Positions 1-64,000 of a stretch of DNA of 64,000 nucleotides are shown here, one piece after another. A program made the translations under genes and the position numbers. This DNA comes from Phallusia mammillata (Eukaryota), in contig OZ281494.1 of NCBI GenBank assembly GCA_965637545.1, positions 23,126,001-23,190,000 of the forward strand, given 5' to 3'. Every line of letters begins with the position of its first letter. Within the stretch, counting starts at the first letter, position 1. The notes beneath the pieces were generated by a model. It saw nothing but the letters and a program-made list of their open reading frames with translations. It did not search any database and was not told where the DNA came from.

Positions 1-1540
1 CTGACGTGGAGAGCATATGATTAAACACAAGCCGGAATCAAACAAAGTTACATGTAATCAGCTTAACCGCGTCTTTAATCTTTAATAACATGTCCTTACT
101 TGTAGGCTACGTGTCTAATCGCGAAAAACAATTACGCTGTTTAGATGCTATATTCACCAATATAATCCTAACGTCGCTGGTTGTTCTCGAATAGTTTTTT
201 TTTGTATTTTTCCACTAATTAGTCTATAGATTTAAATAAATTTCCAACTTTGGTTTTCAGCGAAATTACCACCATAACAAGAGTGTGATTGTATGTTATG
301 TCAACGTTGGTTTATGACAGAAAACATTCCAAAACATAATACTTACTTTTTGCATTGACAATTTTTCGAATACTAAAAATATATGTTACTTAACATTTTG
401 CAATGCAGCAAGTTTTAAAGTAATAAGTGAAAAACACTGCTATACTACTACCGTTGTGAACGCAGAAACATTTACAAATCCCTTTAGAGCTTTTTTCGCA
501 GTGATTATGGTCGTAGGCCCCATGTGACGTAACCATGGGAAGTCACAGCTCATATAGCCGCTTAATTAGCGCCACATCAAATATAGGGGAACATAAGTGC
601 TCTGGCTCGGGACAACGCATCAGGTCGAATTGGTAATTGTAGTTGTACTACGGGAAAGACGGAGACGAAAGTTTGCTTAAAAACGATGTTTCGAAAAAAT
701 CGTTGCCTTGGTCTGACAAGGTCAAAAGCATTACAATTTAAAACAGTTGCATTTTTTTCTATGTTTAAAACCATTGAAACTACAAAAAAGTAAGTTAGTT
801 GAAGGAATAAACTGATTTCGTCTTAATTCAAACTATATTTGTAGACTATACTCATTGTTTTATGTGGTATTGACTCAAAACGTAATAGCACTCAAAATGC
901 TGGAAAGCTATATTGTTTTAAACGGTGCTTTGTCCCCCGAAAAAAAAACTTTATGAAAAGTCAGACATGTGCCAAAGTTTATGTAAGAAATAACAAAATT
1001 ACCATATTTTATTTGGCCAGGATGCGGCTAAGTTTAAAATGGAAATATGTCGAGACGATTGTTTATAATACAGTGGTCAGTATGCAAATGTATCTAATTA
1101 GCGCAGTCATTTTGTAATGTAGATGCTCGGTTATGGGTTCGTGCTGATCCCAGACTATTATAAGACTAGCTGGGGTCGTATAAAACCACGTGCGGTTGTT
1201 AGCGTAACGTTTATTTTGGCCAGAAAACGCGATTTAGGTTTGAATATTGGACAAGCTTATTGTCCTTTGCCGTTTCATGAAGGTTTATTGTTTAATTGGG
1301 AAACTAGTATATGTAATATTATGAAATATATAATATTTCTTTACCAGTCATTTACAAACATAAAAAAATAAAGTTGATGAAGAAAAGGCTTTTGGCGCGA
1401 CTGTCAATAGCGATAAGGCTGTGGAGCTCTGGTTTCAACATCTAACGAAATATATCAAAAATCTAAAGTGCAAATCAAAAATTAATTGCGCTTAAAAAGT
1501 TGGCTTGCGGTTTCAAAAAGTGGCTATCGGAAATACCCCC

Positions 1541-1707
1541 TTGTTAAAAATCCAATTTCGTGGCTATAATTATTCCGTAGCACGTAAACTTCGTATGTTA
1601 TGAGCGACATTTTTTCATTTAAATTGTTAAAATATCAATTTCGTGGTTATAAGTATTACGTATCATGTAAACTTTGTGTGTTATACGACAGTTTTTTTTA
1701 ATTTAAA
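1541..1707. repeat. Two imperfect tandem copies of an ~83 bp unit upstream of the trefoil/TSP1/VWA gene
   Basis: ttgttaaaa..caatttcgtgg.tataa.tatt.cgta.ca.gtaaactt.gt.tgttat...cgaca.ttttt..atttaaa at 1541-1623 and 1624-1707. Confidence 0.8.
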
Positions 1708-2266
1708 TGCTGCATCATTACCGGTTTAAACCCTCTCAATCCCCATGCAGTTCATACAAGGCAACTAGCCAATTAGCCAGAGGCTCTAAGTTTTTGCTAT
1801 AACCCTTGGACGAGGTAGACTGGCAATTAGTTCATGTGTTGGCGTATTGACGACTCGACCTTCGTGTAAGCCGATTGCTGTTATGTAAACAGGTAGAACA
1901 AGGATTTAACTGCTACGGAACGAAAGGTTATTTTTAAAATATAAAGCTCTGGTCGTAAGATAGTTCACCCGAAATCAGGAAGCTTGGCTAACTCTTCTTT
2001 CCGAAAACTTCTGTAAAAAGGGTAAGTATATAGCTATCTATAAATTATCCGTTTAAACAAAAAACGAAAACCTTGGTAAATTAGTGTGTGTCTAAAAAGT
2101 ATTTAATATAAATCGTATTTTCTCTAAAAAATAAGGATGAAATCAAACATAAAAATTATATCTTTTATTTGCAATGCAAAACAACTCTATTCATTTTGAC
2201 AGGAGCCTCGATATTTTGCGCCAATAGCGAAGTAGTCATACAAATTGCAACGAAGTTTCACACGAA

Positions 2267-5200
2267 ATGCGACTTTGGATACTTTTCACTCTGTTGTTAT
2301 GTGTTCGTGGACAGTTAATAACCAGAGGTGAGTTTATTAGCCCGCAGACAAATGCGTTCCGGCATTTACAAACACAAAACACGTTATCGCTAACAAAGTG
2401 ACCGGTTGTATTTTGTCTGACAAACGTTTATAACGTAATAAACATTCTCCTTCTCCACGTGCTTTAAGCGAATGTAAATGTTAACTTGTGCCGGCAAAAT
2501 GTCAAAGGCTGTTCTTTCCCAACTGAGTTATTTATAGTAAATATTCAGTTTTGCAAAATAAATTTAAACATGCACAAACATATGAGATGTAACTTTAAAC
2601 CTTTTGTTTTTTGAGATGTCTTTTGGAAGATTGAAACTAATTTGAAACAATTTTCAATATCTTTACGATTTAAAACAAATAAATAGAATTAAAACGAAGA
2701 ATAAAATTGGTGTGTTTTAATCGTAAATAGTCGTATATACATGCACATAAATTCGATGGCGCACAACTTGAAGCTGATTTAAATCAACATATTGTGCAAT
2801 CAACTATAGCAGTGCACAAAAAATTCGCATTAACCCAAATAAGGACGATAAGGTTATGCGTGAACTTTTTTTTCAGGACTAATCTCGCCCAGCAACAGAA
2901 AAAAATCAGGTATGTTTCTTAGCTTATGGATGTGGGAGAAACACTTTTCTTGTATTTCCTACACACAAAGTTCAAAAATAGATAAACGAAGCCAATAAAT
3001 GTCTTGGAAAAATCCTTGTTACCAACCCGCTTTAGGAGTGCGAATCAAGTTAATAATAGTAATGGTCAGTTACGCGACGAAGGGGGAATTCCCTCATAGT
3101 GCACCAATTAATTCACACGCGACTTTTCTCTTTGAATCCGACTTCCCTGCGCCTCGTGACGGCAATTAAATACGCACGCCTTTACTGTGGGAACATTTGG
3201 GGACCCGCTTGTCTGTGACGACATAGAGTATGCAATGTTAATTGGCACGAAACTATAATGGGGACTTGTGGGTTGCACTAACAATTTTGATTTATTCTTT
3301 TAGGATATTGTTTTTAAAAATAACACACTTTTAGAAGTATAATGTAGAAATTGCAGCTGTCAGCGTAGGCAAATTTGTATCCTCTTAGTTCTACCTATAA
3401 GAATAATCACCAACTTTGGGGCCTTTTTTAATATATGCTTTCAGCATGTGTAATAAACAAGTTTGGTGTTTTTGCCTTCTAAAGTTCGTTTGGTTGATTC
3501 CACCTGGCACCGAACTAAAACTGACACTTTAGCGTCACAACCATGAGAATCCTAACATTCGACGCCAAATTTAAACCGTGATCCGCCTACATAACTAAGT
3601 ACTGGCGCCATTCACCAATTGTGTTCATTGATTGCCGGCCAAATTTTAGCCCTGCCCGGCTACATAGGCCACCTACTGATTAGCTAATAGTTATCAGTGG
3701 CTGTCTGGCGACCAATTAACAACAATTTAGCCACATTAAAGCAACTGATGCGTAACTTCGTGACACCGGGGCTACATTTTGTTTGTAAGCATGTGGTTTT
3801 ATAGCCATAGAACACGAGACAAATTACATGTGGCGTTTCACAAATTGTAGCTAGATTTGCATTTTATTACCCTGGCACAAACTGTGTCAAAAAATGACAA
3901 TTTCTTTAAAAACGGTTGCTAACGTAATGTTGTAGTTGTAGTAATTTCAAACATTTTGGCAAACCTCCTGTCGCAACATTTAAACAGCATTAGCTAGTGA
4001 TTAAAACGTTCAGTATACTTTTCAAAAAAATGTTCAAAAATGTGTTCTGTTTTAATGTCACGTGATTTGATTCCAGCTGATGACTGCAAATGCTGGATCA
4101 CGTGGTACTACAGAAGTGCATGTTCCCAAGGAAAAGACCTACGAGAAAATTCGTGCATAGACGCTGGATGCTGTTACTATGACGACCCACTGCATTATCA
4201 GGCTCCAAGGTGCTACCAACGTACAGGTGCGATTTCATAGATTTCTTTTCTCGTCTTCGCTCAACTTAGTTGCTATTTGCGATGTGCACAAACCCACAGC
4301 GTTGGGCAATAAGTCTTCGCGTTCAAGTCTTTTAGTTTACAAGCAACTGATGTCTTGGTGATTTCGGTGTTGATTTATGACTGTATTAGCCGCTGTGTAA
4401 AGTTTCCTTTGACACAAGTAAACCACTGCAAATTCCTCTTTGCAAAAATTCCTATTTTTCGTTTAGGATATATTACGCATGTAGAAAAACTTTAAATCAT
4501 AAAAAAAACTCCAAAAAGTTTATAATTATAATTTCCAAAAAGTTAGACTTAAATTGACTCTGGTTTGTGTCCAACACTACAAACCCACAAACCTTGAAAA
4601 CAAAAGTCTTTCTTTTCCGATTTAGGGACGTGCCCTCCACAGGAATGCCGAGTAAAACCAGATGAGCGAGAAGAATGCAGGATTCCAAATCGTCTTTTTA
4701 TTCCTCGTCACTTGTGTCAGAATAATGGATGTTGTTTTGATCAATTTGCTAAGCCCAACTGTTACAAAGCTAAAGCTGGTAAGTTTAAAAACGTTGTCCA
4801 AGTTGTGTTTTTAGGTCCCTATCAATTCATCACTTCGGTCGCTACAATGTCTCGTCAAGCATATTGGGTCAAAACCTGTTTTATGCAAATAATAGTTGAT
4901 ATGCACAGTAATGCTTTGGAAGGTTACTCCAATTCCATTTTGTAGTTGTCAAAGGCTGCATCAAGATAAAAATTACTAAAATAGCATTTTTTGTAAAGCG
5001 TATGTACCTGCCCCATACAAACCGCAAACTCATCCGTACTTTGCAAAACTGGATGATCGAAACAAACCTCACCTTTTCCAAAAAATTGAACGACTTGGCC
5101 CGTTCCGCTTCGTAAGCTCGTGCTATGTGAGCCGGAACCGTTGCGGCAAAGTTGGTGTAACAAGGTATGGATATTCATTTCCATGTTTTTTTCATTTCCT

Positions 5201-8200
5201 GCTTGACAACAAAAGACACGTTTTTAATTACTTGATACAGTACAACTTTTTGTTTGTCTATAACATTTATAGTAAATACTGAACAGGCGTTTCGTCCACC
5301 AGGTTGCATATTAATAAATTTGTCGTTTTGTTCAGCATTACACCAGTTGAACGACAAATTTATTAATATAACATTTATACTAAAAAATCAATAAAGATGT
5401 AACCAAATCTGGTTTTAAATTTGGTTGTACAAACTTAAATAGTGGATTTGCTTAATATCTGTTTGCTGCGAACCTTAAATGTATTTTTTACTATTTTTAG
5501 ATCACAGTGTGTTCGTTTCGGTTGTTGCTGGCAACCGAACCGGAATTTTGGAGTACAAGAAGCCGAATGTTTCCGCTCTGTTCGCTTTTGGCTCAACTAT
5601 CCTGGTACTTTTATCACCAGTTAGTTTCTTTTCGTTTCTATTTTGCGGTGACAGTTTATGGATCTGTAAAACACGGTTATTATTTTTCTGAAATCCCTTT
5701 TTATTTATTTTAGCGACAGTAAATCCAACATTATTCAGTAACTTGTCGCGTTACAATGTTAATTAAAAAATGACAAAAATAGAAACACTGTTGAAAACCA
5801 CTCGACCAGACTCCTATAACTTTACCTTTTCGTTTAAATTTTCGTTACTGTCGTTTTCATAAAAGCTTTTTGCACCATTGCAAAAATTTTGCACCATTGC
5901 AGCGTAATTTAAGTCAAACTCAAAATTTTAATCAAATTTTCGTATTTCACGAGTTATTTAGGGAACTTCATTTTTTTATTTACTACATTTTATTTCTTTT
6001 TTGACCTAATTTTCTAATTTTGTTTCTTGCATCTAAAGTTTTGTTCCCAGTTCAAATATTTTAAACTGCTTGCAAAGTTCCCTAATTAACTCGTGCATTG
6101 CTATTTCAGTGGACGGAGCTTCATGGGCAGATTGGAGTCAATGGTCTCAATGTGGGGGAAGTCCCTGTTTTAGCGGGACTCAAACCAGGACGAGGTCATG
6201 CACCAACGATTATCTGCCACACATGAAGTAAGAACCCGAAATGATTAAGCAAAACCAAAATTTTCCAATCTTTTCCATAATAATGTTGTTTCAGATGCAG
6301 TGGTCCGACCTCAGAGACCCGCATGTGCACAGTACCTTGTCCGGGCGCCGATTGGGGCCCATTCGTGCCAGGCGCGTGTGTCAGTGCTGATCCAGTGTGC
6401 TTTATTGGCAGCACTGTTGAAACCAGAGTTTGCTTGTTGAGTGGAGTGCCAGTCCCAAGTAGTAATTGCATCGGAGAATCGATAAGGGTAAAGTTTGCTC
6501 ACATTCTGAAATACTCTATCTCACGATTATTTACATTTAATTTTGATTTTACTTTTGTATTTCGATTTAATTTATTTTGTAAATTAGTTCCTGATTTTCA
6601 TTACATATTAAGTCTTCAGAAATGAGTTTTAACACTTCGTGTGTGTTTTGTTTTCTGAAAAAAATGTCGAATCAATCGAATATTTTAGTTTCCATGGATA
6701 TTAAAATGGAAAATATTAACATGATTTTGTAAATTTGAATCAACCATGTACGAATTTCCTTTCAAAATAAAAATAAAAACGTATACAACAACTTTCCGTA
6801 TTTTTTCTAAAGACTGCAAAGTGTAACACACACCTGTGTGAGTCGTACGGACCCTTTACCCCCGGTACTTGTTCAAGAACATGTGGTGGAGGAACAATTA
6901 CGTCGACAAGACAATGTTTGAGTCCTGTGACGTCATCGCCACCTTGGTCGTGCTTGTCGAAGCAAGAATCGTGCAACGAGCAAGCTTGTCCACGTACGTT
7001 TCGTATTTTAGCCATTTTCTAAACAAACTGTAGTTATATTACATTGTCAAATTGTTCTTTTCATTTCGGGATAAGTTTGTTGTTGTTTTTTGTTCTTGTA
7101 TTCCATATTTCTAGTTCTCCAATTAGAATACTAATTAGGACACACCCATGTGAATGCAGCCTTGTTGGCCCGGATGTAGCCCGATAAAACCTTTAGGCTT
7201 GGGGTTCGAATTGAATGCATTATCTGGATATAATAATGTTGGTAGCGCAGCTGATAAATTTGAAAGCTAGTTTCATGGTGCTAATAATATTACTCAGGAT
7301 TATCGCAATGGACGACATGGTCGCAGTGCGTGGGAGAGCAGTGTTCCACGGGGCAGCAAACCAGAAGTAGGATTTGCCTTGAAGCAAGGTAATTGTATAA
7401 AAGTAATACCTGTGTCTCCATGGGATGATAAACTAATATATGCGTTTTAATTGCTGAATATTTGTAGTTTTTTTAAGGCCGGTCCACACAAAAAATTCAG
7501 TTTCAAAAACGGTCATTTGTGCGAAAAAGATTGTCGACCCCTGCTGTAGTGTACCACTTTTTTTCTTTTCTATTGATTTCATGAGAAAACGCTGAAACTT
7601 AAAATAGAAGTGTTTAGTGGTTGCAGTGAATCGTTGATGGAAACCCAGCAATGCTCGACATCTTGTGGTGCTGAGTGGGGAGAGTGGAGTCAAGGGTCAT
7701 GTGTCAGTGCTGAGCCTCAATGCTTAGCAGGAACTCGCACGAATACGAGAGTTTGTATGGTTGGTGTCGCGATTGTTCCTGATAGCAACTGTGTTGGATC
7801 AAGTACAGAGGTATGTATAGTAAAATGTGAACCAAATACATGTTTTTTAAATTTCATGCTAAAAGGGCCACGATTTGATGGTATCAGGTCTTTAAAATAA
7901 ACCGAAACATCAAAGCTTATGTTGAGCCAATCACAAATTGTATGATTAGTTTACTTAATTTACTTACATATCCAGTAAGTCAATTACTTAACTTGGCGTG
8001 ATTTGCACGATACAACAAAAATATTAAATAACTTACAATTTTAACTTTTAGACGGTGCCGTGCAACACACATTTGTGTTCAAGTTTTTCTGCATACACAC
8101 CCGGAACTTGTTCTCAGTCGTGTGGTGGGGGAAGCATCCTCTTAACTCGAGTTTGTTTGGACACTTCCACAGTTTCTTCACAGTCTTGCCTTGAAAAAAG

Positions 8201-11200
8201 TGAAGTTTGCAACATACAAGCCTGCCCAAGTAAGTTACGAAATTCGCGTAATGAATTAGAAAAAGATGCTTTGCTCGGTACTACAAGTTGCCCAAATCTC
8301 GACTATCTTCTTATTGATCGGATAACAGTTGAAAGATTACCGAGTGTTTGGCTATAAACCGCATTATTTCACACTCGAGCGACCTACTTAATGTCCTTCT
8401 TTTATGGCCAAGTGACTATATTCGGAAGTCAGAAATAATGACGCAGCAAGATTACTTGGTTATAATTTTTTAAACCCAAATGTAGCTGTTGTTAATTAAA
8501 AGCCTCCAATCAATCGTATACGTAATGCAAAAAAGCAGCCACCAGATGACGCACCTTCGATGTAAGCGCAGCAAGTTTTGTATACGGCCGCCGATAAAAA
8601 TATATCCTAACAACTAAGGTCATTTACAAATAAGTATGTCGTGATCGCTGGTCTATACATGAAAGGTTCAGGGCTGATCCCAGTATGTGTATATGCTGGC
8701 GTACTATGTTGGATATATACCAACAATTACTAAACAACTTTTTATCATTCAAATGCGATTTTAATTTTTAGCTTGGACCGATTGGACACCCTTTGGGCCT
8801 TGTATTGGTTCTCCTTGTTCTATTGTTGGAACACAAAGTCGAAGTAGAACTTGTATCCCGCCTGAGTAAGCAATGTTTCATTTTTTCGTTAACTAAACTC
8901 AATTCAGGTTTTATGTGCTAGAGATCTTGGTATTGGTTGCAGTCTGTGAGATTTGTTGGGTGTTTTGTTTGGAATATGTTGCTTCATTAATTAGGCAGCG
9001 GTATATATCAAGCCAATATGGCTAGCTTATAACGTTTACTTTTTTGAAAATCATGACAATATATCATAATCTATTCTGTCATATATGGTAAGAAGACAAA
9101 ACCGAAGCATGTCAATTTGCTGCTAGTTCTACTGATTTAGTTGTATATTGGTCTGTTAACTTGATGGCATAAAGGGGTCCGTCATAACGTTGAAATAAAA
9201 CGCTTGAGACAATCGACTGAATTTGACCGGTTCGGTAATTCACAATTTTAAAGATAAGCTGAAGTTAAAGGTATAGAACTAGTTTCTGGTACTTTGGAAT
9301 GATTGCCCCTAACTACAACAACGCATATTGACTTAGGTTTATATTCATCACAATAAGGTAAACTTATGGATCATATTTAAACAGAGCTATTGGAAATATT
9401 GGATGTGATGGCCCGACTACTGAAACACAAGATTGCTCAACAACTTGTAATGCTGATTGGGGAGATTGGATGGAAGGTTCTTGTGATAGTTTAGATCCCG
9501 ACTGTTTAGCCGGAACACGCTTGGATACGAGAATTTGTTTGAATGGTGGGGTGACTGTTGACAATAGCAACTGTGTTGGATCAAATACGCAGGTACGCAA
9601 GTCAACAGAAGACATATCTTTATTTGCTAATAGCATTTTTTACTCTTTTAGCGCTATAATGTTGACAAAACTTAGCACATTTGAGCATTTCGTCGCGATA
9701 GCTTACACGTTATAACTTTCGTATTTTTTTCGAGAGGGTATAACCTGAATAAATCCGTAATAAACATATTAATACGAATAATTTCAGCCAAAATATCCGA
9801 AATATCGTAGTGGCACCAAATGTAATCAAGGGAAATATCGTTTACTTTTGTATCACATCTCTTTTATCTTTATTCTATTTTTTAGACGGTTGCATGCAAT
9901 ACACACTTGTGCAGTTCAAGTTTTTCCGCATACACGCCGGGAATGTGTTCTAGGACGTGTGGGGGTGGCAGCATTACGTCAACACGCGTATGTTTGGGCA
10001 CTGCGACTTCTCTGCCACAATCTTGCCTTGAATTAGTAGAATCCTGCAACGAACAAATGTGTCCCAGTAAGTTTGTAGGAACTTGACTGTGCAGATGGTT
10101 GATCTTTTTTTCGAATATCATATTACGAACCAGCTTTAATTGATTGACGCAAGTATATGTGAAATTGTCTCAACTTTCGCGCAAGTCAGCGTGTGTTTTT
10201 ATAAATATACATGTATTTTGTTCAGTACTGACTGATGTTGCGTTTTTGATTGACGGCTCAACTGCACTTGGTTCGTCAAATTTTCAACTTGTATTGTCTG
10301 GAATTTCGCAACTGATTGGAAATCTTGATATCAACACTGGAAACACCAGAGTTGGAGCTGTGAGTTTTTGATCAAGTTGTTGTTCTACGCACCAAGCTCA
10401 CATTTTAGATCAACCAATAAGAGAATGTTTGTTTGTAAATACAACTACTTGTTTCAGTTGCGCTATGATGACGACGCCATTGCTCAAATTTTTCCCAGTT
10501 CGTCTACAACTTCGGCAGTACAAACGCAGATATTGTCCATTGTAGTAAGTTTCGTGTTACACCCTTGGTTTTCCTGGATCATTTTGAAAAAAATGGCAGG
10601 CGTACAGCTTGACATTGACTCTTTGATTTACATAACATGTCCCATTTGAAAATAGTAAAGGTAAACTTTGTGTGTTTGTTACATTTCATGATCCGAACTA
10701 ACACATTTATTTACCCAATTGCTTTGACCGCGGCTTTTTAAGGCATTGACAACCTGACTTGAACCATTTTCTCAGAGACTCTTGTGTCAATTCTCGATGC
10801 GGATCATGCCCATTTTACCAAGTTTACAACTCCTAAAATATAGCGATTTAACGTATTTATCGAGTCAAACACTTCAAAGTAACGCGTTCATGGGTTAGAT
10901 TACTCTAAAAATATATGCGTTTTGGAACAGTCACAAGATCCTGCTCCATGTTTAAGATTTAGACATGTCTTATGGGCATAAAAATTTCTTTGTTGCATTG
11001 TAGTTTAGAGGCGGAAATGGTTTTATCTCCCAAGCAATACAATTTGCCGCTACACTAATGTTCGATAACACACGGTCAAGGAAACGTGCAGTGATATATG
11101 CTCATGCACCTCCTTCAGATTTAACGTAAGTTACCACTTTTCTCAAATGACTCAAAAATTGAAATTGTTCAAAACTTTGTTTTTTTGTTATTCGGTGCAA

Positions 11201-11428
11201 TAACACCTATTTTTAATTCATAAATCATATCTAATATATTTTAGAGCCCTGTCTTTGGCGTTAACAGCTGCCGGAATAAACAATGTCGAATTGTTTGTTG
11301 TTGCGCTCGGTTCAACGCTACCAACGGAATTTAACTCAGTTGCGGGTTCATCTAACAGGGTGTGGCTAAACGATCTGAGCAACCCTGGATCGGTTCAAAC
11401 CCAGGTCATCAATTTCATTAACTCATAA
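2267..11428 (+). CDS. Secreted multidomain protein: signal peptide, 3 trefoil (P-type)-like domains, 9 thrombospondin type-1 repeats (three 3-exon units), C-terminal VWA domain
   Basis: Frame-consistent GT-AG exons: 2267-2327 (MRLWILFTLLLCVRG signal), 2877-2909, 4077-4226, 4626-4778, 4999-5164, 5501-5604 (trefoil C..C..C...GCC...C motifs, e.g. CQNNGCCFDQFAKPNCY), 6110-6227, 6295-6487, 6813-6993, 7298-7388, 7618-7810, 8052-8229, 8772-8865, 9385-9592, 9886-10066 (WxxWSxC, CSxTCGGG, TRxRxC), 10226-10359, 10458-10544, 11004-11125, 11245-11428 (DVAFLIDGS...TRVGA VWA), stop TAA 11426-11428. Confidence 0.88.
3083..3093. promoter_or_regulatory. Candidate NF-kB/Rel site in an intron of the trefoil/TSP1/VWA gene
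   Basis: GGGGAATTCCC (palindromic GGGAATTCCC) in a GC-richer intronic block that also has TGTGGGAA (Su(H)/CSL-type) at 3186-3193. Confidence 0.35.
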
Positions 11429-11892
11429 CGGGTGAGTTTGAGGTTTTGATGTTTCCATACTTTTATTTAACACATAGGTAATAAGATAGAGATCCATGTC
11501 GTTTTAAAGCTGATGATAACATTGAACATGGGGTTGTTGCAGCGATAGAATAAAATAAACCACAACATTTTATTTACTAAAGATCTTTTTTGTACAGTGT
11601 TTTGATCCTACTGATGTTCAGAATATTGTCGATAAATCCGAGGATTCGTTCCAACGCGAAGGTTTAACAAGCACTTGATTGTCAAAATTAAATTTCTTTT
11701 TTTCATACTAATATTTTCCAATTTTATTGCTCTTTTCGTTTTTTACATGTGTTCCCAAAGTTTGCGCTCCTTTGTATTTTTTTATTTGTATTTGTTTTTG
11801 GCGTAAAAAATATATATGCCCCTACACAAAGTTCTTTCTTTATGTTTTTAAATTGAGAATACAAAACTAAACCCAACTGGATTACTACTGTA

Positions 11893-12059
11893 CAGTGGTG
11901 GGATTCATTTTTTTCAGCCGGTTCTATCACAAAAGTCATATTTTTTAGCTGGTTTTTTTACAAAAAGTCCATTGACAGTAACCAGTAATGCTAACCGGTT
12001 CGCTGATCTCAAAAAATTATGTGAGGCGGTTCAAAAGCACCGGCTAAATCCAACCACTG
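11893..12059. mobile_element. Short hAT-type MITE
   Basis: TIRs CAGTGGTGGGATT / AATCCAACCACTG with internal repeated CCGGTTC motifs; no clear 8 bp TSD. Confidence 0.65.
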
Positions 12060-12508
12060 CACAGTATACTATACTATGTCCGCCATGGCTTTTAGAAATT
12101 ACGCAAGTCATACAATGAATAAAAGCGATGTGCCGATAGAATATGCAAGTGCACACTGTTTCGAACTAGCTGCACTAATTGGACCTTTGAGTCGTCCCTT
12201 TAATCAAAACACCAAAAAGATACGTTTCCTCCCCATACTTCCATAACATGACATATAAACCCAAGACCATATTTGCAGAGATAGAACTGCTACTATTTTT
12301 TTACTTATGATTTGCATTTCATTTTATAAGTTTAAAGGTTGCTATGGTGTTCCCATTGGAAAAAATGGGCTATTGTGTTTTAAGATTTCAAAACTGAAAA
12401 ATAACCCATGTGCTTGATTCAGCATCATTTATTTACACACGTTTGGCACAAAATTTATGCGAATTAACACAACGAATACAATATCCACTTCCAAATACGT
12501 TGGTAGAT

Positions 12509-19813
<7,305 letters not shown>

Positions 19814-21266
19814 TTTAATATAATTAGTTTTATTGCCACCTGAGAAATTATACAGAGGCGTTGTGATTGTAAACTATGTGGCCTTGGCACGTTTTAACAA
19901 AACATACCACATTATGGTTAACTAAAATATGATCTTCCATAAACTGAGGTTGCTATTTTTAATTCAAAAAACAATTTAATTTTGTAATACGTTCGCAAAG
20001 AATTTCAACAAACAGCTCCTCGGTACTATACATAACAATTACTGAAAACATCATATAATTTTTAAATCGACAAATAAACCTGCAAATATACTGATATAAA
20101 AAAGACTAAATATACATCGTCGTTACAACTGGGTTACAGCATGACTTCTCCTTCCTTCGTGGAAGTTTAAATCTTTTACTAATCTGAGGATTAGAACAAT
20201 ATTTCCTAAAGAAGATAACCATCACCACAATTAGGTCATGTTTGTCCGAGACAGTAGATATTACTTTTTGTAATCCGAAATATGTGGTTGTAGGGCGGTC
20301 CCTGTTTTAAACGGCTCATTGTTTGGCCGGTAGAATAACCTCAGCAAATTACAGTAAGTTAAATCCTTTTTTTGGTAATGCATAATTAGATCGCTCCATA
20401 ATCAGGAGTCTTTGCTACTCTGAATTCGTTGGCACTTGCTTGTAGAATACACATGCTGCTTTTCTTTTTCTCAAACTCTTGCAAACGTGTTTTGTGCACC
20501 AAAACTCATCATAACCTTTTACCATGACCGAAGCATGTATCGAAACTTAACCCCAACATACCTTCATCATATGAAACTTATCATAACAACCCAACTAACA
20601 AATATCAAAGGTTAGACATGGAAAACTGTTTCCGGCGTTCGATGAACACCGATCCAGCAATCTGCCACTGCAGCAAAAGTACAAGGAGGTCTTTATGCCA
20701 CTGTGTCATTCCGTATGGGGCAATCAGTTCATCGATGTAGCTTCTTATCTTATTGGTCAACATGTCACTGCAGAAAACTAGACTTGCTTAATGGTTAACT
20801 CAACTTATCTTTTGCTTGCTAAGCACAGTTTGGTGGTTGCTTTTAAGCTTTGATGAGTCACCAGAAGGATGTGATACTTTCGGGTGGTAGAAAAACATAT
20901 TTGTCACGAATCGCGGCGAAACGAAAGATGATCGTTGACGTGTTATTGACCAACATAAAAGTCCACCAAACACTCGCTTGTGTTGTTTATGAAAAAAAGT
21001 CTTTCAAAATAATTATCCATTTGCATATATTTTCATTGGTCATTCCGTTTTATGCCTGTTTTATCATATTTTCAGTAAAATATAAGTGTTCTATATTCAT
21101 GTATGCATTAAATAAGGCCATGTATTGTACTGGACCCCACTTGGTCAAGCAAACCTCATTCGGAAACTATGTTTCAACTTTCAATAAAATGGACTATTTT
21201 TAACTTGCATTATGTTACAGTTTTCGGTTTACTTAGTTCACCCTATCAGACACCAGCAAACATATT

Positions 21267-21480
21267 TAACACCATCGCAATAACCAACAAAGTATTTTCA
21301 GAGGTGCTAATGGAGGTAACACCAATTACCGCGCTGTAATTACCGAAATTTATTGTCGGTTTTAGTGAACTGGCCAGCTACGCATTACATAGGGAGTTTT
21401 ACGTAGGTGCAAATCGATTTGGCGACTATAATGACATTCGAATCGGCACTGAGTTACTTCGCAACCTCCGAAGTATATAA
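21267..21480 (+). promoter_or_regulatory. Mesp proximal enhancer/promoter: clustered T-box half-sites, homeodomain sites and TATA box
   Basis: TAACACC 21267 and 21317, AGGTGCTAA 21302, AGGTGCAAA 21405, CAATTA 21323, TAATTA 21337, TATATAA 21474; non-coding exon ends at GTAAGT 21550, acceptor at 21828. Confidence 0.55.
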
Positions 21481-21840
21481 GATGTCTCCGGCAAAACAAA
21501 GATTTGTATTTGTTTGTTTGTATAGAAGCAAGTCGGATCTATATTTTTGGTAAGTATGATGGCACTAAGTATGATGGTGTTTCTTGAATTCCATTTACTA
21601 AAAACTAAAAGTATGAAGTGTGCAAAGCTAACTATGCTATTGGGAAAGTCTACGCAACTGTAACTTTTTTACGACTATTGACTACGTTAAACAACCTTTT
21701 CAAAATACTTGATTGGAGTTCGGTTATTAAAAAGTTGTTGAAAGAAATTTTGTTACCGGCTAAAAAAGTTGGTACCAAGTGATATTAATTTTTGAACATT
21801 ATTTTAAACTGTGGTTTAATTTTTAAAGAACACAAAAGGT

Positions 21841-22500
21841 ATGGATTTTGATGCTCTTGTCGACTCTTGGCTGACAGAATATCAGGAAAACAATCATTCA
21901 AGTTGTCATGGAAACGATCTTAGCACTACGCAAGTTTCAAATGAAATCAAGATGTCTCAGTTCACCCAACAAAGACATATTACCGCACAACCTGGAACTC
22001 TAGCAGAACTGCCTTTAAATTTGTTGTCTTATTTAAATCAGCAGTATAATACCGAAACAAAATTATCTAAAAAAGCCACCCAGTGCCCCGATAACAATTT
22101 TCAGAATCAACGTTTTCAATATTTTGCTGAAAAACCAAAACAGCACGTAGCGACAGCATGTGTCCAACAACTTCAATACGACGAACCCACGAGAGAGAAC
22201 CGGCAGTGCAAATACTCTACCAACCAGAGGTCGGTTAGATATCGAAGCATTCTGACCAATGAAGAGCTTGAAAATCGTTCTGCTAAGCGAAGGGCGGCCA
22301 GCGAGCGTGAAAAAATAAGAATGCAAAAAGTAACTGGACAACTGCTAAAATTAAAGCAACATTTACCTGACAGCTTGTTTGAAAACAGAAACCCTTCAAA
22401 AATTGCCATACTTCGCCAAGCGATCTATTATATCGACACACTTTCCAAAACTTTGAGAGACAGTGACGATGAAGATGTGCAAATGTTTTTTTCGCAATAA
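21841..22500 (+). CDS. Mesp: Mesp-family bHLH transcription factor (single coding exon)
   Basis: 219 aa ORF with bHLH KRRAASEREKIRMQKVTGQLLKLKQHLP..SKIAILRQAIYYIDTLSKTL matching Mesp/mesogenin ASEREKLRM..TKIETLRLAIRYI; AATAAA at and just after the stop. Confidence 0.82.
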   Translation: MDFDALVDSWLTEYQENNHSSCHGNDLSTTQVSNEIKMSQFTQQRHITAQPGTLAELPLNLLSYLNQQYNTETKLSKKATQCPDNNFQNQRFQYFAEKPKQHVATACVQQLQYDEPTRENRQCKYSTNQRSVRYRSILTNEELENRSAKRRAASEREKIRMQKVTGQLLKLKQHLPDSLFENRNPSKIAILRQAIYYIDTLSKTLRDSDDEDVQMFFSQ

Positions 22501-22876
22501 ACGTAAAATAAACGTTTTGTTTTGTGGCAATTTTATGTCGGATTTTAAAAATATGTTCTTTTAGAAAATCATTCTCCACTTTGCTTTCAACCTTTAAAAC
22601 AAAGTAATATACCAATCCTTTTAGTAAAAAAGTTAGTACTGTTCTGTTCCAATAAAGAACAGCATGGTGTTTTTTGTTACATTTTAACAAGCAACATTAG
22701 AATGATTTCTATGTGTATTTAGTTGCATTATAGGTAAAATCCCCAAGTATGGCGCGAAGAAAAGCAATAGCATTGTTTTTGCGAAACAAGAAAGAAGTAC
22801 CTTACTGCCTTTTGACAACGTTTTCCAGTTTCTTTGAATCAAAACTATGTAATCTGCTTTTTTTTCAAAATACGGT

Positions 22877-25028
22877 ATGTCAACTGATCCGACATCTTCC
22901 AACTTTGATCCATTAAAAGCGTTGTACACAGAAACCAAGAAAAAATCTGCTGAAGTAAAAGTTTATGACAACGTTGCAACTTTTGAGGCAAAGTTAAAAC
23001 GACAAGACACCAAAGGCAAAGATGACACTGTAAGTCATAACAAAGTTCCTAGTCTATTTTATGTGTGTTGCTTATTGATATGCCTGGCATTAATCATGTG
23101 TTAAACTGACCAATATAGAATGTTATAATGAAGAAATGACAAATCACATGTAATTTCTACAATAAATTTGTGATACCAGACATACCTAGAAGTAAAGGGG
23201 CCCAGCTATATTCAAAACATGATCCCGTGTTACTAAATTAAACATGCAATTGGTAAAAAATAAATTTCTAGTGCTGTGCCTAATATAAACAGCTGAGCTG
23301 ACTTAAGGTCTTTCTGGTTTTAAATCTTTTAGAATAAATGCAGGGTTAGATTGTTTCAAATAATAATATCTATTTTGATACTGGAGGTAAGGCACATGGT
23401 ATCGTTGTTAAAAATATACTCAACTCAACAGTGCATGGTAAGCAAAATATGATTAGGTTAAATACCTGAACCCATTTAATGTAGGTTAAAAAGGAGCCGA
23501 AAAAAAGCAAAAGCTTTTCACAAAATAAAAAACTGATTGAGGAAGCAGAAAAACGGGATTTAAGCAAATTAAAGGAAATGATGGAAATTAGGAAAAAAAT
23601 GGATGCAGCAAAAAATGAAGAACAAGGTGAAGAAGCAGAACTGGTAAGAAGTACAAAAAATTTACTATATTACTTATTGTGTAGGTTAGCAGCTGCGCTT
23701 AAGGACCAAAACATGTTAATAAAGACTTAACATGTTTTGGAACAAGAACAAATGAAATAGTTTTGATCTATTGTTCTGAGCTTTGTGTGCATTTTGTTAA
23801 ATACCGTGTTTAAAGTATAATAAGCATTTAAAAATATAGTAGTGTACAGGACTTGCACACCTTTATCACATTTGTTTATTGGTACAGAAAGTTATGGAAA
23901 GAAAGTCAAAGTTGCCGAAAAATGTTTTTACATCTATGAAAGGTAAGACTCCATAACTTGTTTCCAGATGTTTGTTTCATGCTAAAAAATATAAAAGAAG
24001 TCTTTGAAATCAGTGGAGGGCACCTGTATTGTTGTTCAAAATGTTTCTTTACCATACAGCTCTGCAACTTGGGCCAATGAGCCTACTGAACCAACTTGTT
24101 GAAAAACGACAACGCTGCCATGTTTACACTCGAAACTTTGTTGGATTGCGCGGGGTCCTGGTTGGTTTTATTGTGGCATTTGATAGATTTATGAATCTGG
24201 TGAGTTTACACAAATACAATATATATGTATTAGTTTTTCAACATAGCTATTGGTACATTTTTTGTCTAATATATTTTTTTTAAAGATATTTTTTTTATCT
24301 TTTTGTAACGTCTGCGTATCCCTACATTTTAAACTTTTTAAAATATTGCGAGTGTATTTGAAAGTGTAGTTGTTTGACTTGTTAACCACTGTTCTTATAA
24401 TATGTTAATTAATTGCAAGTACTTTCTGTGGTTCACATAATTATGTTGCATTTAGGCATTTTTGTTCACTCATGATAAAATATAAAACAAACATGATTTT
24501 ATTAGTGGTTGTGTTTTGTTCAGGCCATGGTTGACATTGATGATACTTTTCGCACTGCGCCACTGGGGAAAGTCAAGGATCATCAGAAACCTCTTTCTGT
24601 TTCACAAGTTAGTATTGCAAATCTGTAATAACGTTTCGACCAACAGTTAATTTTGCTTTTGTGTCTTATTTTAGCTAAGACATGCACTTGAAGCATTGAA
24701 GTTGGAAAATAAAAGAGCAGGTAAACTTGCGTTAAATTTTATAATGAATTTAAAACTTTTTTTTTTAAATTATTTGTTGTGCCACCACTATCTTACAGCT
24801 GACACCAGAGGGAAGCACAGAGCAACAACTGGTGTTACAGTTGTCCAAAAATCAACCAGCTCATCAAATATTTCTCAGAATTCCAAGGCGTTAAAGATAA
24901 ATCGGATAAGAGGAAAAGGAAAACCATTGGAAGTTTTCCATGGGGGATCCCCTCAACTATATCAACGTCATTTAAGGCAAATGTATGTTCGGGGAGACAT
25001 TATCGTGCTAATAACGCCAGATAGCTGA
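22877..25028 (+). CDS. LSM11: U7 snRNP-specific Sm-like protein LSM11
   Basis: Exons 22877-23029, 23485-23643, 23888-23942, 24060-24199, 24524-24607, 24675-24720, 24799-25028; N-terminal SSNFDPLKALY, Sm1 VYTRNFVGLRGVLVGFIVAFDRFMNLAMVDID, long spacer, Sm2 RHLRQMYVRGDIIVLI. Confidence 0.92.
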
Positions 25029-27983
25029 CAGTGAGTCTGTGTTTTGAGTTTTTGATCGTGTTAAAAGTTCCGAAATTTGTGGTTATTTTTATTTTTTGTG
25101 TGCATTATTTGTGGCTAATCTAAAACCCGTACATGTTAATGGTTTTTAAAAAGCACTCTCATATGTATTGAGTTTTTTGTCACCCTCCTTGTTTTTCCTG
25201 CTTTGCTACACAAAGTACTGTTCACTGTGTTCCGTGTTTAATCGTTCTGTTGCGTTTTAGTTGTTTTAAACAATACAAGCAAAGCAAAATTAGTCAGTTT
25301 TATTTAAAAGCAACTTTCTCTTGATGAAAAAGATCAAAAAACTATCTCTTTTCTTGCAGTTAAAATATTACAGGTTCATTTTAGGCGAAACGTCGTTCAA
25401 CTATGGTACGCCAGGGCTTTTAAGTTAGTACGCGATCAGCTTTTTGCTATTCCTAATTCAAGTCAGATCATGAAATGCAACTTACAAGACCCAACTGAAT
25501 AGCCCTGGTTTTTGACCAAACTCGTGTCTTGAAAATTGTTTGAAATTGTCAACCTTGCTGCTTTCTAGTCAGAAGAATATGTGTATCACTTGTTCTACCC
25601 TTTACAACAGGGTTTTGGCACGCAGGGATAGAAAATGTCGTCACGATCAGTGTAAGGCCGAAAACCAATGGTTTGAGGCTAACGGCCCCATGCAGCAGTT
25701 AGATTTGTAAAATCTAAGTTGCAATACCAATGTGCATTAAAATTTCAGTTTAAAGAGAATTGCAGAGACGATTGTCTCTGATTTTTTGGCATTGTTTGCA
25801 AAATACGCCCAAATGAGATCAAAAAAGTCAACTTCCCGGAAATGGATATTGATTTTTGGTCGCCATCAAACATTAGTTTTTTTTAGAAAAGGAGTTGCTG
25901 AGAAGGTCCCACTGAAGCTTGATTATGTAGGCCTACAGCCCTACACTATGCCAAGTGTAGCTTATCTGCACACTTATGACAAAGAATTACCACGATATTG
26001 TTTTGGTTGACTTTTTTGCTGAATAAAGTTTATACTGAATATAAGTATAATGTAGAATTATTTTAAGTTAGCAGAAAACTCGCAAATGAAGCTAAACAAC
26101 AATAATAAATCTGTTTCAGTTCAAGTCGTTGTCTTGTGTCTTGATTGATTGCCGTTGTTATGTGGCATCACACAATCACATTGTTTCATGTGGAATCAGG
26201 TTATTTCGCGGCAATTTTAAAACTTACTTGTGGTTACGAACTATATGACATATTATGAAACAAAAAACGCGAAAAACAAGTGACCTCTGCAAAGGTCAAA
26301 ACGCTTTTTTTCTGAAGAGCAATTTTTAGAATGTCGCCGCGTTTAAGTGTAACACAAAACTTTTAAACCGTGCAACCGCCTAGAATGCGTTGTAAAGAAT
26401 TCGAGCAGCGATCTGGACCGCCTCAGGCACTGCATAGCTTTCACACCGCAACCCCGTTTTTTCATGACCTCATCTTTAGAACGTTGAGTATTATGACGTG
26501 ACAATACTTTGGTACAGCGCGAAAGCCGCTTGTCAAGTGCGGTCTGTCAGGAATGTGGATAATCTGTGGCAGGGAGTTTTCATTTAGAAGGTGTGTGATC
26601 AATTGAACACTCTGAACAAACGTGTGAGAACAAGCCTTCACCACCGGGTCTTTGACGATGTATTACGCCTTCTAGCACCATTTAAACGCCTTCGACTAAC
26701 ACCAATCATAGATCGTTTACATGTAAACTGATTTTAAAAGCTTTGCACTAATTTCTTTTAATTTACTGGAAAGTTCCATAAATACACACAAAAATGTGGA
26801 TCAATGAAAATTAAGGATTGGTTTGGACTTTGAATACAATGAAAGTTAGCAAGGTAAGCAACCTACGGGGCAATTGCACCAGCTCTCGCTGCCTGTTCGT
26901 TTTATAACTTGTGATAACAACCTTTGCCTGATACAACACAGAAATCCTTACTAATGAGTTAGGGCTAGGCCGTGGGAAGACAATTTTTTTCGGGAAGAAC
27001 TAACGTTGGTGATTGGTTAAGATGTGGTCTGCAGGAAACAATTTAAATTTTGGAAGTGTGTTTTTGAAGTTGAATGTGACCATAATAACAGTAGTGGTTC
27101 GTAATCGAAACAAAAATGAAGTTAACCACGTGGTGTCGCTACTGAAACTTTAACTATGGTTTTGGAATTATAACTTTAGACAAATCAAATGATATGATTG
27201 TAGTTCTTCTGGCGTGTTTGAGTTCAATCAAAGTGAACGAAATACTACAAATTACAAGTTGTCAATTAAAGCCGTTCTGTCGGCATCGAACTTTATATTG
27301 GGCCAACAAACGTAGTCCATGTTGGTGGTCTGACAAATGTTGTGGTTACGGTCTATTGGCTTTTCGCAGCCTTTTACCACCCTTCTTGCGCGGAAAATAT
27401 GTACAAAACTGCTTGCTGGTGCCCTTGCGTCTTTTACCCTAAAATGTTTTCAAAACAAGTTAATACAAGGCATTTATGACTATGTGAAGCTAATGCCCCC
27501 GCCTGTGTAACGTGAAAACTTAGCTAAGTTTAATTTCTGTTATATACGTTTATGATGGAACCGTTTGCGATTGTTGTGTATCAAATAGTTTGTGATGTGC
27601 GAATTAAAAGAACTATGCTTTATTTGCAACACTTAATTTTCGTTGACGAAAAGTAGAAATTAAATTCACATAAACTTGAAACCCAAAACGGTCATTAAAT
27701 TTGCAATAAAACTTTGCAGAATGACGTAATAAAAATTCTCCCGCGCGATGAAAAATCGCCCACTCGCTGAATTCCTCCCATGGTTTTCAGCCCAGTGCAA
27801 AAGGGTTAGGCGTTCTGCTCTATTGCGCCTCACTGCACAAGCTCTACGCTCTTTGATCTATAACCGTTCGTTGTAGCTGACGTCATAGTGCGCTAAAATC
27901 GTGAGAAAAAATCGGCTCTCCTGGAATGAGGAGAGCGTAAAGCAAAGAGCAGTTTCAAGTTTCTTTATTATGCGGCGTCTGCG

Positions 27984-28214
27984 CTACAGCTTGAGGCTTC
28001 TTATCTGCTGTGCTCGTTCAAATTCCACTGCTGGAATTTGTCTTTTTTTCGTAGCAGCAAATTGCTGAAATTCCGGAGTTTGGGCTGTTTGTTTCTTATC
28101 TGCTCGAAGCTTGTCTCTTTCTGCTTTAGCCACGACGATTGCGGCTAACATTGCGTAATTCTTTGCCGTCTGCGCCAGTTTTTGCGCACGAATAATTTCA
28201 GCTTTGTTTCGCAT
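27984..28214 (-). CDS. Candidate 76-aa Ala/Lys/Gln-rich small protein of unknown function
   Basis: ORF with AAAAATG context, minus-strand acceptor (tttttag) near 28339, AATAAA 14 nt after the stop (27964-27969); no recognisable domain. Confidence 0.25.
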   Translation of the reverse strand: MRNKAEIIRAQKLAQTAKNYAMLAAIVVAKAERDKLRADKKQTAQTPEFQQFAATKKRQIPAVEFERAQQIRSLKL

Positions 28215-31200
28215 TTTTCTGCATTTTTAGGCAATGAAAAGTAGGTCGACTTGAAACTTGCCGCTGATTTAAACAACTCAGACACGTTGTGTTCCTATTT
28301 TGCGGCAAACTGGACGACTTTGTTTTACGATATCTTTTCTAAAAATGGAAATTTGACATAAAATAAAGGAGAGTCTGCAAAACCAGCACATGTGCATTAT
28401 AATTAACACAATCCTTCTCTTAATATTTCACCACATCAATTGATAAGTCCAATCCTAAACCCATTTCCAAACAACCCCAGTGCAGATCACCCTCAAAAGT
28501 TGTACTAATCAATGCCGTTTGTTATGCCCGTAAGTCTCAAAAGGCCGGAATAATAACCTTTTAACGCCTTGGAATATATACTTCATAATGTAAGAGATTT
28601 CGTACATCAACACCTTTAACGGCAATCTGCTGACAATTTAAAGACAAAGTATTCACGATACGAAATTCCGTGACACATGCATTGTGTTTTTTTTTACGTG
28701 GGTAATCCCCAGGTGTTTGCTTGTAGCGTGAATTTGTGAATCAACTTTATAGTGAATGTTGACCTAAATGGGTTTGAAAAACACAAATGCTTATTGTCAA
28801 AACATTCTTCTCATTTTAATCTGTTGTGTATCACTATTATATCAAGTATAATATTGTAAGGTTCAACTCAAAAAATTTACTTCTTACTCAAAGGCAATAA
28901 TGCTATTGACTCTCGTTTGGTCGAGTAAACGTTCTACGAAATGTATCCATTAATTTGATATTCAGGTTTGCAAACATGTCAAAGTTGTCGCCCTGTTGCA
29001 CTAATTACAAAACAACAGCAGTTGCAGCAGTACGTTTTTAAGTTTAGAAGCGTTATTTGGCTGCAGAGTACTTACAGACAGGATATTGGTGGTAAACAAC
29101 TTACCTAGCACTTTAAAGGTTCATGCAAAAGCTACAATTAGACAGTTGCGTTGGTATAATATACCGTTGCTTGGAAGCCAATGTAAATATTAAGTCCTCG
29201 AGATACGCGCAACAACCGCAAAACGAATTTTCCAACATGCAGAAACGATTGGTCCGCTTCTATTTGATTTTTCGTGTTTTCGTGTTACGTTTTGAATTCG
29301 TCTGAGAAAAGCAAAATTCGATTTTAATTGACGTTATGCTGCAAGTTTTTGTTTTAACTGACAGAGCAATAAGCTGCTTGTTGGATGCAAAATTTTCAGA
29401 GGCGATATCTTTGGAAATTAAACTCCTTGTTTTTCACAAACAATTAACTCTTCTATTTTTTATCTTTTAACGATTTTTTCCGAACTTTGAACTAAAAAAA
29501 CTGAGAATGCTACAAACACTTTTGGCGCCAGCACGCAAAGAATTTTTTTTACGTTGGGAAAATGACTGCAAATTGTTTTTCAATCGAACCTACGTACTGG
29601 TAGTCTTATTCAACAAACAGTTACCAAGAAGTAAACATGATTTTCTTTCTCCCACAAATTTCACAGAGTCGAATTCACTTATTTGTAAATACACACCCTC
29701 TGAAAAATTAGCCCACGTGTTAACGCAACGTCACAGATCTACATGACGTATATTTCGTAGAATAAGCGCGGTTAATCATGTGTAGAGCATGTGCTTTCGT
29801 TTCACGATATCTCTGTTTGAAATGTCATCTGTCTGGCGATTGTGGAACCGCCGCCGAGAACAATCATTAATATTCCGCCTATAGGTGCCAAGCGCTGCGA
29901 ATGGGTTTACAACAAGGCTGGCATGTAGTAATGTAGTTAGCGTAGTCGAGCTACATACCCCAGTAAGATTACAGTTATTGTCATAAGCACCTTTGATTTA
30001 TTCCGGTTAAGCTATATGTGTTTAAAATATGTTTCGTATTTGGCAGTAGTGTGAGCATATTACATCACACTTGTTATAACTAATAACTGTAAATTTACCA
30101 ACAAACACGACCATTTAAAACAAATAACGTTATTTTACCAAAGAAAAACGTAGCCCGCGCAACTCATCACTAACATCCCTTTTTCGTGATTCACACAGTA
30201 ACTTACCACAGTAAATGACACAATTGTGTTCATAAACATCCTACACTGAAATTCCTTTGGTATCACATTCTGGTTGTTATACACAAAACTCCCTGATCGA
30301 GGGTTAAACCTCGTCGAAAAAATTCACTGGATTTTAAAACGATGAGTCATTATATCTGGAGTTACCGATGAGAAACTAATGTCTGAGTCATCACAATTCA
30401 ATCGATGGGGCGGGTATTATTTGTATGTGGATCGTGTTGCGAAATTTTAAAGGTGTTGTTCTCTGTGAGTCTTCCAATTCAAAATTGTTCAACGATCTAA
30501 TTGTATTTGCTGTTTGGGTGCAGTATATATTGATGTGTGAGAACGTGAGATAGGAGTTCACGAGTTTACCTGAGGTAAGAGTCGTTATATATAAAGTGTT
30601 TAGAAACATTAAATATTAATAATTTAGTATTGCGTGCATGCTATTTACTATATTAAAAAAAATGTTTTCAAAATATTGGAAAAAAGGCTAACAATACTTT
30701 AATCGCAAACTTCAGGCATTGCCAAAGTCGAAACTCGGTAAACCAGGCTTCACAAGTAATTGTGTCATTCTTAGAAGTTAGCCGAAGTGCAATGATGAAC
30801 AACAGGGATTTGTTGGGTTTTGTGAGTTAAGAAAACTCGGTCAGAAGAGAATAGATTTAAAGGGGTGTAAGAGGTGCTTGTCGGTCTGACACAAGTGTGT
30901 CACATCTCACAAGCCAATTGGACCTTGTTCCCAATTCAATAAACAAACATTGTTGACCCGGGGATAAAAAAGTTGGTTTACTTTCCGTTGTGTGATGTGG
31001 TTTTGCCTGTTACCGGTTTTGCAATGACTTGATTTCAGATCCTAAGCTTTTGTGTTTGTCTCATCCATGAGTTTATTGATATACTTTTATCAGTGTAACA
31101 TATCGTACAGTATACTAGTGGGTCCAATTTTCGATAACATTTGATCTACTTCGCAATGTTTCCAGTACATTAAAACCTGCATGTCTTCAAGGAAAACTAT

Positions 31201-31759
31201 CGAAAACAATTGACTTCGTTCTCCTTTAATGACACGACAAAACGTTTTGGGGTACGTATTGTCGCTCAGTCTGGACGCAACGTTTTTAAGTGAGTTATGT
31301 ACCAATACGGCTGCGTTGAGATTAATTGCTTCCGCTACGTCATAGCACGAGCTGGCCACCCCTGCAAGTCGATTTCAGCCCAGCGTCACTTCGCTCTGTA
31401 CATGGGATTTAACTGGGCGTCAGCTTGAAGTGACTGAAAGCCGAAGTGCAGGCTACTTTGCGGTCAGCAATTACTTTGTTGCTGGTGACATTTTTTAAAC
31501 ATATCTATATTTGTTTACGTTTTTTGTTTGTTTGGGGTGACTTAGATGTTTAGAGCAAACATTTAGATTGTTTTGTACGTGAAATGTGTAGCTAGCTTTA
31601 CTACCAAAATGTTTAAGTCGTTCACTGCAAGTTCAAGCCATTCTTCGTCGAGTCGGGCAATTCCCTTGCGCTTTTAAGAATCAAAACTTTCATATTACTA
31701 GTAACTCCACATAACCAGGCGATTGTGCTTCAAATGTTACGCAATGAATGGCGGACGCC

Positions 31760-34700
31760 CATGATTGGTTGTCGCTTTGAATCGCTTCCTGCAGACTTCC
31801 TCAGGGCCGACCGCGCGCGTCAACGTGTGTGTGTGCATGTTCGAAGAACATATGTAGCCAAATGGCGCGTCTGAAAACGGCAGTTCTATTCCTAGGGCTA
31901 CTTTGACGAAGGCAGACTATCGATTGGAAGCTGCTGGCTAAACAAAGTGGAGGTGCTGTCTCTGTCAGCATTTGAGGTCTTGCTGGGCTGCAGTAAATAG
32001 TATGGAAGTTATGATTTGAGGTAAGTCAACTTCTCCCAATTGATGTATTAATGATTGTTGTAAAATTTGTATAAATGTACATTTTGTGTAGTAAGAATGA
32101 TACCTAACTGTCTAAACCTGGTTTGATGAGCAACAAATAAATACGATTGTCAACAAAAAATAGGTTAATCTACTTTATTTGGCGATTAGAGTACTGTTTG
32201 TTAAAAGCTTGTTTGTGTGTGCATACAGTTGAATTCGTTCCATAGTACCAACTAAATAATTTTTAATTGCAGACTTGGGGGCAAAACACGTGTGACATTG
32301 GTTTACATTTTGAATTATTGCTCATACCACTATTGTTTTGCAAAGCAAAAAGTAGACAAACTCATTATGTGTAACAATGAGATCACCACGCCCAACGATT
32401 TTGGCGGGAAAGTTTCGGAGCCGCATGGTCCATTCAACTGACTGCGGTGTTGGTTAACATAAACAATGTACGGGTAGTTTTAGCTCTTATACCTTGCAAC
32501 TTTGGCGCTAATTGTTTTGAAATAAATAATTTTAAAAAATAGGGAATAACTTTAAAGTTATCAACAAACTTGCCATTTTCATACTAGATGCTCACAGTTA
32601 CTTTAAAAATTGTGATTTGGCATCCGGTAGGACACTGTTTAATTATGATTTGCCAATTTCTCACAGGATATATTAAAAAGTTATGACAGTTTGCTTCGAT
32701 GAATCATTAGGAGGAAAGTAATCTAAACCGTTTGCTATGTGACAACTAGCTATTGCCTGTGCCAAAGTATGTAGGTTTGTCGCAATAACATTACTAAATA
32801 CCAAACATAGCCTACACTTAGTTCGTGAGTTAAGATGCTGTGAAAGGTTGTCTGTGTGGTGAATTTGCATTGTAGTTGAAAAAAGGGTACCGACTTCCGG
32901 AAGTATTGATTGGGCAGTTCAGTTGCTTTCGGGCCCGGGCCACTGATTAAAAAAAATGTTTTCTGTCAGCTATTGTGGTCAAACAATACATGCTATTCTA
33001 TTGTTTTTTAATCTTCATGAATGGTAGACCAAGACCATAAATCACGAGAAATAGTTGTTTAAATTCTTACCTATTTCAGCGCTGTTGACCACGTTGTCTA
33101 GTGCTAGTAGTGTGACGAGTTGACGACGTGTTCTTGGTTGTTAAAAGTTGTCGTGCATAATTACACTTCTGCGATTCTGTTTGGCCCAGAGCTATACGAA
33201 TTCAATTGACTGGAAGTATCGTAGATGACTTGTCGCGTCACCCGGCAATTACAACGGAAACCCGGTAGTTTATATGTGTAATCTTGTAGTCTTGCGATTG
33301 CGAAATACTTATGAATGCCTGGACTCCGAAATTGTTTTTTACTTGATGTAATTAGGTCGTGCTGCTGAAATGTAAAACATTTGGTGCTTTAAATGTTTAA
33401 ACATTAAAAAATCGAGGTGGTATTTTAATGGTCAATTTTGTAAGTGAAAATCTTAGCGTGCAACAAATGCCGTAAAAACATTTCAAGCATTCGAAGCCTT
33501 TAGCTGGGCCAGCAAGCTTTGCAGAAAACCCTACTTTGACATGCGTGTGCGTGAAAGGTTGCACGTGCGTGTGCGTTTGCTGCCGCAGCAAGACGTATGC
33601 GAAGCATGGAGGCTTTTATGTCTTGGTGGTGGGGCATAGTAAAAGCAACCTGACGCAGCTAACCCGGACAGGAAGTAAAAAATGGCGGGAAACCATTTCC
33701 ACGCGGCTTGCAGACTAGAGGGAGTGGTTAGCTGAGATCGTGCGACACTGGGAAAAAAACGAGGTCACAGTTTGCTTTTTTCTTGCTGCTTTGTTGAAAC
33801 TGGGTCCGGACGCGCGGTCGTTACACATGGTCGCGCCAAGTTTGCTTTAGAACGCGGTCATTATAAGCGCACAATGGTAAGAGAGAGAGCTCGCCGCAGG
33901 CGCCTCTCGTCGCTGTTTGCTGAAAACAACGTGGCAAAATGCGGCGCTATATAGAGTAGAGATTCGCCTTTTTCTTTGCGCATTCCAGAGCAGCGCCCTG
34001 CACGCGATGCGAGAGTGAGAATCGCCCAATGACAGCCTTGCACTGCTGATGTAAGTTTGCTGCCGATTTTCTGGTTAAAGTTTAAGCTTTCGAAGGGGTC
34101 GTGCTCGAAGCAATGAGTTCAGCTGGTGACAGAGCAGATTTTATTTTTACCTTTATCCAAATTAAATCAAGTACTTTGAAATTCTCGCCACTTAAACACT
34201 GCAAATTTAGACAGAACAGGTATAGGATTGTAAAAAAATACATTTACTACTTTGCGCACATCCCAAATTAAACGAGTGCTCATCGGCCGCACTAAAGAAT
34301 GAAACGATCATAGGCGCTATAAATTAATAATGACCTGCGGTAGCTGTGATGGAAAGAGAATGGACCAGGAATGTGTTTCATTGATGCATTGTTGTCAGTT
34401 GAAAGTGTGCGACAGGCCAATGCCCGGTGTTCTGACGTCACAGTGGAGGTATACCTTGTTGTGGTTACAATTACAACGGTAGCCTTCCCTGTAGCACTAG
34501 AACGGGAACTTTCGTGGTCGATGCTGCTTGCAAACAAACAAGGAATGTCTTCTCTGTAATGGAATCAAGATGGCAATTTGCAAACCAAGGCTTGGTGATA
34601 GGCGCATTAGGGAAATAACTATCCCTGGCTTGCATTATACCCTTTTTAAATTTTGGCCAAGAAGATGTTAGAAAGTGTTTAAAAATGTAATCACTTTATA

Positions 34701-35154
34701 GCCTTCAAATATTAAAGCATGATTTGTTGCTGTTTTACAATGTATTTACCTGTTAAGGTTCAACCAATTAAAACCTTTCACCTTTAAAGCCCAACATAAT
34801 GTATGGTACTTGTCCAATAGGTCACCATAATAAACACAACTACATATTTTTTTATATTTTTCAGATTCTCACCAATGTGTACCATCCTTGACAAGTTTTG
34901 CTCCAAAAAATCTCACTCTTTAACTAATGTTATAATTTACTGATGTTGGCTATGGTACCGAACAGGTCAACATTGTATTGTGTAGACCAGTCGCCTGCTG
35001 AAGTAACAACATTTGTTTTAAAGTGTGTTTTAAATTTATTTTGTGCATAATTTTTAGAACTATATCACTGTTTTGTGCTTAGCCAATGTTTCCAGATATT
35101 CTAAACTCTGTTTCATTTTTCAATTTACTGTGTAACATGGCTTAAAAAAATAAA
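31760..35154 (+). ncRNA. Putative spliced lncRNA / small-ORF transcript with two alternative first exons
   Basis: CpG-rich promoter blocks (CCAAT, YY1, ETS, E2F, TATA); consensus donors GTAAGT at 32021 and 34051; strong acceptor ttttcag at 34864; AATAAA 35149; no long ORF. Confidence 0.35.
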
Positions 35155-38100
35155 AGCCTCTTTCAAATTCAACCAGCTAATTGTATTTGCCAGCCCATTT
35201 TAGCTATCAAAAGAAATTACCTTTACACACGTTGACTCCAGCCTTTGTAACATTTCCGCCTAATGGGTGTACCACAATAGCCCCTGGTTACCATCACTGT
35301 ACTTCTATTGAATGATTTAAATACAAAAGGTTTTCAGGAGCTCCGAATAACTGCTTCATTTGTTCTGAATTAATTAATTGCTGGCAGGTGGCATAAACTG
35401 CTATTTAAGATCACAAAAAACAAGTATAACATTAATGTTTTTATTTGATTTTTTTACCAAATGTGCCCTAAATAAACTTACCTGAAACAAGTGCTACAAT
35501 GAAATGTATACAATTGTGATTGAGCATTCCAGTATGAAAAAATTATGCTCAAAATTAACATGTGTATCACATTAAATGCAACAAACATATAGTTTTCAAA
35601 TTTACCTGCAAAGTACCATATATTTGTTAGCAGAATAAATTTGCAAGGATTGAGAATATATTCCAATTTAGCTCAGATAAATTGTCTAGAGCTTGGCTTC
35701 TCGATTTTATAAAACAAAAAAGTCAACTGCAATTGGTATAGTTACAGTCAATGTAATCTTCCTACAGTAGGCAACAGCAACACACGTTAAGTTTAGTGGA
35801 TTTTTGTGGTCAAATAATTGATTTGGTTCGCTGGCTTGATAACAAATTAATATGTTCATAACGTTGAAGTTTAAAGTTGTCAAATTTATTGAAGAGCAAT
35901 CTGTGACATTTTTGGTGAACTATAGCATTATTTACACACTTAATTAGTTTGTAGCGAGTTGCTTAAAAGTCCCAAAATGGGCCGGAAATTAGGTTCGGCC
36001 ACAAAATACGACTTCGACGTAACAAAACACCATTGAGATTTTGTATGCTTCCCCACGAATCAGTCCCAATTTCTTCACTGAATGTAACTAGCAGAAAATA
36101 AGCGTTTTGTGGCTCTTTCTACCGCAACGAAAAATTAACGGATGAGCGACAGTGTAGAATTCCGAAGAGTTAAAAGCGTGACGGGCTACTTAGTCAAGCT
36201 GGTAAACGCCCAAAGCAAACTGCTGGTGCAACGCCTCTGCTGAGCTTGCCTAGGCCCTTAATATTTGGTATATCTCAGTTTGACTCGGACTAAGTTTACC
36301 CAGTGACGTTTGGATAAATATTTAACCCATCTTCTTTGTGTTTGATTTCATAAATCAAAGATGAACATATGGTTCATTCATGTGGAATAAAAATCATCAA
36401 AATATTGCTTATGGATTCTACATTGAATATGCATTTTTGTACATGGATTATTTTGTATGCTATAACAAACATAGTGTACATGTTAAATAAAGACGATGCA
36501 TCTTCATCAATGCAAGTTTTGATTTACGATTTCTGACCCAAATCCAGAAAGAAAAATTGCAAAAAGGAGGCCCCTTATAAAAGCGGGTGCTTCTCGGCCA
36601 GTTTAAAAAAGAAAAATGCATTGTTGGCTTCGGTAAATAAGAATGATTATTTAATACCTAACTGAGATTCCAAGCGATGCAATGGAACAAAGTCAGGATA
36701 AATTTTGTGAATCGCGTAAACCCTAGCTATCCCGGTACTTGTGAGCCTGTAAAATAACTATTTGCAAAATAAAGCATACATTACGCAGTTTCAAGATCTT
36801 GACGTTGCACGCTACATCAGACGAATTTTCATCTACCTTTATTTCCTTTCTTGCATTGACATTTAAATGGTTATAAACCAGTCAGTTTCCCACTAGATTT
36901 TTTCGTGGGTCTACCGAGAGCTCATGGCTCAATCTCCTTTGTGTGAACAAACTCAACAACCGAATCAGTGGGTAAAATAAATCCTGAATGTTATAGTGGA
37001 AATGTATTAGGTTTAACATGATTTCAGCTTGTTCCGTGCTAGTCGGTAAAAAATACAAAACAATCATTGTGTAAATCAAAATGTTGGGAAAGCACTGACC
37101 TGGACTTGCAAAATAGTCGATGTGGCCTACATGAGTTTTGATGAAACGTTGGGTGGCCTTTATCAATCGAAACGTTCCCCATCCAGCACTAAACTTAGAA
37201 GCAGTCTGGAAACAACAACCTCATGTGTATCTCTGCTGCCACCACATGGAAACAACCAAACAAAATTTTTACTTTAAAAGGTATTTGACAAATTGCTCAC
37301 CTGGTCAATTTTTTTAATTTTTTTTTTAAAGTGTTTATTTTAAACAAATATTTGTGAAAAACAATTGAATTAACTCATCTTGAAGAGGTTATATTTTACT
37401 ACAATGTACAACAAATATTAGGATACATAAAAAAATGTTGTAGCAGTACAAAGAAAAGCAGTTACATTTTAAATGTTTTGGAAACATATTTAAAGCTTTT
37501 TTCAGTGCTACACAAAAAAGATAATTTCTGTTACGTAAATTGTCTGTTTCGTTTTCTACGTACATTGAGTGTCCCATTTAATGCCGCCATCAGCACCCAA
37601 ATTCCGCTACTGCAATCTGATGTCCGCACACACCACCACTGATAAGAAACAAGACTCGTAAGCTGTTTAATAGTTAACTTGTTTAAAAACACTGCTCAAG
37701 GAAAGGTTTTCACAAGTCACCACAGCAAATGGTCAGCGAAATTAACGATTTAAATTGATCTTGTTTTGTAAGCGTTTATATATTAAGGTGGAACCAAATA
37801 GTAGGTTGTTGGGCAGCCAAGTTAAATTGCAGATCGCCTCCCTTCGAGGTTATTTAGAAATCAAAAAGCGTGCGCTTGTTTGTGCGTTTTGCTATGTCGT
37901 GTGTCGTTTAAAAAGCTGCAGACACGTGGCAAATGTAACCGTTTATCGAGTAGAGAATATATATTTTGACCACTTGAACTTCTAAGTAAAATTATCACGC
38001 ATTTCTTTGATATTCATCTTATTCTTTTTTGACAAAGAAGAAAATACCACAGCGGTTGCAATTGAGTGGATGTTTACTTCATCTTTAGAATTGTATTTTT

Positions 38101-38210
38101 TCCGCGTAAATTTAAAGCACATGCTGATTTTGTAAACGACTGACCTCTCGCATGTTGATTTGTTTGCGTTGAATTTTATGTATAATGTATTATGTTTTAG
38201 TAGAGAAGTT

Positions 38211-46121
<7,911 letters not shown>

Positions 46122-46698
46122 TCAGCCATATGGAAAACATGTTCTGTTTAATTAATTGTCATGTTTCTTGTAATTGTCTGTCGTTGTTGTGTTTGTTGGC
46201 GAATGAAGTTTTTTTAAATCACGTTGTGTTGCCGTATACAATTTGGAATATCAAAGAAGATCACAATAGCCGTTAAATGAAGGTTGTAACACAAAAGTAA
46301 GATTTTAAAAACGGAATGCGTACCTGAGGTCAAATTGGAAACGCCCGTTTATGCCTAGGAACAACAGTTTTTGTGAAAGAAAGAAGTGAAAACATTCGTT
46401 TCTCCCATAATTACGTTCATTTTTCTCTTTCGGAAAAGGTTGTGCTACCTCTTAGCCGGATTGCCATGATTTGTTGACCGAAAAAGGGTACGATCAGGAA
46501 CAGTTAGTGATTTTTCTCTTTTTACCAAAACAGTTTTTAAAATAACTTAACTACTTCATTGTGCTATTGGATAAGGTGGATAAGAGTTTTTTTGTTATTT
46601 TATGAACTATTGGATAAGAGGTGCAAAACCTTTTCGCATTTGTCAGCATCAGACTTTCGCTCCCTTTTTTCATGGATTACACACATTGTACCTACAAG

Positions 46699-46959
46699 CA
46701 TGGGCGCCGCCACGTAGGGGCAAGAGGGGGCACTTGCCCCCCCCCTTGGAATTTTAGTGTACCTCAATTTAACATATTTAGCAGCAAACCTAATTAAATT
46801 GGCAGCGCGGGGATTTGTGACATCGTTCAATGCTTTAACTTTTAGTCAACTCAATTGTGAAGTACACGATTTATGGCTTCATATGTAACAAATTCTTGAT
46901 GCGGTAAACTATCAGCCAAAATTTGCCCCCTCTTGCAAAATTTTCTGCCGGCGCCCATG
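46699..46959. mobile_element. hAT (Tip100-like) MITE, intergenic
   Basis: 11 bp TIRs CATGGGCGCCG / CGGCGCCCATG; perfect 8 bp TSD CCTACAAG; GGGGGCA/TTGCCCCC subterminal motifs. Confidence 0.9.
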
Positions 46960-47306
46960 CCTACAAGGGTCGAATAGCTGGACGTATGTGGCTCGTAATA
47001 TACTTTTCCATCTAGAAGTCAAAGTAATGAAAACTCTAGAAGCCAAAACGTAGAAAAAGAGCTTTTACTAAACGCCTTTTAATATTCTATGCTTGTACTA
47101 TATCTGCATACATCTGTAAAATAATTATTTTTATTGTGTGCTGATATAGTTTTGGTTAAAGTACCGTTGGTGTTTACAGACCCGCGAAGAATAAATCGGA
47201 ACTGCAATTTCATTTTGTGGAATAAATTGGGTTAATTTGCTGTGCAGTTTGAAATTTGTGCTTAAAATCGTTTCATTTGTCAGATTTCAACCAAACTTTA
47301 CAAACT

Positions 47307-50300
47307 ATGAGCGGAAAAAACAAGGCTAGTGACCCCCAGCATCAATCAGCCAGCAGGAAATCAGTTTTTGGTAACTTGTTTTATGGTATATTACGTACAT
47401 TTTCGCATGACGTTATCATATGACCTCAACTGTGTTGCGACGTAAATTCATGATTTTGTGACGCCATTTACATATGTGCGTACGATTGTTTACCAGACCC
47501 AAAATGAAATGTGAAACCTATTATCTAGTTCTACATAGTATATATACACAAAGTACAAACACCCAAAAGAAAAGTGATGGTATTATAAATTATATTGCGT
47601 AAACAATTTAAACTTGTTTACAATATTTCTTCATAAATTTAGTTTTTCTTCTAAGAGTTTATGTATGATTTTTATGAATTTCCATTCAGTGTTTCGGCAT
47701 TGGAAATGTTTGCTTGAACTCTGCTGGTTAAGGTTTTCTTTGTTGTTGAAACTTGAAACTATCCAAGGTCTCCCTGGCAAAATCGTTCTCCTAAATCTTG
47801 GATTTGATTTGATTAAAAACCCTAGAAATATGGCTACAAAGTCAAAAATAGTTAAAAATGGATAAACAGAAAGACTGTTGACTAATAAGTGTTGTTATAG
47901 GATCTGCAAAAAGATCTGTTATGATGTCAAAGATGACGCCTTTCACAACTGTTCGACGTAGACATGTAATGACAGCACAAAGGGTTGCAAGAAGAAAAAG
48001 CCAAATAAAACAACAGCCTGAAAAAGTGGATACAACATTAAATGGTTGCCGTTTGGTTTATTGATTTTACTATTCATGCTGGGTTTTTTCTCATATCTGC
48101 TGTTATGCACCAACACAGTGTGATATATATAACGTAGCCTTAAGGCAGGGGCGGGCAACATACGACGGGATTTTGAGCGGCCCGCAGACAGTTTCAGGCT
48201 TACATGATAATGTAGCCCGCAGCCACAGTCTGCCGCAATCCCCCACTACTTGCTTACTGCATCAAATTATAGTTGTAACCGACAGTAACGCTCCCCAATA
48301 GAAAAAAAAACTTGCCCGTCATTGTTACCATTGCACCCTATGTCCATTGTTACAACATAACTGCCAACCATGAATGTGACCTGCTTTCACGGTTTCCTTT
48401 GTTTCCACATGTGTAGCCTAGTTAGTGTTTCAGCAGTATCTAAGTCTGTGGTGTATGCATTAAATTTGCTGTGGTGAATAATTTTATGTTATATCAGTTA
48501 GATTGTTTGGAGTGGACTGTATTGTATTTGTGATGTTCTTGAATGTATTTGGTTTAGGTGGTCAAAAATCCGTTTTAAATCACTGGATAAATACGCGATT
48601 AATGTATCGATTCAGGAATCTGGCCCGCCAAGTACTTATTTTCCCATATCAGGCCCGCCGACTGGAGAAGTTGCCCGCCCCTGCCTTAAGGCATGAAGTA
48701 TGAGTCAAAAAAAGTTGGCCTACCCAAATATTCAGTGGATATGGACATTGTTTGTTTTTTTAAAAGCAAAAAGTTTATGGGTGTATGTTTAATTTAACAG
48801 ATATTGTCAATAAAACATGGCATGTGTTTTGCTGTTCACCACTGCACAAATTTAACAGCAACCCAAAATCGTTGCAACAACTGTCACGACTGCTATCATC
48901 TGTGCTTGCTGTTGAAACCTCCAGGGTTGGGGGAATTGCTACCAGTGAGGAAATTGGAACTAAAGCAATTTTTTCAATTGCCCAGGGTATTGCAATTACT
49001 GAAGGTTAGTGATTGAAAACTTTGACTTTCAGACATTAGAGATTTGCGAGACACCCTAATTGGTAACAGCACAGGCAAATTTGGATTCATGGTGGCTTCA
49101 TATATATTATAGATGATCAACCTGCCATCAAAATCACAGTAAACACTAAGGACAGAAATAATGTTGCCGAAATGTTGCTTTGCTCCCTGGCAAGTGGAGA
49201 TCTAATTGGGGATGCTAGCAACAACAGTTGTACTGACCTGAAGGAAAAATTTACAGTGCTGCCTCTGATTCTCTACAAAGGAAACCAATCAACAAAAAAT
49301 GTTATGTTTAATTGGTTAAAGGTACAAAACACACAATGAAATCTGGTAATATGTCTATTATTTACAAGTTAGTATTTGGATGCATCCAACTTGTAAGATA
49401 TTGTATGATTTTTTTGAAAAAAAAGGGTTTTGTTAAATTCCACTTACTACATTTCCTTGGTTTAATTTTGTTTCTTGCAGACTGAATTTGACTGCATAAT
49501 AACCAAGGTTACATTTAACTCTCTGTCACTTGCATGGATGTTGGGTATGTGGTCTTGCATGACTGATAGTGAAGAGGCATGCAAACCAATCAGTATAACA
49601 TGGAAAATTCCTATTCAACACACAGGTTTGGATTGCATTGAATCCAAATTTGAACCAAGTTCAATTGAAACACTCTGGAATGCGTAAGTTGTGTTTAAAC
49701 TTGAATTGTTTTGCTTTAAGCAGTTAGAAATTCATATGAGTGTTGAGTTAAAGATTTTATGCAGAATATGACAAGTATGGAAAATGTGTAGAATTCGATA
49801 TCTGTAGAGAATGATGATGAGTGTCTTCTGTTTAATTTAATCTTTTTTACAGATGCCACAAAGGTTCAGATGACATTGTTTTAGTAGAAGAAGTTCAAAG
49901 CCTAATCAATGGTTTACAAGAACATCTTCTTCGACACTTTTGCATTAAGTTTCAAGTAGGCTTTTTAATCACTTTTTTGACATGAAATTCATACCTCAAA
50001 ACACAACTATTTTGAATTGTATTACCGCACCCCTTTGCTTCGATGGTTGTTCATTTTAGGCCTTCATAGCATGTTATTTTTAGAGATTGGATGAAACGCT
50101 TTCTTTCAATACAACTTTTTAGTAGTGGCAACAAAGGTTTTTATTTATATGTGATTAATTTCAGGCCCTTCCATTGCAACAAGTGTGCTTTACAATTGCC
50201 AACATTCATGCAGATGGAAAAATTAAGGTGATTTCCTAAAAATATGTATTGTTCTATGGTAAAAAATTTATGTGATAAAATGCTAATCATACATTTTTGG

Positions 50301-50467
50301 GTATATTCACTACTGTAATGTTTCTAATCAACACACTGATTTTATTACAAATATATTTTTAGATTTTATCACCGGAGCATGTTCACACTGTTTTATGTCA
50401 TATGAATAACCTTGCCCTTGAACTCTTGGACTGGCGGGTTGAAAAAAGTGATGAACAATCTATGTAG
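47307..50467 (+). CDS. CENPL: Centromere protein L
   Basis: Spliced product contains NKTWHVFCCSPLHKF..QLSRLLSS, FTVLPLILYKG..NWLKTEFDC..SLAWMLGMW, LWNA..EEVQSLINGLQEHLLRHF, HADGKIKIL, colinear with vertebrate CENP-L motifs; the first two exons (47307-47370, 47901-48044) are less certain. Confidence 0.87.
48146..48683. mobile_element. hAT (Charlie-like) MITE in a CENP-L intron
   Basis: Perfect 14 bp TIRs CAGGGGCGGGCAAC / GTTGCCCGCCCCTG; perfect palindromic TSD CCTTAAGG; repeated GGCCCGC motifs. Confidence 0.93.
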
Positions 50468-50873
50468 CGTTTTTCCTGTTTGATTAAAAATTTTCTTTTT
50501 TTGTCCTTGTTTTCACCAAGAGTTTTACCTGAAAACACTTTTCTTTCAAAATGCTCTGTTTTTTATTACCAATGGCTGGTTTTGTTCTTTTAAATTAAAT
50601 CTTATGCATGACAAACCAACCACACTTGTCTGTATGTTGGGATCTAAACGTATTTGGTCCTCAACTTTTATAGGACATCTGTATTACATGTGTTCTTTCA
50701 TTTATTTTTATTTTTGATATGCCACCACTGAATGAGTTAAAAACTATTTGTGTTATCATTGGAATGTGTTTTTATTTCTTTAGTCAATTAGTTCAAAATA
50801 TAACAATGCAAATATGTCTTTTTGTAACCTTTGACAACAAAAACACCCATCAACATAAATTGCATAAAAAATG

Positions 50874-53800
50874 TCATTTCCATTGACCAAGTTTTATTCC
50901 CTTGAACAGCGGCTTTTGTAGACTGACTTGAGCGACGTAGGCTATCTCATCCCATGTGTTGCTACTTTCACACACATTGTTGTTGGGATTAGCTGGATCC
51001 ACCACAACTGGTCTGCATTACATTTATTTCTCATTTTATATTTTTAGTGCAAAAAAAATAAAAAGCAGAATATGACTTGCTTTAGTTGTTAGTAACAGCA
51101 TTTTGAAAATGGCTTAGATTTTTGTATGCTCACCCGAATTCAGCAACTTTTTTAATGTTACGTTTTTGGTCGAACAAGAATATCAACTTGTGAATCAAAA
51201 CAAATCAAGCACAGCTTTACCGTGGACTTTGTAGAACCCGTTGCAGCAGGTGATTTTTGCGTGTGTAATTTTCTGTCCATGCAACACAAAGATTCTCATA
51301 ATCCACCAACGTTTGTAGAACGGCAGCGAGGCCATGTCGAAGCTGTTTATAAGAGTTAGCAGTTTCAGATTTGCAAGAAATGTCGTAAAGCATGTATAAA
51401 CCGTACAAAAATTTTGAGATACCTTCTCATGCATTTACTTTTCCAAAAGGCGATTTTGCTTTAACGATCGGATTTTTACGCTTTGGAACGTGAAGTGCGA
51501 CTTACTTTAAAATAAATTGGCTTTCCCGCTTTCTCCCATGTGTGAATGACAATCAGCTCTAAGGTATAAGAGTTTGGTAAACGTCGGTGCCTGAAAAAGA
51601 GGCGTTTAGCAATAAAACTAAATCGCGCCTACGAAAGTCGCACGATTGTGTCTTGTAAGCCACGTGGTTTGGATTTTCTCTTTTCCTACAAAAATAGGTT
51701 TAGCGGCATTGCAAGCTACTGTAATGAAATCCTTATGATCGACCGACTGAGTCACTTTAGAATTCAGTTTAAAACAATGACATATTTCCACATTGAGGTG
51801 TTGTTGGTCCATTTTTCTATATTGAGATGTTGTGGGTTATTTCACTGGAAGAGTAGACTACATTATTTCGTCTTCTCTTTCAACATTATTTTGCACTGAC
51901 GGTCGGATTCGAAGTAAACACCGTAATATTATGGTCACTCTCCTACCAGTTAAGCTACATATTATGCCAAGGGATGCAGTGACAAATTTGGTGAAGCTAA
52001 CAAGTGACGTATTTCCCCCATTATAAAAAATGGGGTAGGCTACTTGTTGAGTGACGTTGCATCACCAAAAGACGTCATCCTCCAGTGTTTGACGAGTCGA
52101 ATCAGCTGACGTAACTTGGTGGACCGTCTCCTCACAAAGTCGATTTGCAACTGAAGCAAGCTGGAATTAAGCAGTTGTATTTCCAAAGGATTTTTGCTGT
52201 TAGCAATCATTTCGTACACTTCTTTTTTGTCGCCTTAAAACGAATAGTTTGTTTGTTACATGTTTATTCGTTGTGGACGAGAAACGACGAAAAGCCTTCT
52301 ATTTGCAATGAATCCGCCTTCAAGCTGCCTGTTCTATTCATAACTCGTTTAATCGTTATTTTTAACCAACTAAGTCGGTGACTTCAATTTAGTTTAGCCC
52401 TTTCTAGGTGGGCGAATACCGCTGAAGTTTCTTTCTCTACATAGTGAACACAAGTTACTACAATTTTGTTTCCGTATTGGAAATAATTTCAACAAACATG
52501 TATTCAGTCAGCGTGATAAAGTACAGATAAGGTAGCATTGCAAACGCGCATGTTTGACGTATAAATCTTTCTTTTTCCAAAAACACTACTTACCCATACT
52601 CGGTGCAGAACCAAGCCAATCGTGACTCGGCATCAAATCGACGTGATGAATATGATCGTCCTTGTAGCACTTATACTGAAACCTCAGCGAGTGCTTTGTG
52701 AGTTTACTGATAAGAATGCGAGTTGCTAGGGGCGACGACTGAATATGTAGTTTGACTTCATTTAGGCAGGTACGAAGTTGCGAGTCGAGGTACTTGTGCG
52801 CCCCTAGCGACAGGAAATTTGGAATGAACATAACCATGTCAAGATCAGAGTGACCTTGAAGACACGTGTCTTTGCCGTAGGATCCGCCCTGTCACAAATA
52901 TCCCATTAAAGTAACACTTTTTTTAAACTGGGAAAAAATCAGTTTTTTTTAAATGCCTTTGACATTTTTTTGAACAATAGGTAGCCTAAAATTGTTTTTA
53001 AACCCTGTGAGGTGGCATTTTTTGTAAACTTATGCTTTCGCCATCTAAAGTAAATTTCAATGACCAGCATTTTTTAGCGATGACCATTCTTACCCGTATA
53101 ACATGAGAAACTTGAAAAGGCAATTGCTCGAGAAGAAAGTCCACTAGGATGTTTACTTCATTGTTGCATTCCAAACTACACGAGAGTGGCGGAATCAACT
53201 CGTGACGTACGTAATCGTCGACGTAACCAGGTCCGAGGTGTTCTAGTATGTTCCAATCGTGTAGACGCAAGGCAAGAGATCCTGCAAAAACGAAAAACAC
53301 GGAAACGAAAGTGAGAATGATTTTGCAGGTTATCCACGCATTCGCAGCATGGGGACGATGAAAGCTGTTTTCTCCATGTTTAACTGATTAATAAAACAAT
53401 CAAAAAAAATGAATTCGGCTTTACCCTTGGTTTGTGTAGTGAATCGGTGCTGTTCTCGCTCGTGTTGCTCCCTTCCGTGCACGCCCCCTAGTGTTTTACC
53501 GCACAATCGGCACTTGGTAGCGGCACCTGATGCAACAAAGCGAGACAATCGTGGTTTAGAAACTTCCCAGAAGCTGTCTTCCTCGACATTTTCAATTGGA
53601 CGAAGCATTTTCGAAGCTTTTGGTGCGGGAGGTTTGAAAAGATCAGGCAAGTGTTCTACCGGTGAATGCTCTGTGCTGATATGTTCCTGTAAAAAATGCA
53701 TGTAAAAAATGGTATTGTATCTTTAATCTTATCTGATTTAAGTAAACTTCTTTAAACAATCAAGCCTAAAGTTCGTACTTACAAGCTTGCAGTCCAATAA

Positions 53801-54090
53801 ACATAATTATTCCAAAAAATCGGAAGCTTTATATAGCCGCTTTTACTATATGTTACAATGCTATCAATCTGTTACGTGCTTGGTAAAATGTTAGGTTCCA
53901 TTCCACCTGGGTATGGTCCCACTTAGTATATGATTTCAGTTCAAAAATGTTAAAGTACTTTCATTTTTCTTGCAAATATCTCGTTTCCACACTTGTCACA
54001 AACACTTCTGTCGAAATGACGGCGTCGCATATGCATCGTCACGCCGGAATGACTCCCGAAGTATTTTCCACACCTGTTGCATGGATACAT
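50874..54090 (-). CDS. OAS: 2'-5'-oligoadenylate synthetase with three N-terminal C2H2 zinc fingers
   Basis: Exons 54090-53959, 53686-53425, 53281-53094, 52888-52594, 52233-~52044, 51590-51506, 51342-51221, 51012-50874; fingers CNRC..HMRRRH, CDKC..HISTEH, CRLC..HEREQH; OAS motifs GGSYGKDT, SDLDMV, VDLMP, LQIDFVRRRSTKLRQLIRLVKHW, LPNSYTLELI..WE, RPVVVDPANPNNNV. Confidence 0.9.
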
Positions 54091-55776
54091 CCTTCTACTT
54101 TCAGCAATCCTAACAATTTGAATAGTTGTGTCTCTAAAAGACACATTTCAACAATGAAAACATTTTAAGTTTCATGTCAATAGACTTATATGCAACTATT
54201 TGTCACTAGACTGATTATGATACTATCTTCCTAAACGTCAAATAACAAGCTTTCCATTAGCAAAGAAGTTTATGCAACGGGTAGACCAATTTCCTGTTGC
54301 TTGATTACTACAAGGTGGCCTGAAAACAAGGTCGTCTCCGCTGCGCTAACAACCACTCGTGTAAGCTCCGCATTGCTGAGTACTAGATTGATGTCGAATA
54401 CGTGTGATTTCGGGTTGTTTTTAAAGCGATGTCATTCCATTGTTTTCTTTTGACGATTGATTTGAAATTTGACCCAATGAGGTCTTTTCAACAGCGAAAT
54501 GACAATTTAAGGGCGGGGAATCAAATGTCGCTGTTTAATTTTCGACCATACATTCTTATCCAGGATGCGTAGGGGAACCCCCTGTACCTAAATTATTGAA
54601 ATTTTGTATTTTATTGTATTAATTTTGAAACCGTGCATGAAAATGGTACATATCAGTAAACGGCTGCAAAAACCGGGAAACGAATTTGAAAAAAAACTTT
54701 TCTAGCTAAAATATTTAAATAAACAGATAAAAACTGAATGTTTGGTTGCCCTAGATTTCTTAATAATTGTGCTTTTTAGTAGAAAGCGTATAGTATAAAC
54801 TTTTACATGTCTTGTGGTATTACTCGAGTTTTTCTGACTTGCTAAAACTACGCTGTTAAAATCCAAACCTTGCAAACGCATACAGCACTAAGCATAACGA
54901 GTAAATTTTGATATCAACGATTTCTTTTTAAACGTGTTTCACCCAAGGGTGCACAAACGCGACGAATTTTAAGGTTATTTTGGTTTACAATTTATAAAAG
55001 GAGCATGTTATTGTTCAAGCGCGACAGCATGTATCCAATAAGCTTAATAAGGTATTAAAAATTGTCAAGTGTCAAGTGACCTACAATGCACAGTCAAAAC
55101 ATAACTGATAATAACACTAAAACATGCATAGTGGAGCCTGCACTTGGATTAAAGTTTCGAAATGCGCAAACTCGCATCAAAAACAATAATAACTTTCGAC
55201 TTTGTGAGTTTATATTTGCATGTTGTTAAACCTAACGAATGGCAATATTCTTAGCAACGACGTTACAATGTCATTTTGAGGTCACATTTATTGTGGTAAA
55301 TAATACTGGTAATACGTAAGGTTAAGAAAAACAGGAGGAAACGCAAGTATTAAAACTATTACAGAACGTAATGTTCTAATATTATACATATTTACCCCAG
55401 TCATAGTACCACTGGTATTGGTACTGTACCAGTCCAACTTATCGAACTTCTCCTCTAAACGATACCATTAGGTAAATTCGGTAGATTGGGTTAAATGCGC
55501 TGCAGCAACAAGGTCATTAAAAAGCGAAGAGTGGCCGCTTTATGACGTGTTTACAGAATAGTAGAAGCTCAGGAGTATTGAGCTCAAGAGAGTTATGTGA
55601 CATTGGTCAAGCATAGTGATGCCAGTTAAGTGGAACCAATTCAAAGATGCTCTTTCGCCTACCAAACAGAAAACAGAAACTAACAATAGTCAAAATTGAC
55701 ATTGCGCATTCCATATAACTTACTCAGCATAAACATAAAAAATACAAACATGATTTTTGGGGAAAAAAGTTACGAA

Positions 55777-58700
55777 TTATTGGTGCACAGCACCAATTGC
55801 TTGTGAAATATTTTCGTATCCATCCTTGTGCAAATGTTCAACCAAATCTTTTTTCATATTGGTCAGTACAGGTGGTCCCCCATATACTAAAGCTGTATAA
55901 ATTTGCACCAGTGAAGCTCCTGCCTTGATTTTTTCATACGCTTCTGTACCGTTTGAAATTCCACCAACCCCAATAATGGGAACTTTACCTGAAATTTTTA
56001 ATACAGCGAATTATTGAGATAGCAAAAACCATTAAAAAAAACAAACAATTCCCTTAAATCTTTAACAAGCATGCATTAATCTTGAAGCCCTTAAAAACCT
56101 ACAAATAATAATTCTGGTCCTTGAACGTTTTTTTGTTTGTTTTAGAGTAATTCACACAACCCTTTTTATGGGCAGGCAAGGTTTAAATATGACCAATCAC
56201 AACTACCCGATAAAGTAAAAACAGGCCATTACATCAAACTATTTTAACATAATTTACCCTCTGTAAGCTGGTACATTTCACTGATAAGTTTGGTTGAAAC
56301 ATCTCGAACAGGTAAACCAGAAAGACCCCCAACCTCTTTTTTGTGGACACTTCTCAGGGATTCTGGTCGTCTAACAGTTGTGTTGCTGACAATCAGTCCT
56401 TCAACGTTGCACTAAAACAAACAAAATTGCTTTGGTTAACATGGAGTTCAAATTGTACAATAAATCACCAGAAGGTTAATGCAGTTGGTTAGAATCGTAT
56501 CACTGCTATCAGGCACACACTGACAGGTAAATGCAATTAACAGACTGCAGGTCACCTCTAAGACAACTTTTGCTATGTCTTGCTTGTCATCATCAGAAAG
56601 GTCTGGGGCGATTTTTACCAAAACAGGGGGTTTGTTTACTAACTTGTCTCTTTCTTGCAGAATCTAAAAAGTTAATATATGATAAACACAAGAAAGCATA
56701 AGAGGATTTTTAGTTCAACAATGATTTTATTTTGATATTTTGTTTGTTCCAAATGATGTTTGAAATAACTTATTTGAAACTGAATGCTGTCTTAATTACT
56801 AAAGTCATTAATTCAAAATATTAGTAACAATGATATGTTGAACTTTTAGACTTTACAAAGATACAGAAAAATCTTGCTAAACTTTTATACAACTTACTGC
56901 TTTACATAATGTCTCTAGTCTTTTCTTCTGTTGAAGGTTTCTGAGTCCAGCTGTGTTTGGACTTGAAACATTGATGACAATATAATCAGCATATTTCCCA
57001 AGTTGCCTCACTCCTGTTATGTAATCAGCTACATCATCAGTTGAAGTTTTGTTTTTCCCAAGGTTGACTCCTAAGACTATGTTTCCTATGAGACAAAAAA
57101 GGTGGACTTAAATGATATCTTTGTTGCTTTTTAACAAACAATATGACAGTTTTGTATTCTAAACTTGTGTGAAATATCAAACTGGCCAAATAAATTAAAA
57201 TTTGATGTTTAGATCTGCTAAATGCTTGTTTTATGTTAGCTATTAGCTTTTGCAGGCAGTAAACTACAAATGTACAATATTTTCTTTTAAAACCTCTGCA
57301 TTGGTGTTGATCAAATTTGTTCAGCCTATGTTTTGCAGCTTCTTGTCCACAACTGTTAAATCCATATCTGTCAAATCATGTAACACATTTGTTGAAGAGT
57401 CAAGACAGTGTAAAATAATTGGAAAGATTGGGATCCCTGTTGGGGGCTTGTTTGGTCACTAACGTTTGCCCACACAAGAATTGTGTGTACTTTTTCTTAT
57501 GTTATCCAAAAGGGAAATAAAAATCTATGTATGATGCATAAAATGACAAATATATTCGAATGCTATTTAATTTAAGTTATTCTTAACACAACCCCAATTA
57601 AATAATACTTTTGATACAAAAAAGTATAAACAAGAGAAAAGTAAGTAACCTGCTGACCTATTAATAACAGCTTTGTCTTCATATAATCTAAATACTCTTG
57701 GTTTAGGATTTCCAATTTGTGGTAAAGGTGTAACACTGCCTACTTCAATAAATCCAAATCCCATGTTAGACAATCCGGCCATGGCTTCAGCATCCTTATC
57801 AAAACCAGCTGCAATTCCCACTGGATTCTGAAATTCCTTGTTCCAAATGACCTGTCTCTAAATACACATTTTAAACTTTAACACAAACCACATATATATC
57901 TCTGCTGAGTTATTGCCTTGTTAGGATTAAGGAAAGTACAGAAAATACAAAACAATTTTGCACCTTTTGCACCAAAATTTAATATTTATTTTCGGGCCCC
58001 ATGTAGTCTTGCTAACTACAAATTACTTTTTACTTGGCATAAACAATGCAAGTAAATATAAAGCGAACCAAAGGAAATATAAAATGCACATGGCTGGGCA
58101 CATTTGACCTTCAAATGAAAAGTCATGGTTGAATTGCACTTAAAGATATACAGCATAGGTTCATAATCCTTTAGCTCAGTAAATGCTGCCATCAGTAAAA
58201 TTTTAGGATAATCTGCTTTTATGTGTATTTTAGTCCATGAAAGGTGGCCTCTATTGCTCTGTGCACAGGTAAAATAAGTTAAAATACTTACAAGTGAAGG
58301 GTCGTCATGATGTTTTCTACCAGGCAATAAATTCCAGGCCAGGGCCTTTACTGCTGCTTTGTGTGCTGTTTCGGCATCAAGAACTTTGTGTATCAGTGGC
58401 ATGAAACAGTTGGCATAAAACTTTTGATTTTCAGTGTAGATCTCATAGCAACAGAAGGTACCAAGTCCTCCCACAACCAAACCAAAGCCTTCTAATAATG
58501 CCTGAATACAAATGTCCATGTTTGGTAGGGTAATAAACCGGACAAAAAACATTATTGCACTGTACTTTAATTAGTAGAGCAACTGTGGCTCTAAAATGGA
58601 AACAATAAGTGAAAAACAAACATGAGCAAATGAATTTTATGATATATATATAGTAATCTTGTGAATTGCATGGGGTTTGTTAATGCCTTGTAACCCATTA

Positions 58701-58802
58701 TTTGACATTTGTTAGGAATAAACAATGAGTAATTGCATAATCTGGTTTAATATCAACATGTCTTATTAACAAACATATTTTTACCTTTAATGGTGGCTTC
58801 AT
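55777..58802 (-). CDS. DHODH: Dihydroorotate dehydrogenase (quinone), mitochondrial
   Basis: [104 protein letters not shown] across spliced exons. Confidence 0.97.
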
Positions 58803-59620
58803 GTTGTGTGACCTGTGTCTTTAGAAAATGAGGTGCTCAAGAATTCAATTGTTGTTTTAAAACCGGTTTAAAAACTTATAAAAAAAACACATGAATAAAA
58901 AGCTTTTTATAGGAAACCAGATTGGGCTTTATCATCTAAAACTCATTTTTTTCTCTTTGTTTTGTCCAAAGTACAACCACAAGCAAACGCCATTAAAATA
59001 CACAAAACATGACACTTTCACTGTTTTCAAATTTCCACACCACGCTCAAATATACGGTAAACCCCCTAATCAAAACTCTCTGACACAAAAATCGTAATAA
59101 ACAATCTAAAAATAAAAACATATTTCTCAACGATTTCGGCATTTTCTTCGTAAAAAAATATGTAATAAAATTTGTATGTGTGTGTGTTTGGTTTTTCACC
59201 ACCTAAACTATCTGACAGGTTGTCTTTTTAAGTTAATACCCTCTTCTTTTCCCTGACACGGGTGCCCTATTTACCCGATAGTAAACCGCTTGTTATTGTG
59301 TTAAAAACATAATGTAAGCCGCCATTGATTGTAAGCAACATGCTGTGATGTTAGCTACTAGCGTTTCATAACACTTCTTTCTGTTGCTGCTGAGTAGGGC
59401 AGTGGGCTTGAGACATAATTATTGTTCAGTTTTCTTTCTTCGTTTACAAAGGGCAACAAGAGCTGAACAGTCTTGCACAATTTATTTGTTGGTTATAATT
59501 TTCAAAACAAACGGACAATACAAGTTTTGCCCATATTGTAACGCTCTTCTTCCACCAAAACGATTTCCACAAACCAGTTGTAAAAAGTTTTGCTCGGTAA
59601 CTTGGATTGAAACAAGATTA

Positions 59621-62370
59621 TCACTTTCCAATAACTTCTTTTAGCAGTTCTTCCGCTTCCTTTTTAGCCTACAAAAATTAAAATATTTCACGATACTTTT
59701 ACTTGCAGAATGGATAAAATACCCATCCAAACATTTTTGGTTGAAATGTAACTGAATATTTTTTTGAAAACGTATGCATAATTCGTTTGTTAAATCCTTT
59801 ACATGTCGGCATACGCTCTGCTTGTGCCATTACTAACAATTGTTGACTAATAGTTGTACTATGTAGCAACAGGAAGAAAAAGGATAAAACAGTACGGCTT
59901 ACAATCGACTTAAATACGTATATCTAAATAAAAAATAAATGAAAATTATTCCACAATGCTTTTTAAATAAATTAATGACCAAGCCCGTCAAAGAAATGTA
60001 GTACGTTTTGATCTTTGCCCAATACAATCATTTCTAGTTTAGTGCAGTGGTCGGCAACCGCCGGGCCTCGGCCCGGTGCCGGTCCGGTAGGAGTTCGTTA
60101 CCGGACCGTATATTTTTCAGTGTAAATGCTTTAAATCATTTTCCGCGTGCCTCCCGGGGATATAACACTAATTTACGCGTTTTTATTGCTAAATAATTTG
60201 TACTTAAAATTTCACTTTTAAAAACGAAAGGTTGCTGACCCCAGGTTTAGCACACACAGAAATTAACGCTAAATTTTCAAAAGATGTTGTATTATCAGTA
60301 ATTAGTTTTGGCAGGTTTACCTTTGATAAGCACACAAACCCTTATTCAGACTTCAACAAACCAATTTTACCTGTTCATCTTCAGCTGTAACTATTGGATA
60401 GTGTATAGTTCGATCAAAAAATAACATTGCCCGTTTCTTGTCATTCATTTTCATGTAGGTTTTGCCAAGCATTAGGAGATTAATGCTGTAAAAATTTGGA
60501 TCCACTGTAATGTAGAGAAAACATTTGTTAACCAAACTTTAGGGTGGTTTACAGCGAATTTCAGTCAGAAACTGTTTGATGATATGTTCACATAAAAATT
60601 ATCCTTTCCTACAAGTTTGCAAATAAAAAGTGCTTGTGAAAGAGTACATATGACTGGCCCAGCTGCACCCCTTACCAAGAGCCAGATTGCTAAATTTTGA
60701 GTCAAGACAGATTCAGGAAAACTACTATAAATATACATAAATGCCGACAATGTGGCTGCTGGGGTCTAAGCTGTACGAAAAGGTTTATAGCTCACAGAAA
60801 TAGACTGAAAGTACAAAATATTGTCTGACAGTATTAGTGTAATGATCTCTAACATTGTAAACTTCTTAAACATTTTGCACTTTTGGGGTTTTAATATGCA
60901 ATACTCAAAAGAGTAATCATACATTTACTCCAGAAGTGTATGTCATATATTTTTCTTTTCGTTACCTCTTTCAGCTTGCATGAAATACTCTGCAGCTTCA
61001 GGGAATGTGGATGTAGGTGGAGTCCCAAATATAAAACTAGCAATGGTCCTTTGCCATCCAGGCATATCAGCAAACACAAAACACCACATACCAAGACAAT
61101 GTAAAGTTGTTGCATCTTTTGGATTCAGTTCACTTGCTCGCTACAAACAAACTATGCAATTTAGGTTTCATATTACTACAGTTTGAGGTTAAAGTAAAAG
61201 CATTTATATAACCACACCACAATCATTATATGCATACAATTGTAGTTCAACAGTATGTGCCTTACCTGCAAGTGATCTCGAATTATAAAAGCATTGGAAA
61301 TTTTGATCTTTGTTCCTTCATAGTCACCAACATCCCCAATAGTAATTGCATACCACTTATGTGAAGCAAAGTTATAATCATCTGCTTCTAACGCCTTTTT
61401 AGCAAATTCAAATGCTTCATAAACAAGTGCTTTCTTTTCATCCTTTGATATGTCAACTACTTTAAGTGCAAGATCACGAGCTGCACGACAGATTCTCCAC
61501 AAAATTTCAGCATCTGATGTGATTTCATACCTGTAATAAAACAAGTACACATGAATCGGGCTAATCACATAACTAATTTGTCTAGCTTTCTGTGTAATAT
61601 CCTTGATTAAGTATATCGGCTGATTTTCTTTACAAATGTGTTTCATGGACCCATGTATTGCAATAGGCGATAAAATGAACCAGAATTGTCCTTCTACTTA
61701 AAGCTTACCAGAAAAAAGGTTGTGATAAATTTGGACGATTTTGTACAGATTTTTTTGGTAATCAAGCACTATATTACAGATTAAGCTTACTGCTTTAAAT
61801 GTTGATAGAGCTCTCTTGGGTGAAGATTGCTGTTGTACATTCGATCAGCTTCTTCAATAATTAGCTTGTTGTTAACTGAAATAAAAAACAGAAATATGTT
61901 CGGACCACATTCACCAAGGTGTAAAAAAATAGTTTATAGAACCATACATAATCAAAAACATCATAAGTTGCATAAATTACATATTCACACAGTTCTGAGA
62001 TTCCTAGCTTTAATTCCACCAACTACTTGCTTTTTAAAAAAATATATCAGGCTGTCAATGCTTAGTAGTAAAACAAAAGAGGAGAATAACATTTATTTGG
62101 TGTCCAACCTTTTTGTTTTAGTTGTTGGCATGTTACTGGGTGGACACATCCTTTGTAGATTGCAAAAGCAGATGATGATAACAATGCAAATTTGGTGGAA
62201 TGTTGCACATAACTTCTCTGTAAAATGCAACCTTTTAAATTAATTGTTGCATCTACTGTAATAAAGTTATGCAATTTATTAAAAAATGTAGGAAATAAAA
62301 CAAAAATCACCTTAAAAATTGGTGCATTTGCTATACATCGTAAAAAACGAAAAAACTTTGCTGATGTCAT
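59621..62370 (-). CDS. RMDN1: Regulator of microtubule dynamics protein 1 (RMD1/FAM82 family)
   Basis: EEADRMY, AEILWRICRAARD, ASHKWYAITIGD..KISNAFIIRDHL, LNPKDATTLHCLGMWCFVFADMPGWQRTIASFIFGTPPTST, VDPNFYSINLLMLGKTY, EDEQAKKEAEELL; N-terminal exons less certain. Confidence 0.9.
60045..60244. mobile_element. Degenerate short hAT MITE in an RMDN1 intron
   Basis: Imperfect TIRs CAGTGGTCGGCAACC / GGTTGCTGACCCCAG; TSD-like GTTTAGTG / GTTTAGCA; CCGGTCCG motifs. Confidence 0.7.
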
Positions 62371-62531
62371 GTAGAATTAGCACCAATAATCATGCATATG
62401 AGTATATTGCACATTAAAACACGTTCCTGCAAAATAATATTGAGCTTCATTCACAAAATCATTTATGTGAAGACATCATGAAACAGAGTTCAATTTCAGC
62501 TTAAAACATTTGAGAACAAAGTCAACGCAAT

Positions 62532-63837
62532 TTATTTGCAAATCTCAATTAAAAGCTTCATGTTTTTTGCAAACATATTTTCCGAGTCAGAAGTCCCAGA
62601 AACATGCACTATCTTTAGGGAGTGTAAATGATTTGGTTCAAAGACAGTTTGAATTGAATAAATATCAGTGAGAAAAAACCACACGGCATCAGAATCAATT
62701 TTGATTAAATATCGAAAAAATGTCACAGCTGCATCTTGTAAATCCTGCATGCAATCCGCACTTAAATATAGATAAGTCGCAGATAATGTTTTTTGAAAGT
62801 CCTCAAAATTAATCCTAACAACTTGTAAAATTGTTCCAAGCTTTTCTAGCACATTTCTGATCAGTTTGAACAACGCAGAATGTTTGTACACTTGTTTTGA
62901 ACTGGGAATAAGAGCAGAGCTTGGGTGTGGTGCATTGGATTTAAGAAATTGAAGAAGTTTATGCAGAACATCTTTAGTAAATCGCCGCTGAATAAAATCC
63001 CCTGCAGTTGAAGCCATTATGCACACAACATCAAATGCTTTGCTGATAATCTAGCAACAAAACAGCTTTCTGTTAGTTTGCTATGAAAATATGACACCAG
63101 TTTACCAGCAAAAGTATGCACTTTAAAAAGTAAAGAAAAAAACAAACACTAAAGGCAAAATAATAAACACGAAAAATTCTAGATTAAACAAGTCATTCAT
63201 ATTGAAAGCCCTAAAAAAGCAGAATATATATCTCCAATTAACCTGTAACTCAGGATCTATGAATCTTGCCAATAGAGGGGACCACAGCTGATGGACCAAT
63301 GGCAACAAGATATTTTCTTCCCCAGACAATGCCTTTAACCCCTCAACAACAATTTCCATAACCACCAGGCGTACTTTGGGACTTTTATTTGCCATCAGGT
63401 GGCAGCAACGCTTCAGCACTTGCTCAATCATCTTAAAATGAGCTTCAACTTTAGGTTCTGCATCAGTTTCAAGATTTTTGTCATTTTCAGTAATTGGGGT
63501 TTCATCATCAGTGTCTTCTGTTTCGCCCAAAGTGTCCGTAGCAATTTCACTATTTTTATGAAAATTCAACACAAATTCTTTTAAATAGTTTTCGCTTTTA
63601 CAACTTGAATTATCTTTGTTAACATCATCCTGAAGTCCCTTGTAGTTTTTCTTTAGATCAAACCACTTTGTGGTGGACTGAACAATGGTTAGAAGTACTG
63701 GCAGAAAAGAGGATAAGTGTTGGTTGTAACTGTGACAAAGATCGAGCGTGTCAAGGATTTCAGATATTGTGTCACGAATAAGTGGAAAGATTGTGTTATC
63801 ACTGTGCTGTAGCATTGCATGGATAACTGATGGACAC
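62532..63837 (-). CDS. TTI1: TELO2-interacting protein 1, 3' part (gene continues beyond the window)
   Basis: Last two exons ~63837-63243 and ~63050-62532: PLIRDTISEILDTLD, RCCHLMA, LLPLVHQLWSPLLARF, GDFIQRRF, YLYLS..LQDAA, DSDAVWFFL, typical of the TTI1 C-terminal HEAT region. Confidence 0.87.
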
Positions 63838-64000
63838 CTGCAACAACATGCATGGTTTCTTTTAATGGCTCATTAAAAATACTAAGCAACATTTGACCAT
63901 ATTATTATTTTTTTATTCAACTTAATTTATATTTCCCCATTCCCTCAGAAAAACTTTTTTGGAAGGCAAACAATATACCATGACCACCAAACTGCTAATT

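What the first reader, a model, noticed from the sequence alone, without database searches (positions are those of the whole stretch)
53094..54090. OAS fused to three N-terminal C2H2 zinc fingers
Seen: ~130 aa with three C2H2 fingers (the second split by intron 1, the third after a ~50-aa linker) are spliced in frame to a complete OAS unit. The unit keeps the P-loop (GGSYGKDT), the three catalytic-position Asp residues (SDLD, VDLMP) and the LIRLVKHW signature. Established: vertebrate OAS1-3 have no such fingers, OASL uses ubiquitin-like domains, and RNase L is mainly a jawed-vertebrate effector. Inference: this is a catalytically competent nucleic-acid sensor with an added dsRNA/DNA- or partner-binding module, feeding an unknown invertebrate 2-5A pathway.
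Basis: partly seen in the sequence, partly recalled or inferred. Interest (0 to 1): 0.75.

Follow-up and report, generated by a model that had tools for sequence, protein, structure and literature searches.

The report
Sea-squirt OAS enzyme with zinc fingers
This sea-squirt gene really does join three zinc fingers to an antiviral-type OAS enzyme, but the same layout already sits, barely studied, in databases for animals from lancelets to sharks, lizards and dogs.

Summary
On the minus strand, eight GT..AG exons (54090-50874) encode about 131 aa with three C2H2-type fingers, then a complete OAS unit with the P-loop, three catalytic-position Asp and LIRLVKHW. Spliced RNA contigs show 5 of 7 junctions. 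One contig links the finger-3 exon, exon 3 and the P-loop exon. Exon 1 (finger 1 and half of finger 2) had no RNA cover. It is supported by comparison instead: another sea squirt's contig keeps its ATG, 44 codons, donor and phase, although the DNA no longer aligns.

The fusion is not new. Ciona XP_018673481 (473 aa), Clavelina, amphioxus, sharks, reedfish, caecilians, newts, lizards and canids carry the same three fingers. These are probably the "OASb" group of a 2023 PNAS paper, which found no coupling to RNase L in yeast. That paper's main text never mentions fingers.

The fingers score below Pfam's cut-offs, which may explain why they went unnoticed. Catalytic activity and the fingers' ligand remain inference. 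The gene is a new member of a known but unstudied kind, of moderate interest.

The parts
53959..54090 (-). Exon 1. ATG at 54090-54088, 44 codons. Holds finger 1 (C-x2-C-x12-H-x4-H, 54081-54016) and the CDKC half of finger 2 (54000-53989). The donor is GT at 53958-57, phase 0.
   Evidence: zf-C2H2 at 24.3 bits, under the cut-off. No RNA contig lies here. It is conserved in L013 as 44 codons with an ATG and a GTAAGT donor. It aligns to the N-termini of 14 full-length relatives.
53687..53958 (-). Intron 1 (272 nt), which splits finger 2.
   Evidence: GT..AG. Zero RNA depth. The intron position and phase are the same in L013.
53425..53686 (-). Exon 2. Holds the H-x4-H half of finger 2 (53683-53666), a 51-aa linker and finger 3 (53512-53447).
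   Evidence: The X1 contig 53502-53686 ends exactly at the acceptor. X2 contig record 10 joins 53424 to 53280. The exon occurs once in its own genome.
53094..53281 (-). Exon 3: the N-terminal helical part of the OAS unit. It has no in-frame Met.
   Evidence: Joints to e2 (1 run) and e4 (3 runs). It aligns to relatives.
52594..52888 (-). Exon 4: the nucleotidyltransferase core. Holds the P-loop GGSYGKDT (52888-52865), the Asp pair of SDLD (52846-52838) and the third Asp of VDLMP (52639-52637).
   Evidence: phmmer gave 22 relatives. Joints to e3 and e5.
52044..52233 (-). Exon 5: the start of OAS1_C, with LIRLVKHW (52105-52082). The donor is AA|GTAG at 52044/52043.
   Evidence: OAS1_C at 31.6 bits. 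The e4-e5 joint is seen in 2 runs. An X3 contig ends at 52043. The predicted length matches Ciona exactly, and the donor position is the same in L013.
51591..52043 (-). Intron 5. It is covered by unspliced RNA contigs in X1 and X2. Retention gives TAG at 52042-52040.
   Evidence: pieces 51506-51783, 51843-52112 and 51938-52112. No e5-e6 joint in any of the 4 runs.
51506..51590 (-). Exon 6 (RRLPNSYTLEL motif).
   Evidence: OAS1_C at 17.5 bits. The e6-e7 joint is seen in 2 runs.
51221..51342 (-). Exon 7.
   Evidence: OAS1_C at 26.7 bits. Joints to e6 (X1, X3) and e8 (X6).
50874..51012 (-). Exon 8 (DPANP motif). Stop TGA at 50876-50874. No ubiquitin-like tail follows.
   Evidence: OAS1_C at 26.2 bits.. 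The e7-e8 joint is seen in X6.

Best explanation
This is the single OAS gene of a sea squirt. It is the orthologue of Ciona intestinalis XP_018673481 and belongs to an old chordate family in which three N-terminal C2H2-type fingers are fused to one OAS unit. This family is most likely the 'OASb' group of PMC10400998.

Shown:
- One eight-exon gene.
- Finger 3, the OAS N-terminus and the P-loop exon lie on one spliced cDNA contig.
- The finger zinc ligands and the catalytic residues are conserved across the family.

Inferred mechanism:
- The OAS core is an active template-independent nucleotidyltransferase. It makes 2'-5'-linked oligonucleotides from ATP.
- The finger module, joined by a flexible linker of about 50 aa, brings or holds the enzyme on its activating ligand. 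That ligand is most likely a nucleic acid, with RNA more likely than sequence-specific DNA.
- The product acts on a receptor other than RNase L. The genome shows no RNase L candidate, and vertebrate OASb did not drive RNase L in yeast.

My odds: architecture and orthology about 0.9; catalytically active about 0.6; fingers bind nucleic acid about 0.5.
For: Gene model and motifs.

Splicing:
- 5 of 7 junctions appear in RNA contigs.
- X2 record 10 spans e2, e3 and e4.
- An X1 contig ends exactly at the e2 acceptor, as expected if something is spliced on there.

Exon 1 in another sea squirt: contig L013 keeps the ATG, 44 codons, donor, phase and the e2 acceptor. It is 55% identical in protein, while dS is saturated and blastn finds no DNA match.

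Relatives:
- phmmer with exon 4 found 22 relatives.
- In Ciona P0002 the core starts at residue 197. The window's three upstream exons together add up to about 194 residues (exon lengths).
- 14 proteins of 428-476 aa from tunicates, amphioxus and vertebrates match P0002 at E 2e-156 to 4e-89.
- Every window exon aligns colinearly, with summed identity of 53% to Ciona and 33-41% to amphioxus and vertebrates.

Conservation in the 15-sequence family alignment:
- The zinc ligands of fingers 1 and 3 are invariant.
- GGS..K is invariant.
- The Asp positions are kept in 14/15, 15/15 and 13/15.
- Finger 1 and finger 3 are as conserved as the core: 0.57 and 0.62 against 0.52-0.62.

Fingers:
- A profile of the N-termini hits classical tandem C2H2 structures, best E 3.5e-18.
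- An AF2 model of the Ciona orthologue gives two strand-strand-helix units at pLDDT 80-87 and a linker under 50.

OAS core: the Ciona orthologue matches solved OAS2/OAS1 at E 6e-58 and 2e-40.

Genome: one OAS1_C locus and one KEN-domain locus.

Literature: OASb is not coupled to RNase L (passages of PMC10400998).
Against: - Exon 1 has no RNA cover in any of the 4 runs laid, and the e1-e2 joint was not seen.
- The e5-e6 joint was not seen. Intron 5 is retained at exon-like depth in X1 and X2, which would stop the protein after LIRLVKHW...SLNK.
- The runs are only guessed to be RNA, and depth is low (3-6).
- No finger hit passes Pfam's cut-off, in the window or in the 8 relatives scanned.
- Finger 2 has an 11-residue spacer, not 12.
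- Exon 4 alone finds no solved structure at E 0.01.
- The AF2 model is poor overall (mean pLDDT 53.9) and is of the Ciona protein, not the window's.
- No activity, ligand or product has been measured for any member that I could find. The yeast result could equally mean that OASb is inactive.
- That P0026 is the paper's R. bivittatum OASb is my inference. The accessions would be in supplements I could not open.
Confidence: 0.78

Rival explanations
1. Exon 1 is not part of the main mRNA. The protein would then start inside or just upstream of exon 2, at the ATG at 53701 in intron 1 or the Met in KASKMLRP. The enzyme would carry only finger 3.
For: No contig lies on 53773-54527 and no e1-e2 joint appears in the 4 runs. 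The e1 donor (AAA|GTACTT) is weaker than the others. An in-frame ATG exists at 53701.
Against: The X1 contig stops exactly at the e2 acceptor instead of running into intron 1. Only splicing completes finger 2. e1 is conserved in L013 with its ATG, 44 codons, donor and phase. All 14 full-length relatives begin with the same two fingers.
Confidence: 0.1
2. The protein is not an enzyme in vivo. It would act like OASL, as a finger-guided binder or adaptor, with the OAS fold serving only as a scaffold.
For: Vertebrate OASb with RNase L gave no growth arrest or rRNA cleavage in yeast (PMC10400998, passages). The dingo protein has Glu at two Asp positions and Geotrypetes has Asn at one. Intron 5 retention would truncate the window's product.
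Against: The window keeps GGS..K and all three Asp. The triad is kept in 13 of 15 family members and the P-loop in 15 of 15 over a span from tunicates to reptiles. That pattern is what selection on catalysis would give. The yeast test read out RNase L activation, not synthesis.
Confidence: 0.15
3. The fingers bind a protein such as ubiquitin rather than nucleic acid. They would tie the enzyme to a signalling complex, a counterpart of the ubiquitin-like tail of OASL.
For: There are weak zf_UBZ hits: window e1 at 21.6 bits, finger 2 of Ciona at 16.4 and of amphioxus at 17.3. The helix positions of finger 1 that usually read bases are small residues (Ser, Ser/Thr, Ala/Gly). I read this; the recognition code is recalled. 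Finger 3 with its HxFT tail is very conserved (0.62), as an interface might be.
Against: All zf_UBZ scores are under the 25.6 cut-off, and the e1 hit covers only the CxxCG turn. The profile search finds DNA-binding tandem fingers first. The Atlas look-alikes lean to zf-met/jaz types, which include dsRNA binders, but at scores that chance also reaches.
Confidence: 0.15

Closest known systems
Ciona intestinalis 2'-5'-oligoadenylate synthase 1, XP_018673481 (P0002, 473 aa); Clavelina lepadiformis 'C2H2-type domain-containing protein' (P0023)
   Same: They have the same three fingers with the same spacings, including x11 in finger 2. They share the linker motif SFWEV...R..(F)V, the same OAS unit and nearly the same length. 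Summed identity is 53% and 52%.
   Different: They come from different species. The Clavelina model lacks the last exon. No function has been published for either. Hu 2018 (PMC6307210, passages) only modelled the Ciona OAS, and 'zinc' occurs 0 times in its text.
Vertebrate finger-bearing 'OAS1-like / OAS3-like' proteins: whale shark P0029, Rhinatrema P0026, Hemicordylus P0025, reedfish P0034, dog/dingo/fox cluster P0016. These are probably the OASb group of PMC10400998.
   Same: They are colinear over the full length, with three N-terminal fingers. The zinc ligands of fingers 1 and 3 are invariant, and the catalytic residues are mostly kept.
   Different: Identity to the window's exons is 33-39%. 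Their linker is about 20 aa shorter. They coexist with the classical OASa genes and RNase L. [quoted passage not shown] That these proteins are that paper's OASb is inferred, not checked.
Human/porcine OAS1 and human OAS2 and OAS3 (solved structures 4ig8, 1px5, 9h1z, 4s3n)
   Same: They share the nucleotidyltransferase plus OAS1_C fold, the P-loop, the Asp triad, LIRLVKHW and DPA(D/N)P. The Ciona orthologue matches them at E 6e-58 to 3e-26.
   Different: They have no fingers. They are activated by dsRNA on the core itself and signal through RNase L (established knowledge). The match is far weaker than to the finger-bearing proteins: 96-200 bits against 318-540.
OASL
   Same: It is also an OAS unit with an added non-catalytic module on one end.
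   Different: OASL carries two C-terminal ubiquitin-like domains and lacks synthetase activity (PMC10400998 passage). The window's protein ends 45 codons into exon 8 with no such tail and keeps the catalytic residues.
cGAS (recalled, not tested here)
   Same: This is a working analogy only. It is a related nucleotidyltransferase sensor with an extra N-terminal nucleic-acid-binding extension and a zinc-binding element that shapes ligand choice.
   Different: It belongs to a different family (Mab21), makes a cyclic dinucleotide and signals through STING. No sequence comparison was made here.

Membership tests
OAS family (nucleotidyltransferase + OAS1_C) | OAS1_C domain (PF10421) over Pfam's cut-off | tested here: met
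   Exons scanned apart: e5 31.6, e7 26.7 and e8 26.2 bits (cut-off 19.9); e6 17.5, under it. Profile positions 5-173 of 188 appear in order. The own-genome scan finds the same locus.
OAS family (nucleotidyltransferase + OAS1_C) | P-loop G-G-S-x2-K and three catalytic Asp (D-x-D ... D) | tested here: met
   The window has GGSYGKDT, SDLD and VDLMP in e4. Positions were fixed by alignment of the Ciona orthologue to solved OAS2 and by the family alignment.
OAS family (nucleotidyltransferase + OAS1_C) | Sequence match to solved OAS structures | tested here: inconclusive
   The window's e4 alone gives no hit at E 0.01. The full-length Ciona orthologue matches OAS2 at 6e-58 and OAS1 at 2e-40. The window's joined protein was not searched, by rule.
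OAS family (nucleotidyltransferase + OAS1_C) | Synthesis of 2'-5'-linked oligoadenylates; activation by dsRNA | not testable with these tools
   Needs an enzyme assay.
Finger-bearing chordate OAS (probable OASb) | Three N-terminal C2H2-type fingers in the same order and spacing, colinear with one OAS unit | tested here: met
   Each window exon aligns without internal gaps to 14 full-length proteins. Finger 2 is x11 in all.
Finger-bearing chordate OAS (probable OASb) | Closer to these proteins than to classical OAS1-3 | tested here: met
   Shown for the orthologue P0002: 318-540 bits to finger-bearing proteins against 96-200 bits to solved OAS1/2/3/OASL. Window exons are 33-53% identical to them.
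Finger-bearing chordate OAS (probable OASb) | Placement inside the OASb clade of PMC10400998 in a tree with OASa and OASc | not tested
The paper's accession lists are in supplements, which were closed.
Classical C2H2 zinc finger | C-x2-4-C-x12-H-x3-5-H pattern | tested here: met
   Fingers 1 and 3 are C-x2-C-x12-H-x4-H. Their ligands are invariant in 15 of 15.
Classical C2H2 zinc finger | The same pattern in finger 2 | tested here: not met
   Finger 2 is C-x2-C-x11-H-x4-H once spliced. It is one residue short here and in all relatives. Its His ligands are lost in two newts, and one is lost in dingo.
Classical C2H2 zinc finger | Pfam zf-C2H2-type model over its gathering score | tested here: not met
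   e1 scores 24.3 against 25.2 and e2 has no hit. In the 8 relatives no finger family passes its cut-off. A family profile does hit solved tandem C2H2 proteins, best E 3.5e-18.
Classical C2H2 zinc finger | Beta-beta-alpha fold; zinc binding | tested here: inconclusive
   In the AF2 model of the Ciona orthologue, fingers 1-2 form strand-strand-helix at pLDDT 80-87 and finger 3 scores 57-63. The whole model averages 53.9. Zinc binding cannot be tested here.
OASL | C-terminal ubiquitin-like domains | tested here: not met
   The reading frame ends at TGA 50876-50874, 45 codons into e8, and aligns to the C-termini of the relatives.

The most novel reading that the evidence does not exclude
The three-finger module is the ligand-reading part of a second OAS signalling branch that does not use RNase L. 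This branch would be older than vertebrates. It survives in tunicates, amphioxus, sharks, amphibians, reptiles and canids. I saw no primate among the hits, but that was not searched for. On this reading the fingers select a nucleic-acid ligand that classical OAS does not see, and the oligonucleotide product acts on a receptor not yet identified. The module would have been overlooked because every finger scores under Pfam's cut-offs.
Probability: 0.25. Interest if true: 0.75.

Novelty: new member of a known kind. Interest (0 to 1): 0.4.

Why it matters
For this window the result is mostly a correction. The fusion is real, but it is the ordinary state of an old gene family that is already present as predicted proteins in public databases.

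The family itself is worth a specialist's attention for four reasons:
- It is an OAS-type enzyme with intact catalytic residues.
- Its fingers are as conserved as the catalytic core.
- It occurs in animals with and without RNase L.
- In the one functional test I found, the group it probably belongs to was not coupled to RNase L.

I found no paper that mentions the fingers (searches; word checks). A sea squirt with a single such gene and no classical OAS would be a clean system in which to ask what an OAS enzyme does outside the interferon/RNase L setting.

Tried and rejected
- A word-indexed search with exon 2 (87 aa) found no candidate. The length window of 48-152 aa makes this blank uninformative.
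- phmmer of exon 4 against solved structures gave nothing at E 0.01.
- dN/dS between the window and L013 failed. dS is saturated for 4 of the 5 exons and is 3.6 for the fifth, so only dN (0.26-0.44) is usable. blastn of the window locus against L013 gave no hit. I used this as evidence of divergence, not as a failure.
- The AF2 model of the Ciona orthologue from a 15-row alignment was poor (mean pLDDT 53.9, pTM 0.40). I ran no fold search on it and used only the local confidence of the fingers.
- The Atlas search with residues 1-132 of P0002 gave only generic small C2H2 clusters at 0.92-0.93, with 94-122 of 256 shared features. Those values are in the range that chance reaches, so I kept it as a weak lead only.
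- I considered that the 46-nt piece at 54607-54652, found in deep contigs, could be an upstream exon. I rejected this because it is a dispersed repeat with at least 40 copies in the genome.
- I considered that finger 2 is a UBZ-type ubiquitin binder. All scores are under the cut-off, so it is kept only as a rival.
- I searched the genome for paralogues of exons 1 and 2. Only weak generic C2H2 matches (E 0.04 or worse) turned up for e1, and none for e2.
- I did not build a tree with classical OAS, because no such sequences were held.
- I did not use the third homologous-protein search, the second structure job or any fold search.
Full report
WHAT IS THERE. The finding's span (53094-54090) lies on the minus strand and covers the first three exons of an eight-exon gene.
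- The exons are e1 54090-53959, e2 53686-53425, e3 53281-53094, e4 52888-52594, e5 52233-52044, e6 51590-51506, e7 51342-51221 and e8 51012-50874.
- All seven introns are GT..AG and the codon phases fit.
- e1 starts with ATG and holds finger 1 (C-x2-C-x12-H-x4-H) and the CDKC half of finger 2.
- e2 opens with the H-x4-H half of finger 2. A 51-residue linker and finger 3 (C-x2-C-x12-H-x4-H) follow.
- e3 has no in-frame Met, so the OAS unit cannot start on its own there.
- e4 carries GGSYGKDT, SDLD and VDLMP. e5 carries LIRLVKHW. e8 ends with TGA and has no ubiquitin-like tail.

Finger 2 has an 11-residue spacer, one residue short of the canonical 12.

The joined protein was never made, searched or folded.

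DOMAIN SCANS. Scanned apart against Pfam:
- e5, e7 and e8 hit OAS1_C over the cut-off and e6 just under it. Profile positions 5-173 of 188 appear in order.
- e4 gives only weak SMODS and NTP_transf_2 hits.
- e1 hits zf-C2H2 at E 3.8e-5, but 24.3 bits is under the 25.2 cut-off.
- e2 and e3 hit nothing.

RNA EVIDENCE. Eighteen runs of the same organism hold part of the locus. Sixteen small ones are guessed to be RNA. I laid X1, X2, X3 and X6, from three studies, on 50300-54800.
- Spliced joints were found for intron 2 (X2 only, 37 nt on the e2 side), intron 3 (X1, X2, X6), intron 4 (X1, X3), intron 6 (X1, X3) and intron 7 (X6).
- One X2 contig of 410 nt runs 53460-53424 | 53280-53093 | 52887-52703. 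It therefore carries the end of the finger-3 exon, all of e3 and the P-loop exon together.
- Against the full model, no contig touches 53773-54527, so e1 is not shown transcribed and the e1-e2 joint is not seen.
- An X1 contig covers 53502-53686 and ends exactly on the first base of e2. That is what a branch between spliced and unspliced forms would give, but it is indirect.
- The e5-e6 joint is not seen either. Intron 5 is covered by unspliced contigs at exon-like depth in X1 and X2, while introns 1 and 4 have zero depth. An X3 contig ends at the predicted e5 donor.
- A retained intron 5 puts TAG right after ...SLNK.
- All of this rests on assembled contigs at depth 3-6.

COMPARATIVE EVIDENCE FOR EXON 1. 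phmmer with e4 against 1.84 billion representatives gave 22 hits at E up to 0.001. Several were short open frames from unnamed metagenome DNA.
- A scan of JGI metagenome contigs with an alignment of these (A1) returned 4 loci, all 59% identical in e4.
- Three of the four lack enough upstream DNA. L013 has 10 kb upstream.
- tblastn places e1, e2, e3, e4, e5 and e6 on L013 in order on one strand.
- In L013, e1 again starts with ATG, has 44 codons and ends at a GTAAGT donor in phase 0. e2 again starts right after an AG with EH..(x4)H.
- Protein identity per exon is 55-68%. dS is saturated, and blastn finds no DNA similarity anywhere in the locus.
- An exon that keeps its start, length, phase and 55% of its residues at that distance is under selection as coding sequence of this gene.

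THE FAMILY. The second-best phmmer hit, P0002, is Ciona intestinalis XP_018673481, named 2'-5'-oligoadenylate synthase 1 (473 aa). Its match to e4 starts at residue 197. The exon lengths put the start of e4 at about residue 195 in the window.
- A search with P0002 gave 14 proteins at E 1e-5 or better. They are Clavelina lepadiformis, Branchiostoma lanceolatum 'OAS1', two sharks, reedfish, two caecilians, two newts, two lizards and two unnamed Logan proteins.
- The cluster of another hit, P0016, holds 459-aa proteins of dog, dingo, wolf, foxes and raccoon dog, plus fragments from panda and meerkat.
- All begin with the same three fingers.
- Haliotis (three fingers), Mytilus (one) and further amphioxus paralogues (three) carry different-looking fingers before an OAS unit.
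- Each window exon, added as a separate fragment to an alignment of 14 full-length proteins, aligns colinearly without internal gaps. The length between LIRLVKHW and RRLPNSY equals that of Ciona, which supports the e5 donor I chose.
- Summed identity is 53% to Ciona, 52% to Clavelina (which lacks e8), 41% to amphioxus and 33-39% to vertebrates.

Conservation in the 15-row alignment A3:
- The four zinc ligands of finger 1 and of finger 3 are invariant.
- Finger 2 loses His in the two newts, and one His in dingo.
- G-G-S..K is invariant.
- The three Asp positions are kept in 14, 15 and 13 of 15, with Glu twice in dingo and Asn once in Geotrypetes.
- Mean pairwise identity is 0.57 for finger 1, 0.42 for finger 2, 0.25 for the linker and 0.62 for finger 3. 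It is 0.52 for the core exon and 0.62 for OAS1_C.

WHAT KIND OF FINGERS.
- None of the finger hits in 8 full-length relatives passes a Pfam cut-off.
- A profile of nine N-termini (A2) hits solved tandem C2H2 proteins, best E 3.5e-18. That value is helped by repeated matches. Fingers 1-2 align as a tandem pair.
- The AF2 model of the Ciona protein is poor overall. It does give two strand-strand-helix units at pLDDT 80-87, a linker under 50 and finger 3 at 57-63.
- Weak hints point in different directions: zf_UBZ and zf-met in Pfam, and zf-met/jaz-type clusters in the Atlas. None is strong enough to name a ligand.

CONTEXT IN THE GENOME.
- The 240-Mb assembly has one OAS1_C locus, this one.
- It has one KEN-domain (Ribonuc_2-5A) locus, which I did not examine further.
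The nearest named relatives, Ciona and Clavelina, agree with that.

LITERATURE.
- PMC10400998 (PNAS 2023, passages read) splits OAS-related proteins into three groups: OASa (classical, jawed vertebrates only), OASb (patchy across unikonts, including R. bivittatum and C. milii) and OASc.
- It reports that OASb with RNase L from those two species caused no growth arrest or rRNA cleavage in yeast.
- Its main text has 0 occurrences of 'zinc', 'ZnF', 'C2H2' or 'finger'.
- PMC6307210 (passages) modelled a Ciona OAS and also has 0 occurrences of 'zinc'.
- Eight searches listed no paper on a finger-bearing OAS.
- The library lacks most subscription journals, and supplements were closed, so this is absence in what I could search and nothing more.
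- That the finger-bearing vertebrate proteins are the paper's OASb is my inference. It rests on their lack of a ubiquitin-like tail in non-amniotes and on the species overlap.

MECHANISM.
- Shown: one gene, fingers fused to an OAS unit with intact catalytic-position residues, and conservation across chordates.
- Inferred: an active 2'-5' nucleotidyltransferase whose finger module, on a flexible linker, binds or selects the activating ligand. The ligand is most likely RNA or another nucleic acid. The output goes to a receptor other than RNase L.
- The rivals are a one-finger isoform, a non-enzymatic adaptor and protein-binding fingers. Each is set out with its test in the fields above.

VERDICT. 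The gene is a new member of a known but functionally unstudied kind. Interest is moderate. The window adds little of its own. The family-wide finger module looks overlooked, and it would be straightforward to test.

Noticed in passing
window 51591-52043 (intron 5 of the OAS gene): Unspliced RNA contigs cover most of this intron at exon-like depth in X1 and X2, while introns 1 and 4 have none. No e5-e6 joint appears in any of the 4 runs. Retention would end the protein at TAG 52042-52040. It may be a detained or regulated intron.
   Followed up: partly
window 50361-51070, + strand: Much deeper contigs (depth about 40, against 3-6 for the OAS gene) cover this stretch and are spliced to about 50226 across a GT..AG intron on the + strand. 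A convergent neighbour's terminal exon therefore overlaps OAS exon 8 in antisense. That gene was not identified.
   Followed up: partly
window 54604-54652: A piece of about 50 nt matches deep, unrelated contigs. It is a dispersed repeat with at least 40 copies at 83-98% identity across the genome.
   Followed up: yes
window 55783-55983 and 56256-56405, minus strand: These are the last exons of a dihydroorotate dehydrogenase gene (Pfam DHO_dh, E 4e-16 and 9e-9). It lies on the same strand, with its stop about 1.7 kb upstream of the OAS start codon.
   Followed up: partly
window 50871 and 50482-50685, 52737: The X3 contigs differ from the window by a 15-nt insertion just behind 50871, 3 nt past the OAS stop. 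They also differ by single letters at 50482, 50490, 50685 and 52737. These are probably allelic variation.
   Followed up: no
G000:C1:22293718-22294344 (L014, L015): This is the only KEN-domain (Ribonuc_2-5A) locus found in the genome. It is presumably IRE1, but I did not check.
   Followed up: no
proteins P0016 (dingo/dog/fox cluster) and P0028 (Geotrypetes): The canid finger-bearing OAS has Glu at two of the three catalytic Asp positions and has lost one His of finger 2. The caecilian Geotrypetes has Asn at the third Asp. These lineages may have lost catalysis.
   Followed up: partly
proteins P0013 (Haliotis), P0017/P0058 (Mytilus), P0019-P0021 (Branchiostoma): Mollusc OAS proteins and further amphioxus OAS paralogues also start with one to three C2H2-type fingers, of different sequence and spacing. 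Finger-OAS fusions may therefore be older than chordates, or may have arisen more than once.
   Followed up: no
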